64,000 nt of DNA from Spirochaetia bacterium (GTDB lineage: Bacteria > Spirochaetota > Spirochaetia > SZUA-6 > Bin103), in NCBI GenBank assembly GCA_965208575.1, contig CBDBOV010000005.1, positions 192,001-256,000 on the forward strand. Direction: 5' to 3'. This document shows, piece by piece, positions 1 through 64,000 of this stretch (positions are counted from its first letter, which is position 1; every line of letters starts with the position of its first letter). The position numbers and the translations under genes were made by a program. A model generated the notes under the pieces. The model had not been told where the DNA came from. It saw only the letters and a list, made by a program, of their open reading frames with translations, and made no database searches.

Positions 1-645
1 GCTGAGAGAAGCTATGCTCAGGATTACGCCTCCGATGTTGATGCTGAATATGATGATTATGACAGGCATGATATTGGGTAGGACATGCCGGATCAGTATT
101 CTCCATCTTGAGCTGCCAATCGCCTCCGCCGCCTGAAAATACACATTCTCTTTAATGCCAATAACGGCACCTCTGACCAGTCTTGAGCCGCCGATGCCTC
201 CTGCGATCCCCAGGACCACTATTATCTGTGGCACACCCCGCCCCACTATGGACATTATGGTCAACAGCAGGAGCAGTCCCGGGTAACACACCCAGGCATC
301 GACAAATCTCTGCACAGCCAGGTCCAGTTTGCCGCCCAGGAATCCGGAAATGCCGCCTATCAGAACGGCCACCACAACATTGAGAGTGGTGGCGGTCAGA
401 CCAACAACTATCGAAAGACGAGCACCATATATAATGCGGCTCAACAAGTCTCGCCCAAACTGATCGGTACCCAGCAGATAGCGGGCCGATGAGCCCTGCA
501 GCATGTCGTACAGGTGCATTTCATTATAGGGATAGGGAGCCAGAACATCCGCCAAGATAGCCACGAAAATCAACAGCAATACGATGATTCCGCAGGCAGC
601 ACCCAGTGGATGCTCCTTCCACAGTCTGATGAAGAAACCTCTCAT
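1..645 (-). CDS. Dpp/Opp ABC permease, DppC family (3' end outside window)
   Basis: Manual translation MRGFFIRLWKEHPLGAACGII...YLLGTDQFGRDLLSRIIYGARLS; ATG overlaps the stop of the upstream DppB-type gene (ATGA). Confidence 0.9.
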   Translation of the reverse strand, partial: MRGFFIRLWKEHPLGAACGIIVLLLIFVAILADVLAPYPYNEMHLYDMLQGSSARYLLGTDQFGRDLLSRIIYGARLSIVVGLTATTLNVVVAVLIGGISGFLGGKLDLAVQRFVDAWVCYPGLLLLLTIMSIVGRGVPQIIVVLGIAGGIGGSRLVRGAVIGIKENVYFQAAEAIGSSRWRILIRHVLPNIMPVIIIIFSINIGGVILSIASLS

Positions 646-1643
646 CTATAACGGATCCTGGGGTCCAAATAGACATAAGTCAGGTCGATGAATAGAACGA
701 TCATCATAACGACGGTGGCGAAAAACAGGTTTACTCCGGAGATCACCGGGTAGTCTTTGTCCTGGAGTGCCGCCACCATCAGGCGACCTAGCCCCGGCAG
801 GTTGAATATGTTCTCCATGATAACCGAGCCGCCTATCAGGATAGGCAACTGCATGCCTACCAGGGTCACTACCGGGATCAGGGCATTCTTGAGGGCGTGG
901 CGCAGGATGACTACCTTCTCGCTCGCCCCCTTTGCCCAGGCCGTCCTGATATAGTCCTGCCGTAAGACCTCCAGCATCGTGGTTCGCGTCATCCGCATCG
1001 TCATTGCAGCTATGGACGTCCCCAGAATCAGGCTGGGAATGATAAACAACCCGAGATTCCCCAACGGATCTTCCGTGAAAGGAACCCACTCCATCGGCGG
1101 CGACCAGCCCCACCAGATTGCGGGGTAGAGCATGACCATCAGAGCCAGCCAGAAGTTGGGCGTTGCCAGGCCGATGATGGCGATGGAACGCCCCACGTAG
1201 TCGGTTGCGGTATTCTGGCGAACCGCGGAGTAGATGCCGACGGGTAGCGCTATCAACAGCCCGATTACGATTGCCAGGAGGCCAAGCTCAAGGGTTACCG
1301 GCAGTTTACGGAATATCGTCTCCTCTATCGCCTCCTGGGCGCCAAGGAGTGAGTGGCCGAGGCTGCCCTGGAGGAGACCTTTGAAGTGGGACTCACCGGT
1401 AACCCAGTCAGGGGTCGGCAACACTCCTATCCAGCGTCCATACTGCACGTGGACGGGCACGTCCAATCCCAGCATACGCTCAAGAGCTTCGCGGTCTACC
1501 TCCATGGCGATGAAGTCCCACCGACCCAGCATTGCGTCTATTGTATCGCCCGGGATGAAGCGGACCGAGAGAAAGACCAGGACGCTCAATACGAACAGGG
1601 TGGGGATTACCAGCAATAACCGCCTGATGATATAGGCTCTGAT
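642..1643 (-). CDS. Dpp/Opp ABC permease, DppB family; probable ATC start
   Basis: EAA-type motif LRQDYIRTAWAKG, C-terminal DPRIRY; frame extends to ATC-AGA-GCC-TAT-ATC-ATC-AGG-CGG (xRAYIIRR) behind AGGAGG. Confidence 0.9.
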   Translation of the reverse strand: MRAYIIRRLLLVIPTLFVLSVLVFLSVRFIPGDTIDAMLGRWDFIAMEVDREALERMLGLDVPVHVQYGRWIGVLPTPDWVTGESHFKGLLQGSLGHSLLGAQEAIEETIFRKLPVTLELGLLAIVIGLLIALPVGIYSAVRQNTATDYVGRSIAIIGLATPNFWLALMVMLYPAIWWGWSPPMEWVPFTEDPLGNLGLFIIPSLILGTSIAAMTMRMTRTTMLEVLRQDYIRTAWAKGASEKVVILRHALKNALIPVVTLVGMQLPILIGGSVIMENIFNLPGLGRLMVAALQDKDYPVISGVNLFFATVVMMIVLFIDLTYVYLDPRIRYR

Positions 1644-1682
1644 GTAACACTCCTCCTGATCGTTGCGGTATGAATCGGGTGC

Positions 1683-1714
1683 GGGAGCTGGGAGGCCCCG
1701 GCCCCCCAGCCCCC
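1683..1714 (-). terminator. GC-rich hairpin between SBP and permease (mRNA-stabilising or attenuating)
   Basis: GGGGGCTGGGGGG...CCTCCCAGCTCCC inverted repeat; no long U tract. Confidence 0.6.
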
Positions 1715-1750
1715 TTTATTGGCTGAGCTCAGCTACAAGGGATGAAACCC

Positions 1751-3535
1751 TTAATAACCCATTTCTTTCTTCAGATCACTATCAATCCAGAGGCGGGCGA
1801 AGAGGAGATTAAAACCGAGAGGGTCCAAGCCTGTGTCCATTTCACCGTTATAGCCTATGAGCCACGGCTGGGCCAAATAATACACTGCAGGTTTACCGCC
1901 CCATATCTGCCAGTGCTTCTCTATCATGTACATATCTGCCTCTGCAATCAGCCTCTGCTGCTCCTCAATGGTAGTAGCGTTTAGGGCGGCGTCAACCATG
2001 GCGTCCACCTCAGGCCACCGGGATCCGGGGCGGTTCCACACTGCATCCGAGTGAAACCAGCCTACCATCATGACAGGGTCATAAAGATTGCCCATATTGG
2101 TTTGGTGCAAGCCTTCCCAAGTACGCGAGAATACCCTCTCGTTATGTACGTCATAGGGAACTGCATCAATCTCAACATCGACGCCAATCTCTGCCCACTG
2201 GGAGACAATTATTTCAGTAATGTCCGTATTTCCAACCGAGACATTCACGGAGGTCTTAAATCTAGTGCCGTCGGCGCCGCGCGGGTATCCAGCCTCATCA
2301 AGGAGCTTCTCGGCAGCTTCCGGGTCATAGGTATAGTATTGCTTGACCTCGTCGGGCCACTCATCAAACGGGATGTAATACCCTTTCACCCCTATTAGCC
2401 CGTGAGGTGTAGTATCTGCATAACCCCTCCAGTACGTAGCCTTAATGGGCTCAAGGTCCAGTGCCATCTGCATTGCGCGGCGCACGTTGATGTCGTCAAA
2501 GGGCGGCACGCCCAAGGTAGGAGCAAAAGAACTACCCGACCGAAACCAAACCGGCCATGCCGCGATTTCGGGGTTGGTCCGCTGCAGGCTCAGTACCGAT
2601 GCCAATTGGTTCTCGACCCACCGTCTGTAATCAATCTTGCCTGTCCGCATCGCTGACATGATTGTTGCTTCCTCTGGAATCATCAGTCCCCTTAACTTGT
2701 CAACGTAGGGCAGGCGGTTCTGCGGGTATTTTTCGTCGTAGCCCCAGTAGTCAGGATTCTTGGTCCAGGTCGCAGAGCTGTCCGCGACGTAGTCAGTCAG
2801 CTCAAAGGGCCCGGTGCCGACCACGTTCCTCCAGTCCTTCATGTCACCGTATTGCTCGATTACCTCGGGGGGGGATATGTAAATAAAGTAGTCGACGAGC
2901 ATAAGCCGCAGCGCAGGGAGGTATGGCTTCGTCAGCTTAACGACCATCGTATGCTTGTCGGTGGCCGTTACCGATTCCCATGGTATGGAGACGAATGGGG
3001 CGGCGCCACCCACGGGGGAAGGTCCGGCGTCGGCAAACTTGCCCATACCCAATAGACGGTGAAAGTTGTATTCGACATCATCGGCAGTGAGCTCCCGACC
3101 GTTCATCGGTGCCTTATTATGCCAGTGAACGCCCTGGCGGATGTGGAAGGTATAGGTGCGCCCGTCCGGGGAAATATCCCAGCTTTCCGCCAGTTGCTCT
3201 ATCATGACCGACTCAGGGGTCGGGCCCGATTTAAAGTCCCATACGTCCCTATCTATTCCCCAGTTCCCGATACCTAGCTTCTCTACGACGCCCGAGATTA
3301 TCCCGCCCGAATAGTGGTAATAGGGGTCTGCCGCCTGTGGCGAATATGGGTGTAAGTGCAAGGTTAATGTCCCGCCATACTGTGGCGCAACCACCATCTT
3401 GCCGGTGGTCGGGTCGAGCACCATTTCCTTCTCCACGGCGGCTGCCGGCTCCTCTTCTGCGCCCGCGGCCCAGAGGCCGGTGGCAGTCAGGGTCAGGACC
3501 AACGCAACCGCGAAGGTCTTTATCACAATGTTCAT
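1751..3535 (-). CDS. ABC substrate-binding protein, family 5 (Dpp/Opp/Nik)
   Basis: Signal peptide MNIVIKTFAVALVLTLTATGLWA; motifs PQYGGTL, LAESW, VGTGPF, VRRAMQMALD, LLDEAGY; GGAG SD before ATG 3535. Confidence 0.93.
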   Translation of the reverse strand: MNIVIKTFAVALVLTLTATGLWAAGAEEEPAAAVEKEMVLDPTTGKMVVAPQYGGTLTLHLHPYSPQAADPYYHYSGGIISGVVEKLGIGNWGIDRDVWDFKSGPTPESVMIEQLAESWDISPDGRTYTFHIRQGVHWHNKAPMNGRELTADDVEYNFHRLLGMGKFADAGPSPVGGAAPFVSIPWESVTATDKHTMVVKLTKPYLPALRLMLVDYFIYISPPEVIEQYGDMKDWRNVVGTGPFELTDYVADSSATWTKNPDYWGYDEKYPQNRLPYVDKLRGLMIPEEATIMSAMRTGKIDYRRWVENQLASVLSLQRTNPEIAAWPVWFRSGSSFAPTLGVPPFDDINVRRAMQMALDLEPIKATYWRGYADTTPHGLIGVKGYYIPFDEWPDEVKQYYTYDPEAAEKLLDEAGYPRGADGTRFKTSVNVSVGNTDITEIIVSQWAEIGVDVEIDAVPYDVHNERVFSRTWEGLHQTNMGNLYDPVMMVGWFHSDAVWNRPGSRWPEVDAMVDAALNATTIEEQQRLIAEADMYMIEKHWQIWGGKPAVYYLAQPWLIGYNGEMDTGLDPLGFNLLFARLWIDSDLKKEMGY

Positions 3536-3539
3536 AACT

Positions 3540-3985
3540 ATCTCCAGGATGATTGATTTCGAGAGTCTTGCGGAGCGGGTTGCCGCTCCCCGGATCCTCT
3601 CGCGCCCGCAACGCGGGCGGCCGGTGTGAGTCAGATTCCTGCAGCGTGCGGCGTGTGACTCACCGGGTTCACCCGGGCTCACGCCGCGCGCGCGTGAGGT
3701 TCTTTGAGTATCATTCGAGCCTCCTTCTTCTCGTTACAACGCGACGCGTTGCGGTGGTCTGAGCAGCAGCGAGTCTGAATGGCCGGCAACGCTGGGGGTG
3801 TCGCCGGCGGGGATCCGGGACGGCCTGAGTCGCCGGGAAGGGCACGGGCGGCCCGGCGATCGACCGAGCCCGCGCCACCGATAGCTACGGCGGTGGTGAA
3901 GGCGACCGCGTGCGCGGGGTCGCGTACGGGGCGATCAGCCGGAGCGGTTAGTTGTTCTCGGTTCGAAAGTTGAGGGGGGGCGAGG
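3540..3985 (-). ncRNA. Candidate structured cis-regulatory leader RNA (copy 1)
   Basis: Homologous to 28592-28985 with compensatory changes in several stems. Confidence 0.65.
3679..3714 (-). CDS. Putative leader peptide MILKEPHARAA (copy 1)
   Basis: AAGGAGG-5 nt-ATG; identical peptide at 28822-28857. Confidence 0.6.
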   Translation of the reverse strand: MILKEPHARAA

Positions 3986-4077
3986 ATAGGACGCGCCGGC
4001 TGCGTTGCCGCTAACCGATGGCAGTGCTGAGTGGTATTATCACCCATCTTTTGCATCCGTTGAACCCTGAGGTTTTC

Positions 4078-4107
4078 AACCTAACACACCTGCGGCAAAC
4101 ACGTCAA
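4078..4107 (-). promoter_or_regulatory. Putative sigma70-type promoter of the leader/SBP operon
   Basis: TTGACG-18 nt-TAGGTT with extended TG; inverted repeat GTTGAA...TTCAAC overlapping the -10/start region. Confidence 0.45.
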
Positions 4108-4395
4108 CAGGCAAAAACAGGCGAATCAAGGTGATCCCATGCTGACGGATGTGATGGACGGACAAGCGCCGGCCTCGGCGAGCAAGCAAGCGAGTTCGTG
4201 AAGGCGAATTCGTCGGGCCTCGGTCAGATCACGACCGGCAGTCTGCGATTTGGCGGCGCGCCAGCCACCGGCGCGCGGCCCGGCAACCGCCCTCCAGGTG
4301 CGGCGGCTGACCGCCCGTGTGCCGGCGCCGACCGTACGGAAGCTGCGCCGATCCACCCGATCGGCCCCACGCACGTCTCCGCCTGCGCACGACCG

Positions 4396-4653
4396 TCACC
4401 CCGACCGGACGCGCCGCACCTCGTCCGCATCCGCCGCCAGCGCCGCGGCGATCGCCTCGGCATCCTGTCCCAGCCCATGCAGGCGGCGGATCGCCTGCGC
4501 GAGCAGCAGGCGCCGCTCCTGCTCGGCCTGCTGCTGACCCTTCTCCGCCTGCTGCTGCGCCCGTTCCGCTCGCTGCGCCCGCTGCCGCTCCTGTGCTTTG
4601 CGGATGATCGGTCCCGGAGAACCGGGGCAGCACATGTTGACGCCGCGTATCAA
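4396..4653 (-). pseudogene. C-terminal coiled-coil/HTH-like fragment resembling Rpn/Uma2-type protein tails
   Basis: QERQRAQRAERAQQQAE...GQDAEAIAAALAADADEVRR; no catalytic N-terminus. Confidence 0.4.
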
Positions 4654-5258
4654 GATTTCGTGACATGGCGAAGATTCCGTGCCACCATGGTGCGCCGGTG
4701 TCGTGACGGGATGCGGAGCAGGAGTCTTTCGGCGTTCCTGATGCTGAAGCCAGCGGAAAGATCCAATTCCGGCAACGCAGCGAACAGCCTCGTCTTGGTA
4801 GAACTCAGGTAAAGAAAATCCAATAGCGCCTTCTCTGGAGTCGCCATCTGCACTCCCCTTACGCCATGTTGTTCATAGGCGCAGAAGAACGGCGCGGATA
4901 TGTGATGCACGGAGAACGTACCCACCGGGGTAGCGTAGACCCGTGTTCGGGTAAGTGAAACGCAATAAATGACCGTGGGCATCTGCGAGATCATTCCGTG
5001 GTGGTAGAGTGCCGTCTGAAGAGAAATGTACGAGGGAAGTGGGGCCGTCAGATAGCCGACCAGCGGAAGCGGATCCCGGGTCCTGGCGATCAACCAGGTT
5101 CCCCTCTTCAACCGCAACAGATGCCCGGACCCAGCCAAGCGAGACAGAATCTGGCTGGCGTGGTCCTTGTTCACGTCAAGGAGCCCCATCACGTCAGCAG
5201 TCCTCATGACCGTTTGCCCGGTCTGCTGAATTCGAGCCAGTGCCTGGTCCAATCTCAC
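4650..5258 (-). CDS. abiEi: Type IV TA antitoxin, AbiEi family
   Basis: N-terminal wHTH-like (LSRLAGSGHLLRLKRG), SYISLQTALYHHGMI, ATPEKALLDFLY; overlaps the toxin stop. Confidence 0.85.
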   Translation of the reverse strand: MRLDQALARIQQTGQTVMRTADVMGLLDVNKDHASQILSRLAGSGHLLRLKRGTWLIARTRDPLPLVGYLTAPLPSYISLQTALYHHGMISQMPTVIYCVSLTRTRVYATPVGTFSVHHISAPFFCAYEQHGVRGVQMATPEKALLDFLYLSSTKTRLFAALPELDLSAGFSIRNAERLLLRIPSRHRRTMVARNLRHVTKS

Positions 5259-6013
5259 TGCGCTGCCTCTTCGATAGCGCCGACCACTCTGAGGACCATG
5301 TCATCCCACACGTCTCGTGAGTCATATACTGACTGGTACTCGGGATGCAGGTAAGAGAAGACCTGTCCCTTGAATATGTCGAATGTCACCGACAGGGCGT
5401 TTGTCACGGCCTCACCGAGCCGACTGTGGAGTTTGAAGTCATCCAACTCCGAATTGACGCCCGTGGACAGCAGAAGAAACAGATCAAAGACATCTCTCGC
5501 TTGGGGTACCGGCCTGGAAATGAGTGCCTCCACCTTCTGCTTGTATGCAGCGTGAGACGTATAGTGGTTCGCCAGAATCGGCGTTAGTGAATACGTATCG
5601 ATCAGTTGCGGGTCAACAGCCTCGAAGGCGTGCTCCCGAGTAATCCCTCGTCGCGAGAACTCGGTCTTCGTGTTCAGAAGCACATCAATGCCTCCTACGC
5701 TGAGCAGCATCTTCCATCGTTGCACCGTATCCGTCTGCTTCGGAGCGGAGAGTTTCGCAAGGGCGATTTGGTGGATCTGCAGGGCTTGGGAGAAAGACCG
5801 AGAAGTCAATATCGAGTCAACGCTGTCAGCAAGTTTCTGTTTTGAGACGCCCTGGACATCAATATCCATGTCTTCCGAATACCGAAAGCTCTTCATGAAG
5901 AACCTGAGATTGCATCCGCCCTTCAGGACACAGTATCTCTTGTCCAACTTGCGTCCGAGGAAGTCCAGAAACACCAGGTGAAAGAGTTCGACATACTGTG
6001 GCGCGTCATACAT
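5255..6013 (-). CDS. abiEii: Type IV TA toxin, AbiEii nucleotidyltransferase
   Basis: LKGGCNLR...RYSEDMDID, K..ALISR...RDVFDL motifs; start 6013 or 6034. Confidence 0.88.
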   Translation of the reverse strand: MYDAPQYVELFHLVFLDFLGRKLDKRYCVLKGGCNLRFFMKSFRYSEDMDIDVQGVSKQKLADSVDSILTSRSFSQALQIHQIALAKLSAPKQTDTVQRWKMLLSVGGIDVLLNTKTEFSRRGITREHAFEAVDPQLIDTYSLTPILANHYTSHAAYKQKVEALISRPVPQARDVFDLFLLLSTGVNSELDDFKLHSRLGEAVTNALSVTFDIFKGQVFSYLHPEYQSVYDSRDVWDDMVLRVVGAIEEAAQ

Positions 6014-6030
6014 ACCAGCCCCGCCCATAA

Positions 6031-6060
6031 ACAATACGCAAAGTTGACAAATATGTCAAC
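6031..6060 (-). promoter_or_regulatory. Promoter of the abiE pair with palindromic operator over the -35
   Basis: TTGACA-17 nt-TATTGT; inverted repeat GTTGACA-tatt-TGTCAAC (6043-6060). Confidence 0.75.
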
Positions 6061-6988
6061 TACAGGTGTTCCGTTCAGGGCGGCGCAGACGCACCTCACT
6101 ACTTCCGACCGCCTGTGCGCCGTAGGCGCCGAGGCGGCCGCTGCCGCCTCGCAGGCGCGGGTCGAGCAGGTCGCGGACCGCGTCACCCACCATGTTCAGG
6201 CAGTACACCACCACCGTCAGGCACAGCCCCGGCCATACCGCCAGCCGCGGCGCGATCTCCATGTACTCGCGCCCCTCCCGGCTCAGCATGCCGCCCCAGC
6301 TCGGCACAGTCGTGGGCAGGCCGAACCCCAGAAAGCTCAAGCTGGCCTCGCTGATCACCACCGCGCCGATGTTGATGCTGTAGATCACGATCAGCACCGG
6401 CGCGATGTTGGGCAGCAGGTGGTGCACCAGCGTCCGCCAGCGCGAGCTGCCGACCGCCCGCGCCGCCTCGAAGTAGACGTGCTCCTTGGCGGCGATCACC
6501 GCGCCCCGGACCACCCGCGAGCCGCCGATGCCGCCCAGCACCCCCAGCACCACGATGATCTGCAGCACCCCTCGCCCGACCACCGACATCACCGTCAGCA
6601 GGATCAGCAGGCCGGGTATCGACATCCAGGCATCGACCAGCCGCTGCACGGTCAGGTCGAGCCGGCCGCCGATGAAGCCGGAGACGCCGCCCACCACCAG
6701 CGCCACCAGCACGTTGACGGCCGTCGCGGCCAGGCCGACGCCCAGGGTGAGGCGAGCGCCGTAGATCAGGCGGCTGGCGAAGTCGCGGCCCAACTGGTCG
6801 GTGCCCAGCGGGTAGCGCGCCGAGGAGCCCTGCAGCCGGTCCATCAGGAACACCTCGTTGGGGCCGAACGGGGCCAGCACGTCGGCCAACAGCGTCACCA
6901 GGATCAACAACAGCAGCACGATCCCGAGCACCACCGCCAACGGCTTCTCCCGGCGCAGCCGGACGAAGAAATCGGCGAACGCGCCCAT
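6056..6988 (-). CDS. Dpp/Opp ABC permease, DppC family
   Basis: LGTDQLGRD, HLLPNI, EASLSFLGFG, GDAVRDLLDPR. Confidence 0.93.
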   Translation of the reverse strand: MGAFADFFVRLRREKPLAVVLGIVLLLLILVTLLADVLAPFGPNEVFLMDRLQGSSARYPLGTDQLGRDFASRLIYGARLTLGVGLAATAVNVLVALVVGGVSGFIGGRLDLTVQRLVDAWMSIPGLLILLTVMSVVGRGVLQIIVVLGVLGGIGGSRVVRGAVIAAKEHVYFEAARAVGSSRWRTLVHHLLPNIAPVLIVIYSINIGAVVISEASLSFLGFGLPTTVPSWGGMLSREGREYMEIAPRLAVWPGLCLTVVVYCLNMVGDAVRDLLDPRLRGGSGRLGAYGAQAVGSSEVRLRRPERNTCS

Positions 6989-6995
6989 CGGTGCC

Positions 6996-7955
6996 CTACC
7001 GGTAGCGCACGCGCGGGTCGATTAGCGCGTACGAGAGGTCGGTGACGAGATTGACCGCCACCACCACGGCGGCGAACACAAGGTTGACGCCGGAGACGAT
7101 CGGGTAGTCTCTGATCGTAAGCGCATTCACCAGCAGCCGCCCCAGCCCCGGCAGGTTGAAGATGTTCTCCATGATCACCGAGCCGCCCACCAGGATCGGC
7201 ACCTGCAGGGCGACCAGGCTGACCACCGGGATCAGGGCGTTCTTGACCGCGTGGCGCAGGATCACCGATCGTTCCAGCAGCCCCTTGGACCACGCGGTCC
7301 TGATGTAGTCCTGTCTGAGCACCTCCAGCATCATCGTCCGCGTCATCCGCATGGTGGCCGCGGACAGATAGGTCCCCAGGATCAGACTGGGAATGGCGAA
7401 TCCGGCCAGGCTTCCGAGCGGGTCTTCCACGAACGAGACCAGCACCAACGGTGGGGACCAGCGCCACCAGATTGCCGGAAACACGATGACCATGGTGGCC
7501 AGCCAGAAGTTGGGCGTCGCCAGGCCGAGGATGGCCAGCGACCGCCCCACGTAGTCGGCGGCCGTATCCTGGCGAATCGCCGAGTAGATACCCACCGGCA
7601 CGGCTATGACCAGCCCGATGAGAATCGCCATCAAGCCCAGCTGAATGGTCACCGGTAGTCTCTGGGCGATGCTCTGCTCCACGGTGTCGCTGCTCGTCAG
7701 TGATGGACCGAGAGTGCCGCGCAGGAAGATCCCGCCCACCCAGCGCCCATACTGGACGTAGACCGGCACATCCAGGCCCAGCCGGCGCTCCAGGGCCGCG
7801 CGGTCGATCTCCCCACCTTGCGAGGCCTCCATCCGCATTTGCATCACGCCGATCACGTCGCCCGGCAGGAAGCGGACCGAGAGAAACACCAGGACGGTCA
7901 CGAGGAACAGCGTCGGGATGACCATCAACAGCCGCCGGACGGCATACGCCCTCAT
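6996..7955 (-). CDS. Dpp/Opp ABC permease, DppB family
   Basis: MRAYAVRRLL start, LRQDYIRTAWSKGL, DPRVRY. Confidence 0.93.
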   Translation of the reverse strand: MRAYAVRRLLMVIPTLFLVTVLVFLSVRFLPGDVIGVMQMRMEASQGGEIDRAALERRLGLDVPVYVQYGRWVGGIFLRGTLGPSLTSSDTVEQSIAQRLPVTIQLGLMAILIGLVIAVPVGIYSAIRQDTAADYVGRSLAILGLATPNFWLATMVIVFPAIWWRWSPPLVLVSFVEDPLGSLAGFAIPSLILGTYLSAATMRMTRTMMLEVLRQDYIRTAWSKGLLERSVILRHAVKNALIPVVSLVALQVPILVGGSVIMENIFNLPGLGRLLVNALTIRDYPIVSGVNLVFAAVVVAVNLVTDLSYALIDPRVRYR

Positions 7956-7989
7956 GCACTACGCTCCATCAATTGCTGGGGGAATGGGC

Positions 7990-8021
7990 GCTGGGAGCGG
8001 GGCCGGCCGCCGCCCCCCAGC
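7990..8021 (-). terminator. GC-rich hairpin between SBP and permease
   Basis: GCTGGGGGGCGG...CCGCTCCCAGC; resembles the hairpins at 1683 and 30815. Confidence 0.55.
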
Positions 8022-8036
8022 TGCAAGTTCCGCGCT

Positions 8037-9803
8037 CTACGGCTTCAGGCTGCTATCGAACCACAGGCGCGTGAAGATGGTGGAGTGGCCGTTTTCCGAG
8101 ATCGACCCCTCGCCGTTGTATCCCACAACCCACGGCTGAGTCACGGAGAACTGCGGCCCCACCGGCCCGAACACGTGCCAGAACTGCTCGATCCCGTACA
8201 TATCCAATTCGCCGAGCGCCGCGTCCCGCTCCTCCAGCGTGCTCGCCGCAAGGGCCTCGGCAAACTTGGCGTTGTACCACTCGTCATCGGCATTGGCACT
8301 GTTCCATGACGTCGATGGGATGAAACGCTTCACCGGATTGACCGGGGGTCCCTTGAAAGCCGCTTCCGCGTTGATCATCTGAAAGGCTCGATCTTGTCTT
8401 CTGGCCACGAACTCAGCCAGTGGCTGCACGTTGGCCTCTACCTTGACGCCAATGGCGTCCCAGTAACTGATCAGGAGCTCGGTGTAGTTCAGATCGTAGC
8501 GCTCGAGGTGCATGAACTCGGTCTCGAATCTGACGCCATCATCGCCGCGTGGATAGCCCGCCTCGTCGAGCAGAGCCTCGGCACCGGCCGGGTCATACTC
8601 GAACGCCTCCTTGACGTCCGCCGGCCACTCAGCGAACGGGGTCGCCACGGTCGCAGTGAGGCGGCTCACCGCCCCCTGGGGGATGGTATCCGCGAAGCCT
8701 CTATAGAATCCCTGGTTGATCTCCTCGAGGTTGAGGGCCATCTGCATCGCCTTGCGTACCCGGATGTCGCCAAAGGGCTCAACCTGGATGTTCAGGCCGA
8801 CCCCATTGTCAGACCGTCCCGCAATCGGATAGACCTTCAGTTCAGGATTGGTGCGCTGCAGGCTCTCCAACTGGTCGATACTCCGCAACGTGGTAGCGCC
8901 ACCTGCTGCACCTATGTAGTCGAGCTGACCGGTGCGCAGCGCCGAGATGTACGTTGTCGTCTCGGGCATGACCAGCGCGCGTAGCTGGTCGAAATAGGGC
9001 AGGCGGTTGTCCGGGAACTTCTCGTCGAAGCCCCAGTAGTCGGGATTCTTGTCCCAGGTGACCGAGCTGCCCTTGGTCCAGTCGGTGAGGGCATAGGGGC
9101 CGGTGCCGACCAGGTCCCGCCAGTCATCGGCGTCCCCCTTGGCCTGGATTACCTCGGGGGCGTAGATGAAGTTGAGGGTGCCTTGGAGGATCGCATGAAG
9201 AGCAGAGAGGCTTGGCGCTGCCAGCTTGATGGCGACCGTCGCGCTGTCGGTCGCCGTTACCGACTCGACCTCGATGCCACCCCAAAACCCGGCATGCTCG
9301 CTGCGCTCGGTGAAGCCGCTGCCGAGGCCCAATACGCGGTGGTAGTTGAATGCGATATCCTCTGCGGTCAAGGCGCGACCGTTCATCGGTGTCTTGTCCT
9401 GCCAGCTAACGCCCTGGCGGATGTTGAGCACGTACATGAGCGGGTCCGGCTGCGACCAGCTCTCAGCCAGGTGCCCGACCGTGTGCGTCGGCGGGTTGGG
9501 CATCACAAAGTCGAACTCATCTCTTGGCGTTGCCCAGTCCTGGATGGTCGGCATTTCGACTACGACGTTGACGATTGACCCTCCCCAAACACCGGAGACC
9601 ACGACGTCGGTGCTCGCCGGCTCTTCCTTGAGTGCATAGGTGAACGTGCCGCCGTACTCCGGCGCGCTGATCATTTCGCCGGTGGTGGGGTCGAGCACCA
9701 TCTCATTCTCGGCCGCGGCCGCCTCCTCACCGGCGGGGGCGGCGAACGTAACGGTAGCCACCAGCGCGAACGCTAGCGGCAGCACCATGAGTCTGGGAGT
9801 CAT
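8037..9803 (-). CDS. ABC substrate-binding protein, family 5
   Basis: GAGGAGGAG SD, signal peptide MTPRLMVLPLAFALVA, APEYGG, LVGTGPY, VRKAMQMAL. Confidence 0.93.
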   Translation of the reverse strand: MTPRLMVLPLAFALVATVTFAAPAGEEAAAAENEMVLDPTTGEMISAPEYGGTFTYALKEEPASTDVVVSGVWGGSIVNVVVEMPTIQDWATPRDEFDFVMPNPPTHTVGHLAESWSQPDPLMYVLNIRQGVSWQDKTPMNGRALTAEDIAFNYHRVLGLGSGFTERSEHAGFWGGIEVESVTATDSATVAIKLAAPSLSALHAILQGTLNFIYAPEVIQAKGDADDWRDLVGTGPYALTDWTKGSSVTWDKNPDYWGFDEKFPDNRLPYFDQLRALVMPETTTYISALRTGQLDYIGAAGGATTLRSIDQLESLQRTNPELKVYPIAGRSDNGVGLNIQVEPFGDIRVRKAMQMALNLEEINQGFYRGFADTIPQGAVSRLTATVATPFAEWPADVKEAFEYDPAGAEALLDEAGYPRGDDGVRFETEFMHLERYDLNYTELLISYWDAIGVKVEANVQPLAEFVARRQDRAFQMINAEAAFKGPPVNPVKRFIPSTSWNSANADDEWYNAKFAEALAASTLEERDAALGELDMYGIEQFWHVFGPVGPQFSVTQPWVVGYNGEGSISENGHSTIFTRLWFDSSLKP

Positions 9804-10172
9804 AGCGTACTCCTCCTCGTTCTCGGGATCGGGACTGCGTCCCGTTGCCCGTGGTCCTCTTGGGCCGAAGACTTTGGCCTTCTCGCATAGTCGTGGTAAT
9901 CGTCGCACCAAGAGCGGGAGACAGCGCCGCGAGCGCCGGTTTCCGCGAGCGTGGTGCGATGGGTGTGGATGGCGAAGGGAGCCGCTACGTCGTCAGCGGT
10001 GCAGATGGCGACAGAGTGGCGGATGTGGCTCGGCGAGCGTAGAGAGCGGTCAGTTACCGGGTGCTTGGTTTGTTGTGGAGCAGGCCGGAGCAGGCCGGAG
10101 CGCTAGCGTTCGCGGCTAACGGGTGGCTGCGGTGGGCTGTGTGATCGCGCTTCATCCGCGTACCAAGCCGCC

Positions 10173-10200
10173 ATTCTACCACGCGCCCGGCACCCGTCAA
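10173..10200 (-). promoter_or_regulatory. Putative promoter giving a ~360-nt leader to the SBP at 9803
   Basis: TTGACG-16 nt-TAGAAT with extended TG. Confidence 0.6.
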
Positions 10201-10276
10201 GCACGCGGAATCGGTCGAGTCTGTCGGCTGGAAAGGTGCGACCGGGTCGCGCTACCATGCAGATCGGAGTCGGCGC

Positions 10277-11221
10277 ATGGAACAGAAGCCCAGTCCGGTG
10301 CTGCGTACCGCGATAGGAAACTATGGCCATACCGCGGCCTTGAAGGATGGCACCATCACCTCCCCGATGTTCGACCTGGAGCACGTTGAGGTCTCCCCCG
10401 TGCCGATGATATTCCGCCGCATGGTGCGGGGGCTCGAGTTCGATGTCGCGGAGATGGCGCTGGCGACCTGTTTCTGTGCCCGCGCCCATGGCAGACGCTT
10501 TACCGGAATCCCCATCTTCCTGACCCGCGCCTTCTATCACGGCGAGTTGCTGTGCCACCGGCGCAGCGGTATCCGGGCGCCGAAGGATCTCGAAGGCCGC
10601 AAGGTTGGCGTACGCAGCTACACGTTTACCCCCGGCGTCTGGACGCGCGGCATCCTGGCCGCCGAATACGGCGTCGACCTGGACGCGGTCACCTGGGTTC
10701 TGTCGGGAGACGAACACGTGCAGGAGTACGTCGCGCCCGCCAACGTGGTGTCGTCGCCCAACAACAACCTCGCGACGATGCTGCTCGCCGGCGAGATCGA
10801 CGCCGCCATCGCGCCCGGCCCGGTCGACTCGCCTGACATCCAGCCGCTGTTCCCGGACGCCCGGCAGGCCGACGACGCCTGGCACCGCAGGACCGGGATC
10901 TATCCGATCAGCCACCTGCTGGTGGTGAAGGACGCGGCGCTGGCGTCGCACCCCGGTCTCGCAACCGAGCTGTTCCGCCTGTTCAGCGAGGCCAGGTCGC
11001 AGTACCTGCCGCGCCTGCGCTCCGGCGCCGCCGACGACGCCGGCGATCGGTCGCTGCGGAAGATGGCGCAGACGGTCGGCGGCGACCCCCTGCCCTACGG
11101 CTTCGAGAGTTCGCGCAGGACTCTGGAGACCTTCATACGCTTCAACGTTGACCAGGGAGTGATACCGCAGACGGTCGCCCCGGAGGACCTGTTCGTGCCG
11201 GAGACCCTGGCCCTGGTCTGA
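10277..11221 (+). CDS. 4,5-dihydroxyphthalate decarboxylase-like / periplasmic-binding-fold protein
   Basis: T.ALKDG, IFRRMVRGLEFDVAEM, LEGRKVGVRSYT.T.GVW.RGIL, GIYPISH, DPLPYG; no signal peptide. Confidence 0.75.
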   Translation: MEQKPSPVLRTAIGNYGHTAALKDGTITSPMFDLEHVEVSPVPMIFRRMVRGLEFDVAEMALATCFCARAHGRRFTGIPIFLTRAFYHGELLCHRRSGIRAPKDLEGRKVGVRSYTFTPGVWTRGILAAEYGVDLDAVTWVLSGDEHVQEYVAPANVVSSPNNNLATMLLAGEIDAAIAPGPVDSPDIQPLFPDARQADDAWHRRTGIYPISHLLVVKDAALASHPGLATELFRLFSEARSQYLPRLRSGAADDAGDRSLRKMAQTVGGDPLPYGFESSRRTLETFIRFNVDQGVIPQTVAPEDLFVPETLALV

Positions 11222-11234
11222 CCACCCGAACCGA

Positions 11235-11490
11235 GCGGCGGCCCGCCGCTCTCGTTGGTCGCATCGGTCACGTAGTGATGCAGTTCGTACACTCGAAACA
11301 GTGCCTGGAGTCCACGAGTGGACTTGCTTCTGCGCCAGTCCGAGCTGATCACAATGCCCGCGCCGAGGTCCTTGCACAGCGAGCGCAGCCGTTCGACCGC
11401 TTCGCTGTCCCAGTCAAAGCAGACCGCCCCAAGGTCGTACTTGTCCATGCCCAGGTAGATCTCATCGGCGAATCTGTCGGCCAGCGAACA
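11235..11490 (-). pseudogene. Internal fragment of a HAD-domain (Swiss-Army-Knife type) protein
   Basis: AVERLRSLCKDLGAGIVISSDWR motif; both ends missing. Confidence 0.55.
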
Positions 11491-11570
11491 GCACGATCGG
11501 CGCCTCGTTGCGGCTGGACACCGATGCCGGGCGTCGGCGTGCGCGCCCCGGCTGATCTGGAACGTCCGGT

Positions 11571-11599
11571 TTGCATGCCCGCGCGAGATGGGCTACGCT
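11571..11599 (+). promoter_or_regulatory. Promoter for a probably leaderless Uma2 mRNA
   Basis: TTGCAT-17 nt-TACGCT, ATG 6 nt later, no SD; conserved at 14526-14554. Confidence 0.6.
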
Positions 11600-11605
11600 G
11601 GCGTC

Positions 11606-12589
11606 ATGGCCAGCACCAAAGCACCGCCCAGCGGGCGCTACCAAGCAGCGCAACCCCGGCCCGCCCAGCCCGCCGAGCCGCCGGCGTTCCCGGGCTGCAC
11701 GCCGGTGCACCTGCCGCGCACCGAGATCGACCGCTTCGAGGGGCGGCTCGAGTATTGGGATTCGGCCACCGAGACCGCCTGGATCAGCGAGCCCACCACT
11801 TCCTATCACGAACGCACGTCGCGCCTGGTGACCCGCTTGGCCGAGATGGTTGGCCGGGTGCGCGGGTCGCCGATCGAGTCGTACGGCTCGATGGACCTGC
11901 TGCTGCGCGACCCCGACAGCGAGCCGCGGCGCATCATGCAGGCCGACGAGTCGGTGTACCTGCATCCGGCGCGCGCCAAGCTGCCGGGGGCCGCCATGGT
12001 GGTAGGCGAGGACGACTTTCCCGACGTGGTGCTGGAGGTGGATCACACCACCGACGTGCACCGCGGCAAGCTCGCGCTGTACGAATCGTGGGGCTTCCCG
12101 GAAGTGTGGGTGGAGGTGCCGGACACTCCGTCGCCGAGCCGGCCGCACCGGCGCCGCCCGGGACTGACCATTCATGTGCTCGAGCACGGCCGGTTCCGGG
12201 TTGCAACCGAGAGCCGTGCATTTCCCGGCTGGCGGGCCGAGGAGATTCACTTGGCGCTGAACGAGCCGGTGCCGTCGGCGCAGACGAGCGCGGCGGTGGA
12301 ACGGGTTGCAACGGCGCTCGGTGAGCGCGAAGGCACCGGCCCGGACGACGACCCGCTGCTGCGCTCGCAACGGCGCCAGGGGTTCGAGCGCGGCCTGGCG
12401 GAAGGTCGCTTACGGATGGTCCGCCAGATTCTGCGGTCACGGGGCATTGCAGTGTCGGCGCGGTTCTCCGCCGCTGCGGAAGCGCTCGCCGCGGCGCCCG
12501 AGGAGGCGCTGCTGGCGGCGGCGCTTGGCTGCGCGGATGAGGCGGAGTTCCTTGCCGCGCTCCGGCGCTCGCGCCACCCGGCCGGCTGA
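11606..12589 (+). CDS. Uma2-family PD-(D/E)XK endonuclease (copy 1)
   Basis: QADESVY...FPDVVLEVDHT...KLALYESWGFPEVW. Confidence 0.85.
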   Translation: MASTKAPPSGRYQAAQPRPAQPAEPPAFPGCTPVHLPRTEIDRFEGRLEYWDSATETAWISEPTTSYHERTSRLVTRLAEMVGRVRGSPIESYGSMDLLLRDPDSEPRRIMQADESVYLHPARAKLPGAAMVVGEDDFPDVVLEVDHTTDVHRGKLALYESWGFPEVWVEVPDTPSPSRPHRRRPGLTIHVLEHGRFRVATESRAFPGWRAEEIHLALNEPVPSAQTSAAVERVATALGEREGTGPDDDPLLRSQRRQGFERGLAEGRLRMVRQILRSRGIAVSARFSAAAEALAAAPEEALLAAALGCADEAEFLAALRRSRHPAG

Positions 12590-12770
12590 CCTCATAGCGC
12601 CCCGAAACCGCGTTTTCGTTCGGCCCTTCGATCAGCAACGCCTAATTGGTCATGCGCGCCGGGTCGTAAAGGTCGCGGGTGTCGCTCAACCAGCTGCACC
12701 ACCTGCTGCTGTCGGCGCCGTGGAGTGCGGCCTTGCGGGTGCACCGGCGCGCGTGGTTTCATGTCCGGCG

Positions 12771-14498
12771 ATGTCTCGAGGTTGGAGGGGGACGGAGTGG
12801 CTGGCGGCTCTGCTGTGTGCCGGCCCGCTCGGCGCGGCTCCCCGCGTTGCAGTTGTCCCGGTCAGCGCCGAGACGAGTTGCACGGGAGCGTTCGTGGCGC
12901 GGCCGCTGCCGCACTCGGTGCAGCCGATGCCGAACCTGCCGATGCCGTTCGACAGCAACGGCGCGGGGGTCGCGATCGCCGACCTCGATGGCGACGGCTG
13001 GCTGGACGTGGTGCTCGGCGGTCTGCACGGGCCGGCGACGGTGCTCTGGAACCGGGGCGGGCCGGGCGGTCCGGCGTTCGATGCGGCCGCGCTCGAACTG
13101 GTCGGGGCGCGCGCGGTGGCCATCGTGGACGTGGACGGCGACGGACACCAGGACATCGTCGCCACGCGGCCCGACGAGCGTCCGCGGTGGCTGCGGGGAA
13201 GCGGCGGGCGCGCCTTCCGGATCGTGGACGACGAACGGTTCGTCGCGCGCTATCCCATCTACTCGATGGCGTGGGACGATCTCGATGGCGACACCGACCT
13301 CGACCTGGTCGGCGCCACCTACGACGCCGAGTTGGAGCGATACGAGGCGATGGAGGCATACCGGAACTTCGTGACGACCAACGTTTCCACCGCCCGCACC
13401 CGGCAGCGGGGGGTGTGGTACTACGAGAACCTCGGGCCGCGCGACCGGCGCAGCGCCTTCGAGCCGGGTGAGTTCCAGTTCCTGGCATGGCCCCTCGCCG
13501 CCGGCGCGATGGCACTGGCCATCGTGCTGACCGACGTCGACGGCGACGCGCTCAGCGACATCGTCGTGGGCAACGACTACGACGTCCCGGACAACGTGTT
13601 CCTGCGCACCCCCGATCGGGTGCGCCCGCACCGGTCGTGGTGGCGCCCCGGCAGTCCGTTCCCGGTGACCACCCGCAACACCATGGCATTCGCCACCGGC
13701 GACGTGGACAACGACGGCCGGATCGAGCTGTTCGCGGCCGACATGAGCCCGTACCGCGCGGGTGCGGACATCGACGAGGCCTGGGGGCCGCTGCTGCAAC
13801 CGGGCGGCGCGGCGACCCCGGTGGGCGACGGCGTACAGGCCGCGGCCAACGTGCTGCAGACCCGGCAGGAGGACGGCTCCTACCTGGACACCGCCGGCCG
13901 CGCCGGGGTGGCCGCCACCGGCTGGAGCTGGTCGGCGCAGTTCGGGGACCTGGACAGCGACGGCGACCTGGACCTGTACATCGTCAACGGCATGGTCGGC
14001 GACCCGTTCCGGAAACTGGACAACGCCGAGTTGGTCGAGGAGAACCAGGCGCTGCGCAACCTGGGCGGAGGGCGCTTCGTGGCCGCGCCGGAGTGGGGGC
14101 TGGGCGCCACCGAGAGCGGGCGCGGCATGGCGCTCGGCGACCTCGACCGCGACGGCGACCTGGACATCGTGGTCAACAACTACCGGGCGCCGTCGCTGCT
14201 GTTCGAGAACCGCCTGTGCGGCGGGGCGAGCGTGCAGGTGGACCTGGTCTGGTCCGGCACGGACAACCGGTTCGCAATCGGCGCCTCGTTGCGGCTGGAC
14301 ACCGATGCCGGCCGCTACCGGCGCGACGTGGAGGTGACCAGCGGCTACCTGTCGAGCAACCCGCCCCGCGTCCACTTCGGCTTGCCTGCCGGCGAGCGCC
14401 CGCAGCGGCTCACCGTCCGCTGGCCGGACGGATCCGAAGACGTGGTGGAGACCGCGGACGGCCTGGCAGCCGACACGCTGCTGACCGTCACCCGGTAG
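12771..14498 (+). CDS. CRTAC1-like FG-GAP/VCBS repeat protein with C-terminal ASPIC/UnbV domain
   Basis: Multiple DxDGDGxLD repeats, GWSWSAQFGDLD, GRGMALGDLD, GYLSS..PRVHFGL, VRWPDG; start uncertain. Confidence 0.88.
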   Translation: MSRGWRGTEWLAALLCAGPLGAAPRVAVVPVSAETSCTGAFVARPLPHSVQPMPNLPMPFDSNGAGVAIADLDGDGWLDVVLGGLHGPATVLWNRGGPGGPAFDAAALELVGARAVAIVDVDGDGHQDIVATRPDERPRWLRGSGGRAFRIVDDERFVARYPIYSMAWDDLDGDTDLDLVGATYDAELERYEAMEAYRNFVTTNVSTARTRQRGVWYYENLGPRDRRSAFEPGEFQFLAWPLAAGAMALAIVLTDVDGDALSDIVVGNDYDVPDNVFLRTPDRVRPHRSWWRPGSPFPVTTRNTMAFATGDVDNDGRIELFAADMSPYRAGADIDEAWGPLLQPGGAATPVGDGVQAAANVLQTRQEDGSYLDTAGRAGVAATGWSWSAQFGDLDSDGDLDLYIVNGMVGDPFRKLDNAELVEENQALRNLGGGRFVAAPEWGLGATESGRGMALGDLDRDGDLDIVVNNYRAPSLLFENRLCGGASVQVDLVWSGTDNRFAIGASLRLDTDAGRYRRDVEVTSGYLSSNPPRVHFGLPAGERPQRLTVRWPDGSEDVVETADGLAADTLLTVTR

Positions 14499-14560
14499 CA
14501 CTCCGCCAGATCTGGAACGTTCGGTTTGCATGCCCGCGCGAGATCGGCTACGCTGGCGCC

Positions 14561-15544
14561 ATGGCCAGCACCAAAGCACCGCCCACCGGGCGCTACCAGG
14601 CAGCGCAACCCCGGCCCGCCGAGCCCGCCGAGCCGCCGGCGTTCCCGGGCTGCACGCCGGTGCACCTGCCGCGCACCGAAGTCGAGCGCTTCGAGGGACG
14701 GCTCGAGTATTGGGATTCGGCCACCGAGACCGCCTGGATCAGCGAGTCCGCCACGGCCTACCACGAGCGCCCGTCGCGCCTCCTGACGCGCTTGGCCGAG
14801 CGCATCGCCGAAGTGCGCGGCTCGCCGATCGAGTCGTACGGCTCGACCGACCTGCTGCTGCGCGACCCCGGCGGCGAACCGCGGCGCATCATGCAGGCCG
14901 ACGAGTCGGTATACCTGCATCCGGGGCAGGCCAGGCTGCCGGGGGCCGCCATGGTGGTCGGCGAGGACGACTTTCCCGACGTGGTGCTGGAGGTCGATCA
15001 CACCACCGACGTACACCGCGGCAAGCTGGCGCTGTACGAGTCGTGGGGCTTCCCGGAAGTGTGGGTGGAGGTGCCGGACGCGCCGTCCGCGAGCCGACCG
15101 CACCGGCGCCTCCCGGGACTGACGATTCACCTGCTGGAGCATGGCCGGTTCCGGGTTGCGGCCGAGAGCCGGGCGTTTCCCGGCTGGCGGGCCGAGGAGA
15201 TTCACTTGGCGCTGAACGAACCGGTGCCGTCCGCACAGACGAGCGCGGCGGTGGAACGGGTTGCAGCGGCACTGAGCGCGCGCGAAGGCACCGGACCCGA
15301 CGACGATCCGCTGCTTCGTTCGCAGCGGCGCCAGGGGTACGAACGCGGCCGCGCGGACACCCGTGCGCGGATGGTTCGCCAGATCCTGCGGTCACGCGGC
15401 GTTGCAGTGTCGGCGAGGTTCTCCGCCGCTGCGGAAGCGCTCGCCGCGACGTCCGAGGAGGCGCTGCTGGCGGCGGCGCTTGGCTGCGCGGATGAGGCGG
15501 AGTTCCTTGCCGCGCTCCGGCGCTCGCGCGACCCGGACGGCTGA
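14561..15544 (+). CDS. Uma2-family PD-(D/E)XK endonuclease (copy 2)
   Basis: Close paralogue of 11606-12589 including its promoter. Confidence 0.85.
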   Translation: MASTKAPPTGRYQAAQPRPAEPAEPPAFPGCTPVHLPRTEVERFEGRLEYWDSATETAWISESATAYHERPSRLLTRLAERIAEVRGSPIESYGSTDLLLRDPGGEPRRIMQADESVYLHPGQARLPGAAMVVGEDDFPDVVLEVDHTTDVHRGKLALYESWGFPEVWVEVPDAPSASRPHRRLPGLTIHLLEHGRFRVAAESRAFPGWRAEEIHLALNEPVPSAQTSAAVERVAAALSAREGTGPDDDPLLRSQRRQGYERGRADTRARMVRQILRSRGVAVSARFSAAAEALAATSEEALLAAALGCADEAEFLAALRRSRDPDG

Positions 15545-15547
15545 CCG

Positions 15548-15757
15548 GTGCCGCTCGATGCCCGGATTCTCAACCAGGCGATCGACTCCGCACTGCGCGA
15601 CTTCAAGGATGCGATCCAGCTTCACTCGGCAGTCAGGGCCGGAGCACGCTACCTGATCACCAGGAACCCCTCCCACTTCGCTACGGACGCACTGGCGGTG
15701 GTCTCCCCGGACGAGTACCTGGCCGTGGTCCAGGTGGCTGACGGCCCGGTGGAGTAA
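15548..15757 (+). pseudogene. C-terminal half of a PIN-domain protein
   Basis: DFKDAIQLHSA...YLITRNPSHF; N-terminal DTN motif missing. Confidence 0.7.
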
Positions 15758-15851
15758 GCCGGACTGTGCGACCCTCGCTCGCTGCGGTGCTGCGATACGG
15801 TAAGCTACGCTTGGCCTGCCCGGCAGAGGCCGGGCCGAGAAGGAGAAGCGG

Positions 15852-16607
15852 ATGATCGAGATCGCGAGACGGGAGATTGCCGCCATTCCGTGCCTGGTGC
15901 TGCGCGAGACGCGCGTGGCGGAGGCGCCGGTGGTGATTCACTACCACGGCTGGACCGGCAACAAGGGCAGCATCGAAGCGCCGGACCAGTCGCTGGTGCA
16001 GTTGGCCTCCGCCGGGTTCCTGGTGGTCGCCCCCGACTGCCACGAACACGGTGAGCGGCGCACCGATGCGTGGTTCCGGGCAAAGTTCAACGGCTGGGCG
16101 TTCGTGTGCGAGGCGATGGACCGCACCCGCGCGGAGGCGCCGGCGCTGCTCGACGCGGTGCTGGCGCTGCCGCACGGCAGCGCCGACCGGCCGCAGGTCA
16201 GCGGCGTGTCGATGGGCGGTCTGATCGCCCAGATGGTGTTCGCCGAGAACCGGGCGTTGGCGGCGCTGGTGTCGGTGGTGGGCCGCTCCAGCTTCTTCCA
16301 GGCCGACGAGTGGTGCCGGCGGGCGCAGCGCGGCACGTGGTGCGACTCGTGGTGCGCCGAGCACGCCACCCAGTCCCATCCGGAGCGGTTCACCGGCCGG
16401 CCGGTGCTGTTCATCGACGGCGGCCTGGACACCGACTGCCCCGCTTCCACCAACGCGGAGACGGTCCGGCTGATCAACGCCCGCGGCGGCCGGGCCGAGC
16501 ACTTCGTCGACCCGGTAGTGGGGCACGCCTTCTCGCCCCCCATGCGGACCAGGTTCGTGAACTGGCTGATCGGCCACGGCGAGCCGGCGCTGGCGGGAGG
16601 CGCCTGA
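15852..16607 (+). CDS. Alpha/beta hydrolase (YjfP-like esterase)
   Basis: HGWTG, PDC.EHGER, GVSMGG nucleophile, D and GH triad residues; AGGAG SD. Confidence 0.85.
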   Translation: MIEIARREIAAIPCLVLRETRVAEAPVVIHYHGWTGNKGSIEAPDQSLVQLASAGFLVVAPDCHEHGERRTDAWFRAKFNGWAFVCEAMDRTRAEAPALLDAVLALPHGSADRPQVSGVSMGGLIAQMVFAENRALAALVSVVGRSSFFQADEWCRRAQRGTWCDSWCAEHATQSHPERFTGRPVLFIDGGLDTDCPASTNAETVRLINARGGRAEHFVDPVVGHAFSPPMRTRFVNWLIGHGEPALAGGA

Positions 16608-16609
16608 GC

Positions 16610-17371
16610 ATGGCCGGCAGGGGTTCCGGCGCGCCGGAGGTGGCGCGCATCGTGGCGGAGTTGGACGAGCGCGGCTACTGTGTCATTCCGGCGGTGATCT
16701 CCACCGCCGAGGCGGATCGGGCACGCGCGGCCCTGGAACGACTCCTGGCGGACGAGGCCACCGACGCCACCCGCCGGGCGCGCAGCCAGCGGGTCGCCAG
16801 GATAGCGGTCAAGCACCCCATCTTCCTGGAGCTGCTGACCCATCCGCTGATCGTGGCAATCTGGCGCACCTACCTGGACCCGGACGTGATCTGCTCCACC
16901 TGGACCGCCAACACCACCTTCCCCGGCTACGACCGCATCGGATGGCACCCCGACTTCCCCTACCAGTGGCTGAACCAGCCGTGGCCGCGCGACCGCATCA
17001 GCGGGCAGACGATCTGGATGCTGGACGACTTCACCGACCGAAACGGCGGCACCGGGCTGCTCCCCTGCAGCCACCGCAAGGGCCACCGCCCGCCGCCGGA
17101 GAGCGCCTCGCAGTGGCACCCGGACGCCGAGATCCTGACCGGCGTGCGCGGCAGCGTGCTGGTGATGCACGGCGCCAACTGGCACACCGCGCGTCCCAAC
17201 CGGTCCGATGCGCCGCGTAGCGCCCTGCTGGGCATGTACACGCGTCCGATCTACCTGACCCAGGAAGACATGCCCGCCCAGCTCGCCGACCTGGACAACC
17301 CGTCCGAACTGGTGCGCCAACTGATGGGCGCCAACCGCCACCGCCCCGGCGTGGTCGGCACCGGCCAGTAG
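16610..17371 (+). CDS. Phytanoyl-CoA dioxygenase family protein
   Basis: WHPD...IWMLDDFT..NGGT..LP.SH...WHTA..NRS...R. Confidence 0.9.
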   Translation: MAGRGSGAPEVARIVAELDERGYCVIPAVISTAEADRARAALERLLADEATDATRRARSQRVARIAVKHPIFLELLTHPLIVAIWRTYLDPDVICSTWTANTTFPGYDRIGWHPDFPYQWLNQPWPRDRISGQTIWMLDDFTDRNGGTGLLPCSHRKGHRPPPESASQWHPDAEILTGVRGSVLVMHGANWHTARPNRSDAPRSALLGMYTRPIYLTQEDMPAQLADLDNPSELVRQLMGANRHRPGVVGTGQ

Positions 17372-17377
17372 CGTTCA

Positions 17378-17406
17378 TTGACGGCGCGGCGCAGTCTCCG
17401 TAGAGT
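17378..17406 (+). promoter_or_regulatory. Putative promoter of the sugar/peptide ABC operon
   Basis: TTGACG-17 nt-TAGAGT. Confidence 0.65.
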
Positions 17407-17443
17407 GCACCATCTTTCGCGGTTGCCTGAAGGAGGTTTACTC

Positions 17444-18673
17444 ATGCGAAGAAGAGCTACCCTGATTGCCGCCGCCGTCCTGGCGGGCGGCCTGATCTGC
17501 GCACAACAGCTTGTGGCGCAGCAAGTTACCCTGACCGTTTCGATAGGCGCCTCGGAGGTGCACGAGTCATGGTACCGGCTGTACGAGGAGCAGCACCCGA
17601 ACGTCAAGATCGAGAGCTTCGTGGTGCCGGGCGCCTCGATGGAGGACTTCCTGCGCGCCAGAGCCGCCGCGGGCACCCTGCCCGACCTGTTCGCGATCAA
17701 CAGCAACGCGTTCGGCCACAAGTTCATGGCGGACGGCTTCGCGGCCGACCTCGCCGACACTGCGGCCGCGGCCAACACGCTGCCGGGTCTGCGCGAACCG
17801 TTCACCACGCCGGCCGGGGAGGTGTACGGCATTCCGATCGGCACCGCCACCACCTGGATGTACTACAACCGCGACCTGATCGCGGAGGCGGGCATCGGGG
17901 CGATTCCGACCACCTGGGACGAGTTCATCGCCTCCCTCGAGAAGCTCAAGAGCAAGCGCATCGCCGGCACCATCATCGACAAGGACGGCTTCGGCAATAC
18001 CTGGTTCAGCTACATCTTCGCCCAGGAGGTGGTGCCGGGCGAACCCGACTTCGTGGCCAAGATCGAGCGCGGCGAGTTCGACTTCACGCAGCCCGGCGTG
18101 GCCGAGATCTTCGCCAAGGTGAAGTACCTGACCGACAACGGTCTGGCTCACAAGGCGTTCCTGAGCACCAACAACGCGCAGGCATCGAGCCTGTTCCTGC
18201 AGGGACGGGCGGCAACCTACTTCGCGGGGAGCTGGCAGGCAGGCCAGTTGCTCGACGGCGACATCGACGCCGACATCTTCTTCCCGGCGGTCAAGGATGC
18301 CGGCGAAGCGACCATGGGCGTACTGGTGCCGGAGACCGGCGTCGGCATCAATGCGGCGTCCGACAACCTGGATGCCGCCTTCGACCTGCTCAACTGGATG
18401 TACGGCGAAGGCTACGCGTTCTACCAGAACGGCATGGGCAACATTCCGAGCGTGATCGAGGTGATGGGCGAGGTGAAGCTCGATCCGCGCGTAATCCGGG
18501 TGCTCGACGAGGTGAAGGGCTACCCGCAGACCCGGCTGTGGTTCCAGTACCTGCCGTCGGAGACACTGCCCCTGGTCACCAAGCTGCTCGACCAGGTTCT
18601 GCTCGGCGATCTGACCCCGCAGGAGGCGGCGGAAGAACTCCACACCGCGGCCCGCGACGCCGTAATGCAGTAG
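17444..18673 (+). CDS. Carbohydrate ABC substrate-binding protein (family 1)
   Basis: AAGGAGG SD, signal peptide, HPNVKIE, VYGIP, YYNRDL..AG...PTTWDEF. Confidence 0.9.
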   Translation: MRRRATLIAAAVLAGGLICAQQLVAQQVTLTVSIGASEVHESWYRLYEEQHPNVKIESFVVPGASMEDFLRARAAAGTLPDLFAINSNAFGHKFMADGFAADLADTAAAANTLPGLREPFTTPAGEVYGIPIGTATTWMYYNRDLIAEAGIGAIPTTWDEFIASLEKLKSKRIAGTIIDKDGFGNTWFSYIFAQEVVPGEPDFVAKIERGEFDFTQPGVAEIFAKVKYLTDNGLAHKAFLSTNNAQASSLFLQGRAATYFAGSWQAGQLLDGDIDADIFFPAVKDAGEATMGVLVPETGVGINAASDNLDAAFDLLNWMYGEGYAFYQNGMGNIPSVIEVMGEVKLDPRVIRVLDEVKGYPQTRLWFQYLPSETLPLVTKLLDQVLLGDLTPQEAAEELHTAARDAVMQ

Positions 18674-18680
18674 ACTCGCG

Positions 18681-18712
18681 GAGCGCAGGGTGAGGCGCTT
18701 CACCCTGCGCTC
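18681..18712 (+). terminator. Perfect hairpin between SBP and permease
   Basis: GAGCGCAGGGTGA-ggcgct-TCACCCTGCGCTC. Confidence 0.65.
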
Positions 18713-18718
18713 ACCCCC

Positions 18719-19612
18719 ATGCAGATTACCTATCATCAGCAGCGCTTCATCGCCGGACTGCTGTTCGTGGCGCCGGCGCTGGCCGTGGCGGTCGTGTTCT
18801 TCGTGTACCCGATCGCCCTGACCCTGCGCTACAGCTTTACCAACTGGGACGGCCTGTTTCCGCAGGCGGAGTGGGTCGGACTGAAGAACTTCGCCGTGGT
18901 GCTCGGCGAGCGTTCGATCAAGCGGGTGTTCTTCAACACCTTCTACCTGGTGGTGCTGTACGTGCCGGTGCTCAACGTCCTCGCGGTGCTGATCGCCGTG
19001 CACATCCACAACGTGGTGCGGCTCAGGAACGTCTACAAGGCGATCATGTACCTGCCGCAGATGCTGTCGCTGACCGTGGTGGGGTTCGTGTGGAAGGTGA
19101 TCTACTCCTACGACGGCGGGCTGATCAACGAGGCGATGATCCTGCTCGGCCTGGAGTGGTACACGCAGGACTGGCTCGGGCAGCGCAACACCGTGCTGCC
19201 GGCGATGAGCCTGACCATTGTCTGGTCGGCGCTCGGCTACTTCATCCTGATCTACCTGGCCGGCTTGAGCGCGATTCCGCGCGAGTTGTACGAGTCCGCC
19301 GACGTCGACGGCGCCGGCCCCTTCAAGCAGCTCGTGTTCATCACCATCCCGATGCTCGCACAGGCGATCACCATCAGCGTGACGCTGGCGGCGATCGGCA
19401 TCCTGGGCCTGTTCGACCTGCCGTTCGTGCTCACCGAAGGCGGCCCCGGCTACCTCTCGGAGACGCTCGCGCTGCGCGTCTACATGTACGCGTTCGCCCA
19501 GTTGCGCATCGACTACGGGCTGGCGATGGCGGTGATCCTGGGGGTCATCTCGGTGCTGGCGGCGCTGATTCTGCTGAAGCTGTTCCGCAAGCGGGAGGAG
19601 GTGTACGGCTGA
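18719..19612 (+). CDS. Carbohydrate ABC permease 1
   Basis: VGLKNF, IYLAGLSAIPRELYESADVDGA, LTEGGPG. Confidence 0.92.
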   Translation: MQITYHQQRFIAGLLFVAPALAVAVVFFVYPIALTLRYSFTNWDGLFPQAEWVGLKNFAVVLGERSIKRVFFNTFYLVVLYVPVLNVLAVLIAVHIHNVVRLRNVYKAIMYLPQMLSLTVVGFVWKVIYSYDGGLINEAMILLGLEWYTQDWLGQRNTVLPAMSLTIVWSALGYFILIYLAGLSAIPRELYESADVDGAGPFKQLVFITIPMLAQAITISVTLAAIGILGLFDLPFVLTEGGPGYLSETLALRVYMYAFAQLRIDYGLAMAVILGVISVLAALILLKLFRKREEVYG

Positions 19613-20451
19613 TGGCGGCGCCGGGGCATCGACGCCGCTCGCGGCTGCTGTCGAACGCGGTGCTGATCCTGTTCTGCGTGGTCACGTTCATTCCGGTGTG
19701 GTACTTCCTGAACAACGCGTTCAAGGAAGAGAAGTACGTCTACCAGAATCCGCTCACCATCACGCCGGCGCAGTTCACGACCGACAACGTGGTGCGGGCG
19801 TTCACCCACATCAAGTACGCGCGCTCGTTCCTGAACAGCTTCATCTTCGTGACCACCTCGTGCACGCTGCTGGTGTTCCTGGCGTCGCTCGCCGCCTACG
19901 CCATCGCGGTGGTCGGAGGCAAGCTGCTGGGCGCCATCTACGTCGGATTCGTGCTGATGATCACCCTGCCGTTCGGACTGGCGATGATCCCGCTGGTGTC
20001 GCTGCTGCGCGACCTGGAGCTGCTCAACACCTACCTGGGAACGTCGCTGGTCTACACCGCCACCGCCATACCGTTCGCGGTGTTCCTGTACACCGGCTAC
20101 ATCCGGACGATTCCGCGCGACTTCGAAGACGCGGCGCGGATAGACGGTTGCGGCCTGCTGCGCACCTTCGCGTCGGTGTACCTGCCGCTGCTCGGCACGG
20201 TCACCATCACGCTGCTGATTCTGCGCGGGGTGGCGATCTACAACGACCTGCTGATCCCGCTCTTGACCATCAGCGACGTGTTCAAGGTGCCGCTCTCGCT
20301 GCGGCTGTATTCGTTCGCCACCGAGCGCATCATCCAATGGGAGCTGCTGTTCGCCGGCACCTTCCTGGTGAGCATTCCGGTCATCGTGGCATTCCTGTTC
20401 CTGCAGCGGTTCATCACCAGCGACGCGATCGGCGGCGCCATCAAGGGCTGA
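19612..20451 (+). CDS. Carbohydrate ABC permease 2
   Basis: IPRDFEDAARIDG, FLFLQRFI...GAIKG; ATG overlaps the upstream TGA. Confidence 0.92.
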   Translation: MAAPGHRRRSRLLSNAVLILFCVVTFIPVWYFLNNAFKEEKYVYQNPLTITPAQFTTDNVVRAFTHIKYARSFLNSFIFVTTSCTLLVFLASLAAYAIAVVGGKLLGAIYVGFVLMITLPFGLAMIPLVSLLRDLELLNTYLGTSLVYTATAIPFAVFLYTGYIRTIPRDFEDAARIDGCGLLRTFASVYLPLLGTVTITLLILRGVAIYNDLLIPLLTISDVFKVPLSLRLYSFATERIIQWELLFAGTFLVSIPVIVAFLFLQRFITSDAIGGAIKG

Positions 20452-20456
20452 GGAGC

Positions 20457-21452
20457 ATGCGCGCCTATATCATCCGGCGGCTCCTGCTCACGTTTCCGAC
20501 GCTGTTCATCGTCAGCTTCGTGATCTTCGTGGTGATCCGGTTCATGCCCGGCGACATTGTGGATGCCGAGATCTCCCAGATGCAGGAGATCGGCGTATCG
20601 CAGGCATCGCTGGAAGAAGCGCGCGGCGAGCTGATGAAGAAGTACGGGCTCGACGTGCCGATCTACGCCCAGTACGGCCGCTGGATCGGCGCGTATCCGC
20701 AGGCGGACGGCACCGTGAGCGGACTCCTGCAGGGCGACTTCGGCACCTCGTTCCGGCGCCACACGCCGGTGCTGCGCGACATCGCGATCCGGTGGCCGGT
20801 TACCCTGGAGCTCGGCCTGATCGCGTTCGTGATCGCGAACCTGATCTCACTGCCGATCGGCGTCTACTCCGCGCTGCGCCAGGACACCGTCAGCGACTAC
20901 CTGGTGCGCAGCTTCGCCATCATGTGCATGGCCGTGCCGAGCTTCTGGCTGGGCACCATGATCGTCGTGTTCCCGTCGCTGTGGTGGGGCTACTCGCCGC
21001 CGATCATGTACAGCAGGCTGATCGAGGATCCGCTGGCAAACCTGGAGATGTTCTTCATCCCCGCGGTCGTGCTCGGGCTGGCCATGACCGGCGGCACCAT
21101 GCGCATGACGCGCACCATGATGCTGGAGGTGCTGCGCCAGGACTACGTGCGCACGGCATGGGCGAAGGGACTGAAGGAACGCGCGGTGGTGATGCGGCAC
21201 GCGATCAAGAACGCGTTCATTCCGGTAATCACCCTGATCGGCTACACGCTGCCGGTGATGATCGGCGGCGCGGTGATCATCGAGCAGATCTTCAGCCTGC
21301 CGGGCATGGGGCGGCTGCTGGTGGACGCCACCCTGACCCGCGACTACACGGTGGTGAGCGGCATCATGCTGGTGTTCGGCCTCGGCATGGTGCTGATCAA
21401 CCTGGCCGTCGACCTGACCTACGGCTTCCTGAACCCGAAGGTGCGTCCGTGA
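20457..21452 (+). CDS. Dpp/Opp ABC permease, DppB family
   Basis: GAGGAG SD, MRAYIIRRLL, LRQDYVRTAWAKGL. Confidence 0.93.
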   Translation: MRAYIIRRLLLTFPTLFIVSFVIFVVIRFMPGDIVDAEISQMQEIGVSQASLEEARGELMKKYGLDVPIYAQYGRWIGAYPQADGTVSGLLQGDFGTSFRRHTPVLRDIAIRWPVTLELGLIAFVIANLISLPIGVYSALRQDTVSDYLVRSFAIMCMAVPSFWLGTMIVVFPSLWWGYSPPIMYSRLIEDPLANLEMFFIPAVVLGLAMTGGTMRMTRTMMLEVLRQDYVRTAWAKGLKERAVVMRHAIKNAFIPVITLIGYTLPVMIGGAVIIEQIFSLPGMGRLLVDATLTRDYTVVSGIMLVFGLGMVLINLAVDLTYGFLNPKVRP

Positions 21453-22384
21453 GCGAAGCGGCCACCGACGTTGCCGGCGGCGGCGCGCGTGCCGGGACGC
21501 GGTTTCTCAGGCGGCTGGTCACCGAGAAGCCGCTCGGCACGGTGGGCGCGGCGATCACGGTGCTGCTGCTGCTGACCGGCATCTTCGCCGACCTGCTGGC
21601 GCCGTACGGCTTCAACGAGACCGAGGTGGGCGATTTCCTGCAGCCGCCGTCCGGGCAGTTCTGGCTGGGCACCGACAACCTGGGCCGCGACGTGCTCAGC
21701 CGCGTCATCTACGGCGCCCGCATCTCGATGATCGTGGGCATCGCGGCGACCGCGGTGAGCACGCTGATCGCGACCGTCATCGGCGTGCTGTGCGGCTACC
21801 TGGGCGGCAAGTTCGACCTGGTCGTGCAGCGCTTCGTCGATGGCTGGATGTGCCTGCCCTACCTGCCGATCCTGATGGTGGTGATGGCGATCGTCGGCCC
21901 GGGCATGCTGGGGCTGATCATCGTGATGGGGGTGTCGGGCGGCATCGGCGGCTCGCGCTTCTCGCGCAGCGTGGTGATCAACATCAAGGAGAACTCCTAC
22001 CTGGAGGCTTCGATCGCCATCGGCGGGTCGACGTCGCGAGTGCTGCTGAGGCATATCCTGCCCAACATCCTGGCGCCGATCATCATCAGCTTTTCGCTGG
22101 CCGTGCCGGGGGTTATCCTGGGCGAGGCGTCGCTCAGCTTCCTGGGGTTCGGCATACCGCCGCCGGCGCCGAGCTGGGGCGGCATGCTGAGCGGCAGCGG
22201 CCGCCGGTTCATGTTCAATGCGCCGTGGATGGTGATCTGGCCGGGGCTGGCGTTGAGCATCGTCGTGTACGGCGTCAACATGTTCGGCGACGCGGTGCGC
22301 GACCTGCTCGACCCCCGGCTGCGCGGCGGCGCCGGCAGTTACCGCGGCCAGGCAACAAAGCGGGGCCGCGGCAGATCAGATTGA
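21449..22384 (+). CDS. Dpp/Opp ABC permease, DppC family
   Basis: GTGA overlap; LGTDNLGRD, HILPNI, GDAVRDLLDPR. Confidence 0.92.
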   Translation: MSEAATDVAGGGARAGTRFLRRLVTEKPLGTVGAAITVLLLLTGIFADLLAPYGFNETEVGDFLQPPSGQFWLGTDNLGRDVLSRVIYGARISMIVGIAATAVSTLIATVIGVLCGYLGGKFDLVVQRFVDGWMCLPYLPILMVVMAIVGPGMLGLIIVMGVSGGIGGSRFSRSVVINIKENSYLEASIAIGGSTSRVLLRHILPNILAPIIISFSLAVPGVILGEASLSFLGFGIPPPAPSWGGMLSGSGRRFMFNAPWMVIWPGLALSIVVYGVNMFGDAVRDLLDPRLRGGAGSYRGQATKRGRGRSD

Positions 22385-22430
22385 CAACACACCGCATACT
22401 CTACGAATTTTATGCGGAGAGGAGGTTCCA

Positions 22431-24164
22431 ATGAAACGAATCGTGGTGCTTAGTCTGGCACTGGCGATCATGGGGCTGCCCGCATTCGCCGCGGGCGAGG
22501 CCGAGACGAGTGAGGCAGAGGCGACTGCCGGCGGGCCGCAGTACGGCGGCACCCTTACCCTGGGCTACGCCGACCTGGATCCGCCGACCGCGGACGTGGT
22601 GGAGGGCCGCTGGCCGACCACCAAGTACACCAGCTTCGTGCTGGACTACCTGCTCACGGCGGACATCGACAAGTTCGGACCGCGAGGGGCCAACAATCAT
22701 GCCTTTACCGCGCCGCTCAGCGTGCCGGAGGAGTTTACCCGGGGCGGCGTGATCGAGGACTGGGAGATCACTTCCGACAAGCTGATCTTCCGCATCCGCC
22801 CCGGCGTGCAGTGGGCCGCGGTCGGCAAGGAGCACGTCATGGAGTCGCGCGAGTTCGTGGCCGAGGACATCGTGTTCAGCCTGATGCGGTTCTGGACCGC
22901 ACCCGCCATGGGATGGCTGGAAACCAACGAGTTCCCGGACTGGCTGGTCGGCATGTACGCGGAGGACAAGTACACCTTCGTGGTCGAGTTCAAGTACTTC
23001 AACGCCGTGTGGCGGGGACGCCTCGGCTCCGGCTGGGCCAACGACCTGTACGCGCCGGAGGTGGTCGAGGCAGGCGCCCACGACTGGGCCAACCTGGTCG
23101 GCACCGGACCGTTCATGGTGAAACAGTACGTGCAGGGTTCGGCCATGGTGTACGAGAAGAATCCGATCTTCTACGACACCACCACCATCGACGGCGTCGA
23201 GTACGAACTGCCGTTCGTGGACGAGATCGTGCTGCCGATCATACCGGACGAGTCGACCCGTATCGCCTCGCTGCGCACCGGCAAGATCGACTACATGGGC
23301 GGCTACCTGGCGCCGGTGCCGATCCACTACCGGGACACGCTGAGCAAGACCGAGCACCTGATGGTGGAGTCGGTGAAGGGAAGCTGGGCGCACACGCTGT
23401 CGTTCGCCATGGAGGAGAAGACGCGCGGACGGCCGGGCACCGAAATCGCCGACAACGTACTGCTGCGCCGGGCGCTGACGATCGGCACCGACCGCGAAGC
23501 GATCGCGCGGGCCACGTTCTTCGAAGCGGACATCCACAGTTGGCCGGTGAGCGACAAGAACGCGGCCGCGTTCATTCCCATGGATCAGTTGCCGGCATCG
23601 TCGCAGGAACTGTTCGAGTACAACCCCGAGAAGGCGAAGCAGCTTATCGCCGAGGCGGGATACCCGAACGGGTTTACCGTGATCGCGCCGGTGAATGCGG
23701 CGGATACCACGCGCGTCGACATGCTGAGCCAGATCGCCGACCAGTGGAGCAAGATCGGCGTGACGGTCGACATGCGCCCCATGGAGTCCGCGGCGCTGAG
23801 CGAGTTCATGCGGCGCGGGGAAGACATCGCGCCCAACTTCGACATGTGGCTGCACGGCGAGTACAACATCGATCCGCTGATCACCATCGGCGGGCGCTTC
23901 GGGCACTACTTCCACGAGGACTTCCTGGCAGCCAAGCAGACGCCGGAGGGCGAAGCGCGCATGGCGATTCTCAGGGACATCGCCGCGCGGGCCATCGACG
24001 AGGTGGTGCCGGGCATACCGCTCGGTACGCCGTATCAACTGCGCGTCACCTGGCCGTGGGTCAAGAACTGGTATGGCGAGACCGAGGAGAGCGCCTGGGG
24101 AACGGCTCACATCAACGCCCGCATCTGGATCGACCAGGACCTCAAGAATAGCCTGGGCTACTGA
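22431..24164 (+). CDS. ABC substrate-binding protein, family 5
   Basis: AGGAGG SD, signal peptide ending FAAGEAE, PQYGGTL, LVGTGPF, WIDQDLK. Confidence 0.93.
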   Translation: MKRIVVLSLALAIMGLPAFAAGEAETSEAEATAGGPQYGGTLTLGYADLDPPTADVVEGRWPTTKYTSFVLDYLLTADIDKFGPRGANNHAFTAPLSVPEEFTRGGVIEDWEITSDKLIFRIRPGVQWAAVGKEHVMESREFVAEDIVFSLMRFWTAPAMGWLETNEFPDWLVGMYAEDKYTFVVEFKYFNAVWRGRLGSGWANDLYAPEVVEAGAHDWANLVGTGPFMVKQYVQGSAMVYEKNPIFYDTTTIDGVEYELPFVDEIVLPIIPDESTRIASLRTGKIDYMGGYLAPVPIHYRDTLSKTEHLMVESVKGSWAHTLSFAMEEKTRGRPGTEIADNVLLRRALTIGTDREAIARATFFEADIHSWPVSDKNAAAFIPMDQLPASSQELFEYNPEKAKQLIAEAGYPNGFTVIAPVNAADTTRVDMLSQIADQWSKIGVTVDMRPMESAALSEFMRRGEDIAPNFDMWLHGEYNIDPLITIGGRFGHYFHEDFLAAKQTPEGEARMAILRDIAARAIDEVVPGIPLGTPYQLRVTWPWVKNWYGETEESAWGTAHINARIWIDQDLKNSLGY

Positions 24165-24234
24165 TCCGCCGCATCGGGCCGCGGCCTTCGCTGCGCAACC
24201 GCGCGGCGGCCGCGGCCCGGGCGGGAGTGACGGC

Positions 24235-25128
24235 ATGAAGTTCGGCTGGATCCTCCCCAACAACTGGGGTGTACCGCGCGCCGCGGACGTGATCGACCTG
24301 GGCGTGCGGGCAGAGGCGCTCGGCTACCACGCGGTGTGGGTCAATCACCATGTACTCAACGTGGGCTACGTCGGGGAGCGCCTCGGCGACCGCCCCTACT
24401 ACGACGCCCTGACCACCCTGACCTGGATCGCCGCCCGCACCGAACGGCTGCGGCTCGGCACCTCCGTGCTGGTGCTCCCCTACCTTCACCCGATGGTGCT
24501 CGCCAAGGCGGTCGCCACGCTCGACGTGTTGTGCGGCGGACGGGTGACCCTGGGCGTCGGAGTGGGGAGCCTGCCGGCCGAGAACCGCGCGCTGGGCAGC
24601 GACTACGCGACCCGCGGCGCCTACGCCAGCGAATCGATCGCCGTGATGCGGGAGCTGTGGACCGCACCGGAGCCGTCGTTCACCGGCCGCTTCTTCCGGT
24701 TCGACGGTGCCAGGTTCTCACCCAAGCCGCTGCAGCCGGGCGGCGTGCCGATCCTGGTCGGCGGCGGCAGCCGCGCCGCGCTGCTGCGCTGCGCCCGCCT
24801 CGGCGACGGCTGGCACCCGATGGACGCCCCGCTCCCTCGCCTGCGCGACCGCGTGAACGAGTTGCGGCGAATGTGGGCCGAGCAGGGACGCGGCAGCGCC
24901 CCGCCGCGGATAGTCGCCCGCTGCGAAGTGGACCTGCTGGACGAGCCCGCGGTAGACCGTTCTGCCCCGCTGGTGGGAACCGCCGAGCAACTGCTCAAAT
25001 CAATCGCCGAGTACCAGCAGATCGGCGTGTCCGAACTGGCGCTGTCCACCAGCACCGCCGACGTCGACCACATCCGCCGCCTCCAGGAGCAATTCGCCTC
25101 CCACGTGATCCCGCACGCGACATCGTAG
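24235..25128 (+). CDS. LLM class (luciferase-like, possibly F420-dependent) oxidoreductase
   Basis: AEALGYHAVWV..H, LRLGTSVLVLP..HP..LAK..ATLD, PKPLQ...PILVGG. Confidence 0.9.
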   Translation: MKFGWILPNNWGVPRAADVIDLGVRAEALGYHAVWVNHHVLNVGYVGERLGDRPYYDALTTLTWIAARTERLRLGTSVLVLPYLHPMVLAKAVATLDVLCGGRVTLGVGVGSLPAENRALGSDYATRGAYASESIAVMRELWTAPEPSFTGRFFRFDGARFSPKPLQPGGVPILVGGGSRAALLRCARLGDGWHPMDAPLPRLRDRVNELRRMWAEQGRGSAPPRIVARCEVDLLDEPAVDRSAPLVGTAEQLLKSIAEYQQIGVSELALSTSTADVDHIRRLQEQFASHVIPHATS

Positions 25129-25420
25129 CGGCTCATCCCAACCGGGCGCCGCCTCGCTGTCGGTGTCAGTGCTCTGACCACGGGGTTTGGATCGATAAGG
25201 GCCGAAATATTGCAAATTTCTCCGGTTTGGGGGTTGACACGGTTTGGCCCGTCCGATTCGGACACATGCTCGACCCTGCCACAATCCTGCCGAGGACACG
25301 CGTAGCCGGCGCCCTCGCGGCTCGGGCTCCCGAATTGGCTTCGAATGCCAGAATCCGCCAGCCGGCGCCGCCACGGGCGTTCACAGGCGGTGCGAAATCC
25401 GGGTGTACGATAGCCCCAAC

Positions 25421-27346
25421 ATGGAACACGAAACGATCACTGGTGCTCGACAAGCGACGGCCGTGGCGACTCCCGACCGGGCGGAACAGCCCGCGGGGGG
25501 CTCGGTCGCGGCTACCGCGGTTCCGCCCGCGGCCCGCACGCTTCCCAACATGCCAGGGATGCAACCGGACCCGGCCCAGCCGCCGGATATGGAATGTCTC
25601 GGCGACCAGATCGCCGAGCTGTCGGCGCGTATCGACGCAGCTACGTACGAGTTGCTGTGCTACCTGCGGGAGTTCGACCGCGGGTACGGCTGGGAGGGCT
25701 TTCGCTCCTGCGCCCACTGGCTCAACTGGCGCACCGGCCTCGCCCTCGGCGCTGCGCGCGAGAAACTGCGCGTTGCCACCGCTCTGGCCGACCTGAACCA
25801 CGTTGCCGCGGCCATGGCGCGCGGCCAGTTGTCCTACTCCAAGGTACGCGCCCTGACCCGGGTGGCGACGCCGGCCACCGAAGCGTACCTGCTGGCGGTG
25901 GCCCTCGGCTCCACGGCCGCGCAGGTGGAGCGGCTGGTGCGGGCGTGGCGGCGGGCGGACCGGGACGCGTCGCCGGATGCCGAGCGGGAACGCCTGGCCA
26001 GCCGGACGCTGAACATGCAGGTGGACGAGGACGGCATGGTGGCTATACGCGGGCGGCTGACGCCGGAGGTGGGAGCGGTGCTGCTGCGCGCCGTGGAGGC
26101 GGCGCTGGAGCAGGTTCCTGCGAGCGAGGCGGGCGACAGGGACGAGGCGGACGCCGAGACCACGATTGCGCAGCGGCGGGCCGATGCGCTGGGGCTGGTG
26201 GCCGAGGGTGCGCTGGCCGGCGGGCTCGATCCGGGCAACTCCGCCGACCGCTTCCAAGTGACGGTACACGTGCAGGCCGGCACCCTCGCCTCACGTGAGC
26301 CAGACGTCGGGGCGCCACGCGCCTCCGCCGAAGCGCCGACTCCCGGTCCGGCTGCGTCAGTGCCGCTCCCGGCTGTCGCGGACCCGGTGCCGCACGCTTC
26401 CGAGGAAACACCCGAGGTCAAGCCGGCAGCGCTGGAGGCGCGCGTTTCCGCGGGAACGTGGGATGCCAACTCCACGGCGCCGGAACCGGCTGTTCCGGCG
26501 CAGGGCCTTGTCGCCGCGTACTCGGATAGCCGTTGCGCAGGCTCGGCGGTTCGGCCGCCACTCTGCGACGGGTCTCCTTCGACAGACGCGTCGTTACGGC
26601 ACCCCCATGAACTCGACAACCACGAAGACCGACGTTCGGGAAGCGCCGGCTGGCCGTCACCTTCGGAACAGGCGACGTTCGGCACGGCCCACGTTTCCGC
26701 GGGAACGTTCGCGGTCGGCGAGGCGGTCGGAGGACCGCCGGCTCCGGACGCTGATCTGGACGCCGGTCAGGCGGTCATCGAGCAGGCGGGCGGGCTCCAC
26801 CTGGGCAGGGAGGCGGCCCGCCGCGTCGCCTGCGATGCCGGCGTCGTGGTGCTGCTGCAGGACGCCGACGGCGAGGTGCTGGACGTCGGGCGCAGGACGC
26901 GCGCCATCCCGAGCGCACTGCGCCGCGCGTTGCTGAGCCGGGACCGCAGCCAGTGCCGGTTCCCGGGCTGCGAGTCGCGCCACTGCGACGCCCATCACGT
27001 CGAGCACTGGGCGGACGGCGGGGAGACCCGGCTGACCAATTTGGTCAGTCTGTGCCGATTCCACCACAGAGCGGTGCACGAGGAGGGCTTCCGAGTGGTT
27101 CCGGCGGAGGTCGAAGGGCAGTTCCGGTTCCTGCGCCCGAACGGGGAGCCGCTGCCGGCGCAGCCGTCGCTGGCGTACTGGCAGGGGGCGCCACTGGCGC
27201 CGACCGATGAGCGCCTGGCGGCGGCCGGCATCAGCATCGGCCCGCACACGGCTACCCCGGAGTGGTACGGGGAGCCGCTTGATCTGCAAGCCGCGCTGGA
27301 CGTGTTGTGGGAGCCGCCGGCTGCCTTGGCGGGCGTCTCACCGTAG
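25421..27346 (+). CDS. DUF222 domain + C-terminal HNH endonuclease (13E12-repeat-like, possibly mobile)
   Basis: SCAHWLNWRTG, LSYSKVRALTR, RRADAL, RRVACDA, CRFPGC...HHVEHWADGGETRLTNLVSLCRFHH. Confidence 0.9.
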   Translation: MEHETITGARQATAVATPDRAEQPAGGSVAATAVPPAARTLPNMPGMQPDPAQPPDMECLGDQIAELSARIDAATYELLCYLREFDRGYGWEGFRSCAHWLNWRTGLALGAAREKLRVATALADLNHVAAAMARGQLSYSKVRALTRVATPATEAYLLAVALGSTAAQVERLVRAWRRADRDASPDAERERLASRTLNMQVDEDGMVAIRGRLTPEVGAVLLRAVEAALEQVPASEAGDRDEADAETTIAQRRADALGLVAEGALAGGLDPGNSADRFQVTVHVQAGTLASREPDVGAPRASAEAPTPGPAASVPLPAVADPVPHASEETPEVKPAALEARVSAGTWDANSTAPEPAVPAQGLVAAYSDSRCAGSAVRPPLCDGSPSTDASLRHPHELDNHEDRRSGSAGWPSPSEQATFGTAHVSAGTFAVGEAVGGPPAPDADLDAGQAVIEQAGGLHLGREAARRVACDAGVVVLLQDADGEVLDVGRRTRAIPSALRRALLSRDRSQCRFPGCESRHCDAHHVEHWADGGETRLTNLVSLCRFHHRAVHEEGFRVVPAEVEGQFRFLRPNGEPLPAQPSLAYWQGAPLAPTDERLAAAGISIGPHTATPEWYGEPLDLQAALDVLWEPPAALAGVSP

Positions 27347-27405
27347 CAGGCCACTGCGGCGCTTCAGCAGTCGCGGCAGGCGCCAGACTCGTCACCGTAG
27401 CCTCG

Positions 27406-28035
27406 TCAGCCGCCTTGAGGGCTACTCTCGGGCATCACGCCGGCGGTGCGCAGGGCTTGTTGCAGGGTGTTGGTGTCGCGGAAGAGGTGGGCTTGGAAGC
27501 CGAAGGCGGCTGCGCCGGCGACGTTGTCAGGGCGGTCGTCGACGAAAAACACTTGTTCGGGGGAGCAGCCGCAGCGGCGCAGGGCATGCTCGTAGAAGCA
27601 GGCGGAGGGCTTGGGGCAGCCGATGGCCGAGGAGTTGACGATGAAGTCGAACGCGGCGGCGATGCGCAGGCGGGAGAGGTCGTCGGCCAGCCTGGTCGTG
27701 GCGTTGGAGACCAGACCGAGCGGGACGGCGGAGCGCGCGGACTGCAGCACAGCCAGGGTACCGGTGTGCACCTCGCCGGCGCCCATCGACCATTGCGCTA
27801 CCGCGGCGGCAGAGGCCGCGGGATCGAACCGGGTGCCGAGCCGTGCGGCGATCCGCTTGCGCCACTCGGCGTCCGTTACGACTCCGGTAATCGCGTCGGT
27901 CAGGAGCGTCTCGTGGAACGCCGCGCGCGCCATACTGCCTCGTGGCAACCCGTGCGCGTCTTCGACCGATGAGAATTGCGTAGCCGGCCAGCGGCGAACC
28001 ACGCCGTCCAGATCGGTCAGCACCGCCCGAATCAT
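27406..28035 (-). CDS. HAD-superfamily hydrolase
   Basis: DLDGV, SN, KP, FVDD motifs. Confidence 0.9.
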   Translation of the reverse strand: MIRAVLTDLDGVVRRWPATQFSSVEDAHGLPRGSMARAAFHETLLTDAITGVVTDAEWRKRIAARLGTRFDPAASAAAVAQWSMGAGEVHTGTLAVLQSARSAVPLGLVSNATTRLADDLSRLRIAAAFDFIVNSSAIGCPKPSACFYEHALRRCGCSPEQVFFVDDRPDNVAGAAAFGFQAHLFRDTNTLQQALRTAGVMPESSPQGG

Positions 28036-28388
28036 TGCGGCGCCGCGAACGCCGGGCCGAGGTCGGCGACACCCAGCGCCGTGACATTATCGGCGAGGTC
28101 GTAGCGGTTCGCGGGGGTGCCGATGACCAGGTGGCGTCCGGGCTTCCACGGCAGGTTGCTGGCGGCGAGTTCCCGCGAGACGGCGTGGATGGTTCGCGCG
28201 TCGTCGTTGCGGGGGTGTTCCTGCCACTTCGCCTCGATGAAGGACAGGCGGCCGCCGCTGTCGATGACGAAATCGATCTCGCGAGAGCGCTGGTCGCGGT
28301 AGAACCACAGGGTGGCCGGCTCGTCCTGCAGCGAGACCAGCTTGCGCAGCTCGGCGAACACGAACGTCTCCCACAGTGCTCCGAGCAT
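28032..28388 (-). pseudogene. C-terminal DUF4143 fragment of an AAA_14 ATPase
   Basis: GALWETFVFAEL...FYRD...EIDFVI...IEAK; ATPase domain absent. Confidence 0.75.
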
Positions 28389-28473
28389 CTTGCGAATAAT
28401 CTAGTCTCGCAAGTTAGATTTGTCACCCTTCGTCGGTGATCGATTACGGGAGCGTGGGTAGCTCTCCGGGTCG

Positions 28474-28503
28474 TTGACACGGTGGCCGCACTCATGGCAG
28501 GCT
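28474..28503 (+). promoter_or_regulatory. Putative promoter of the leader/SBP operon
   Basis: TTGACA-18 nt-CAGGCT with TG; same layout and spacer GCCGCA as 4078-4107; weak -10. Confidence 0.4.
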
Positions 28504-28591
28504 CGCGTCGCTTGGGGTTCGACAGATCGATGATGAAGCGCCGTGACGACAGCCAGCGCAGTGACCGGTCGGCGGTGACGCAGCCGGTGTA

Positions 28592-28985
28592 CCCCCCGCC
28601 CCCCCCCCCGCAACTCTTTATACGAGAAACAACTAACCGCTTGGGCTGATCGCGCCCTACGCGAGCCCGCGCACACTGTCACCTTCACCACCGCCGTGAC
28701 TATCGGTGGCGCCGGCTCGGTCGATCGCCAGACCTCCCGCCAGGAGAAACCCACCGCCGGCATTGCCGGCCATTCAAACTCGCCGCTTCGCCGGCCACCG
28801 CCCCGCGTGGCGGAGGTGAGGATGATACTCAAAGAACCGCACGCGCGCGCGGCGTGAGCCCGTGAGTCACACGCCGCGCGCTTCACAAATTGACTCAGAC
28901 TGGCCGTCCGCGTTGCGGGCGTCAGAGTAGCCAGGGAGCGCCAATGCGCTACGCAATACTCTCAAAATCTACATACGGAGCTACT
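28592..28985 (+). ncRNA. Candidate structured cis-regulatory leader RNA (copy 2)
   Basis: Homologous to 3540-3985 (minus) with compensatory changes. Confidence 0.65.
28822..28857 (+). CDS. Putative leader peptide MILKEPHARAA (copy 2)
   Basis: GGAGG-5 nt-ATG; one synonymous difference from copy 1. Confidence 0.6.
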   Translation: MILKEPHARAA

Positions 28986-30809
28986 ATGGATATGAACATT
29001 GTAGTAATTCGAATGGCCCTTGGGGTTGCGTTGGTCTTGGTCTTGACCGCAACCGGCCTCTGGGCCGCCGGTGCAGAGGACAGCGCCGAGCCGGCAGCAG
29101 CCGCTGCCGACAGAGAGACGGTGTTCGACCCCGCCAGCGGCCTGACGTGGACCGCGCCAGAGTATGGCGGGTCACTCTCGTGGGCCCACAAGCAGTTTCC
29201 CAAGAGTACTGACCCGCACGTGGTCGGTGGCTGGGGGCCGCACTTCATCAGTGGCGTCAATGAGAAGCTGGCCTACGGCGACTGGGCAGTATCCAGGGAC
29301 AAGGTGGTTGAACTAGCCTGGACGTATTCGGGCCCGGAGATGTACAGAGGGGCTCTGGCTGAAAGCTGGGAATTCCCCGACGCCACAACCGTCATCTTCC
29401 ACATCCGCCAGGGCGTCCACTGGCATGACAAGGCGCCGATGAACGGTCGCGAGCTGACTGCCGATGATGTGGTATTCAACTGGCACCGCTATTTGGGCCT
29501 GGGCGAGTTCGCCGAAGCGGGACCTTCCGCCCTGGGATACATGACTCACGGTCTCGAGGAAGCATCGGTGACGGCCACCGACAAGTGGACGGTCGAGTTC
29601 AAGCTGGCGAGGCCCAAACCCGATATCGAGTTTGCAGTGACCCACAATGCAAACTATATATTGGCCCCCGAGGTAATCAAGGAACACGGAGACTATGCGG
29701 ATTGGCGGAACGTGGTCGGCACCGGGCCCTATCGACTGACCGATCACGTCGAGGACACCTCGGCAACCTGGGAGAAGAATCCCGACTACTGGGGCTACGA
29801 CGAAAAATTTCCGGACAACCGCTTGCCCTATATTGACACCTTGAAGTCCCTCCTTATAGCAGACACGTCAGCACGTCTGGCGGCAATGCGCACGGGCAAG
29901 ATTGACATGATAAGTAACACCGGAGACGCTCATATATCCAATATCGAGCATATAGAGAGCCTCCAGAATACCAATCCTGAAATCGAAGCCTGGCCCGTTT
30001 ATCGCCCTCCATTGGGCACTTATATGTTTGACCAGTCTCAGGCGGTGATACAGGATGTCAATGTGCGCAAGGCGCTGCAGCTATCGCAGGACCGCGAGAC
30101 AATTTCGGCTACCTTCTTCAAGGGTTGGGGAGAGCCAGCACCTAACGGGTTCATAAGCCAAGCTTCTACAGGGTTTAGCTGGCCATATGAAGACTGGCCC
30201 GAAGACGTAAAGCGTGAGTATGAGTATGACCCGGAAAGGGCGGAAGCGTTGCTTGATGCGGCTGGATATCCACGCGGCGACGACGGCTATAGATTCACGA
30301 TCAAGGTAGGCCATTTCGGGAGGTACGAATCGGACTATACAGAAATCATCATGGGGTACTTCGACGCCATTGGCGTAAAAAGCGAGATGGTTGTGGTTAC
30401 TGACCCTGAGCTGCAACCCATCATCCAGGCGGACACGTCCGAGTTCGCGTTGATTAGCTGGGTGGGATATCCGCTAACGGCCCCCAACACGTATGTCTAC
30501 TATATAAGCAACTTCGACTATGGTGGGGTTGACTGGAGCAGGGCGAAGGATCCGGAAATGGACGCCCTGCTGGCCGGCATGAAAAATGCCACCGAACCGG
30601 ACGAGTGGAAGAAATATCACCGACAGATCGATGAGAAAACGGTACGGGAGCACTGGGGCCTGGTGCGAGCCAACTCCCCGATATTTGCCGTGAGCCAGCC
30701 GTGGGTCGAGGGTTATGCCGGTGAATGGAGCCTGGGATACTCTGAACGTAATACCCACTTTGCCCGCCTCTGGATCGATAGTGCGCTGAAGGAGTCAATG
30801 GGTCATTAG
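28986..30809 (+). CDS. ABC substrate-binding protein, family 5
   Basis: GGAG SD, signal peptide ...TATGLWA, APEYGG, VVGTGPY, ARLWIDS. Confidence 0.93.
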   Translation: MDMNIVVIRMALGVALVLVLTATGLWAAGAEDSAEPAAAAADRETVFDPASGLTWTAPEYGGSLSWAHKQFPKSTDPHVVGGWGPHFISGVNEKLAYGDWAVSRDKVVELAWTYSGPEMYRGALAESWEFPDATTVIFHIRQGVHWHDKAPMNGRELTADDVVFNWHRYLGLGEFAEAGPSALGYMTHGLEEASVTATDKWTVEFKLARPKPDIEFAVTHNANYILAPEVIKEHGDYADWRNVVGTGPYRLTDHVEDTSATWEKNPDYWGYDEKFPDNRLPYIDTLKSLLIADTSARLAAMRTGKIDMISNTGDAHISNIEHIESLQNTNPEIEAWPVYRPPLGTYMFDQSQAVIQDVNVRKALQLSQDRETISATFFKGWGEPAPNGFISQASTGFSWPYEDWPEDVKREYEYDPERAEALLDAAGYPRGDDGYRFTIKVGHFGRYESDYTEIIMGYFDAIGVKSEMVVVTDPELQPIIQADTSEFALISWVGYPLTAPNTYVYYISNFDYGGVDWSRAKDPEMDALLAGMKNATEPDEWKKYHRQIDEKTVREHWGLVRANSPIFAVSQPWVEGYAGEWSLGYSERNTHFARLWIDSALKESMGH

Positions 30810-30814
30810 GGAAC

Positions 30815-30844
30815 GGAGCCGGGGGGTTCAAGCCTCCCGGCTCC
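30815..30844 (+). terminator. GC-rich hairpin between SBP and permease
   Basis: GGAGCCGGGGGG-ttcaag-CCTCCCGGCTCC. Confidence 0.6.
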
Positions 30845-30904
30845 CCATAACTCGTCGAATAATGAGCGTGGCAATGACGGGGAAGTCGCAATGAGGAGTG
30901 TCCC

Positions 30905-31915
30905 ATCAGAGCCTACCTTATCCGGCGATTGTTGCTGATATTCCCCACCCTGTTCATATTGAGCATCGTAGTCTTTCTCTCGGTCCGCTTCATCCCCGGT
31001 GATGTAATAGACGTAATGGTGGCCCAGATGGGAGGATGGTGGGCCGTGGGTGGCGACATAGACCGCGAAGCTCTCGAGCGCAGGCTGGGATTGGACGTGC
31101 CTGTGTACGTACAGTACGGACGCTGGATAGGAGTGTTGCCAACCCCTGACTGGATTACCGGTGAGTCCCACTTTGAAGGTCTCCTCCAGGGCACCCTTGG
31201 CGAACCACTGATTGGCGGTTTCTCTACGATAGACGAGATGATAGTAAGCAGATTGCCGGTAACCATTGAACTTGGCGTCATGGCAATCGTAATCGGGCTG
31301 GTGATAGCCCTGCCGGTCGGCATCTACTCGGCGATTCGCCAGGATACGGCGACCGACTACGTAGGCCGCACCGTCGCCGTAATCGGCCTGGCAACGCCAA
31401 ACTTCTGGCTGGGAATCATGGTCATGCTCTACCCGGCAATCTGGTGGGGCTGGTCGCCGTCGATGGAATATATCCCGCTTGGCGAAGATCCGCTGGGGAA
31501 TCTGGGGATGACCATCATTCCTGCGGTGATTCTGGGAACGGGGATGTCTGCAGCCACCATGCGGATGACGCGCACGATGATGTTGGAGGAGCTCAGGCAG
31601 GACTACGTCAGGACGGCATGGTCCAAGGGTATCAAGGAAAGGGTGATCGTGATCAGACACGTCATCAAGAATGCATTCATCCCGATTCTCACCCTGATAG
31701 GCCTGCAGTTCCCGCTCCTGATAGGTGGCGCCGTCATCATGGAGAACATCTTCAACCTTCCGGGGATAGGCCGTCTGTTCATGGATGCCCTCGAAGGAAG
31801 AGACTACCCGGTAGTGTCCGCAATAAACCTGGTCTTTGCTACCATAGTCATGCTTAGCATTGTACTTATCGACATGATCTATCCCTATGTGGATCCCAGG
31901 ATCCGCTACCAGTGA
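30905..31915 (+). CDS. Dpp/Opp ABC permease, DppB family; probable ATC start
   Basis: GAGGAG-6 nt-ATC AGA GCC TAC CTT ATC CGG CGA (xRAYLIRR); EAA motif; DPRIRY. Confidence 0.9.
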   Translation: MRAYLIRRLLLIFPTLFILSIVVFLSVRFIPGDVIDVMVAQMGGWWAVGGDIDREALERRLGLDVPVYVQYGRWIGVLPTPDWITGESHFEGLLQGTLGEPLIGGFSTIDEMIVSRLPVTIELGVMAIVIGLVIALPVGIYSAIRQDTATDYVGRTVAVIGLATPNFWLGIMVMLYPAIWWGWSPSMEYIPLGEDPLGNLGMTIIPAVILGTGMSAATMRMTRTMMLEELRQDYVRTAWSKGIKERVIVIRHVIKNAFIPILTLIGLQFPLLIGGAVIMENIFNLPGIGRLFMDALEGRDYPVVSAINLVFATIVMLSIVLIDMIYPYVDPRIRYQ

Positions 31916-32883
31916 TGCCACCGGTACGCACCGCGAGAGTGAGTGGGCCCAGGAGCAGTGGCGCGGTGGCTGTTTTCTTTATCAGGCTGTGGCGCGAGAA
32001 GCCACTGGGTATGGCCAGCGGAATTGTCATATTGATAGTGCTGTTTGTGGCTGTATTCGCGGGTCAATTGGCCCCATACAAGTTTGCCGAGATGAACCTG
32101 ATAGACAGGATGCAGGGCTCATCGTTCCGGCATCCGATGGGTACCGACCAGATGGGACGAGACGTTCTCAGCCGCGTCATATTCGGGGCACGTGTTTCGG
32201 TACTGGTCGGTCTGGCAGTGACCACGCTCAGTGTATTGATCAGTACGCTGGTAGGCGGCATTTCAGGATTCGTTGGTGGTAGATTCGACATCATAGTGCA
32301 GAGAGTTGTCGATGCCTGGATGTGTTTCCCGGGGCTGCTCCTGTTGTTGACCTTGATGTCCATAGTGGGGAAGGGTGTACCGCAGATAATACTGGTGCTC
32401 GGCATAGCAGGGGGTATCGGCGGATCAAGAGTGATCCGAGGCGCCGTCATGAGCATTAAGGAGAATGTGTATTTTCAGACGGCGGAGGCTATTGGAAGCA
32501 AAAAATGGCGATCATTGGTGCGCCATGTCTTGCCCAATATCATGCCTGCGGTAATCATATCATTCAGCACCAGCATAGGGGGCGTAATCATATCCTTGGC
32601 TGCTCTGGGCTTCCTCGGATACGGTCTGCCTCCCACGCTTCCTGACTGGGGAGGTCTGCTCAGCAGGGAAGGACGGGTCTACATGGAGCAGGCGCCATGG
32701 CTGGCTCTCTGGCCCGGTCTTTGTCTGACGGTAACCGTTTACAGTCTGAACATGTTCGGCGACGCGGCACGTGATCTGCTTGATCCGAGGCTGAAGGGCG
32801 GCGCCGGGCAATCCGGTGCCTATGGCACGAAGTCGGTCAAGAAAGCCAGCAAGGAACTGGACGCCGGGATCACGCCGAGGTGA
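31912..32883 (+). CDS. Dpp/Opp ABC permease, DppC family
   Basis: MGTDQMGRD, HVLPNI, GDAARDLLDPR. Confidence 0.92.
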   Translation: MMPPVRTARVSGPRSSGAVAVFFIRLWREKPLGMASGIVILIVLFVAVFAGQLAPYKFAEMNLIDRMQGSSFRHPMGTDQMGRDVLSRVIFGARVSVLVGLAVTTLSVLISTLVGGISGFVGGRFDIIVQRVVDAWMCFPGLLLLLTLMSIVGKGVPQIILVLGIAGGIGGSRVIRGAVMSIKENVYFQTAEAIGSKKWRSLVRHVLPNIMPAVIISFSTSIGGVIISLAALGFLGYGLPPTLPDWGGLLSREGRVYMEQAPWLALWPGLCLTVTVYSLNMFGDAARDLLDPRLKGGAGQSGAYGTKSVKKASKELDAGITPR

Positions 32884-33805
32884 GCGCTTCCAGGGTTTGG
32901 TGGAGGTCAGGCGGGAGCGGGCCGGCTTGTGCGGCTACCACGCTCTCCTCGATCTCCTCGGGTGTGGACGCGCCTACCAGGATGGTCGTAATCTCCCGAT
33001 TCGCCATCAGGTAGCGCACGCTCATCGCCGCAATCGAGACACCGCTGGCGCGGGCAAGCTCAAGCAGACGCGCATCCTTGAACAGAGCTCCGTTGAACAC
33101 GCCTTTGCCCGGCACACAGAATATTCCGCCAATCAAGTAGGCAGTTCCCTGTTCACGGACAACCGGAAGCATTGCGCGCGGAGAACGGCGGTCCACAAGC
33201 GAATACTCATTGGCGGACAGACACATGTCGAGCCTTACCCGCCGCAGCACATGGGCCAGTGGTTCCGACAGGTTGCTGCTGAGACCCAGGTAGCGGCACA
33301 ACCCCAGCGCCCGTGCCTCACGCATGGCTTGCACTACCGGCGCACTCTCGTAGTCGAGCCGCTCGCCGGTGTCCAGCGCCGTGTCCTCCGCATCCGGCTT
33401 CCACATTCTTGCCCGCTCCATGTCGTGGCCCAGGAGCACGTCGACCCGGTCACGACGCAGAACACGGAGGTTGTCCCGCACCTCCGCGAGACAGTCTTCC
33501 GCAGTGTGATTGTACGCCTGCCAGGCACCGATCTTGGTCGCCAGCAGATGCGGCTTGCTGGTCCCGTCGAGCCCCTCGCCCACAATGCGCTGCGACTCAC
33601 CCTGGCTGATCCACCGGCCATCGGGGCCGCCGATGCCGTACAAGGGAGAGGTATCGAAATAGCTGATCCCCAGATCGAGCGCATGTTTGACCGTGTCCAC
33701 CCCGTGCTGATAGCCGTGCTTGTGGAGAGCCGCGCCACCCAGCCCAATGACGCTCACCGTCTCGCCCGTACGCCCGAAGGGGCGCCGCTCCATTGTCCCG
33801 GTCAT
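32870..33805 (-). CDS. Aldo/keto reductase
   Basis: RPFGRTG..VSVIGLG, YFDTSPLYG, LATK, ILVGASTPEEIEE. Confidence 0.9.
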   Translation of the reverse strand: MTGTMERRPFGRTGETVSVIGLGGAALHKHGYQHGVDTVKHALDLGISYFDTSPLYGIGGPDGRWISQGESQRIVGEGLDGTSKPHLLATKIGAWQAYNHTAEDCLAEVRDNLRVLRRDRVDVLLGHDMERARMWKPDAEDTALDTGERLDYESAPVVQAMREARALGLCRYLGLSSNLSEPLAHVLRRVRLDMCLSANEYSLVDRRSPRAMLPVVREQGTAYLIGGIFCVPGKGVFNGALFKDARLLELARASGVSIAAMSVRYLMANREITTILVGASTPEEIEESVVAAQAGPLPPDLHQTLEALTSA

Positions 33806-33945
33806 GCAAACTCCTCAGTGCGTTTCGGCCAGTCTACCACCCGATGGTGTTCGAGGTAACCGGTCAGCACCCGGATAGTGCCCACCCTTGCCTCCTTTAC
33901 GGTATTATCGATTGTCGGCCGCCAACGCGGCCAAGGAGCAATCGG

Positions 33946-35130
33946 ATGAACATGAGACGTTACGTTGCGGCCGTGATTGGGGCCGTTGCACTGGTCGGAG
34001 CGGCGTTGCCGCTGGCGGCCGATGAGCACGAGATCGTGTGGGGAGCATCGATACCGCTGACCGGCATCTACGCCCAGGCGGGGGCGCTCGCGACGCTCGG
34101 CATCGAAGCCTACCTCGGCTACCTGAATGCCGCCGGCGGCATCAACGGCCGTCCGGTGCGGCTGGCGAGCCATGACTCGGGCTCGACGCCTGAGCAGTCG
34201 CTGGCCGTGTTCAAGCGGATCATGGCCGAGGAAGAAGACGTGGTGGTCTACTACGGCGACTCCACCGACTTTGCGCTGCTGTCCGCGCCGGAGGTCAACG
34301 AGCGTTACAAGGTGCTGATGGCCGGCGCATCGTTTGCCACCGCGCTCGCCGATCCGGACAAGTTTCCCTACCAGTTCCTCGCCGGCCCCACCTACGCCGA
34401 GATGGTGGGCATGCTGCTCGAGTACATCGCCGAGCAGGGCGGCAAGGATGGGGCGGCGCCGCGCGTGGCGCTGTTCCACACCAACCTGGAGGGCGGCCGC
34501 GACCCGATCCCGTACGCCAGGGAGCGCGCCGCGCAACTCGGCATCGAGATCGTCGTCGAGATAGAGACCGAGCCGGCCGGCATCGACGTGGCCCCCGAGG
34601 TGCTCAAGCTGCGCCGAGCGCAGCCCGACTACGTGATCTTCCAGGGCTATGTAGCAACGGTGTGGCCGGAGGTGATGGTGCAGGCGGCGCAGACCGGCGT
34701 CGATGCCACGTTCATGGGCACGTTCTGGGCCATGGAGCCGCTGATCATCCGGCAGCTCGGCCCGCTCGCCGACCGCTACATGGGCGTGTTTCCCTACCGC
34801 TACTACTGGGAGCAGGAGGAGTCCGCGACCCTGCGGCATATTGCCCAGGTGACACAGGCGGAATACGTGCCGACCTATGCGCTGCAGGCGTGGTTCTCCG
34901 GCATGATCCTGACCGAGGTGATCGGGCGCACCATGGACGCGGGGCTGGAGCTGACCGGCGACAACCTGAAGGCCACCCTGGACGGGATCGAGGACTGGGA
35001 CACCGGCGGCTTGATCGGCGTGCCGGTGACCTTCCGGAACAACTCCATCCCGGTGGGGCGCATCTACCGCGGGAATTCCGCCACCGGGCGCATGGATCCG
35101 GTGTCCGACTGGATTGTCCTCGACGACTGA
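33946..35130 (+). CDS. Branched-chain amino-acid (LIV-type) ABC substrate-binding protein, orphan
   Basis: Signal peptide, PLTG.YA..G, NAAGGINGR; no LIV permeases nearby. Confidence 0.88.
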   Translation: MNMRRYVAAVIGAVALVGAALPLAADEHEIVWGASIPLTGIYAQAGALATLGIEAYLGYLNAAGGINGRPVRLASHDSGSTPEQSLAVFKRIMAEEEDVVVYYGDSTDFALLSAPEVNERYKVLMAGASFATALADPDKFPYQFLAGPTYAEMVGMLLEYIAEQGGKDGAAPRVALFHTNLEGGRDPIPYARERAAQLGIEIVVEIETEPAGIDVAPEVLKLRRAQPDYVIFQGYVATVWPEVMVQAAQTGVDATFMGTFWAMEPLIIRQLGPLADRYMGVFPYRYYWEQEESATLRHIAQVTQAEYVPTYALQAWFSGMILTEVIGRTMDAGLELTGDNLKATLDGIEDWDTGGLIGVPVTFRNNSIPVGRIYRGNSATGRMDPVSDWIVLDD

Positions 35131-35166
35131 AGTCGTTTCGACGACTGAAGTCGTTTCGACGATTGA
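35121..35166. repeat. 18-bp tandem repeat (about 2.5 copies) over the stop codon
   Basis: CGACGACTGAAGTCGTTT x2 then CGACGATTGA. Confidence 0.9.
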
Positions 35167-35227
35167 CGGGAGGCGGGCTCGCGTGGGACGATTCGCCCCA
35201 TCCAACACGCATCGAAAGGAGCGGGAT

Positions 35228-37213
35228 ATGACAAGGAAAGCCTTTCTGGGCTTGATTGCGGCGCTGCTGCTGCCGGCGGCGGCGTTCGCGGGCGGCGAAT
35301 CGGAGCAGGCCGCCTCGAATGAGGGCGCCATGGCCGCGGAGGCGCCCGCCGGGCAGTACCGGGAGTCGCCGATGCTGGCACAGATGGTGGCCAACGGAGA
35401 GTTGCCGCCGGTCGACGAGCGGCTGCCGGTGCGGCCGCTGGTGCTGGAACCGCTGGAGAAGGCGGGCGAGACCCTGGGGCGCTACGGCGGCACCCTGACC
35501 GTGACCGGACTCGATCCGAACGGCGACTCGTTCGGCGCCGAGTGGGGCGACGGCGGCGGCTTCCGCAGCGAGGGGCTGGCGTTCTTCGACATCGCCTTCC
35601 GCAACTTCACCCCCGACGTGGCCGAGTCGTGGGAGGTGTCCGACGACTACACCACCATGACCGTGCACCTGCGCGAGGGCGTGCGCTGGTCGGACGGCGA
35701 GCTGGTCACCACCGAGGACGTCGAGTTCTGGTGGAACGACGTGATGCTCAACGAGTCGCTGACCGCCAAGATTCCCAACTACTTCGCGCCCGGCGGCAAC
35801 GTCATGAAGGTCAACATCATCGATGACTACACCTTCAGCTTCGAATACGCCGAGCCCTACCTGGCGATCGCCGACCAGATGGACCGGCTGGCGCCGTGGA
35901 GCCCCCGCCACTACATGGAGCGCTGGCACGCCGACTACAATGAGGATGCGGCCGCGGAGGCGAAGGCGGAGGGCTTCGGCGAGTGGTTCGAGGCGTTCCT
36001 GGCCCGGCAGGACGACCGCTGGGGCACGGTGTACGCCGGCGAGCGGCCGATGCTGGGACCGTTCGCGCCCGCCGAGGCGGACTCGCAGGGCAACCGCCTG
36101 TCGCCGCGCAACCCCTACTACTGGAAGGTGGACCCCATCGGCCAGCAGCTTCCCTACGTCGACTACTACGAGGTGATCCTGCTCGGCAGCCGCGAGATCC
36201 TGGAGGCGAAGGCGATCTCCGGCGAGTACAACATGGGCGGCGCCTGGGCCGACCTGGCGAGCTTCCCACTGCTGGTCGAGAACGCCGACAAGGCCGGCTA
36301 CACGGTGCGCATGTTCCCCGGCCTGTTGTGGGGCGGCAGCGTGAGCTGGGCCTACAACTACACCAGCAAGGACCCGGTGCTGCGCGAGATCTTTGGCGAT
36401 CTGCGCTTCCGGCGCGCCATGTCGCACGCCATCAACCGGGTGGAGTTCGGCGAGGTGTTCAACCTGGGCCTGACCGAGCCGCGGCAGGCGGCGCCGCCGG
36501 CCGATTGGAGCTTCTACGACGAGTCGTTCGGACGCAAGTACCTGGAGTACGACGTCGACCTGGCCAACGAGCTGCTCGACGAGATGGGCCTGGAGTGGAA
36601 CGCCGACCGCACCCACCGGCTGCGCCCCGACGGCGCACCGCTGATCCTGCAGACCGAGATCGGCCAGGAGGGGCACCGCCCCGGCGAGTGGGAGTTCATC
36701 GTGCGCTACTGGTCCAAGGTGGGCGTGGAGGTGAAGTTCAAGCAGGTCGACCAGGCGCTGTACGCGCAGCGCCTGTTGGCCAACGAACTCGACATCGGCA
36801 CCTGGGGCGCCGGCGGTCCGCCGGAGTCGGTGAGCCACGCCATCTACCCGATCCGGCTGGTGCCGCCGTGGCACTGGCGCACCTGCTGCGCGCTCGGCGG
36901 CATGGCCTGGCATGACTGGTGGGAGAGCGGCGGCGAACTGGGCGAGGAGCCGCCGGAGCAGATCCAGGAGCTGTTCGGGCTTCTCGACGACTGGCGCGCC
37001 ACCGCGCTCGGCACCGAGGAGTACGTCGAGCTCGGCAAGCAGATGGTGCGCATCAACGACGAGAACATCTGGTACAACGTGGTCACCGGCTCGCCGCCGA
37101 GCATCAGCCACGCGGTGGTGGTGAGCGCCGTCGACAACAGCGTCATGAACATCCGCGATCCCGACTCCGACACGGGCTGGTGGATCATCGAGATGCTGTG
37201 GATTGACCAGTAA
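35228..37213 (+). CDS. ABC substrate-binding protein, family 5 (oligosaccharide/peptide subgroup)
   Basis: AAGGAG SD, FAGGESE, ESPML...GELPPVDERLP..P, RNPYYWKVD..GQQLPY. Confidence 0.92.
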   Translation: MTRKAFLGLIAALLLPAAAFAGGESEQAASNEGAMAAEAPAGQYRESPMLAQMVANGELPPVDERLPVRPLVLEPLEKAGETLGRYGGTLTVTGLDPNGDSFGAEWGDGGGFRSEGLAFFDIAFRNFTPDVAESWEVSDDYTTMTVHLREGVRWSDGELVTTEDVEFWWNDVMLNESLTAKIPNYFAPGGNVMKVNIIDDYTFSFEYAEPYLAIADQMDRLAPWSPRHYMERWHADYNEDAAAEAKAEGFGEWFEAFLARQDDRWGTVYAGERPMLGPFAPAEADSQGNRLSPRNPYYWKVDPIGQQLPYVDYYEVILLGSREILEAKAISGEYNMGGAWADLASFPLLVENADKAGYTVRMFPGLLWGGSVSWAYNYTSKDPVLREIFGDLRFRRAMSHAINRVEFGEVFNLGLTEPRQAAPPADWSFYDESFGRKYLEYDVDLANELLDEMGLEWNADRTHRLRPDGAPLILQTEIGQEGHRPGEWEFIVRYWSKVGVEVKFKQVDQALYAQRLLANELDIGTWGAGGPPESVSHAIYPIRLVPPWHWRTCCALGGMAWHDWWESGGELGEEPPEQIQELFGLLDDWRATALGTEEYVELGKQMVRINDENIWYNVVTGSPPSISHAVVVSAVDNSVMNIRDPDSDTGWWIIEMLWIDQ

Positions 37214-37224
37214 TCCGGCATGAC

Positions 37225-37268
37225 GGCGAGGGAGGGGCCGAACGCGGTACGCGCCCCCTCCCCTCGCC
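37225..37268 (+). terminator. GC-rich hairpin after SBP
   Basis: GGCGAGGGAGGGG...CCCCTCCCCTCGCC. Confidence 0.55.
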
Positions 37269-37278
37269 CACGGCCAGC

Positions 37279-38322
37279 ATGAACCCGCCGGCAGCCGAGG
37301 TGCTGCTCCAAGTCAGGGCCCTGCGCACGCAATTCAAGTTGCGCCAGGGCATCGTGCGGTCTGTCGACGGTGTCGATCTGACCATCTACCGCGGCAAGAC
37401 GCTCGGCGTGGTGGGCGAGAGCGGCTGCGGAAAGAGCGTGACCGCGCAATCGATCTTGCGCATCGTGCCGGTCCCCGGCGAGATCGTCGGCGGGCAGATC
37501 CTGCTGCACGGCAAGCAGGGCGGCGAGCCGGTGGACCTGGCGAGCCTGCCGCCCAAGGGGCAGCGCATCCGCGAGGTGCGCGGCGGCGAGATCGGCATGA
37601 TCTTCCAGGAGCCGATGGCGTCGTTGAGCCCGGTGCACACGGTCGGCAACCAGATCATCGAGATGGCGCTGCTGCACGGCGAGGGCGGCCAGGCGGAGGC
37701 GCGCGCGGCGGTGCTCGACATGCTCGGCCGGGTCGGATTTTCGGAGCCGGAGCGCACCTTCGACTCCTACCCGCACGAGCTGAGCGGCGGCATGCGGCAG
37801 CGCGCGGTGATCGCGATGGCGCTGGTCGGGCGCCCGAGCCTGTTGATCGCCGACGAGCCCACCACCGCCCTGGACGTGACCACCGAGGCGCAGATCCTGC
37901 GCCTGCTGAAACGGCTGCAGGCGGACCTGGGCATGGCGATCATGTTCATTACCCACGACCTGGGCGTGATCGCCAAGATGGCCGACCACGCCGCGGTGAT
38001 GTACCTGGGCAAGGTGGTGGAGCACTCCGACGTGGACGCCCTGTTCCACGACCCGAAACACCCCTACCTGCGCGCCCTGCTGTCCTCGGTGCCGCGCTTC
38101 GGCGGCAGCGTGCAGGAGCGGCTGGCCTCGATCGAGGGCATCGTGCCCGATCCGTTCCGCCTGCCGGGCGGCTGCCCGTTCCACCCGCGCTGCCCGGAGT
38201 CGATCGCGACACGCTGCGAGGAGGAGGTGCCGGTCTACCGCGCCCTGCCGGAAGCGGCGCACCGCGGCGTGTCGTGCCACCTGCACGCGCCACGGGGCGA
38301 ACCGGCGGCGGTGGCGCCATGA
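37279..38322 (+). CDS. Dpp/Opp ABC ATPase, DppD family
   Basis: GESGCGKS, IFQEPM.SL.P, LSGGMRQR, ADEPTTALDVT, C-terminal Cys motif. Confidence 0.95.
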   Translation: MNPPAAEVLLQVRALRTQFKLRQGIVRSVDGVDLTIYRGKTLGVVGESGCGKSVTAQSILRIVPVPGEIVGGQILLHGKQGGEPVDLASLPPKGQRIREVRGGEIGMIFQEPMASLSPVHTVGNQIIEMALLHGEGGQAEARAAVLDMLGRVGFSEPERTFDSYPHELSGGMRQRAVIAMALVGRPSLLIADEPTTALDVTTEAQILRLLKRLQADLGMAIMFITHDLGVIAKMADHAAVMYLGKVVEHSDVDALFHDPKHPYLRALLSSVPRFGGSVQERLASIEGIVPDPFRLPGGCPFHPRCPESIATRCEEEVPVYRALPEAAHRGVSCHLHAPRGEPAAVAP

Positions 38323-39341
38323 ACGGCCCTCCCGAGCCGGACGCGGTGCTGCTCAAGGTCAGCGGCCTGCGCAAGCACTTCCCGATTCACAAGGGGCTGT
38401 TCGGGCGCACCCTCGGACAGGTGAAGGCGGTCGACGGCGTCGACTTCACCATCAACAAGGGCGAGACGCTGGGCCTGGTGGGCGAAAGCGGCTGCGGCAA
38501 GTCGACCACCGGACGCTGCCTGCTGCGCGGCCACGACCTGACCGCCGGCGAGATCTGGTTCAATGACCAGGAACTGGGCTGGGTGGACGTGTTCGGCCTC
38601 GACCGCAGCGATCTCAAGGTGTTCCGCCGCCACGCGCAGATGATCATGCAGGATCCGTTCCACTCCCTGAACCCGCGCATGACGCTGCTCGACATCGTCG
38701 GCGAGGGGCTGACCATCGCCGGCGTCAGGGGACAGGAGCGGATCGACCGGGTGGCCGCCACCCTGGAGGTGGTGGGCTTGCGCCGCGAGTACATGAGCCG
38801 CTACCCGCACGCGTTCTCGGGCGGCCAGCGGCAGCGCATCGGCATTGCCCGCGCGCTGGCGCTGAATCCGCAGTTCGTGGTGTGCGACGAGCCGGTGTCG
38901 GCGCTCGACGTGTCGATTCAGGCACAGATCCTCAACCTGCTGCAGGATCTGCAGGACCAGTTCGACCTGACCTACCTGTTCGTGGCCCACCAGCTCAACG
39001 TGGTGCAGCACATCTGCGACCGGGTGGCGGTGATGTACGTGGGCCGGGTGGTGGAGGTGGCCGACACCCAGACCCTGTTCCAGGGCCCGCGCCACCCCTA
39101 CACCGAAGCGCTGCTGTCGGCGGTGCCGCGGCCCGACCCGCGCCACCAGCACGAGGAGATCGTGCTGTCCGGCGAGGTGGCCAACCCGGCCGACCCGCCC
39201 GACGGCTGCTACTTTCATCCGCGCTGCAACTACGTGGTCGAAGAGTGCTCGCAGCGCCCGCCGCAACTGGCCGCCGCAGCCGATGAGCACTTCGTGCGCT
39301 GCCATCGCGCCGCGGAGCTGTCCCTGGCGGGCGTGGGTTGA
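38319..39341 (+). CDS. Dpp/Opp ABC ATPase, DppF family
   Basis: GESGCGKST, FSGGQRQRI, CDEPVSALDVSIQAQILNLL. Confidence 0.95.
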   Translation: MNGPPEPDAVLLKVSGLRKHFPIHKGLFGRTLGQVKAVDGVDFTINKGETLGLVGESGCGKSTTGRCLLRGHDLTAGEIWFNDQELGWVDVFGLDRSDLKVFRRHAQMIMQDPFHSLNPRMTLLDIVGEGLTIAGVRGQERIDRVAATLEVVGLRREYMSRYPHAFSGGQRQRIGIARALALNPQFVVCDEPVSALDVSIQAQILNLLQDLQDQFDLTYLFVAHQLNVVQHICDRVAVMYVGRVVEVADTQTLFQGPRHPYTEALLSAVPRPDPRHQHEEIVLSGEVANPADPPDGCYFHPRCNYVVEECSQRPPQLAAAADEHFVRCHRAAELSLAGVG

Positions 39342-39357
39342 TGGGAGGCGGCCGGTA

Positions 39358-40347
39358 GTGGGGGCATACGTCATTCGCAGGTTGCTGCTGTTCATTCCGA
39401 TGCTGGCGGCGGTCAGCGTGATCTCGTTCATCCTGATCCAGCTTCCGCCGGGCGACTACCTGACCAGCGAGATCATGGCGATGGCGGAGCGCGGCGAGGA
39501 GGTGGACGAGGCGGTGATCGCGGCGCTGAAGCTGCGCTACGGCCTGGACCGCCCGATGGTGGAGCAGTACTTCCGCTGGATCGGCAACATCATCCTGTAT
39601 GGCGACTTCGGGCGTTCGTTCCATTGGGAACAGCCGGTGTCGTCGCTGATCTGGGAGCGGCTGATGTGGACGGTGGTGATCTCGTTCGGCAGCCTGCTGT
39701 TCACCTGGGTGGTGGCGTTCCCGATCGGCATCTACTCGGCCACCAACCAGTACTCGATCGCCGACTACCTGTTCACGTTCTTTGGATTCCTCGGCAAGGC
39801 GACGCCCAACTTCCTCTTGGCGCTGGTGCTGATGTGGATGGGCTACGTCTATTTCGACCTCAACATGGGCGGCCTGTTCTCGGCCGAGTACCAGCGCGCG
39901 CCGTGGAGCCTGGCCAAGGTGGGCGACCTGATCGGGCACCTGTGGGTGCCGCTGGTGGTGCTGGGCACGGCCGGAACCGCCGACCTGATCCGCGTGCTGC
40001 GCGCCAACCTGCTCGACGAACTGGCCAAGCCGTACGTCACCGCGGCGCGCGCCAAGGGACTGACCGAGTTGAAGCTGATCGCCAAGTACCCGGTGCGCAT
40101 CGCCATCAACCCGTTCGTGAGCAGCATCGGCGGGGTGCTGCCGGAGCTGATCTCGGGCGCCGCCATCGTGTCGGTGGTGCTGAGCCTGCCCACCACCGGG
40201 CCGCTGATGCTCGGCGCGCTGCTGACCCAGGACATGTTTCTGGCCGGCAGCTTCCTGATGCTGCTCACCGTCCTGTCGCTGTTCGGCACCCTGCTGTCCG
40301 ATATCCTGCTGGCCGTGCTGGATCCGCGCATCCGGCAGACGGTATAG
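39358..40347 (+). CDS. Dpp/Opp ABC permease, DppB family
   Basis: GGAGG SD, GTG start (xGAYVIRRLL), YVTAARAKGL, DPRIR. Confidence 0.92.
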   Translation: MGAYVIRRLLLFIPMLAAVSVISFILIQLPPGDYLTSEIMAMAERGEEVDEAVIAALKLRYGLDRPMVEQYFRWIGNIILYGDFGRSFHWEQPVSSLIWERLMWTVVISFGSLLFTWVVAFPIGIYSATNQYSIADYLFTFFGFLGKATPNFLLALVLMWMGYVYFDLNMGGLFSAEYQRAPWSLAKVGDLIGHLWVPLVVLGTAGTADLIRVLRANLLDELAKPYVTAARAKGLTELKLIAKYPVRIAINPFVSSIGGVLPELISGAAIVSVVLSLPTTGPLMLGALLTQDMFLAGSFLMLLTVLSLFGTLLSDILLAVLDPRIRQTV

Positions 40348-40367
40348 GCGGGCGAGGAGCGGCGCGC

Positions 40368-41528
40368 ATGGCTTCCCCCGAAGTCGGCCAGGCCGGCCAC
40401 GGCGCTCAGGACGCGCGCGGCGGCGAGCAGGCGCCGGCGCACAGCGCGGAGACCGCCTCGCAGTGGCAGTTGATGCGCTGGCGGTTCGGCCAGCACAAGG
40501 CGGCGGTGGTCAGCCTGGTGGTGCTGGCGATCCTCTACCTGATCGCCATCGTGGTGGAGTTCGTCGCCCCCTACGCCACCGACACCTACAACATCAAGTA
40601 CATCATGGCGCCGCCGATGCGGGTGCGCTTCTTCGATGCCGACGGCGGCTTCCACCTGCGCCCGTTCGTGTACGACTACACCACCTCGCGCGACCCCGAG
40701 AGCCTGCGCATCGTGCAGGTGGTGGACACCGAGGCGATGCACCCGATCCGCTTCTTCGTGCGCGGCGACGACTACCGCTTCTGGGGGCTGTGGCGCGGCA
40801 ACCTGCACCTGTTCGGCATCGACGAACCGGAGGCGCTGATCCTGCTGTGGGGCGGCGACGAACAGGGCCGCGACCTGTTCTCGCGCACGGTCTACGGGGC
40901 GCGGCTGTCGCTGTCGATCGGCTTCGTGGGGGTGATCCTGAGCCTGGTGCTCGGCATCCTGCTCGGCGGCATCTCCGGCTACTTCGGCGGCACCATCGAC
41001 ATGGTGATCCAGCGCATCATCGAGCTGCTGCAGGCGATTCCGCGCATCCCGCTGTGGCTCACCCTGTCGGCCGCGCTGCCGCGCGACTGGGGCACCGTCG
41101 AGGTGTACTTCGGCATCACCATCATCTTGTCGGTGCTCGGCTGGACCGGGCTGGCGCGCACCGTGCGCGGCAAGTTCCTGGCGCTGCGCGAGGAGGACTT
41201 CACCCAAGCCGCCAAGTACCTGGGCGCCAGCGAGATGCGCATCATCATCCGGCACATGGTGCCTTCTTTCAGCAGCCACCTGATCGCCGTGCTTACCCTG
41301 CGCGTGCCGGAGATGATCCTGGCCGAGACCAGCCTCAGCTTCCTGGGCCTGGGGCTGCGCGAACCGGTGATTAGCTGGGGCGTGCTGCTGACCGGGGTGC
41401 AGAACATCCGCGCCGTGGCGCTGGCCCCGTGGCTGTTCCTGCCCGGGCTGGCGATCGTGGTAACCGTGCTGGCCTTCAACTTCGTCGGCGACGGCCTCCG
41501 CGACGCCGCCGACCCGTATTCCCAGTAG
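40368..41528 (+). CDS. Dpp/Opp ABC permease, DppC family
   Basis: GAGGAG SD, SQWQLM..RF..HK, GRDLFSR, GDGLRDAADP. Confidence 0.92.
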   Translation: MASPEVGQAGHGAQDARGGEQAPAHSAETASQWQLMRWRFGQHKAAVVSLVVLAILYLIAIVVEFVAPYATDTYNIKYIMAPPMRVRFFDADGGFHLRPFVYDYTTSRDPESLRIVQVVDTEAMHPIRFFVRGDDYRFWGLWRGNLHLFGIDEPEALILLWGGDEQGRDLFSRTVYGARLSLSIGFVGVILSLVLGILLGGISGYFGGTIDMVIQRIIELLQAIPRIPLWLTLSAALPRDWGTVEVYFGITIILSVLGWTGLARTVRGKFLALREEDFTQAAKYLGASEMRIIIRHMVPSFSSHLIAVLTLRVPEMILAETSLSFLGLGLREPVISWGVLLTGVQNIRAVALAPWLFLPGLAIVVTVLAFNFVGDGLRDAADPYSQ

Positions 41529-41571
41529 CCCGCCTTGTCGTCCAACTGCGTCAGGCATAGTATGGCACTCG

Positions 41572-41808
41572 ATGATGAAGGCCACGGAGACGGTTCTCGC
41601 GGATGCGCTCCGTCTGGATCTGCAGGGACGGTCCGAGCTTGTGTGGGAGCTTCTCGCAAGTCTCGACGGCCCGGCTGACCCGGATGCTGCTCTCGCGTGG
41701 ACCACGGAGATCAAACGGCGGGTCGCAGATCTTGAGTCAGGCTCCGCCGAGCTTGAGTCTTGGGATGACACCAGGCACAGGATCGCGCGCGATGTCCTTG
41801 GCCGGTGA
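41572..41808 (+). CDS. Addiction-module antitoxin (TIGR02574-like)
   Basis: AL.L...R.EL...LLASLD...AW..EI.RR...SG...W; GTGA overlap with toxin; TTGTCG-17-TAGTAT upstream. Confidence 0.82.
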   Translation: MMKATETVLADALRLDLQGRSELVWELLASLDGPADPDAALAWTTEIKRRVADLESGSAELESWDDTRHRIARDVLGR

Positions 41809-42104
41809 ACCGCCGCGTTCGGAACCATCCGGCCGCGAGTGAGGAGTTCTCGGCGGCGGTGTACTGGTACGAGCAGCGCCATTCCGGTCTCGGCGCCAAG
41901 TTCTTCGACCACGTAACGGCCGCGACCTCTCTCATCCAAACCCAGCCGCACATTGGGACATTCGATCCCGAGACCCGTACCCGGCGCGTTCCGGTCCGGC
42001 GATTTCCCTATCAGGTCGTGTACCACGTCTCCGACGAGGAGATCGCTATCGTTGCGGTCGCTCATACGAAGCGTCGACCAGGCTATTGGAAGGACCGAAC
42101 GTAG
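41805..42104 (+). CDS. parE: RelE/ParE family toxin
   Basis: HPAASEE...AVYWYE....GLG..F, RRFPYQVVY, IVAVAHTKRRPGYW. Confidence 0.85.
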   Translation: MNRRVRNHPAASEEFSAAVYWYEQRHSGLGAKFFDHVTAATSLIQTQPHIGTFDPETRTRRVPVRRFPYQVVYHVSDEEIAIVAVAHTKRRPGYWKDRT

Positions 42105-42132
42105 GCGGCACAGTGCAGGACGAGTTGTGCGC

Positions 42133-43185
42133 ATGCCAATAGGGAACGTCCGCTTTGATTTCGACGAGCACTTCGAGAGCCTTATTCACGACTGCGAGGG
42201 CGAATTCCGTTTCCCCGGCGGCACCGAAGCGGACGTGCGGGAGTGGCAGATTCCCTTCCGGGAGAGTCTGAGAAAGGTGCTGGGGCTGGAGAACATGGAG
42301 CGGGATCTGGCAGGGTTCGCGCCCGATGCGGAAATGGCGGACAGCGTCGACATGGGCACCTACGTCCGGGAGTCGTGGCGCGTCCGTACCGAGCCGACGG
42401 TGCCGCTGCCTTGCTACCTGCTGCGGCCCAAGGGCGCGCCGTCCAAGTTGCCGCTGGTGCTGACCCCGCACGGCCACGGCCATCCGCACGTCTACGTCGG
42501 GCTGTTCGACAGTCCTGAGGAGGAGGCGCAGATCAGCGAGGGCGAGCGCGACATCGCCGTGCAGGCGGTGGAGCAGGGCTACCTGGTGATCGCGCCCACC
42601 ACGCGCGCCTTCGGTGAGACCCGCTCGCCGACCGACGAGGAGACGGGCGCCGTCTCCTCCTGCCGGCTGCAGCTCATGCACGACCTGCTGCTCGGGCGCA
42701 CCCCGATCGGCGACCGCGTGTGGGACATGTCACGGCTGATCGACTGGGCCATCGCGCACCAGGGCGTGGACCCGGCGCGCATCGCCATTACCGGCAACTC
42801 CGGGGGCGGCACCGTGTCGCTGTTCGCGGCGGCCTGCGACACGCGCATCTCGGTGGCGGTGCCCGGCTGCTACTTCAACACCTTCGCCGGCAGCATCGGC
42901 TCCATCATCCACTGCGACTGCAACTACGTGCCCGGCATCCTGCGCCTCGGCGAGATGCACGACATCGCCGGCCTGATCGCCCCGCGCCCGTTCCTGGCCG
43001 TCGCCGGCCGCGACGACCCGATCTTCCCCGTCGCCCACACCCAGGCCGCCTTCGAGCAACTGGCACAGATTTACCGGGCAGCCGGCATGCCGGACCGCTG
43101 CGAACTGTACATCGGCAACGGCGGCCACCGTTACTACAAGGAACCCGTCTGGCCCTTCATCGCCGAGGCGTTCGGCTCGATATGA
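42133..43185 (+). CDS. Alpha/beta hydrolase (acetylxylan esterase/dienelactone hydrolase-like), intact copy
   Basis: PHGHG, GNSGGG nucleophile, LIAPRP, DPIF, GGHR. Confidence 0.88.
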   Translation: MPIGNVRFDFDEHFESLIHDCEGEFRFPGGTEADVREWQIPFRESLRKVLGLENMERDLAGFAPDAEMADSVDMGTYVRESWRVRTEPTVPLPCYLLRPKGAPSKLPLVLTPHGHGHPHVYVGLFDSPEEEAQISEGERDIAVQAVEQGYLVIAPTTRAFGETRSPTDEETGAVSSCRLQLMHDLLLGRTPIGDRVWDMSRLIDWAIAHQGVDPARIAITGNSGGGTVSLFAAACDTRISVAVPGCYFNTFAGSIGSIIHCDCNYVPGILRLGEMHDIAGLIAPRPFLAVAGRDDPIFPVAHTQAAFEQLAQIYRAAGMPDRCELYIGNGGHRYYKEPVWPFIAEAFGSI

Positions 43186-43390
43186 ACACGGCCGGGGAGA
43201 CGCCGAACCTCGTGCTGAGCGCGCGCACCTGGCGGACGTTGATCTGCCTCCTCCCACGGAGGATCTCCGTGAATCTCCCGACATGATCGGCAGCGGGGAA
43301 GATCCTCCGAACATCCACAAGCGAGTCGAAATCCGTGTGCTTCACGATTCGGTACCAAGCAGCAGTATCTCAGAATGCGATTGCGGTCCA
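43181..43390 (-). pseudogene. Collapsed higBA TA module (HigB piece fused to HigA C-terminus)
   Basis: AWYRIVKHTDFDSLVDVRRIFPAADHVGRFT joined to EILRGRRQINVRQVRALSTRFGVSPAVFI. Confidence 0.7.
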
Positions 43391-43470
43391 GGCTTGTGTG
43401 CGGAGCGCTGACAACGCCAATCAGCACTGCCACCGGTCAGCGCCCCATCCGACCGATACGCCAGGACCTC

Positions 43471-43650
43471 GCCCCGCGGGGAGAGGGACATTGAGGTGGC
43501 GCCGCGACTGGCGCTCTTACCCGGGCTGTGCCTGACGATTGTCGTGTACTGCCTCAACATGTTCGGCGACGCGGTGCGGGATCTGCTCGACCCACGGCTG
43601 CGGGGAGGTGGTGGTCGCCTGGGTGCGAGCGCCAGGCCAGCCGGCATATG
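43471..43650 (+). pseudogene. Half terminator fused to the 3' end of a dppC-type gene
   Basis: GCCCCGCGGGGAGAGGGAC (as 48383-48401) joined to sequence nearly identical to 50163-50310. Confidence 0.85.
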
Positions 43651-43808
43651 ACAGAGGGCTCAAGGGCGGTGCCGGACGCTATGGTGATCAAGGAGAGCGA
43701 AGCGACTCCGCGCGGCTGAGCAGCACCACCGACCGCCGTGGCCGCCGCGCATTGCCGGGGCGGTGGCGAAACGATAGAGTCGAAGGCGCCCAGGCTGCGG
43801 CCGTGACC

Positions 43809-45560
43809 ATGCTGACTGCCCACCCACGCATTCCCTACGGCGAGTCCGACTTCCAGCGCATCCGCCGCAACCGGTGGCTGTACGTCGACAAGTCCCGCTT
43901 CCTGCGCCGGCTGGAGGAGGAGCGCTACGTCTTCCTGATCCGCCCCAGGCGCTTCGGCAAGTCGCTGTGGGTGTCCCTGCTGGAGAACTACTACGACCGC
44001 TTCTGGGCCGATCGGTTCGAGGCCACCTTCGCCGGCACCGACGTCGGGCAGCACCCGACCGGTGAACAGAGCCGCTACGTGGTGCTGCGGTTCGACTTCT
44101 CGGCGGTCGACGACAGGCTGGAAACCCTGGAGCGGGAGTTCGAGACCTACTGCATGATAGAGCTCCGGGGAACGCTGGAGCGGCATCCCGACCTGTTTCC
44201 CGAAACGGCGCGGAAGCGCATCCTGGCGCCGCCTTCCATCGCCACCAAGCTTGCCGAGCTGTTTCGCTACGCGGGTGACCACGACATCGCGCTGTACGTG
44301 CTCATTGACGAGTACGACAACTTCGCCAACACGGTGCTCGCGCACCACGGCGCCGAGGCGTACCACTCATTCACCCACGGCGGCGGCTTCTACCGCAACT
44401 TCTTCGCCACCCTGAAAGCCGCCACGGCCCGCAGCGGCGGCGGCCTGGAGCGCCTGTTCATCATCGGCGTCTCCCCGATCACCATGGACGACGTGACCAG
44501 CGGCTTCAACATCGGCAAGAACATCAGCCTGCACCCGGACTTCAACGAGATGGTGGGCTTCACCGAGGAGGAGGTGCGGCGCCTGGTGGAGACCTACCGG
44601 GGGCGCGGCGTGTTCAACCAGGATGTCGAAACCGCCATGGGCATCATGGGGCAGTGGTACAACGGCTACCGCTTCGCCGAGGACGCCGACAACGATCTGT
44701 ACAACACCGACATGGTGCTCTACTACCTGGATCAGTCGATCCCGAATCGGCGCGTGCCGAAGTACCTGATCGATACCAACGTGCGCATCGACTACGGCAA
44801 GCTGCGCCACCTGCTGGTGGCCGGTCGGCAGTTGAACGGCAACTTCGACCTGCTGAGGAACGTCATCGGCGACGAGCAGGTGGATACCGACATCCAGCCG
44901 GGCTTTCCGCTGAAGGACCTCACCAGGCCGGAGAACTTCCTGTCGCTGCTGCACTACTTCGGGTTGCTGAGCATCCGCGAAGTGGTCGACGGCGTTCCCC
45001 GGCTGGCGATCCCGAACCAGACCGTAAAGCGGTTGATGTACGGCTTCCTGCGCGACGCCTACCGCGATGTGGAAGTGTTCTCGGTCAACCTGTTCCGATT
45101 CGAGCAGTTGATGATGGCGATGGCCAATCGGGGCGAGTGGCGGCCGGTGCTGGAGTTCCTCAGCGAGGCGATCGCGCGGCAGACGGGCATCCGCGACTAC
45201 ATCGCGGGGGAGAAAGTGATCCAGGGCTTCCTGGCCGCCTACCTGAGCGTGACCGGCTACTACGTGTTCCGTTCCGAGGCGGAGATGGGCAAGGGACATG
45301 CCGACATCGCGCTCGAGCCGCTGGTCGCGCGCTATCCGCACCTGCGGCGCGGCTACCTGATCGAGTTGAAGTATCTGAAGCGCTCCGAGCCGGCGGATCA
45401 GGCCGCGGTGACGGCGGCGGCGGCGGACGCGCGGGCGCAGCTTGCGCGCTACCTGGCCGACCAGCGTCTGGCGCGGCAGTTTCCGGGGGTGCGCTTCACC
45501 GGTCTGATCGTGGTCTTTCACGGCTGGGAGTTGGTGTTCTGCGACGCCGTGCCGGGCTGA
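43809..45560 (+). CDS. AAA-ATPase-like + PD-(D/E)XK nuclease protein
   Basis: IPYGESDF..IR...YVDK, RPRRFGKSL, LIDEYD, WYNGY, E.E.GKG.AD...IELK. Confidence 0.9.
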   Translation: MLTAHPRIPYGESDFQRIRRNRWLYVDKSRFLRRLEEERYVFLIRPRRFGKSLWVSLLENYYDRFWADRFEATFAGTDVGQHPTGEQSRYVVLRFDFSAVDDRLETLEREFETYCMIELRGTLERHPDLFPETARKRILAPPSIATKLAELFRYAGDHDIALYVLIDEYDNFANTVLAHHGAEAYHSFTHGGGFYRNFFATLKAATARSGGGLERLFIIGVSPITMDDVTSGFNIGKNISLHPDFNEMVGFTEEEVRRLVETYRGRGVFNQDVETAMGIMGQWYNGYRFAEDADNDLYNTDMVLYYLDQSIPNRRVPKYLIDTNVRIDYGKLRHLLVAGRQLNGNFDLLRNVIGDEQVDTDIQPGFPLKDLTRPENFLSLLHYFGLLSIREVVDGVPRLAIPNQTVKRLMYGFLRDAYRDVEVFSVNLFRFEQLMMAMANRGEWRPVLEFLSEAIARQTGIRDYIAGEKVIQGFLAAYLSVTGYYVFRSEAEMGKGHADIALEPLVARYPHLRRGYLIELKYLKRSEPADQAAVTAAAADARAQLARYLADQRLARQFPGVRFTGLIVVFHGWELVFCDAVPG

Positions 45561-45575
45561 CAATCGACGGCCGTT

Positions 45576-46151
45576 GTGCGCTTGCCAATAGGGAACGTCC
45601 ACTTTCACTTCGACCAGCACTTCGCGAGTCTCATCCGGGAGTGCGAGGGCGAGTTTCGCTTCCGTGGGGGCGGGACGAAGTACGTACGGCAGTGGCAGAT
45701 ACCCTTCCGGGAGAGTCTGAGACGCGTGCGGACCGTCCTTGATACCAACATCCTCGTGAGCGCCCTGATCTCCGGAGAAGGATCGCCGGGGCAGGTGCCG
45801 GCGGCGGTCAAGAGCCCGGGCATGACGTTGATCACGTCCCGGTTCCAGGTAGACGAATTGCGGAACGTTCTGGCGCGCGATCGGCTGCAGCCGTACACCC
45901 GTCGTGAGGAGGCCGACGGCCTCCTCTACCACCTGGAAGCGGTCGCCGTGGTGGTCGCGGAGTTGCCGGAGGTGAGCCTGTCGGCGGACCCGGACGACAA
46001 TCCGATACTCGCCGCCGCGATCGCGGGTGACGCCGACCTGATCGTGTCCGGTGACCGGGACCACATGCTGGCGATCGGGAGTGCGGACGGCATCCCGATC
46101 ATCACCGCGCGCGAGGCGGCCGACCGGTTCCGAGCAGGCAAGGAAGACTGA
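45576..46151 (+). CDS. PIN-domain toxin (TIGR00305-like, from GTG 45726) fused in frame to a 50-aa hydrolase N-terminal fragment
   Basis: VLDTNILVSAL...DPDDN.IL..A...ADLIVSGD; first ~50 aa match 42127-42272. Confidence 0.8.
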   Translation: MRLPIGNVHFHFDQHFASLIRECEGEFRFRGGGTKYVRQWQIPFRESLRRVRTVLDTNILVSALISGEGSPGQVPAAVKSPGMTLITSRFQVDELRNVLARDRLQPYTRREEADGLLYHLEAVAVVVAELPEVSLSADPDDNPILAAAIAGDADLIVSGDRDHMLAIGSADGIPIITAREAADRFRAGKED

Positions 46152-46202
46152 GCACGAGAGCGCGCCGCTCGTTCAAGGTGACCTGTCGTTTCCGACGCAG
46201 AG

Positions 46203-46232
46203 TTGACTTGAGTTGCGGAGTCGTGATACGGT
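46203..46232 (+). promoter_or_regulatory. Putative promoter (duplicated at 52836-52865)
   Basis: TTGACT-18 nt-TACGGT with extended TG. Confidence 0.5.
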
Positions 46233-46291
46233 CGGAATCGGACGCAGGTCTCGACGCCCGCCGAGCGGTCGCGGGTCACCCGGCGCACAGG

Positions 46292-46355
46292 AGGAACCGG
46301 GTGCCACCCAAGAAGGAACCGGGTGCCACCCAAGAAGGAACGGGATGCCACCCCA
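46292..46355 (+). repeat. 22-bp tandem repeat in the SBP leader
   Basis: AGGAACCGGGTGCCACCCAAGA x2 plus a degenerate third unit; single unit in the paralogous leader. Confidence 0.9.
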
Positions 46356-46534
46356 GACCGGATACGACTGACAGGAACCCGGCAGCCAACGCCGCTCGCG
46401 TGGAGTCACCGCGCCGGCTCGAAGGCGAACGTGCCGCCCTCGCTTTCCGTAACCTGCGACCTGCAGGAATGCCTCGAGAGACGGCGAGGGGTCGGCACTG
46501 AATTACGTGCTCTCGAGGAACAGGAGACACATTC

Positions 46535-48352
46535 ATGTGCTACGCAACACTCAAGAAGTACCTGGCGGTACTGATTGGCTTCGCTGTGGCCGCGACCGGC
46601 CTGTCGGCCGCTCCCGCGGAAGAGGAGCCGGCAGCGGCGATGGAAAAGGAGATGGTGCTCGATCCGACGACCGGCAAGATGGTGACCGCGCCAGAGTATG
46701 GCGGGACATTGACCCAGGCCGCTGGCAGAGATCAGAAGGTTTTTGACACTTATTTGGCGTGGTCGCCGTTTCAAGTTAGCAGTGCCGTCGTGGAGAAGCT
46801 CGGCATCGTGGACTGGGGACTAAGTAGGGACGAATTTCACTTTAGGGGTGGCTACCCGGCGCCTCTATTCGCCCTGAAGGGGGCGCTGGCTGAAAGCTGG
46901 AATATGTCCCCGGACAGGCTCACCTATACCTTCAACATCCGCCAGGGCGTTCACTGGCATGATAAGCCGCCGGTGAACGGGCGGGAGCTAACTGCCAAGG
47001 ATGTAGAACATTCCTTTCACCGCTTCTTGGGAAATAGGTTGACAGGGACCGAGTTCAGTGAAGCCGAACCTGCCGTAACAGCAGGTGAGCTCGGCACAGT
47101 GCCATTCGAGTCGATAACGGCCACCGACGAATATACCGTAGTTTTCACGCTGAAGGAGCCCTACCTTCGTACCCCGAACATGATTCTGGACTGGCATACC
47201 ATCGTCATATATCCTCCCGAGGTAATCGAGGAAGACGGTGACGCTTCCAATTGGAGGAACCTGGTCGGCACCGGACCGTTTGAGCTGACTGACTATGTCG
47301 AAAGCGTCTCTATCACCTATACCAAGAATCCTGACTACTGGGGCTACGACGAGAAGTTCCCGGACAACCGCCTGCCGTACGTCGACGAGTTCAGGGTCCT
47401 GTTCATGGCGGAGGAAGCAACCCGTCTGGCGGCACTACGCTCCCGTAAAATTGATTACAGTGGTTACCACGGCGCCGGCACCATGATAAAATCTATCGAT
47501 GTGGCAGAGAGTCTCAAGAGAACCAATCCCGAGCTGGTGCTGAACGAGTATTCGGAACGGGCGGACAATGGTTTTATTTTCAACGTGAGTGAGCCGCCCT
47601 TTGACGACATCCGGGTGCGAAAGGCCATGAACATGGCACTGGACCACGAAACCATTAACAATACCTACTTCAAGGGTTATGGAGATATAACGCCCAGGGG
47701 GCAAATAGGGATGCCAGGTTTCCACGTCCCGTTTGACGAGTGGCCTCAGGAGGTCAAGGATGCCTATAGCTATAACCCTGAAGGGGCCGAGAAGCTGCTT
47801 GATGAAGCTGGCTATCCGCGCGGCGCCGACGGCATTCGATTCAAGACCGACGCAAAATTTCGTGACACCGAGGATGTTGGTTGGGTAGAAGCGGTCGCAG
47901 CCTACTGGAGTGAGATTGGCGTCGATGTGAGGCTCGATCCTCGGCCAGCTGATGCAGCATGGAACGCATGGTGGGCAGATCCTGAAAGGGAACAAGGGTT
48001 AGTCCACTACGCGTTCGGTGCGTTGTCTGATTCATACGATGCGATGTTGAGATTTACTCCGGCATTTCAATATAACCCAGCTAAATCCGACGACCCGGTG
48101 TTTAATGCGTTGTTCGAGAGAGCCAAGACCGCTACCACCTTTGAGGATCAGAGGGAGCCGATTCTGGAGATGGACATGTACTTCAAGAAGAGTGTCTGGG
48201 GTGTTCCCGGTCCTGAGGTTCCACAATTCAATGTCACCCAGCCGTGGGTCAAAGGGTACAACTCGGAAGGTGGCCTGGGGGGTTTGCAATGGTACGCCGT
48301 TTTCGCCCGCCTCTGGATTGACCAGGATTTGAAGAAAGAAATGGGTTTTTGA
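46535..48352 (+). CDS. ABC substrate-binding protein, family 5 (paralogue B)
   Basis: AGGAG SD, signal peptide, APEYGG, LVGTGPF, WIDQDLKKEMGF. Confidence 0.93.
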   Translation: MCYATLKKYLAVLIGFAVAATGLSAAPAEEEPAAAMEKEMVLDPTTGKMVTAPEYGGTLTQAAGRDQKVFDTYLAWSPFQVSSAVVEKLGIVDWGLSRDEFHFRGGYPAPLFALKGALAESWNMSPDRLTYTFNIRQGVHWHDKPPVNGRELTAKDVEHSFHRFLGNRLTGTEFSEAEPAVTAGELGTVPFESITATDEYTVVFTLKEPYLRTPNMILDWHTIVIYPPEVIEEDGDASNWRNLVGTGPFELTDYVESVSITYTKNPDYWGYDEKFPDNRLPYVDEFRVLFMAEEATRLAALRSRKIDYSGYHGAGTMIKSIDVAESLKRTNPELVLNEYSERADNGFIFNVSEPPFDDIRVRKAMNMALDHETINNTYFKGYGDITPRGQIGMPGFHVPFDEWPQEVKDAYSYNPEGAEKLLDEAGYPRGADGIRFKTDAKFRDTEDVGWVEAVAAYWSEIGVDVRLDPRPADAAWNAWWADPEREQGLVHYAFGALSDSYDAMLRFTPAFQYNPAKSDDPVFNALFERAKTATTFEDQREPILEMDMYFKKSVWGVPGPEVPQFNVTQPWVKGYNSEGGLGGLQWYAVFARLWIDQDLKKEMGF

Positions 48353-48370
48353 GCACGATCTAGCGCGTTG

Positions 48371-48409
48371 GTCCCTCTCACCGCCCCGCGGGGAGAGGGA
48401 CTTTTTTTT
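48371..48409 (+). terminator. Intrinsic terminator between SBP and permease
   Basis: GTCCCTCTC...GAGAGGGAC followed by T8. Confidence 0.85.
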
Positions 48410-48455
48410 CCGAACAAGCTGTGGCGTCCAGTCGAACGATGAGCAGTCATCCGAA

Positions 48456-49418
48456 ATGAGAGCCTACGTCATCAGAAGACTATTGCTCCTCATCCCTACG
48501 CTGTTGGTTTTGACCATCCTGGTCTTCCTGTCGGTCCGTTTCATCCCGGGTGATGTAATAGATGCGATGGCGGGTAGGATAGAAGCTCAAGGCGCGGGTG
48601 CGAATATAGACCGTGCAGCTGTCGAGCGGATGTTGGGATTGGACCAGCCCGTGTACGTGCAGTATGGGCGCTGGTTGGGAGGTATCCTGCTGCGCGGCAC
48701 CCTTGGCAATTCACTTTTGGGCGACTGGTCGGTGGAGGCGGCTATTTGGGACAGATTACCGCTGACTATTGAGCTTGGCGTTTTGTCCGTCGTCATGGGG
48801 TTGCTGATAGCAGTGCCGGTCGGCATCTACTCGGCGATGCGCCGCAATACCGCCGCCGACTACGTGGGGCGTTCGTTCGCCGTCATCGGCTTGGCAACGC
48901 CCAACTTCTGGCTGGCGCTGATGGTGATAATCTTCCCGGCCATCTGGTGGGGCTGGTCGCCGCCGATGGAGTATGTCCCTCTGGTCGAGGACCCGCTGGG
49001 AAATCTCGGCATCTTCATCATTCCCAGCCTGATACTGGGGACGGCCCTGTCTGCGGCCACCATGCGCATGACCCGCACCATGATGCTGGAAGTGCTCCGC
49101 CAGGACTATATCCGCACCGCCTGGTCCAAGGGTCTCAGGGAGCGTGTCGTCGTGGTGAGGCACGCCGTCAAGAACGCCCTCATTCCGGTCGTGAGCCTGG
49201 TCGGCCTGCAGCTACCTATCGTAGTAGGCGGCGCCGTAATCATGGAGAACATCTTCAATCTTCCGGGGCTGGGACGCCTGATGCTGATCGCCCTCACGGA
49301 GAGAGATTACCCGGTAGTCTCCGGCATCAACCTGTTTTTTGGCACTGCCGTGCTCACGTTCAACCTGTTGATCGATATCATCTATTCCTATTTGGATCCC
49401 CGGATTCGGTATCGCTAG
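48456..49418 (+). CDS. Dpp/Opp ABC permease, DppB family
   Basis: MRAYVIRRLL, LRQDYIRTAWSKGL, DPRIRY. Confidence 0.93.
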   Translation: MRAYVIRRLLLLIPTLLVLTILVFLSVRFIPGDVIDAMAGRIEAQGAGANIDRAAVERMLGLDQPVYVQYGRWLGGILLRGTLGNSLLGDWSVEAAIWDRLPLTIELGVLSVVMGLLIAVPVGIYSAMRRNTAADYVGRSFAVIGLATPNFWLALMVIIFPAIWWGWSPPMEYVPLVEDPLGNLGIFIIPSLILGTALSAATMRMTRTMMLEVLRQDYIRTAWSKGLRERVVVVRHAVKNALIPVVSLVGLQLPIVVGGAVIMENIFNLPGLGRLMLIALTERDYPVVSGINLFFGTAVLTFNLLIDIIYSYLDPRIRYR

Positions 49419-49419
49419 C

Positions 49420-50322
49420 ATGGACCCGACAAGGAGACAGTTTTCCCCGGGCCTGTTGCTGCGCAGGCTGGTGAAGGAGCAGCCGCTGGGCACGTTCGGG
49501 GGAGTGGTCGTACTGTTACTGGTTTTCGTCAGCATTTTTGCCGGTGTAGTGGCGCCGTATGAGCCGGCTGAAGTCCATTTGGCAGACCGGCTGACCAGCT
49601 CATCGAGCCGCTATCTCCTGGGCACCGATCATCTGGGGCGGGACCTGCTGAGCCGCCTGATCCACGGTGCCCGAATTTCGCTATTCGTCGGCCTGGCAGC
49701 GACTACGGTCAATGTCGTGGTGGCGGTGCTGATAGGCGCACCGTCCGGCTACTTTGGCGGGAAACTGGACCTGGCGGTGCAGCGCTTTGTCGATGCCTGG
49801 ATGGCCTTTCCGGGGCTGCTGATCTTGCTGACGATCATGTCCGTAGTGGGGCAGGGTTTGCCGCAGATCATCCTGGTCTTGGGGATCGCCGGGGGCATCG
49901 GCGGCTCCCGAGTCGTCCGAGGGGCCGTTATGGGCATCAAGGAGAATGACTATTTTCTGGCAGCCCAGGCGGTGGGCACGCCCACGCGCCACATCCTGAT
50001 CGGCCATGTGCTGCCCAATATCATACCGGTCGTCATCATCGTCTTCTCCATCAACATCGGAGGCGTGATCATTGCCGAGGCCAGCTTGAGTTTCCTGGGT
50101 TTCGGTCTGCCGCTGGAGATCCCGAGCTGGGGAGCCATGCTCAGCAGAGAGGGGCGCAAGTACATGGAGGTGGCGCCGCGGCTGGCGCTGTTACCGGGGC
50201 TGTGCCTGACGATTGTCGTGTACTGCCTCAACATGTTCGGCGACGCGGTGCGGGATCTGCTCGACCCACGGCTGCGGGGTAGTGGTGGTCGTCTGGGTGC
50301 GAGCGCCAGGCACACTGCCTAA
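49420..50322 (+). CDS. Dpp/Opp ABC permease, DppC family
   Basis: LGTDHLGRD, HVLPNI, GDAVRDLLDPR. Confidence 0.93.
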   Translation: MDPTRRQFSPGLLLRRLVKEQPLGTFGGVVVLLLVFVSIFAGVVAPYEPAEVHLADRLTSSSSRYLLGTDHLGRDLLSRLIHGARISLFVGLAATTVNVVVAVLIGAPSGYFGGKLDLAVQRFVDAWMAFPGLLILLTIMSVVGQGLPQIILVLGIAGGIGGSRVVRGAVMGIKENDYFLAAQAVGTPTRHILIGHVLPNIIPVVIIVFSINIGGVIIAEASLSFLGFGLPLEIPSWGAMLSREGRKYMEVAPRLALLPGLCLTIVVYCLNMFGDAVRDLLDPRLRGSGGRLGASARHTA

Positions 50323-50425
50323 TGACAGAGGGCTCAAGGGCGGCGCCGGACGCTCAGGGGATCAAGCAGAGCGAAGCGATTCTGCGCGGCTGAGCAGCAC
50401 CGCCGACCGCCGTGACGGCCGCGCC

Positions 50426-50528
50426 TTGCCGACGGCGGTGGCGAGGCGATAGAGTCGAAGGCGCCCAGGCTGCGCCCGTAGTCTTCCACGGCTGGGAGCT
50501 GCTGTTCTGCGGCGCCGTGCGGGGCTGA
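50426..50528 (+). pseudogene. Deletion scar of the AAA-PD(D/E)XK gene (promoter plus last ~15 codons)
   Basis: Upstream matches 43752-43804, then jumps to VFHGWELLFC.AV.G* matching 45512-45560. Confidence 0.85.
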
Positions 50529-50663
50529 GGCCGGAACGACGGCCATGCAACCGACCTATGGAAGTCCGAATGCAAGAACAGCTCCCGCCGGCACGATGCC
50601 GCCGAGCGTGCGGCCGGCGCCCTTAAGCGCGCGCCGCCGCCGACGCCTACGCTCAGTAGCCGG

Positions 50664-51098
50664 ATGGAAGCGGACCTGATCACAGACCCGACCGCCCGGC
50701 AGGTGGCGGAGGTGGAGCGCGGCCTGGGAGAGTATGACCTGCAGTTCCTGCCGGGACGCTCTGGCGTAGCGATCAAGGGAGTGCTCGTGGGGTCGGACCG
50801 GGTGGTAGCGGGCCTGTACGGCGAGATGTTCTGGGGGAAGATGCACATCCGCCTGTTGTGGGTGCATCCGGACCGCCGCCATAGGGGACTGGGGCGCAGG
50901 ATGATGACCTGGGCGGAGCAGCGCAGCCGGGAACTGGGTTGCTACGCGGTAGCCGTGGAGACGATGTCGTTTCAGGCTCCCGGATTTTACGCCGCGTTGG
51001 GATATCGGCAGATCGGCCTGTCGCAGGGCTACGAGGGGAACGCCTCCCGGCACTACTTCGACAAGGACCTTCTCGACAAGGATCTTGCTGATGAATGA
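50664..51098 (+). CDS. GNAT N-acetyltransferase
   Basis: LWVHPD.RHRGLGR, ETMSFQAPGFY..LGY. Confidence 0.9.
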   Translation: MEADLITDPTARQVAEVERGLGEYDLQFLPGRSGVAIKGVLVGSDRVVAGLYGEMFWGKMHIRLLWVHPDRRHRGLGRRMMTWAEQRSRELGCYAVAVETMSFQAPGFYAALGYRQIGLSQGYEGNASRHYFDKDLLDKDLADE

Positions 51099-51594
51099 GT
51101 TCGACTTCGGCGAGCACTTCGCGCGTCTCATCCGGGAGTGCGAGGGAAAGTTTCGTTTCAGACGCGGTGCCGAAACGGGGTTGCGGCAGTGGCAGACTCC
51201 ATTCCGGCAGAGTCTGAAACGGGTCCCGGGAGTGGCGAACATGGAGCGCGATCTGGCCGGCTTCGTGCCCGACGCGGAGTTGCTCGACAGGGTCGACAAG
51301 GGCTCCTACGTGCGGGAGTCGTGGCGCATCCGCACCGAGCCGACCGTGCCGCTGCCGTGCTACCTGGTGGTCGCGCCCACCACGCGCGCGTTTGGCGACA
51401 CCCGCTCGCCGGGCCGCGACGACCCGATCTTTCCGGTCGCCCACACCCAGGCCGCCTTCGAGCAACTCGCCAAGGTCTACCGGGCAGCCGGCGAGCCGGA
51501 CCGCTGCGAGCTGTACATCGGCAACGGCGGCCACCGCTACTACAAGGAACGCGTCTGGCCCTTCTTCGCGGAGGTCTTTGGCGCTGTTCGCTGA
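51091..51594 (+). pseudogene. Doubly internally deleted copy of the hydrolase at 42133
   Basis: PLPCY|LVVAPTTRAFGDTRSP|GRDDPIF; nucleophile GNSGG removed. Confidence 0.88.
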
Positions 51595-51614
51595 GGGCGG
51601 GGGAGGCCGGTGGA

Positions 51615-52723
51615 CTATGCGAGGCGGCTCAGCAGGACGCGGGCGGGGGCGAGGCGGATGCCCTCGGGGGTTAGCACGTCCTTGGTGCCGGTGGCGCTGA
51701 GCTGCCACGCCTCGGCGTCGGGGAAACGCCGCTTCAGATAGCGCAGGCCACGGTCCACCCGGGTATCGGACCACTTTGCCTCTACCATGAGCAACGGCAC
51801 GCGGCGCTCGGTGACCACGAAGTCGACTTCCCGGCCGTCCAGGTCGCGAAAGTAGCGTAACTCCAGGTCGCGGCCCTCGGAGTCCTGCTGTTGGTGGACC
51901 GACTTGAGCAGCGCCATGGCGAGCAGGTTCTCGAACCGTTGCGGCATTTCCGGGATCTGGGTCCAATCGTACAGGTAGTGCTTCTGTGCCTTCTTGACGG
52001 CTCGGATGGCCGGCGACCCGAACGGGCTGAGCCGAACCACGGCATACAACCGCTCCAGCGCAGCCACCCAGCGCCGCACCGCGTCGTGGCTTACGCCGAG
52101 ATCCTCGCGCAGCGCGTTGAGCGACAGCGGCGCGCCCACCAGCTCCGGAAGGCGCAACGCCAGCAATTCCAGGTTGCCGAGGTCGACGATCTGTTCGAGC
52201 GAAGTGATCTCCTCGCGGATCAGCAGGGTTCGGTAGTCGCGCGACCAGCGACGCGCGCTGCGCTCGGAACCGGCGAAGAACGGCTCGGGAAAGCCGCCCA
52301 GCCGCAACAGGTCGTGCAGCGCCGACGGATCGCCAAGCTCGGCCAAAGACAAGGGATGCAGCCGATGCAGATGATAGCGCCCCTGCAACGAGTCGCCGCC
52401 GCGCCGGTAAGCGCGTCGAGACGGGCGCTGCCGGTCACCAGGATGCGCACGCGGTCGCCGGCGCCGTCGAACAGGCCTTTCAGGTAGTTGCGCCAAGACC
52501 GGTACTTGTGCAGTTCATCAAGCGCCAGCACCGGCACCGCAGGAAGCTCACGTCTCAGAATTGACTCGCGGTGCTCGGGGACATCCCAGTTGAGGTAACC
52601 TGCCTGGTCGGGCAGTATCTGCTTCGCCAGCGTTGTCTTGCCGACCTGACGCGGCCCCGCCACGAATACCATCTTCGCCTCCAGGTCGGCACGCACGACC
52701 TCATCCAGATAGCGTCGGTCCAC
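51615..52723 (-). pseudogene. AAA_14/DUF4143 ATP-binding protein with a frameshift near 52411
   Basis: GPRQVGKTT, LDELHK, VTGSARLDA in one frame; YRRGGDSLQGRY...EVDFV...VEAK in another; could be a sequencing error. Confidence 0.85.
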
Positions 52724-52729
52724 GCACCA

Positions 52730-52757
52730 ATGCTACATTATTTCTAGCGGGTGTCAA
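52730..52757 (-). promoter_or_regulatory. Promoter for a probably leaderless mRNA
   Basis: TTGACA-16 nt-TAGCAT, GTG 6 nt later. Confidence 0.6.
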
Positions 52758-53124
52758 AATCTACCTCAGTATTATTTCGGTGCCGCCGAAGAGCGCGCCG
52801 CTCGTTCAAGGTGACCCGTCGTTTCCGACGCAGAGTTGACTTGAGTTGCGGAGCCGTGATACGGTCGGAATCGGACGCGGGTCTCGACGCCCGCCGAGCG
52901 GTCGCGGTTCACCCGGCGCACAGGAGGAACGGGATGCCACCCCAGACCGGAGTACGACTGACAGGAACCCGGCAGCCAACGCCGCTTGCGTCGAGTCACC
53001 GTGCCGGCTCGAAGGCGAACGTGCCGCCCTCGCTTTCCGTAACCTGCGACCTGCAGGAATGCCTCGAGACAAGGCGAGGGGTCGGCACTGAATTACGTGC
53101 TCTCGAGGAACAGGAGACACATTC

Positions 53125-54921
53125 ATGTGTTACGCAACGCTCAAGAAGTACCTGGCGGTACTGATTGGCCTCGCTGTGACCGCGACCGGCCTGTCGGCCG
53201 CTCCCGCGGAGGAGCAGCCGGCAGCGGCGATGGAAAAGGAGATGGTGCTCGACCCGAGCACCGGCAAGATGGTGACCGCGCCAGAGTATGGCGGGACATT
53301 GACCCAGGCCGGTAACACGTATTACAAGGTTTTTGACACTTATTTGGCGTGGCTGCCTGTTCATGTTGGCGGTGCCGTCGTGGAGAAGCTCGGCATCGTG
53401 GACTGGGCAATTGATAGGGACGAATATCCTCTTAAGGGTGGCTACCTTGCGCCTCTCCACGTCATAAGGGGAGCGCTGGCTGAAAGCTGGGAGCAGCCCG
53501 ACCCACTGACTTATGTCTTCAACATCCGTAAGGGCGTTCACTGGCATGATAAGCCGCCGGTGAACGGGCGGGAGCTAACTGCTGAGGATATCGAATACAA
53601 CTTTCACCGTATGGTGGGTCTGGGCAGCGGCTTCACTGAAATTGCCGCAACAGCAGGTGAGCTTGGCACAGTGCCATTCGAGTCGATAACGGCCACCGAC
53701 GAATATACCGTAGTTTTCAAGCTGAAGGAGCCATACCTTCGTGCCCCGATCCTGATTCAGGACTGGTATAATATGCTCATGTATCCCCCCGAGGTAATCC
53801 GGGAACACGGTGACGTTTCCGATTGGCGAAATGTTGTCGGCACTGGGCCCTTTGAGTTGACTGACTTTGTCGATGGTAGCTCCTTTACCTATACCAAGAA
53901 TCCTGATTACTGGGGCTACGACGAGAAGTTTCCGGAGAACCGCCTGCCGTACGTCGACGAGTTCAGGGTCCTGATTATGAAAGACGAAGCAACACGTCTG
54001 GCGGCACTACGCTCCGGTAAGGTTGATTACAGTGGTTACCACGGCGCCGGCGCCATGATAAAATCTATCGATGTGGCAGAGAGTCTCAAGAGAACCAATC
54101 CCGAGCTGGTGCTGAACGAGTATTCGGAACGGGCGGAAAATGGTTTTATTTTCGACGTGAGTAAGCCGCCCTTTGACGACATCAGGGTGCGAAAGGCCAT
54201 GAACATGGCACTGGACCTCGAAACCATTAACAATACCTACTTCAAGGGTTATGGAGATACAACGCCCAGGGGGCAAGTAGGGATGCCAGGTTTCCACGTC
54301 CCGTTTGACGAGTGGCCTCAGGAGGTCAAGGATGCCTATAGCTATAACCCCGAGGGGGCCGCGAAGCTGCTTGATGAAGCTGGCTATCCGCGCCGCGCCG
54401 ACGGCATTAGATTCAAGACCACGGTAACAATGGTAGAAGCCCAAGGTGTTGGCTTTATAGAAACGGCCGTAGCCTACTGGAGTGAGATTGGTGTCGATGT
54501 GAGGCTCGATCCTTTGCCAGCTGCAACATGGGGCGCATTTGCCAGAGATCCTGAACGGGAACAGGGGTTACTCCACCACGCGTTCTTTGCGGTGGCTGAA
54601 GCATTCGACCTGCTGTGGAGATTTACTCCGGGATATGAATCGAACCCATGTAAATGCGACGACCCGGCCTATAACGCGTTGTTCGAGAGAGCCAAGGCCG
54701 CTACCACCTTTGAGGATCAGAGGGAGCCGCTTGTGGAGATGGATATGCACCTCATAAAGAGTGTCTGGGGTGTACCCGGTCCTATGGTTCCAGTATTTAA
54801 TGTGACCCAGCCGTGGGTCAAAGGGTACAACTCGGAAGGTGGCCTAGGGGGTTTGAATTGGTATGGCATTTTCGCCCGCCTCTGGATTGACCAGGACTTG
54901 AAGAAAGAAATGGGTTTTTGA
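53125..54921 (+). CDS. ABC substrate-binding protein, family 5 (paralogue C)
   Basis: Same scaffold as 46535-48352 with divergent patches. Confidence 0.93.
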   Translation: MCYATLKKYLAVLIGLAVTATGLSAAPAEEQPAAAMEKEMVLDPSTGKMVTAPEYGGTLTQAGNTYYKVFDTYLAWLPVHVGGAVVEKLGIVDWAIDRDEYPLKGGYLAPLHVIRGALAESWEQPDPLTYVFNIRKGVHWHDKPPVNGRELTAEDIEYNFHRMVGLGSGFTEIAATAGELGTVPFESITATDEYTVVFKLKEPYLRAPILIQDWYNMLMYPPEVIREHGDVSDWRNVVGTGPFELTDFVDGSSFTYTKNPDYWGYDEKFPENRLPYVDEFRVLIMKDEATRLAALRSGKVDYSGYHGAGAMIKSIDVAESLKRTNPELVLNEYSERAENGFIFDVSKPPFDDIRVRKAMNMALDLETINNTYFKGYGDTTPRGQVGMPGFHVPFDEWPQEVKDAYSYNPEGAAKLLDEAGYPRRADGIRFKTTVTMVEAQGVGFIETAVAYWSEIGVDVRLDPLPAATWGAFARDPEREQGLLHHAFFAVAEAFDLLWRFTPGYESNPCKCDDPAYNALFERAKAATTFEDQREPLVEMDMHLIKSVWGVPGPMVPVFNVTQPWVKGYNSEGGLGGLNWYGIFARLWIDQDLKKEMGF

Positions 54922-54939
54922 GCACGATCTAGCGCGTTG

Positions 54940-54978
54940 GTCCCTCTCACCGCCCCGCGGGGAGAGGGACTTTTTTTT
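54940..54978 (+). terminator. Intrinsic terminator
   Basis: Identical to 48371-48409. Confidence 0.85.
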
Positions 54979-55024
54979 CCGAACAAGCTGTGGCGTCCAG
55001 TCGAACGATGAGCAGTCATCCGAA

Positions 55025-55670
55025 ATGAGAGCGTACGTCATCAGGAGACTATTGCTCCTCATCCCTACGCTGTTGATTTTGACCATCCTGGTCTTCCTCT
55101 CGGTGCGCTTCATTCCCGGCGACGTAATAGACAACGATGATGAGTGACTTGCTATACGCGGGTCCGGGGCTGCTGATCTTGCTGACGATCATGTCTGTGG
55201 TGGGGCAGGGTTTGCCACAGATCATCCTGGTCCTGGGGATCGCCGGAGGCATCGGCGGCTCCAGAGTCGTCCGAGGGGCCGTCATGGGCATCAAGGAGAA
55301 TGACTATTTTCTGGCAGCCCAGGCGGTGGGCACCCCCACGCGCCACATCCTGATCGGCCATGTGCTGCCCAATATCATACCGGTCGTCATCATCGTCTTC
55401 TCCATCAACATCGGAGGCGTGATCATTGCCGAGGCCAGCTTGAGTTTCCTGGGTTTCGGTCTGCCGCTGGAGATTCCGAGCTGGGGAGCCATGCTCAGCA
55501 GAGAGGGGCGCAAGTACATGGAGGTGGCGCCGCGGCTGGCGCTGTTACCGGGGCTGTGCCTGACCATTGTCGTGTACTGCCTGAACATGTTCGGCGACGC
55601 GGTGCGGGATCTGCTCGACCCACGGCTGCGGGGTAGTGGTGGTCGTCTGGGTGCGAGCGCATCTGCGTAG
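55025..55670 (+). pseudogene. dppB 5' fragment joined to dppC 3' half
   Basis: MRAYVIRRLL...PGDVID, ~30 bp filler, then PGLLILLTIM... matching 49810 onward. Confidence 0.88.
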
Positions 55671-55671
55671 T

Positions 55672-56052
55672 TCAAGCCGCCAGGATGCGCACGCCGTACA
55701 ATGGGATGTTCCGATCGCGGGTAACGAGGACGAGACCCTCGGCCTGGGCCTGGGCGACCAGGCAGCGATCGAACGGATCGCGATGATGCATGGGGAGGCT
55801 TGCTGACTGCTCGGCGTGGTGGTAGGTCAGCGGCAGGTGCGTGAAGCCCTTCAGGTCGACCATGGTGCCCAGACTGTCGGGAGCGGTCAATTTGCCCTTG
55901 GCCCTCTTGACGGCGATCTCCCATCCGGTAACGGCGCTGATGAAGACCTCGTTCCGCGGGTCCGCTATGGCGGCGCGAGCTCCGGCCTTCAGCCTGTCCA
56001 CCTCCGACACCCACCACAGAAACGCGTGAGTGTCCAACAACAACCGCTGCAT
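55672..56052 (-). CDS. vapC: VapC/PIN toxin
   Basis: LLDTHAFLW, SAVT.WEI..K, HRDPFDR.LVAQA, LVTRD. Confidence 0.9.
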   Translation of the reverse strand: MQRLLLDTHAFLWWVSEVDRLKAGARAAIADPRNEVFISAVTGWEIAVKRAKGKLTAPDSLGTMVDLKGFTHLPLTYHHAEQSASLPMHHRDPFDRCLVAQAQAEGLVLVTRDRNIPLYGVRILAA

Positions 56053-56055
56053 CTG

Positions 56056-56307
56056 TCAGGTCTCGCCCGGTGAGATCTTCGAATTATCGATGTCGGCGAT
56101 GAGTTCCTCGTCCTCGTCGTCGAAGTCGGGCGACATCCGGATCCGGCCCTCGAACCCTCCCGGCTTCCGCTCCTGCAGACGCCCCCGGTAGGGAACCAGG
56201 TTGAGCCAGGGCTTGCCTGCCTTGCAGATCACGATCTCCTCGCCCTGCCAAGCCAGTTCCGCCAGCCGCGAGAGTTGCGACTTCGCTTCATGCATGTTCA
56301 CGTGCAT
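56056..56307 (-). CDS. Phd/YefM family antitoxin
   Basis: MHVNMHEAKSQLSRL...GEEIVICKAGKP...RKPG...DFD. Confidence 0.88.
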   Translation of the reverse strand: MHVNMHEAKSQLSRLAELAWQGEEIVICKAGKPWLNLVPYRGRLQERKPGGFEGRIRMSPDFDDEDEELIADIDNSKISPGET

Positions 56308-56321
56308 TGTCCCTTCCCCAC

Positions 56322-56340
56322 AGCTAAGTCGAGCTAAGTC
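56322..56340 (-). promoter_or_regulatory. Putative antitoxin operator
   Basis: Direct repeat GACTTAGCT x2 just upstream of the antitoxin SD. Confidence 0.5.
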
Positions 56341-56380
56341 TACCGTATCTTCGCGACCGGGTCCACTCCCGGCGGGCTCA

Positions 56381-56455
56381 GTCTTCCTGATCCGCCCGAG
56401 GCGCTTCGGCAAGTCGTTATGGGTGTCGCTGCTGGAGAACAGCGCGCCGCTCGTT
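56381..56455 (+). pseudogene. 60-bp AAA Walker-A fragment followed by the 15-bp unit-boundary sequence
   Basis: VFLIRPRRFGKSLWVSLLEN matches 43929-43988; AGCGCGCCGCTCGTT matches 46159 and 52792. Confidence 0.85.
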
Positions 56456-56493
56456 TTCGACGTGAGCCGGCGCCCGGTATACTGGGCTCGCCG

Positions 56494-57705
56494 ATGAACG
56501 TGTTGTTTTTTCACCTGATGCCGTACGCCGAGTTGCCGGCCGATTTCCGGGAGCGGCATCCGTCGATCTGGGTGGACATCGACTCGCGGCTGTTCGATCC
56601 GGAACGCGGCGGGGCGATGTACAACGACTACCTGGACGAGCTGGAGGACGCGGCGCGCCTGGGCTTCGACGGGGTGTGCGTGAACGAGCACCACGCCAAC
56701 GGCTACGGCATGATGCCGTCGCCCAACCTGATGGCGTCGGTCCTGGCGCGCAGCACCAGGCAGGGCGCCATCTGCGTGATGGGCAACGCGGCGGCGCTGT
56801 ACGACCCGCCGACGCGGGTGGCCGAGGAGATGGCGATGCTGGACTGCATCTCCGGCGGGCGGCTGGTCGCCGGGCTGCCGCTCGGCACGCCGATGGACAC
56901 CTGCTACGCCTACGGCCAGAACCCCAGCCTGGTGCGCGACCGCTACCTGGAAGCGTGCGATCTGATCGTGCGCGCCTGGCAGGAGCGCGACCCGTTCCCG
57001 TTCGCCGGACGCTTCTACCAGCAGCGCTACGTGAACTGCTGGCCGCGCCCGGTACAGCAGCCGCGGCCGCCGATCTGGGTGCCGGGCGGCGGGGCGCCGG
57101 AGACCTGGCGCATGTGCGGTGAGCGAGGCTACGTGTACGCGGCGCTGTCCTACTTCGGCTACCAGACCGCGCGCGGCGTGCTGAAGGGCTACTGGGCGGA
57201 GCTGGAACGCCAGGGGCTGGAGCCCAATCCGTTCCGGGCCGGCTACCTGCAACTGGTCGGGGTGGCGGAGACCCGGCGTGAGGCGCTGGAGCGGTACCGC
57301 GAGCCGGCCGAGTACTTCTACACCAACTGCCTGCACACCAACCCGCGCTTCGCGGTGCCGCCGGGTTACGCCACCGAGGCGTCGGTGCGGTTCCGCGCCC
57401 GGCAGGCCAACTCCGGCAACCCGGTCGCCCAGTTCACCACCGCGCCGAGCTACGAGCAGATCCTGGAGCGCGGCTACCTGCTGGTCGGCACGCCGGACGA
57501 GGTGGCCGAGCGGCTGCGGGAAATCGCCGTGGACCTGAACATCGGCCAGCTCATGCTGCTGCTGCACTTCGGCAACATGGGCCGCGACCTGACGCGCGCC
57601 AACACCGAGCTGTTCGCCAGCGCGGTGCTGCCGCAGATCCGCGACCTGTTCACCGACCGGTGGGAGGACCACTGGTGGCCGGCCGCGGCCGCGAGGAACA
57701 CGTGA
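56494..57705 (+). CDS. LLM class flavin-dependent oxidoreductase
   Basis: GFDGVCVNEHH, P.RVAEEMAMLD.ISGGRL, WPRPVQQPRPPIW. Confidence 0.9.
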   Translation: MNVLFFHLMPYAELPADFRERHPSIWVDIDSRLFDPERGGAMYNDYLDELEDAARLGFDGVCVNEHHANGYGMMPSPNLMASVLARSTRQGAICVMGNAAALYDPPTRVAEEMAMLDCISGGRLVAGLPLGTPMDTCYAYGQNPSLVRDRYLEACDLIVRAWQERDPFPFAGRFYQQRYVNCWPRPVQQPRPPIWVPGGGAPETWRMCGERGYVYAALSYFGYQTARGVLKGYWAELERQGLEPNPFRAGYLQLVGVAETRREALERYREPAEYFYTNCLHTNPRFAVPPGYATEASVRFRARQANSGNPVAQFTTAPSYEQILERGYLLVGTPDEVAERLREIAVDLNIGQLMLLLHFGNMGRDLTRANTELFASAVLPQIRDLFTDRWEDHWWPAAAARNT

Positions 57706-58724
57706 GCGGGCCCGCTCGCCGGGCGCCGAAGCAGGGCGATACCGGCGCCCGGACGGCGCCGCCCGAACCGCTTGGCGCGGACTCCGTGTCGCGACGACGG
57801 AGGGCAATGCAGCGGGAGCCAGCCACCTTGCCACAGGAACACGCAGCCGCGCCGCGGAGACCGGTGGCCGCACCACAGGAACCAGCGCCTGCACCACAGG
57901 AACCGGCTGCGGCGCGAGAATCGGCCGCCCCGGCGCCGGAACCGGGGGCGGCGCCGCGGGACCGGTTGGTCATGGTCACGGGCGCGGCCTGCCGGGTGTG
58001 GGAGCAGGGGACGGGCCGGCGGGTGACCTTCCTGCCCGGCGTCGGCGGGCTGCCGCGCTGGAGCCCCTTTCTCGCCGCCCTCGCGCGGCATCGGCGGGTG
58101 TTGGCGCCGAGTCTGCCGGGGTACCCCGGATCATCCGCGTTGCCCGAGTTGGACGACCAACTCGACTGGCTGCTCGCGACCCGCGACCTGCTGCACGCGT
58201 GCGGCGGGGCCGGCGGCGACCTGGTGGCGGTGTCGGTAGGCGCCGCCCTGGCCGCAGACGTGGCCGCGGTGTGGCCGGATGCCGTGCGGCGGCTGGTGCT
58301 GGTGTCGCCGCTGGGCTTGTTCGACGCGGCCGACCCCAGCGCCGATATCTTTGCCCAGCCGGCGGACGGGCTGGGCGCGCTGCTGTGCCGCGACCCGGCC
58401 AAGTTCAAGGCGCACGTGGCACTGCCGGACGGCGCCGACCGGGTGGAGTGGACGGTGCAGCAGGTGCGCGCCCAGGAGGCGGCGGCACGGCTGCTGTGGC
58501 CGGTGGGCGACACGCGCCTCGCGCGCCGCCTGCATCGCGTCACCGCGCCCACGCTGCTGGTGTTCGGCGGGCACGACCGCGTGCTGCCGCCCTCATACCG
58601 GCAGCGCTTCCAGCGTGCCTTGCCGCACGCGCGGCTGGAGGTGGTCGACGACGCCGGCCACCTGGTCGACCTGGATGCGCCGGAGGCACTGGCCCAACTG
58701 GTGGAGGAGTTTCTGCGCTCCTGA
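57702..58724 (+). CDS. Alpha/beta hydrolase with Pro/Ala-rich N-terminal extension
   Basis: APSLPGYP.S, VSVGA nucleophile elbow, D.VLP, AGH; GTGA overlap; start uncertain. Confidence 0.8.
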   Translation: MSGPARRAPKQGDTGARTAPPEPLGADSVSRRRRAMQREPATLPQEHAAAPRRPVAAPQEPAPAPQEPAAARESAAPAPEPGAAPRDRLVMVTGAACRVWEQGTGRRVTFLPGVGGLPRWSPFLAALARHRRVLAPSLPGYPGSSALPELDDQLDWLLATRDLLHACGGAGGDLVAVSVGAALAADVAAVWPDAVRRLVLVSPLGLFDAADPSADIFAQPADGLGALLCRDPAKFKAHVALPDGADRVEWTVQQVRAQEAAARLLWPVGDTRLARRLHRVTAPTLLVFGGHDRVLPPSYRQRFQRALPHARLEVVDDAGHLVDLDAPEALAQLVEEFLRS

Positions 58725-58943
58725 ACGCCGCGGGGCGTGGTTATTTCACTCGGGCGAGGGACCGGGGAACAGCCACCGCGACAGCGCCGCGAGAACGCCC
58801 CTCATCGCACCGTGGCTTGAGCGATCGCGGTAGTCGACTCCACCATCCGGCGCAGTTCCAACATGGATGGCTTCCGGCGGGGTAGCACTCGGCCGACCCT
58901 CCCGGGCTTGCCAATTCTTGTCATTCGGCAGATGCTGGGCGAC

Positions 58944-59186
58944 GTGAACACCACCATGAACGTATCGCTGCCCGCCTCGCTAAAGTCGTTCGTAGACGAG
59001 CAGGTCGCCGGACGCGGTTACGGAACCTGCAGCGAGTACGTGCGCGCTCTGATCCGCCGGGATCAGGACCGCCAGAGCCTGCGCCGGCTGTTGTTCGAGG
59101 GAGCCGGGTCAGACCCTGCGGATCCGGCGGATGCGGCCTACTTCGATGACCTGAGAGCACGCGTTCGCTCGCGTACGCACGGGTGA
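58944..59186 (+). CDS. parD: ParD (CC2985-like RHH) antitoxin
   Basis: MNVSLP.SLK.FVDEQV...GYG..SEYVR.LIR.DQ. Confidence 0.85.
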   Translation: MNTTMNVSLPASLKSFVDEQVAGRGYGTCSEYVRALIRRDQDRQSLRRLLFEGAGSDPADPADAAYFDDLRARVRSRTHG

Positions 59187-59500
59187 CACCGAAGCCGGTC
59201 GTTCCGCGTGCGACGGCGGTCCGCGACGTGGAGGAGGCTCTTGCTCACTACCTCAGCGAAGGAGAAATGCAGGCCGCACTCGGCTTCATCGACGAGTTGG
59301 AAGCAGCCTACGCACACATCGAGAAGTATCCGGAGTCGGGATCATCGCGCTACGCGTGGGAACTGGACCTGCCGGGGCTTCGCTCGTGGCCCGTGAGGCG
59401 GTACCCGCACTTGGTCTTCTACCGCGATCGCGGTGACCACATCGACGTGTGGCGCGTGCTGCACGGACGGCGGGATGTCGCCGCCTGGATGCGGGAATGA
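59183..59500 (+). CDS. parE: ParE family toxin
   Basis: A.RDVEEA..HY, P.SGS.RY..EL.LPGLR.W...YP.LVFY, RVLHG.RD. Confidence 0.88.
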   Translation: MTPKPVVPRATAVRDVEEALAHYLSEGEMQAALGFIDELEAAYAHIEKYPESGSSRYAWELDLPGLRSWPVRRYPHLVFYRDRGDHIDVWRVLHGRRDVAAWMRE

Positions 59501-59538
59501 AGCAGCAGTCACCACACGCCGCCGACCGGCATCGCCGA

Positions 59539-61197
59539 TCAGCCCGAGAGGAGGGCCGCGACCGCGGCCTCACCGCGACGGAGGGCGCTCTCCCGGGGGG
59601 TCTCGCCTTCGGCGTCGCGGGCCGCGAGGTCGGCGCCAGCGCCCAGGAGCGCGGCTACCACCTGTTCAAGGTGATCGATGTCGTCGCGCAGGTGATGCAG
59701 CGGCGAGCCGCCGCCCGGCAAGGTGTCGGTGGCGAAGCCGGGATGTTCCGCCAGGTAACGACGTAGCGCTTCGTCCCGGCCGAAGGAGATCAGGTCGAGC
59801 CCGTCGGGGCAGTGCTCGAGCAGGTAGTCGCGCATGGCGGCGTGGCCGGCGTGGTTGGCCCAACTGGCCGGGGTCGACTCGTGGTTGGCGTCGCGCAGCG
59901 GACGGGCGCCGTGCGCAACCAGCAGCTCGGCCACCGCCCGGTGATCGTGCCAGGCCGCCTGGTGCAGGGCGGTGGTGCGGTCGTCGGCGGTACCGTTCGG
60001 ATCCGCGCCGAGACTCAGCAGACAGCGAATGGCGGCGACGTTGCCCAGGGATGCAGCGGCCTGCAGCGAGCCCGCGTCGTTCAGGCTGGCGGGCGCTTGT
60101 TGGAGAGCAGCTTGGGCAGCCGCCTCGTCGCCGCTCATGCAGGCGGCGCGGAAGCGGTTCTCCGGGCTCAATTCGGCGGGCTCCGCGCCGGCGCGCACCA
60201 GCATCTCGACAATCTCACCGAAGCCGTTCAGCAGCGCGTTCTCGTGGTGGGTGCGCCCGTCGTAGTAGTTGACGCCATTCGGGTCGGCGCCATGCCGGAG
60301 CAGCAGCTCGACCCGTTCGGTGAACCCCCTGGTGGCCGCGTGGCCGAGCAGGAAGTCGAAGGTCCCTACCTGGTTATCGGTCTTCCAGTTGACTTTGTCC
60401 GCGGCCGTGAGACCGCGCTCTATCAGCAGGCGCAGCCAGCCATTGTCGGGACGGAAGATCGTGTTGTAGAGCCCCTGGGCGTCGTTCGGATCGGCGCCGG
60501 CATCGAGCAGCAGCGTAGCGAGCGCCCGAGCGTGAGCATGCGGCGGCTGGCTGACCACGCCACCCTCCCCTTCACCCATCGCACCCGTCAGGGCGGTGAA
60601 CCGGTAGGTGCCGTCCCACATGTAGTGGGAGTTCGGGTCGGCCCCATGCGCAAGCAGCAACCGGGCGACGCCGACCGCATCGCACCCGGGCACCTCCTCG
60701 GTCACCCGCGAATAGCACAGGTAGAGCAGCGGCGGCCAGTTGTGCGGCCCGCCGGGAGCCGCTGCGCGGCCCGCATCCTCGTCCAGGAGCCGCCGCAGCG
60801 CGCCGACGTTGGCTGTGACGGCGGCGGCGTGAACGTCGGCCTCGGCCAGTGCGGGTCGCGCCGTCAACATCGCCTTGGCCCGGTCGATCCGTGCCGTCGA
60901 GTCGTTGCCATAGGTCAGGCAGGCGAGGTCCAGGAACTGCGCCACCTCGTCGTCTCGGGAGACCGCGAGCAGTTCCTCGACGTGCTCGGCCAGCCTGCGC
61001 CAGCTTGCGAAACCGTATTCGCGAGCCACCACGAGTTGGGCGTCGGCCAGTGCCGCGAACCTATCGGGACGGGGATGATGCTCCTGAATCCGCGCGCGAA
61101 CGCTGTCGGGATCGTTGCGGTGCAGGCGCAGAAGCTGCTTGGCCTGCTTCTTGACGCTGGCCAGACTCGGACGCGATGGTAGTGAGCGATCAGACAT
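59539..61197 (-). CDS. Ankyrin-repeat protein with N-terminal LPxRPSL..KKQAK.LL / AQ.V.AREYGF.SW domain
   Basis: Multiple LL.xGADPN and TxLH repeats; GGAGG SD. Confidence 0.9.
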   Translation of the reverse strand: MSDRSLPSRPSLASVKKQAKQLLRLHRNDPDSVRARIQEHHPRPDRFAALADAQLVVAREYGFASWRRLAEHVEELLAVSRDDEVAQFLDLACLTYGNDSTARIDRAKAMLTARPALAEADVHAAAVTANVGALRRLLDEDAGRAAAPGGPHNWPPLLYLCYSRVTEEVPGCDAVGVARLLLAHGADPNSHYMWDGTYRFTALTGAMGEGEGGVVSQPPHAHARALATLLLDAGADPNDAQGLYNTIFRPDNGWLRLLIERGLTAADKVNWKTDNQVGTFDFLLGHAATRGFTERVELLLRHGADPNGVNYYDGRTHHENALLNGFGEIVEMLVRAGAEPAELSPENRFRAACMSGDEAAAQAALQQAPASLNDAGSLQAAASLGNVAAIRCLLSLGADPNGTADDRTTALHQAAWHDHRAVAELLVAHGARPLRDANHESTPASWANHAGHAAMRDYLLEHCPDGLDLISFGRDEALRRYLAEHPGFATDTLPGGGSPLHHLRDDIDHLEQVVAALLGAGADLAARDAEGETPRESALRRGEAAVAALLSG

Positions 61198-61457
61198 GAA
61201 CCTTCCTCCCATGGTGCCTGCGTCCGCCGTCAGGCCGAAAGAAGGTAATGATTGATTCGGACCCGAGAGGTGGGAGTTGTTCCCTTTCCGCGGACTGGAC
61301 GCACCCTCGCCGTGCGCCTGCCAAGCGAACCACGTCTACCGTGAACAGGTCAAGCGCCAGCAAGCCCCAGCAAGCCAGCCAACCAGCCCAGCCCTTGATG
61401 GCGCGCCGGTCAAGTGCCGGATTGACGTTCATACACATACGTGTACACGTACACAGC

Positions 61458-61700
61458 ATGGCGACGAAGATGGTTTCCATTGATCTGGAGGCGTATGAGC
61501 GGTTGCGAAGCGCACGCCGGTCCCCGGATGACTCATTCTCGAAGGTGATCAAGCGTGCCGTGTGGCCACCGGTTCCGCGCACGGCGGCCGCGCTGCTGGC
61601 CGCGCTCGAAGCCATGCCGGCGATGAGCGAAGCCGAACTTGACCGTCTCGATGCCGCACAACTCGCTGACTCGGCACCGGAGGTGATCTCCTACCGCTGA
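61458..61700 (+). CDS. Orphan VapB-like (DUF217-type) antitoxin
   Basis: MATKMVSIDLEAYERLRSARRSPDDSFSKVIKR; upstream TTGACG and palindrome ACGTGTACACGT; no toxin follows. Confidence 0.72.
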   Translation: MATKMVSIDLEAYERLRSARRSPDDSFSKVIKRAVWPPVPRTAAALLAALEAMPAMSEAELDRLDAAQLADSAPEVISYR

Positions 61701-62770
61701 CCGGCGGCGCGTGCGAAGATGGCGACCAGTTCGGGGCGCAGGGGGTAGCGCAGCGGCTCGCCGGCGAAGTGGCGGCGGGCATCTTCGCACTGGCCGGTGA
61801 ACACGCCGCGGTGCGCGCCGTAGGTGGTGCCGGCGCGGTGCGGCGTGTGGATTACGTTCGGCAGGGTGCGCAGCGGGTCGTCGGGCGGCGGCGGCTCCGG
61901 GCTGAACACGTCGAGGGCGGCGCGCAGCTCGCCCGCCTGCAGGCGCTTGAGCAGCGGCGGCTGCTCCACCACGGCCATGCGCGACACCAGCACGAACACC
62001 GCCTCGTTCGGCAGGGCTTGGATCACCTCGCGGCTGATGATACCGATGGTCTCCGGGGTGGGCGGTATGGCGATGAAGAACACTTCGCTGCGCGCGGCCA
62101 TGGCGGCCAAGTCGGTAGCCTTGCGGCCGCCGGCAGCGGCGATCCGCTCCGCCGGCACGTAGGGGTCGAACGCTTCCCAATCAGTGTCGAACGGCGCCAG
62201 CATGCGCGCCAGGTGGCGGTGGATCTCGCCGAACCCGGCCAGCCCGACGCGCCGGCCCTGCAGCCGGTCGGGGGTTTCGGGCCGCTCGGGCATCTCCTTC
62301 CAGCGCACCCAGCCGTTGTCACCGACGATGCGGTGCTCCTGCGGGATGTTGCGCAGCGCGGCCAGCCCGAGCGCAAACTCGTACTCCGCCACCCACGGCG
62401 ACATGCAGGGCGCGGTTTCGGTGATGGCGATGCCCTGCGCGAGCGCCGCCTGCACGTCGATGAACTGGGCCTGCGTATAGTGGCAGGTGGACCCGATGTA
62501 GCGCAGCCGCGACGCCCGCGCCAGGCGCTCCGCGGACAGGTAGCCCATGCCCTGATCGCCCCAGCCGACCAGCACCAGGCCGTCGGCATCGGCGAGCGCG
62601 GCATCCACCTGCGCCGCACGCTCCTCTTCCGTCTGGTCCTTCGTCAGGTCGACGTGTACGCGCTCGGCGAACGAATCGAGCACCTCGGCCGCCGCATCGC
62701 TCCAGTGCATGTCCAGCGGCTGCCGCGACGCCCACGGGCCGAACAGCACCACGATCCTCGGTCGCGCCAT
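61691..62770 (-). CDS. D-2-hydroxyacid dehydrogenase family protein (copy 1)
   Basis: AAGGAGG SD, VAEY, GRRVGLAGFGEI, PPTPET.GII, SR, DVF.PEP, TPHRAG. Confidence 0.88.
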   Translation of the reverse strand: MARPRIVVLFGPWASRQPLDMHWSDAAAEVLDSFAERVHVDLTKDQTEEERAAQVDAALADADGLVLVGWGDQGMGYLSAERLARASRLRYIGSTCHYTQAQFIDVQAALAQGIAITETAPCMSPWVAEYEFALGLAALRNIPQEHRIVGDNGWVRWKEMPERPETPDRLQGRRVGLAGFGEIHRHLARMLAPFDTDWEAFDPYVPAERIAAAGGRKATDLAAMAARSEVFFIAIPPTPETIGIISREVIQALPNEAVFVLVSRMAVVEQPPLLKRLQAGELRAALDVFSPEPPPPDDPLRTLPNVIHTPHRAGTTYGAHRGVFTGQCEDARRHFAGEPLRYPLRPELVAIFARAAGQR

Positions 62771-62955
62771 CTTTCCCTCCTTGTATCCCGGTTCCATCCG
62801 AACCTCCCCGGGAACCTGCCCAGTGTAGCGAATCCGCTCCTGACGTTGACACCCGCCCGGTGGACTGGCCGGGCAGCCGGACCCGTGTACGAGCGCTGGG
62901 CGCGGACGAGCCGGGCTGCGCCTGAATGGGCCCTCCGAGTGCCCGCCGGCGCCGC

Positions 62956-64000
62956 TCAGCCGGTGCGGGCGGCCTTGGCGAAGATGGCGACCATTTCGGG
63001 CCGCAGGGGGTAGCGCAGCGGTTCGCCGGCGAAGTGGCGGCGCGCCTCGTGGCACTGGCCGAGAAACACGCCGAGGTGCGCACCGTAGGTGCCGCCGGCG
63101 CGGTGCGGCGTGTGGATCACGTTGGGCAGGGTGCGCAACGGGTCGTCCGGCGGGGGCGGCTCCGGGCTGTACACGTCGATGCCGGCGCGCAACTCGCCGG
63201 CCTGCAGCCGCTCCAGCAGCGGCGGCTGCTCCACCACCGCCATGCGCGACACCAGCACGAACACCGCGTCGCGCGGCAGCGCCATGATCACGTCCCGGTT
63301 GATGATGCCGATGGTCTCCGGGGTGGGCGGTATGGCGATGCAGAACACCTCGCTGCGCGCGGCCATGGCGACCAGGTCGTCCACCTTGCGCCCGCCCAGG
63401 GCCTCTATCCGTTCCGCGGGGATGTAGGGATCGAACGCTTCCCAGTCGGTGTGGAACGGCGCCAGCATGAGCGCCAGTTGACGGTGGATCTCGCCGAACC
63501 CGGCCAGCCCTACCCGCCGGCCGTGCAGCCGCTCTGGAACTTCCGCCAGCTCCGGGTGGTCGCCCCAGCGCACCCAGCCGTTGGCGCCGACCGTCGTGTG
63601 CTCCTGCGCCAGGTTGCGCAGCGTACCCAGCACCAGCGCCAACTCGTACTCCGCCACGAACGGCGACATCACCGGCGCCGTCTCGCTGATGGCGATGCCC
63701 TGCGCGATCGCCGCCTCCACGTCGATGAACGTGGCCTGCGTGTAGTGGCAGGTGGAACCGATGTAGCGCAGCCGGGGCGCCGCCGCGAGGCGCTCGGCGG
63801 ACAGGTAGCCCATGCCCTGCGAGCCCCAGCCGCGCAGCACCATGCCGTCGGCATCGGCAAGCGCTTCATCCACCTGCGCGGCACGCTGCTCCGGCGACTG
63901 GTCGGATTGCAGGTGAACCTCCACGCGTTCGGCGAACGGGTCGAGCACCTCGGCGGCCCGCTTGCTCCAGTACTGCGCGATCTGCGGGCTCAACCTCCAG
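62956..64000 (-). CDS. D-2-hydroxyacid dehydrogenase family protein (copy 2, start probably outside window)
   Basis: Close tandem paralogue of 61691-62770. Confidence 0.88.
   Translation of the reverse strand, partial: WRLSPQIAQYWSKRAAEVLDPFAERVEVHLQSDQSPEQRAAQVDEALADADGMVLRGWGSQGMGYLSAERLAAAPRLRYIGSTCHYTQATFIDVEAAIAQGIAISETAPVMSPFVAEYELALVLGTLRNLAQEHTTVGANGWVRWGDHPELAEVPERLHGRRVGLAGFGEIHRQLALMLAPFHTDWEAFDPYIPAERIEALGGRKVDDLVAMAARSEVFCIAIPPTPETIGIINRDVIMALPRDAVFVLVSRMAVVEQPPLLERLQAGELRAGIDVYSPEPPPPDDPLRTLPNVIHTPHRAGGTYGAHLGVFLGQCHEARRHFAGEPLRYPLRPEMVAIFAKAARTG

Follow-up and report, generated by a model that had tools for sequence, protein, structure and literature searches.

Two related leaders in one window

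The window, i.e. the whole stretch of 64,000 nucleotides that was analysed, contains two transporter operons with closely related 5' leaders, here called copy A (reverse strand, -) and copy B (forward strand, +). Each operon begins with a gene for an SBP_bac_5 binding protein of about 600 residues, followed by two Opp-type permease genes (Pfam), and each leader has a small upstream frame (uORF) of 11 codons with a TGA stop that encodes the same peptide, MILKEPHARAA. The two frames differ solely at codon 6, which is CCT in uORF A and CCG in uORF B, a synonymous change. A preliminary description of this DNA had reported the two identical peptides, the GGAGG motif five nucleotides before each ATG, the different spacers and the single synonymous difference, and all of them are present exactly as claimed. 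The features of the two copies are as follows.

3980-3727 (-): conserved upstream leader modules, copy A (alignment with copy B and inspection of the sequence)
3980-3974 (-): C7 tract, copy A
3900-3731 (-): 'module 1', copy A, with 24 blastn matches in the genome
3724-3720 (-): SD motif GGAGG of uORF A, 5-nt spacer CTCGA to the ATG
3714-3679 (-): uORF A, ATG to TGA, MILKEPHARAA, with coding-type variation across the copies
3691-3644 (-): predicted helix P1 with its loop, copy A (RNAalifold and pair counts; 96.8% paired in 98 copies)
3691-3680 (-): P1 5' arm, copy A, over uORF codons 8-11 and the TG of the stop
3678-3663 (-): inner hairpin P1a, copy A
3662-3656 (-): PK1 5' strand TGAGTCA, copy A
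3655-3644 (-): P1 3' arm, copy A
3633-3627 (-): PK1 3' strand TGACTCA, copy A
3624-3560 (-): predicted pseudoknot domain, copy A, with compensatory changes in P2, P3, P4 and P5; P2 crosses P5
3624-3620 (-): P2 5' strand, copy A
3619-3603 (-): P3 hairpin, copy A
3602-3595 (-): P5 5' strand, copy A
3594-3590 (-): P2 3' strand, copy A
3589-3572 (-): P4 hairpin, copy A
3567-3560 (-): P5 3' strand, copy A
3545-3542 (-): SD of transporter gene A
3535-1751 (-): SBP_bac_5 gene A (Pfam, E 4.7e-69)
1616-642 and 645-1 (-): Opp-type permease genes A (Pfam)
28812-28816 (+): SD motif GGAGG of uORF B, 5-nt spacer TGAGG
28822-28857 (+): uORF B, ATG to TGA, MILKEPHARAA
28845-28881 (+): predicted helix P1, copy B, with 5' arm 28845-28856 and 3' arm 28870-28881
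28863-28869 (+): PK1 5' strand TGAGTCA, copy B, in the P1 loop; P1a deleted
28891-28897 (+): PK1 3' strand TGACTCA, copy B
28900-28964 (+): predicted pseudoknot domain, copy B
28900-28904 (+): P2 5' strand, copy B
28905-28921 (+): P3 hairpin, copy B
28922-28929 (+): P5 5' strand, copy B
28930-28934 (+): P2 3' strand, copy B
28935-28952 (+): P4 hairpin, copy B
28957-28964 (+): P5 3' strand, copy B
28986-30809 (+): SBP_bac_5 gene B (Pfam, E 1.1e-64)
30929-31915 and 31912-32883 (+): Opp-type permease genes B (Pfam)

The 36-nt uORF pattern, allowing up to two mismatches, occurs at two sites in the window and at none in 100 shuffled sequences. The similarity is much wider than the frame itself: the alignment of the two copies has 82% mean column identity over 408 columns, from about 260 nt 5' of the uORF to the start of the downstream gene, and inspection of the sequence extends it still further upstream. 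In both copies a 12-nt stretch that ends in the TG of the stop codon finds its complement 24-36 nt further downstream. Copy B lacks 11 nt directly past the stop with respect to copy A. A 125-codon frame (3679-4056, reverse strand) shares the stop of uORF A; its counterpart in copy B has 53 codons and the indels are not multiples of three, so it was judged spurious.

Copy number and gene context

The leader module, about 170 nt long, is present in some 62 copies in the genome, nearly all of them directly 5' of an SBP_bac_5 ABC-transporter operon. Using a 191-nt version as the query, blastn gave 61 matches in the 6.5-Mb genome, which has 67% GC. The covariance model R1, built from 40 copies, gave 73 matches, 62 of which score at least 32.8 bits on the sense strand. 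Most of the other 11 are antisense readings of the near-palindromic helix in copies that the count already includes. The antisense matches are without exception the P1 helix of such copies.

In 60 of the 61 blastn copies the module stands in one orientation and at a fixed short distance before a long binding-protein open reading frame, where membership in the family was called from the N-terminal signal anchor and the start of the mature protein, and by Pfam for the two genes of the window. In the remaining copy the next open reading frame is not of the binding-protein family. A REP- or MITE-like intergenic repeat was considered and rejected on the same count, i.e. a single orientation directly 5' of a binding-protein gene in 60 of 61 copies. 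SBP_bac_5 matches number at least 133 in this genome (of 219 candidates, 133 were scored), so that roughly half of these genes have this leader. Partial copies are also found in the genome, three with the P2-P5 domain alone and three with the uORF, P1, PK1 and P3 alone. The wider similarity, the roughly 62 copies and the second pseudoknotted domain between the stem and the transporter gene are additional to what the preliminary description contained.

Predicted fold of the leader

The leader fold is supported by covariation in the alignments. P1 is predicted to be a 12-bp GC helix, the 5' arm of which consists of the third base of uORF codon 8, codons 9-11 and the TG of the stop. A stem of this length had been proposed for both copies; copy B indeed has 12 bp, and copy A has 11 bp and one C/A mismatch. 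Inside P1 lies the small hairpin P1a, which is of variable length and is missing in copy B and several others. The heptamer in the loop would pair with another heptamer about 25 nt beyond P1, forming PK1. The TGAGTCA and TGACTCA strands of this pairing had been pointed out before and were found in both copies.

The second domain is arranged in the order P2 5' strand, P3 hairpin, P5 5' strand, P2 3' strand, P4 hairpin and P5 3' strand, so that P2 crosses P5 in an H-type pseudoknot. An A-rich linker and the SD of the transporter gene follow, i.e. the structured part of the RNA ends 20-30 nt 5' of the ribosome-binding site of the transporter gene. RNAalifold recovers P1, P2, P3 and P4 unaided. 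A hairpin at the transporter start codon was also considered; just 59.6% of its cells are paired and we make no claim for it.

The proportion of paired cells is 89.2% in a MAFFT alignment of 40 copies, as opposed to 30-51% when the partners are slid, and 91.3% as opposed to 32-53% in 98 copies from eight genomes aligned to R1, where the alignment was fitted to the model for P1, P1a, P3, P4 and P5 and the pair counts lean to that structure. Pairs that are changed on both sides number 17 in the 40 copies (8.2 ± 1.8 after shuffling) and 31 in the 98 copies (12.5 ± 2.2), values that none of 500 shuffles reached in either case; the copies are related as paralogs and orthologs, and sequences rather than independent events are counted, hence the shuffle control overstates the significance. 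P2 and PK1 are absent from R1 and are nevertheless paired in 93% and 80-92% of the cells of the 98 copies, with a few double changes. For PK1 the covariation amounts to very few events, such as a UA to GC change at one pair in three sequences. The fold also has highly conserved unpaired nucleotides.

The preliminary description had called the helices 'competing'. This we could not uphold: P1 and PK1 are compatible with each other as a pseudoknot, and the free-energy folds and duplex scans described below gave no conserved, mutually exclusive alternative.

A search of the whole window against Rfam 15 at the gathering thresholds gave no family match. With E values of up to 10 allowed, the segment 3480-4100 gave two matches of chance level (E 3 and E 5.1), both outside the core of the element and one of them antisense. 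On these comparisons of sequence and predicted structure, the leader is a new RNA family that is absent from Rfam. In having a covarying, pseudoknotted 5' leader in many copies before one functional class of genes it resembles riboswitches and orphan RNA motifs, but it differs from them by the missing Rfam match, by a conserved, probably translated frame and by its restriction to a single genus.

The upstream frame is probably translated

The start column has ATG, GTG or TTG in 80 of the 98 aligned copies; in the 94 rows that are ungapped at this column there are 60 ATG, 13 GTG, 4 TTG and 4 CTG, the rest being other triplets. The preliminary description had named homologs that keep the RNA and lose the ATG as an observation that would speak against its reading, and such homologs do exist in part: 18 of 98 copies are without a canonical start, most of which keep the RNA, as opposed to the 80 that retain one. 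CTG stands at this column in four of the 18, and in some an in-frame GTG lies two codons further 5'. Where the start is canonical (80 copies), the frame has 11 codons in 63 cases, and in 65 it ends at the same column, inside the 5' arm of P1. In six others it stops at the TGA of the loop heptamer, and four are cut short by a TAG at codon 7. In three related copies the usual TGA is replaced by TAA, which keeps the stop and weakens the end of the helix. An SD is found at the proper spacing 5' of the frame.

The variation within the frame is of the coding type, which was found across the 98 copies and eight genomes when the frame and its synonymous sites were compared in related genomes, a comparison that had been suggested earlier. 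At codons 4, 5 and 6 the third positions vary in 13%, 21% and 19% of the distinct sequences, as opposed to 0-3% for the first and second positions; two copies outside this anchor-based count have E to G and P to S changes. A count made on the model alignment, termed unbiased, gives the same picture. When codons 2-6 differ from the consensus, the difference is synonymous in 58 of 113 cases in frame (51%), as opposed to 4 of 82 (5%) and 12 of 78 (15%) out of frame. In other words, L-K-E-P is conserved while its third positions are free. The consensus peptide is x-L-K-E-P-x-x-R-A-A, in which residues 2, 7 and 8 vary freely. It has no run of a single amino acid, as had been noted before, and its Ala codons are set by the helix arm.

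A divergent subfamily with another P1 sequence has the peptide x-x-L/R-K-E-P-x-H-A-R-G and a stop in the P1 loop. It keeps the frame running through the 5' arm of P1, so the rule survives the change of sequence. The first five codons have 34% GC in a genome of 67% GC, which is the expectation for a real initiation region. Codon 2 ends in A in 97% of cases and some synonymous sites are near-fixed, which indicates that there is also constraint at the RNA level inside the uORF. Recoding of the UGA, i.e. selenocysteine insertion (bacterial SECIS) or readthrough, was considered and rejected because no frame is kept beyond the stop, P1a being missing or of differing length in many copies. Taken together, the substitution pattern and the initiation signals make it likely that the uORF is translated in most copies.

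These data also bear on two other explanations. The leader may be an RNA-only element, such as a ligand aptamer, a platform for a protein or sRNA or a nuclease-resistant stabiliser, in which P1/PK1 and P2-P5 carry the function and the small frame is incidental or weakly translated. The covarying fold with its conserved unpaired nucleotides, the 18 copies that keep the RNA without a canonical start, the nearly invariant synonymous sites and the separable modules (the three P2-P5-only and three uORF-P1-PK1-P3-only copies) are all in keeping with this idea. It does not account for the in-frame excess of synonymous changes, for a start column that reads N-T-G with A/G/T variation behind a properly spaced SD, for the TAA that keeps the stop where TGA has mutated or for the AT-rich initiation region, and the riboswitches and other families of Rfam offer no match even at E values of up to 10. 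We regard an RNA-only element as unlikely, yet as a serious alternative. It is much harder to believe that the 11-residue peptide is itself a functional product acting in trans from many loci. It is true that 25 of the 80 canonical-start copies, from at least seven species, encode an identical peptide, but this is very short, its C-terminal half is dictated by the P1 arm, residues 2, 7 and 8 vary freely and it is always found in cis to one gene family.

Distribution and sequence conservation

R1 matches were found in 8 of 41 genomes, i.e. the genome under study and 40 relatives, and all eight belong to the genus g1. The same search found the leader in 7 of the 10 other g1 species, in none of 13 genomes of the sister genus and in none of 17 from other families of the order. 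The seven other species have at least 43, 33, 69, 35, 5, 2 and 1 copies, respectively, as counted from no more than 69 scored candidates per genome. Loci of related binding proteins (29-68% identity) come from public records titled Dehalococcoidia MAGs, with one titled Spirochaetia. Two of 40 such loci have the leader according to R1, both in a single 7.0-Mb record, and the other 38, from other Dehalococcoidia records, have no R1 match. In 11 of these 38, which were inspected by eye, the upstream regions are unrelated to the leader. A paper on sponge Chloroflexi mentions many encoded ABC transporters (PMC6306507).

The paralogous binding proteins have a median amino acid identity of 47% (1712 pairs), and the leaders have a median nucleotide identity of 77% (the 40 best copies, 780 pairs, gaps counted as mismatches). 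Neutral non-coding DNA would not align at 47% protein identity, which points to selection on the leader. Leader A comes closest to the leader of the orthologous gene in another species (88.2%), followed by paralogs at 85-87%. The ortholog is only slightly above the paralogs, which suggests a floor set by constraint rather than homogenisation within the genome. The signal-anchor coding region that adjoins the leader is also unusually conserved.

The leader could nevertheless be a functionless by-product of repeated DNA, generated by gene conversion of paralogous 5' ends or by a mobile repeat. The mosaic of upstream modules, the conserved signal-anchor coding region and the confinement to one genus would fit this. 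Against it stand the constant position and orientation with respect to the gene, the compensatory changes in the helices, the codon-phase variation in the uORF and the persistence of the leader across species in which the paralogs are just 47% identical, and leader A is closest to a leader of another species rather than homogenised in its own genome. We therefore consider a repeat by-product very unlikely.

Transcript evidence and a candidate promoter

Eleven RNA-labelled sequencing runs contain part of the stretch, some of which are labelled as sponge metagenome. Contigs from four metatranscriptome runs (three studies) contain the gene, the pseudoknot domain, the uORF and the upstream modules up to about position 4022. 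One contig of 179 nt corresponds to 3486-3664 and another to 3689-3901; none of those listed runs across 3664-3689, a gap that is uninformative. The RNA libraries have no contig at 4124-4224 and almost none beyond, and this silent flank argues against a plain carry-over of DNA. Assembled contigs indicate presence rather than transcript ends, strand or ribosome occupancy, and their limit at about 4022 is a weak hint of a transcript start. A promoter-like site lies a short way upstream:

4107-4079 (-): candidate promoter of copy A, TTGACG, 17-nt spacer, TTAGGT (inferred from sequence)

From this site transcription of copy A is predicted to start near 4071. The 5' untranslated region would then be about 535 nt long, and the uORF would lie about 355 nt from the 5' end. 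Similar TTGAC-N17 sites are found 5' of other copies. A stricter scan for consensus promoters did not call the site at 4107-4079.

Possible mode of action

Our best reading is that the leader represents a new family of translation-coupled, cis-acting 5' leaders that heads about 60 oligopeptide-type ABC-transporter operons in one genus of Dehalococcoidia. Since the end of the uORF doubles as the 5' arm of P1, no ribosome can finish the uORF unless it unwinds all 12 pairs of P1. The terminating ribosome would hold the 3' arm of P1 unpaired, and in copies without P1a the PK1 strand as well. Occupancy of the uORF may in this way determine how the RNA further downstream folds, and thereby how well the transporter mRNA is translated or how stable it is. 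We give slightly better than an even chance to such translation-coupled conformational control, in which the downstream pseudoknot domain governs the translation or stability of the operon mRNA.

The occupancy could be prolonged by an LKEP-dependent pause at the UGA stop. At termination L-K-E-P would sit 5-8 residues from the catalytic centre. Within the translation-coupled model, a pause at the stop that is programmed by these conserved residues is a tentative addition, which we would not expect to be right but keep in mind. One leader serves about 60 transporters, therefore the signal should be global and cannot be the transported substrate; candidates are translation capacity, a common metabolite or a ribosome-directed compound. 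The most far-reaching version is a ribosome sensor for the whole regulon. Here LKEP would render termination dependent on a small molecule or the state of the translation machinery, and the pause over P1 would reprogramme the double pseudoknot and thereby set at least 60 uptake operons; we think this improbable as a whole.

A translation-coupled sensor had also been proposed in the preliminary description. The part that holds is a frame with the marks of translation that overlaps P1. On the other hand, unlike in ermC-type leaders, P1 does not include the ribosome-binding site of the transporter gene: it has no contact to the SD of that gene, which is about 100-115 nt downstream. P1 is not an intrinsic terminator either, as it is not followed by a U tract (the 10 nt beyond it contain 3.0 T on average, and in 87 of 98 copies the longest T run is 1-2). 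A scan for consensus terminators found none on the sense strand.

When five copies were folded by minimum free energy, once in full and once with the ribosome footprint masked, no refolding recurred consistently. Neither these folds nor the duplex scans linked P1 to the SD of the transporter gene. In duplex scans the best alternative partner of both P1 arms is the GC-rich P3 region or P3-P5 junction. Pairing of a freed P1 3' arm with the P3/P5 junction has a mean energy of -14.8 kcal/mol and shows no covariation. A pairing of uORF codons 2-3 with the 5' arm of P5 was rejected because the variants of codon 3 show no matching change.

A simpler possibility is a constitutive device, in which the uORF and its SD load ribosomes or stabilise the 5' end and so raise the output of binding protein, P1 being opened with nothing sensed. 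The binding protein is normally the most highly expressed gene of such transporter operons, and the SD is strong and the start region AT-rich. Moreover, a single leader before about 60 transporters, presumably of different substrates, is not substrate-specific. The selection on the L-K-E-P residues and the elaborate double-pseudoknot RNA downstream are left unexplained by a constitutive device, and we find it quite unlikely.

Comparison with known leaders

As those systems are generally known, the leader described here belongs with leader-peptide-coupled RNA control and falls outside the tnaC, erm/cat/cmlA and classical-attenuator families. In tnaC a peptide-dependent event takes place at a UGA stop, and what becomes of the downstream message depends on whether the ribosome occupies the RNA just past the stop. 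It acts via Rho and a block of release that depends on free tryptophan. The short leader frame and the UGA stop are alike, and the present leader may share the peptide-dependent pause. In contrast to tnaC it has no evident Rho site or known ligand, its peptide is half as long, and its stop lies within a 12-bp helix that is followed by pseudoknots.

The leaders of ermC, ermB, cat and cmlA have frames of 8-20 codons, a peptide-specific pause and an overlap with a helix arm, and the paused ribosome remodels the RNA. The helix hides the nearby ribosome-binding site of a resistance gene and the signal is a ribosome-binding drug. The short frame of the present leader likewise overlaps one arm of a helix, but about 100-115 nt, including the separate pseudoknot domain, lie between this helix and the main binding site, and the genes are some 60 nutrient transporters. 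Conservation of the frame at the amino acid level is a likeness to nascent-peptide arrest leaders in general (tnaC, ermCL, cat/cmlA, speFL and mgtL).

The trp, his, phe, ilv and pyrBI attenuators also couple a translated leader frame to helices, and in pyrBI the ribosome blocks the hairpin by reading into it. The present leader is similar to the trpL/hisL type in that it has a short frame with its own SD and start and with signs of translation. It differs in that there is no run of regulatory codons, the Ala codons being dictated by the helix arm, and in that there is neither a U tract after P1 nor a terminator/antiterminator pair. The listings and abstracts returned by a literature search contain no description of this leader. 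To our knowledge, no switch that combines a peptide and a pseudoknot has been described with a regulon this large.

If the translation-coupled reading is true, one small frame and one fold coordinate a large share of the nutrient uptake of abundant, uncultured, sponge-associated Chloroflexota, which would be global control of a kind that has so far not been reported for ABC transporters. The copies form a natural series of about 60-70 variants of leader peptide and RNA per genome in at least eight species, i.e. rich material on the cooperation of a nascent peptide and an RNA pseudoknot, and the reading can be tested without cultivation of the organism. On the most cautious reading the leader is a well-supported new structured RNA family that is fit for the RNA family databases.

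Neighbouring leaders

Upstream of the module, other repeated modules are combined in mosaic fashion. Two other SBP_bac_5 leaders in the window, at 46180-46534 and 52790-53124, are long and conserved and have an SD and a small upstream frame, and they have the CCGGCGCACAGGAGG context in common with the studied module. Variable-copy tandem repeats lie in or near the small frame of both, whereas the studied module is repeat-free and its frame, fixed at 11 codons, is coupled to a helix. A repeat of the kind seen in these two leaders also occurs 5' of one copy of the studied module, which suggests that several regulatory modules are pieced together in the leaders of this genome.

Expansion and modularity of the leaders

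Oligopeptide-type binding proteins are extremely expanded in the window's own genome (6.5 Mb), where at least 133 matches to SBP_bac_5 were found (133 of 219 candidates scored), five of them within the window. The leader that carries the 11-codon upstream frame (uORF) is modular, i.e. its parts also occur separately. Three copies in the same genome (C6:140816, C6:963930 and C3:713554, where C denotes a contig) keep the uORF, the P1 helix, the PK1 loop pairing and the P3 hairpin, with the gene following straight after, and three others (C6:43919, C6:791733 and C4:396235) retain the P2-P5 pseudoknot domain alone.

The variability of the binding proteins is unevenly distributed. The median identity of the approximately 60 leader-preceded proteins is 47% overall, and their signal-anchor and first mature residues are conserved far above the rest of the protein. 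Therefore, constraint or conversion does not end with the leader but continues through the first ~50 codons of the gene.

A second leader type and other features

The following features are discussed below.

3679-4056, minus strand: 125-codon open frame, with frame and stop in common with the uORF
3974-3980, minus strand: C7 tract in the upstream leader modules of copy A
10079-10103, minus strand: 10-nt unit GCTCCGGCCT repeated in tandem about 2.5 times, within the leader that precedes SBP gene 8037-9911 (minus strand)
28592-28609, plus strand: C6 and C11 tracts in the upstream leader modules of copy B
46180-46534, plus strand: second, different conserved leader, upstream of the SBP gene at 46535
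52790-53124, plus strand: the same second leader type, upstream of the SBP gene at 53125

Both leaders of the second type have a TTGACT promoter-like site and another small frame, in the same CCGGCGCACAGGAGG context as is seen around the first leader. Two additional 22-nt tandem units (about 46293-46336) are present in leader 46180-46534 and absent from leader 52790-53124, so the small frame is altered in the former relative to the latter.

A repeat module resembling the GCTCCGGCCT repeat lies upstream of a first-type copy elsewhere in the window's own genome, at 126289-126475 of contig C5. C tracts of differing lengths are seen in paralogous leaders, and those of the upstream leader modules could be slippage-prone.

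The 125-codon frame was rejected as a gene: it has no Pfam match, copy B does not conserve it, and it looks like an artefact of GC-rich sequence.

The nearest public record with the first leader, OZ253572.1, is titled 'Spirochaetia bacterium', whereas the titles of other relatives read Dehalococcoidia, which is probably a labelling inconsistency.

What the first reader, a model, noticed from the sequence alone, without database searches (positions are those of the whole stretch)
28592..28985. Conserved ~400-nt structured leader RNA upstream of family-5 SBP operons (candidate new riboswitch/attenuator class)
Seen: the non-coding regions before the SBP genes at 3535(-) and 28986(+) are homologous along ~400 nt although the two proteins are clearly diverged. 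Stems are kept through substitutions: AGCGG-caac-CCGCT vs AGCGC-caat-GCGCT (G-C to C-G swap); closing helix CGAGAG/CTCTCG vs AGAGTA/TACTCT just before the SD; CGCCCGC-gtt-GCGGGCG vs CGTCCGC-gtt-GCGGGCG (G-U); nested 5' hairpin GGCTGATCG/CGATCGCC, CGA(C/G)CCCGCGC/GCGC(G/C)GGCTCG, CCACCG/CGGTGG. Copy 1 also carries an extra self-contained hairpin (CCGGG-tgaa-CCCGG) inserted in a loop. I do not recognise T-box, cobalamin, TPP, SAM or FMN consensus. Inference: a cis-regulatory RNA controlling an expanded importer family.
Basis: partly seen in the sequence, partly recalled or inferred. Interest (0 to 1): 0.85.

Follow-up and report, generated by a model that had tools for sequence, protein, structure and literature searches.

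The report
Shared structured leader of transporter genes
About sixty nutrient-uptake genes in this bacterium share one folded RNA leader that begins with a tiny 11-codon reading frame, so the cell probably controls them all through one ribosome-sensing switch.

Summary
Window 28560-28985(+) and 3535-4010(-) align at 83% mean column identity, while the two binding proteins are 44% identical. No Rfam family matches.

Only the last ~175 nt (28812-28985, "M3") is the constant unit. It has 62 sense copies in this genome, nearly all directly before a ~600-aa family-5 SBP gene. It occurs in 7 of 10 other genomes of the genus, and in 0 of 30 other genomes of the order and 0 of 150 of the phylum sample.

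The fold is P1, a loop-to-downstream helix, P2, P3 and P4. On 84 distinct copies 93.4% of cells pair, and 17 pairs change on both sides against 8.3±1.9 in shuffles.

M3 opens with GGAGG-N6-ATG and an 11-codon upstream ORF (MILKEPHARAA). Its variation is mostly synonymous, and its stop lies at the top of P1. I therefore favour a leader-peptide attenuator over a riboswitch.

Gene conversion of the 5' cassette inflates the conservation. The signal and the output are unknown.

The parts
28476..28591 (+). M0: optional upstream module with a -35-like TTGACA (28474-28479), CGGTGAC repeats and a conserved ~60-nt stretch. Probably the promoter region and first transcribed bases.
   Evidence: 42 blastn hits in the genome, up to three in tandem. 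Alignment of 35 copies. Its possible ORF has no coding signature: entropy by codon position 0.68/0.79/0.72. The simple sigma-70 scan finds no + strand promoter here.
28592..28740 (+). M1: optional module.
   Evidence: 29 blastn hits. 20 copies aligned, 17 predicted pairs, 0 with a change on both sides, uncompensated mismatches in the outer arms. C-rich: GC skew -0.17 to -0.50.
28741..28811 (+). M2: optional module with a GCCGGC-ATT-GCCGGC hairpin. Replaced by other modules in other copies.
   Evidence: 15 blastn hits. Alternative sequences precede M3 in other copies.
28812..28985 (+). M3: the constant ~175-nt leader module (window copy 2).
   Evidence: 62 sense matches to model R1 in the genome. 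Nearly all lie directly before a ~600-aa SBP ORF. Covariation counts.
28812..28816 (+). Upstream Shine-Dalgarno-like GGAGG, 5 nt (GTGAG) before the uORF start in this copy, 6 nt in the consensus.
   Evidence: GGAGG or GAGG in 31 of 52 own copies, GGGG(G) in 6, none in 6, start motif not located in 9.
28822..28857 (+). uORF ATG ATA CTC AAA GAA CCG CAC GCG CGC GCG GCG TGA = MILKEPHARAA*.
   Evidence: ATG/GTG/TTG at the aligned start in 73 of 86 copies (+3 CTG). TGA or TAA at the aligned stop in 76 of 86. 63 of 86 give an 11-residue product. In codons 3-6 there are 47 synonymous against 23 non-synonymous variant cells.
28845..28881 (+). P1: 12-bp G+C helix, 28845-28856 with 28870-28881. Its 5' arm is uORF codons 8-11 plus TG of the stop. 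Copy 2 lacks the inner hairpin P1a.
   Evidence: 97.4% of cells paired in 84 distinct copies. The helix is kept across presence or absence of P1a.
28864..28896 (+). Helix GAGTCA (28864-28869, in the 3' side of the P1 loop) with TGACTC (28891-28896): a pseudoknot, or the alternative fold when P1 is open.
   Evidence: 92.6% of cells paired, 2 of 6 pairs with changes on both sides (UA to GC; AU to GC).
28905..28921 (+). P2 hairpin CGTCCGC-GTT-GCGGGCG.
   Evidence: 95% paired, 4 of 7 pairs with double changes, 31 and 29 U-G cells that would be C-A on the other strand.
28924..28962 (+). P3 closing helix (28924-28929 with 28957-28962) around P4 (AGCGC 28937-28941, GCGCT 28946-28950).
   Evidence: P3 94% paired with 4 of 7 pairs double-changed. 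P4 88.6% paired with 2 of 7. The same closing helix covaries in a second, 17-member leader family.
28977..28980 (+). Shine-Dalgarno GGAG of the SBP gene, after an A/C-rich linker.
   Evidence: Read and aligned. Unpaired in the MFE fold.
28986..30809 (+). Family-5 solute-binding protein gene, followed by two permease genes (30929-31915, 31912-32883).
   Evidence: PF00496 E 1.1e-64. PF00528 E 9.9e-37 and 7.1e-25.
3536..3724 (-). M3, window copy 1: SD 3724-3720; uORF 3714-3679 (MILKEPHARAA*, Pro codon CCT instead of CCG); P1 3691-3680 with 3655-3644; P1a CCGGG-TGAA-CCCGG 3676-3663; GAGTCA 3661-3656 with TGACTC 3633-3628; P2 3619-3603; P3 3602-3597 with 3565-3560; P4 3587-3574; SD 3545-3542.
   Evidence: Read. 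R1 match at 179 bits (place G000:C5:195540-195715).
1751..3535 (-). Family-5 SBP gene behind copy 1.
   Evidence: PF00496 E 4.7e-69.

Best explanation
Window 28812-28985 is one copy of a genus-specific, sense-strand, structured 5' leader module. It sits directly before the start codon of about half of this genome's more than 120 family-5 SBP genes. It consists of a Shine-Dalgarno sequence and an 11-codon upstream ORF (MILKEPHARAA). The ORF's last codons and stop form the 5' arm of a 12-bp G+C hairpin (P1). A 6-bp helix then links the P1 loop to a downstream segment. Next come hairpin P2, a closing helix P3 around hairpin P4, an A/C-rich linker, and the SBP gene's own ribosome-binding site. I think it works as a leader-peptide (ribosome-sensing) attenuator. 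A ribosome translating or pausing on the uORF must melt P1. That frees the P1 3' arm and the GAGUCA segment to refold with downstream sequence, and so sets the stability, Rho access or translation of the SBP operon mRNA. Because all ~60 copies carry the same module, they would answer to one signal. Shown here: the element, its copy number, position, strand, fold, the coding-like pattern of the uORF, and its spread by duplication and gene conversion as part of a 5' cassette (promoter-proximal modules, leader, signal peptide). Inferred: that the uORF is translated, that P1 melting is the switch, what the signal is, and what the output is.
For: Copies and context: 62 sense R1 matches in the genome. 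Of 61 blastn hits to M3, nearly all have a ~560-635-aa SBP ORF starting 150-200 nt after the module start. The SBP is PF00496, with permeases downstream. Structure: on 51 distinct own copies 91.1% of cells pair, and 15 pairs change on both sides against 7.1±2.0 in shuffles (1 of 500); slid controls pair 31-58%. On 84 distinct copies from 9 genomes or records 93.4% pair, 17 pairs against 8.3±1.9 (0 of 500), and 55 double-changed cells against 14.2±3.3. Strand: 31, 29 and 26 U-G/G-U cells at three pairs would be mismatches on the other strand. An inner hairpin P1a comes and goes without disturbing P1, as expected for RNA and not for a DNA-binding site. P3 covaries independently in a second leader family: 5 of its 8 pairs, and 10 of 19 pairs overall against 1-5 when slid. 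uORF: starts are ATG 58, GTG 10, TTG 5, CTG 3 of 86. The stop is kept in 76 of 86. Entropy by codon position is 0.27/0.28/0.69 in codons 2-6. Variants include CTC/CTG, AAA/AAG, GAA/GAG and CCG/CCA/CCT/CCC. The two window copies differ by CCG vs CCT. A related SD-like GGAGGTG followed by a start-stop or 3-codon ORF is seen in the type C leaders. Transcription: contigs of four RNA libraries from two studies carry many leader-like pieces at 80-95% likeness. Constraint: orthologue leaders at 88-97% protein identity are only 77-87% alike, close to the paralogue median of 81-85%. So variable sites saturate fast while the rest stays fixed.
Against: No expression platform was found. There is no + strand intrinsic terminator in 28380-29000. 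The SBP's SD is open in the MFE fold. Its predicted exposure barely changes when the uORF plus 12 nt is forced single-stranded: mean 0.40 vs 0.43 in the 38 of 52 copies that passed the script's filters. 10 of 86 copies lack any NTG start, and 15 of 52 show no SD-like motif or could not be placed. The coding signature rests on only 4-5 codons, and the cells counted are not independent events. The MFE z-scores are weak (-1.40 and -0.89). Helix P1 hardly varies, with 1 of 12 pairs double-changed. Gene conversion means many copies are recent copies of each other, so both conservation and covariation counts overstate the evidence. RNA contigs cannot show a TSS, a strand or translation, and DNA may be present in those libraries.
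Confidence: 0.42

Rival explanations
1. Metabolite- or ion-binding riboswitch. The P1/pseudoknot and P3/P4 domains would form an aptamer for a general nutritional signal that sets expression of all these importers. The uORF-like frame would be a by-product of conserved aptamer nucleotides.
For: Multi-helix fold with a loop-to-downstream helix, and highly conserved unpaired nucleotides. 5' UTR position before transporter genes. No known family matches, so a new class is possible.
Against: Found in one genus only: 0 of 30 other genomes of the order and 0 of 150 of the phylum sample. It sits before ~60 paralogues whose mature parts have a median identity of 48%, which presumably bind different solutes. 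No terminator or SD-sequestering platform was found. The 3-nt periodic, mostly synonymous variation, the NTG start and the kept stop are not expected of aptamer nucleotides.
Confidence: 0.15
2. Landing pad for a trans-acting factor. A lineage-specific RNA-binding protein or small RNA would recognise the conserved loops or the A/C-rich linker and control the whole SBP regulon after transcription.
For: Very high primary-sequence conservation of both stems and loops within one genus. An A/C-rich single-stranded linker lies between P3 and the SD. From recall, not tested here: family-5 SBP mRNAs are controlled through such linkers by the sRNA GcvB in enterobacteria.
Against: No second locus carries extended complementarity to the conserved 15-nt 5' segment. 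At up to 2 mismatches there were 50 hits, of which 2 lay outside the blast-defined leaders. One of those is itself a leader found by R1, and the other lies in an unrelated stretch that does not look like a leader. No candidate protein was sought. This reading does not explain the uORF pattern.
Confidence: 0.2
3. No switch at all. The module would be a constitutive stabilising or translation-enhancing 5' UTR that travels with its promoter and signal peptide. It would look conserved mainly because the 5' cassette is repeatedly copied between paralogues by gene conversion.
For: Leader identity does not track mature-protein identity (Spearman -0.07 over 861 pairs). Two pairs are 96-100% identical over 400-600 nt across leader and signal peptide, then fall to 46-78%. 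Third-codon-position entropy is 0.69 in the signal-peptide codons against 1.17 just after them. Leader presence needs 26 changes on the SBP tree. The SD is open by default.
Against: Conversion alone does not produce compensatory changes, sense-strand-only G-U pairs, or a frame-aware substitution pattern. Between species, variable sites have diverged while the core is fixed.
Confidence: 0.16
4. DNA-level element: operator or promoter sequences for a shared transcription factor, or a REP/MITE-like repeat.
For: P1 and the TGAGTCA...TGACTCA pair are inverted repeats. GATACT resembles a -10 hexamer (seen; the consensus is from recall). The upstream modules are repeat-like and sometimes tandem.
Against: Orientation and distance to the SBP start are fixed. 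The spacing between the P1 arms varies by 11-30 nt through P1a and other loop insertions. G-U pairs occur on one strand only. RNA-library contigs run on upstream of 28812 into unlike sequence, so the element is not at the very 5' end of those molecules (weak).
Confidence: 0.07

Closest known systems
Leader-peptide attenuators (trp/his/leu operon leaders; ermC and cat translational attenuation; tnaC, mgtL, speFL). Named from recall, not fetched.
   Same: [quoted passage not shown] A ribosome on the ORF therefore decides the fold. The peptide core (LKEP) is conserved through synonymous change.
   Different: There is no run of regulatory codons, no U-tract terminator and no visible SD sequestration. 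The main start codon lies ~130 nt beyond the uORF stop, with three further helices between them. There are ~60 copies per genome.
Riboswitches before ABC-importer SBP genes (Rfam families such as TPP, cobalamin, glycine, ykkC).
   Same: A structured 5' UTR with several helices and a possible pseudoknot lies before a binding-protein gene.
   Different: No Rfam 15 family matches at the gathering score, and the best E-value in permissive mode is 1.1. The element is restricted to one genus and carries a uORF.
GcvB-controlled 5' UTRs of dppA/oppA (family-5 SBPs) in enterobacteria. From recall.
   Same: Many peptide or amino-acid SBP mRNAs are controlled as one regulon through their 5' UTRs, and an A/C-rich stretch lies just before the SD.
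   Different: No sRNA partner was found here. The element is a large fold, not a short linear target.
Multigene families with a conserved 5' UTR and signal peptide kept alike by recombination (for example the variable lipoprotein families of mycoplasmas). From recall.
   Same: Promoter-proximal region, leader and signal peptide are near-identical across paralogues whose mature parts are divergent, with sharp conversion-tract ends.
   Different: These are transporter binding proteins with permease genes behind them, dispersed over all six contigs, each with its own leader. Nothing suggests switching of a single expression site.

Membership tests
Any Rfam 15 family | Match to the family covariance model at its gathering score | tested here: not met
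   0 matches on the whole window. In permissive mode on 28400-29050 there were 6 matches, all with E >= 1.1 and 9-18 bits against gathering scores of 42-70.
Riboswitch | Conserved aptamer fold supported by covariation | tested here: met
   17 of 44 pairs change on both sides against 8.3±1.9 in shuffles, and 93.4% of cells pair. The alignment was fitted to the model, and many copies are related by gene conversion.
Riboswitch | Expression platform (terminator or SD/AUG sequestering helix that competes with the aptamer) | tested here: not met
   No + strand terminator-like site. The SD is unpaired in the MFE fold. No conserved anti-SD pairing was seen.
Riboswitch | Direct binding of a small ligand | not testable with these tools
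   Needs in-line probing, ITC or similar.
Leader-peptide attenuator | Short ORF with its own SD and start codon, conserved in position | tested here: met
   NTG start in 73 of 86 copies (+3 CTG). Stop kept in 76 of 86. GGAGG or GAGG upstream in 31 of 52, GGGG in 6.
Leader-peptide attenuator | Substitution pattern of a translated frame | tested here: met
   Codons 2-6 have entropy 0.27/0.28/0.69 by position. In codons 3-6 there are 47 synonymous against 23 non-synonymous variant cells. This rests on few codons and non-independent copies.
Leader-peptide attenuator | ORF overlaps one arm of mutually exclusive RNA structures | tested here: inconclusive
   The overlap with the 5' arm of P1 is shown. 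The GAGUCA:UGACUC helix could be the alternative fold or a pseudoknot, with 2 of 6 pairs double-changed. Constrained folds gave no common alternative.
Leader-peptide attenuator | Downstream terminator or masked start site that the switch controls | tested here: not met
   Control through Rho or RNA decay was not testable.
REP/BIME/MITE-like intergenic repeat | Scattered in intergenic DNA in either orientation, without a fixed relation to a gene start | tested here: not met
   M3 copies lie on the gene's strand at a fixed distance before SBP starts. The upstream modules M0-M2 are more repeat-like.

The most novel reading that the evidence does not exclude
The 11-residue nascent peptide (core LKEP), together with the P1/pseudoknot RNA, is a new kind of ribosome-arrest sensor. 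It would place ~60 nutrient-uptake operons, the cell's main interface with its surroundings, under one metabolite or translation-status signal. A gene-conversion-maintained 5' cassette would keep the whole regulon tuned to that sensor.
Probability: 0.18. Interest if true: 0.8.

Novelty: new variant of a known kind. Interest (0 to 1): 0.58.

Why it matters
If the reading is right, a single small switch governs dozens of importer operons in one uncultured lineage. Few bacterial regulons are wired through one repeated cis element at this scale. The element also offers a clean natural data set for studying how a leader peptide and an RNA fold co-evolve: more than 60 copies per genome in several species. 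It shows as well how gene conversion keeps a regulon uniform.

For context, one metaproteome of a marine sponge lists peptide/nickel SBPs (K02035) as the most frequently detected bacterial protein function (PMC6081418, Tables 2 and 3, seen as passages). Whether this organism lives in such a setting was not established here.

The case is also a caution for scans. Conservation between paralogous leaders may reflect cassette exchange, and 'unpaired conserved' stretches may be small ORFs.

Tried and rejected
1. Known RNA families. Rfam gave nothing at the gathering score on the whole window and nothing useful in permissive mode on the region. A T-box likeness seen by eye was not borne out.

2. A second ORF in module M0 (MKRHDDSQRSDRLAVTQPV, then poly-Pro through the poly-C tract). 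It looked conserved but has no coding signature: entropy 0.68/0.79/0.72 by codon position in 30 copies, with one in-frame stop and several copies without ATG. Rejected as a gene.

3. Alternative pairing of the 5' UACUC with the P3 5' arm, and an anti-SD in the P4 3' arm. Checked by eye on A2. Changes do not covary, and about 40% of copies read CUAC instead of CUCC (pair 181-205 is unpaired in 21 of 51). Rejected.

4. Sigma-54 promoter at CTGGC...TTGC. By eye against a recalled consensus the GG-GC spacing is one base too long, and P2 covaries as RNA. Rejected.

5. GATACT as the -10 hexamer of a promoter inside M3. No conserved -35 is seen in 52 upstream stretches, and RNA-library contigs run on upstream of 28812. 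Judged unlikely but not excluded.

6. SD masking. Forcing the uORF plus 12 nt open in the 38 of 52 copies that passed my filters left SD exposure at 0.43 against 0.40. No support.

7. Thermodynamic signal. The MFE z-scores are -1.40 (199 nt) and -0.89 (531 nt). Uninformative in this G+C-rich DNA.

8. Antisense partner. A search for the six conserved motifs and their reverse complements found no sRNA-like locus.

9. Antisense and long 'mechanical' ORFs over the leader (28401-28886(-), 3679-4056(-), 27527-28495(-)). No Pfam family matched.

10. Wider distribution. Two exact-pattern scans of metagenome contigs gave 0 stretches and 4 stretches. R1 shows that none of the 4 is the leader.

11. Nearest SBP relatives. 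The closest relatives of the window's SBP (74% and 72% identity) lie in other, A+T-richer records with no leader.

12. Habitat. Several DNA runs labelled sponge or marine metagenome hold 0.10-0.22 of the sampled words. A part of the stretch without RNA-contig cover (28388-28431) is likewise no finding.

13. Literature. Searches listed nothing on a shared leader of SBP paralogues. I saw listings and abstract starts only, plus passages of PMC6081418 and PMC13285730. The latter concerns upstream ribosome-binding sites in Sinorhizobium and is general background only. Supplements were not seen.

Full report
WHAT IS THERE

The stretch before the SBP gene at 28986(+) and the stretch before the SBP gene at 3535(-) align over about 430 nt. 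Mean column identity is 83%, with three larger indels (sequences). Both genes encode family-5 solute-binding proteins (PF00496, E 1.1e-64 and 4.7e-69). The first is followed by two permease genes. The mature proteins are 43.7% identical.

IT IS A MULTICOPY, MODULAR ELEMENT

I split the upstream region into four modules and counted blastn hits for each:
- M0 (28476-28591): 42 hits
- M1 (28592-28740): 29 hits
- M2 (28741-28811): 15 hits
- M3 (28812-28985): 64 hits

The modules occur in varying combinations. M0 is sometimes present two or three times in tandem. Up to 2 kb can lie between M2 and M3. Other sequences take the place of M1/M2 in many copies. Only M3 is constant.

Of the 61 blastn hits to M3, nearly all lie on the strand of a 560-635-aa ORF and just before it. 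These ORFs share the signal peptide M..TRTFAVALVLVLTATGLWA.

A covariance model built from 52 copies (R1, 176 positions) finds 63 matches in the genome. One of them is a weak antisense echo.

DISTRIBUTION

- R1 matches in 7 of the 10 other genomes of the same genus. Up to 67 matches were scored per genome, which was the scoring cap.
- It matches 0 of 13 genomes of the sister genus and 0 of 17 genomes from other families of the order.
- It matches 0 of 150 further genomes sampled across the phylum. That search used stricter filters.
- Among 80 loci that encode relatives of the window's SBP in public genomes, 12 carry the leader. They come from four records, titled Spirochaetia bacterium (two records), Candidatus Tectimicrobiota bacterium and 'bacterium'.
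- The closest SBP relatives (74% and 72% identity) lie in A+T-richer records without any leader. The leader therefore belongs to the lineage, not to the protein family.
- Two exact-pattern scans of the metagenome collection found no leader.
- No Rfam family matches.

THE FOLD OF M3

Alignment shows five helices:
- P1 is a 12-bp G+C helix (GCGCGCGGCGUG with CACGCCGCGCGC). In most copies it is capped by an inner hairpin P1a (CCGGG-UGAA-CCCGG).
- A 6-bp helix joins GAGUCA, on the 3' side of the P1 loop, to UGACUC about 20 nt downstream.
- P2 is CGCCYGC-GUU-GCGGGCG.
- P3 is the closing helix GAGAGUA with UACUCUC.
- P4 (GGAGCGG-CAAU-CCGCUCC) lies inside P3.

After P3 comes an A/C-rich linker of 12-16 nt, then the SD and the start codon.

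Pair counts on the MAFFT alignment of the genome's own copies (51 distinct):
- 91.1% of cells form standard pairs.
- 15 of 44 pairs change on both sides, against 7.1±2.0 in shuffles (1 of 500 shuffles reach this).
- The covariation score is 0.094, against 0.036-0.044 when the partners are slid.

Pair counts on 84 distinct copies from nine genomes or records, aligned to the model and so leaning towards it:
- 93.4% of cells pair.
- 17 pairs change on both sides, against 8.3±1.9 (0 of 500).
- 55 cells are double-changed, against 14.2±3.3.

Three further points favour RNA of the gene's strand:
- G-U and U-G cells are numerous (31, 29 and 26 at three pairs). They would be C-A mismatches on the other strand.
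- P1a is missing in 12-14 of 51 copies, and other loop insertions occur, without disturbing P1.
- A second, more diverged leader family before 17 other SBP genes keeps the same closing helix, with double changes at 5 of its 8 pairs. Overall 10 of 19 predicted pairs are double-changed there, against 1-5 when slid, and 87.6% of cells pair against 33-50%.

Weak points are that P1 itself hardly varies and that the MFE z-scores are unremarkable.

THE 5' HALF IS NOT SUPPORTED AS STRUCTURE

In 20 aligned copies of M1 the inner hairpin CCACCG/CGGUGG is conserved, but no predicted pair changes on both sides. The outer arms carry uncompensated mismatches.

AN UPSTREAM ORF

The conserved 'single-stranded' start of M3 reads GGAGG-N6-ATG ATA CTC AAA GAA CCG CAC GCG CGC GCG GCG TGA. 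That is a Shine-Dalgarno sequence at ideal spacing and an 11-codon frame, MILKEPHARAA.

In 86 copies:
- The aligned start is ATG in 58, GTG in 10, TTG in 5 and CTG in 3. Only its first base varies.
- The aligned stop is TGA in 74 and TAA in 2.
- 63 copies give an 11-residue product.
- In codons 2-6 the entropy by codon position is 0.27/0.28/0.69.
- Leu is CTC 65, CTG 8, CTT 1, CTA 1.
- Lys is AAA 74, AAG 10.
- Glu is GAA 66, GAG 13.
- Pro is CCG 65, CCA 7, CCT 5, CCC 2.
- In codons 3-6 this makes 47 synonymous against 23 non-synonymous variant cells. Nine of the latter are one Leu-to-Arg change.

The two window copies differ by CCG against CCT. GGAGG or GAGG precedes the start in 31 of 52 own copies.

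Codons 8-11 and the TG of the stop are the 5' arm of P1. There the variation follows the helix rather than the frame (0.46/0.28/0.25).

The type C leaders carry an SD-like GGAGGTG followed by a start-stop or a 3-codon ORF at a comparable place.

This is the layout of a leader-peptide attenuator, because a ribosome on the uORF must open P1. The evidence rests on few codons and on copies that are not independent, so I call it suggestive.

WHAT I COULD NOT FIND

No output device was found:
- There is no intrinsic terminator on the + strand.
- The SBP's SD is open in the MFE fold.
- Forcing the uORF region single-stranded does not change its predicted exposure (0.40 against 0.43, in 38 of 52 copies).
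- No antisense partner for the conserved segments exists elsewhere in the genome.

The M1-M2 region is C-rich (GC skew down to -0.50). This would suit a Rho entry site, but that is conjecture.

TRANSCRIPTION

Contigs of four RNA libraries from two studies hold hundreds of pieces that match the leader at 80-95% likeness. Summed depth over 28828-28959 is as high as over conserved coding parts. Some contigs run on upstream of 28812 into unlike sequence. Contigs cannot show a start, a strand or a level, and DNA may be present in such libraries. This is therefore only a weak sign that the leader is part of transcripts.

HOW THE COPIES EVOLVE

The genome holds at least 133 PF00496 matches. Of 123 long SBP frames found by phmmer, 53 were flagged as leader-bearing by blastn. 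That is an undercount, since at least three 'non' rows carry the leader-type signal peptide.

On an SBP tree the leader needs 26 gains or losses, at least 22 of them forced by well-supported branches. The shuffled mean is 40. M3 goes with one signal-peptide type. Other SBP classes have other signal peptides and their own conserved leaders.

Several results point to gene conversion:
- Leader identity does not track mature-protein identity (Spearman -0.07, 861 pairs).
- One pair of copies is 98-100% identical from 227 nt before M3 to 370 nt after its start, then 46-67% identical.
- Another pair is 96-100% identical over 400 nt, then about 75%.
- Third codon positions of the signal peptide are unusually constant (0.69 against 1.17 just downstream).

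So the whole 5' cassette (promoter-proximal modules, leader, signal peptide) is exchanged among paralogues by gene conversion.

Selection acts as well. Between species, clear orthologues (88-97% protein identity) have leaders only 77-87% alike, about the same as any two paralogues (medians 81-85%). The free positions therefore saturate quickly while the core stays fixed.

VERDICT

It is shorter and more modular than described, and part of its conservation is concerted evolution. Its best-supported mechanism is a leader-peptide attenuator rather than a riboswitch.

I put 0.42 on that reading. The rest is shared among a trans-factor site (0.20), a passive UTR kept alike by conversion (0.16), a true riboswitch (0.15) and a DNA-level element (0.07).

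It is a new variant of a known kind. It is interesting for its scale (about 60 operons on one switch) and for the interplay of uORF, RNA fold and gene conversion. It is limited by its narrow host range and by the missing output mechanism.

Noticed in passing
window 28592-28610 and the same joint in other copies (alignment): The poly-C tract between M0 and M1 varies from about 7 to more than 20 C among copies. A homopolymer of this kind in a leader could vary by slippage, or could reflect assembly error.
   Followed up: no
window 28440-28591; genome copies listed: Module M0 carries TTGACA, repeated CGGTGAC heptads on both sides of it, and a conserved 60-nt stretch. It occurs up to three times in tandem before some SBP genes, which suggests a shared promoter or operator region.
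   Followed up: partly
G000, whole genome: At least 133 family-5 SBP matches in a 6.5-Mb genome. They fall into classes with different signal peptides, each with its own conserved upstream region. Upstream families have 80, 17 and 6 members out of 123.
   Followed up: partly
G000 C4:508866-509075 vs C4:524498-524707 and flanks: A tract of about 600 nt is 98-100% identical across leader, signal peptide and the first ~60 codons of two SBP genes that are otherwise 46-67% identical. This is a recent conversion or cassette exchange.
   Followed up: yes
window 28970-29010 and the aligned copies: The SBP start codon lies in GUAUG. That can pair either with an upstream CAUAC (leaving the SD in the loop) or with a downstream (U/C)GUAC in codons 4-5, so a local two-state hairpin at the start site is possible. 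This was not quantified.
   Followed up: no
window 3679-4056 (-): A 125-aa open frame runs through M0-M2 of copy 1 and ends at the uORF's stop in the same frame. It has no Pfam match and is probably a by-product of G+C-rich DNA.
   Followed up: partly
window 27527-28390 (-): A divergently oriented ORF lies upstream of copy 2, with a promoter-like site on the - strand at 28426-28398. It has no Pfam family.
   Followed up: no
L113 and L114: The nearest relatives of the window's SBP (74% and 72% identity) lie in records with much lower G+C upstream regions. This suggests transfer of SBP genes between unrelated bacteria.
   Followed up: no
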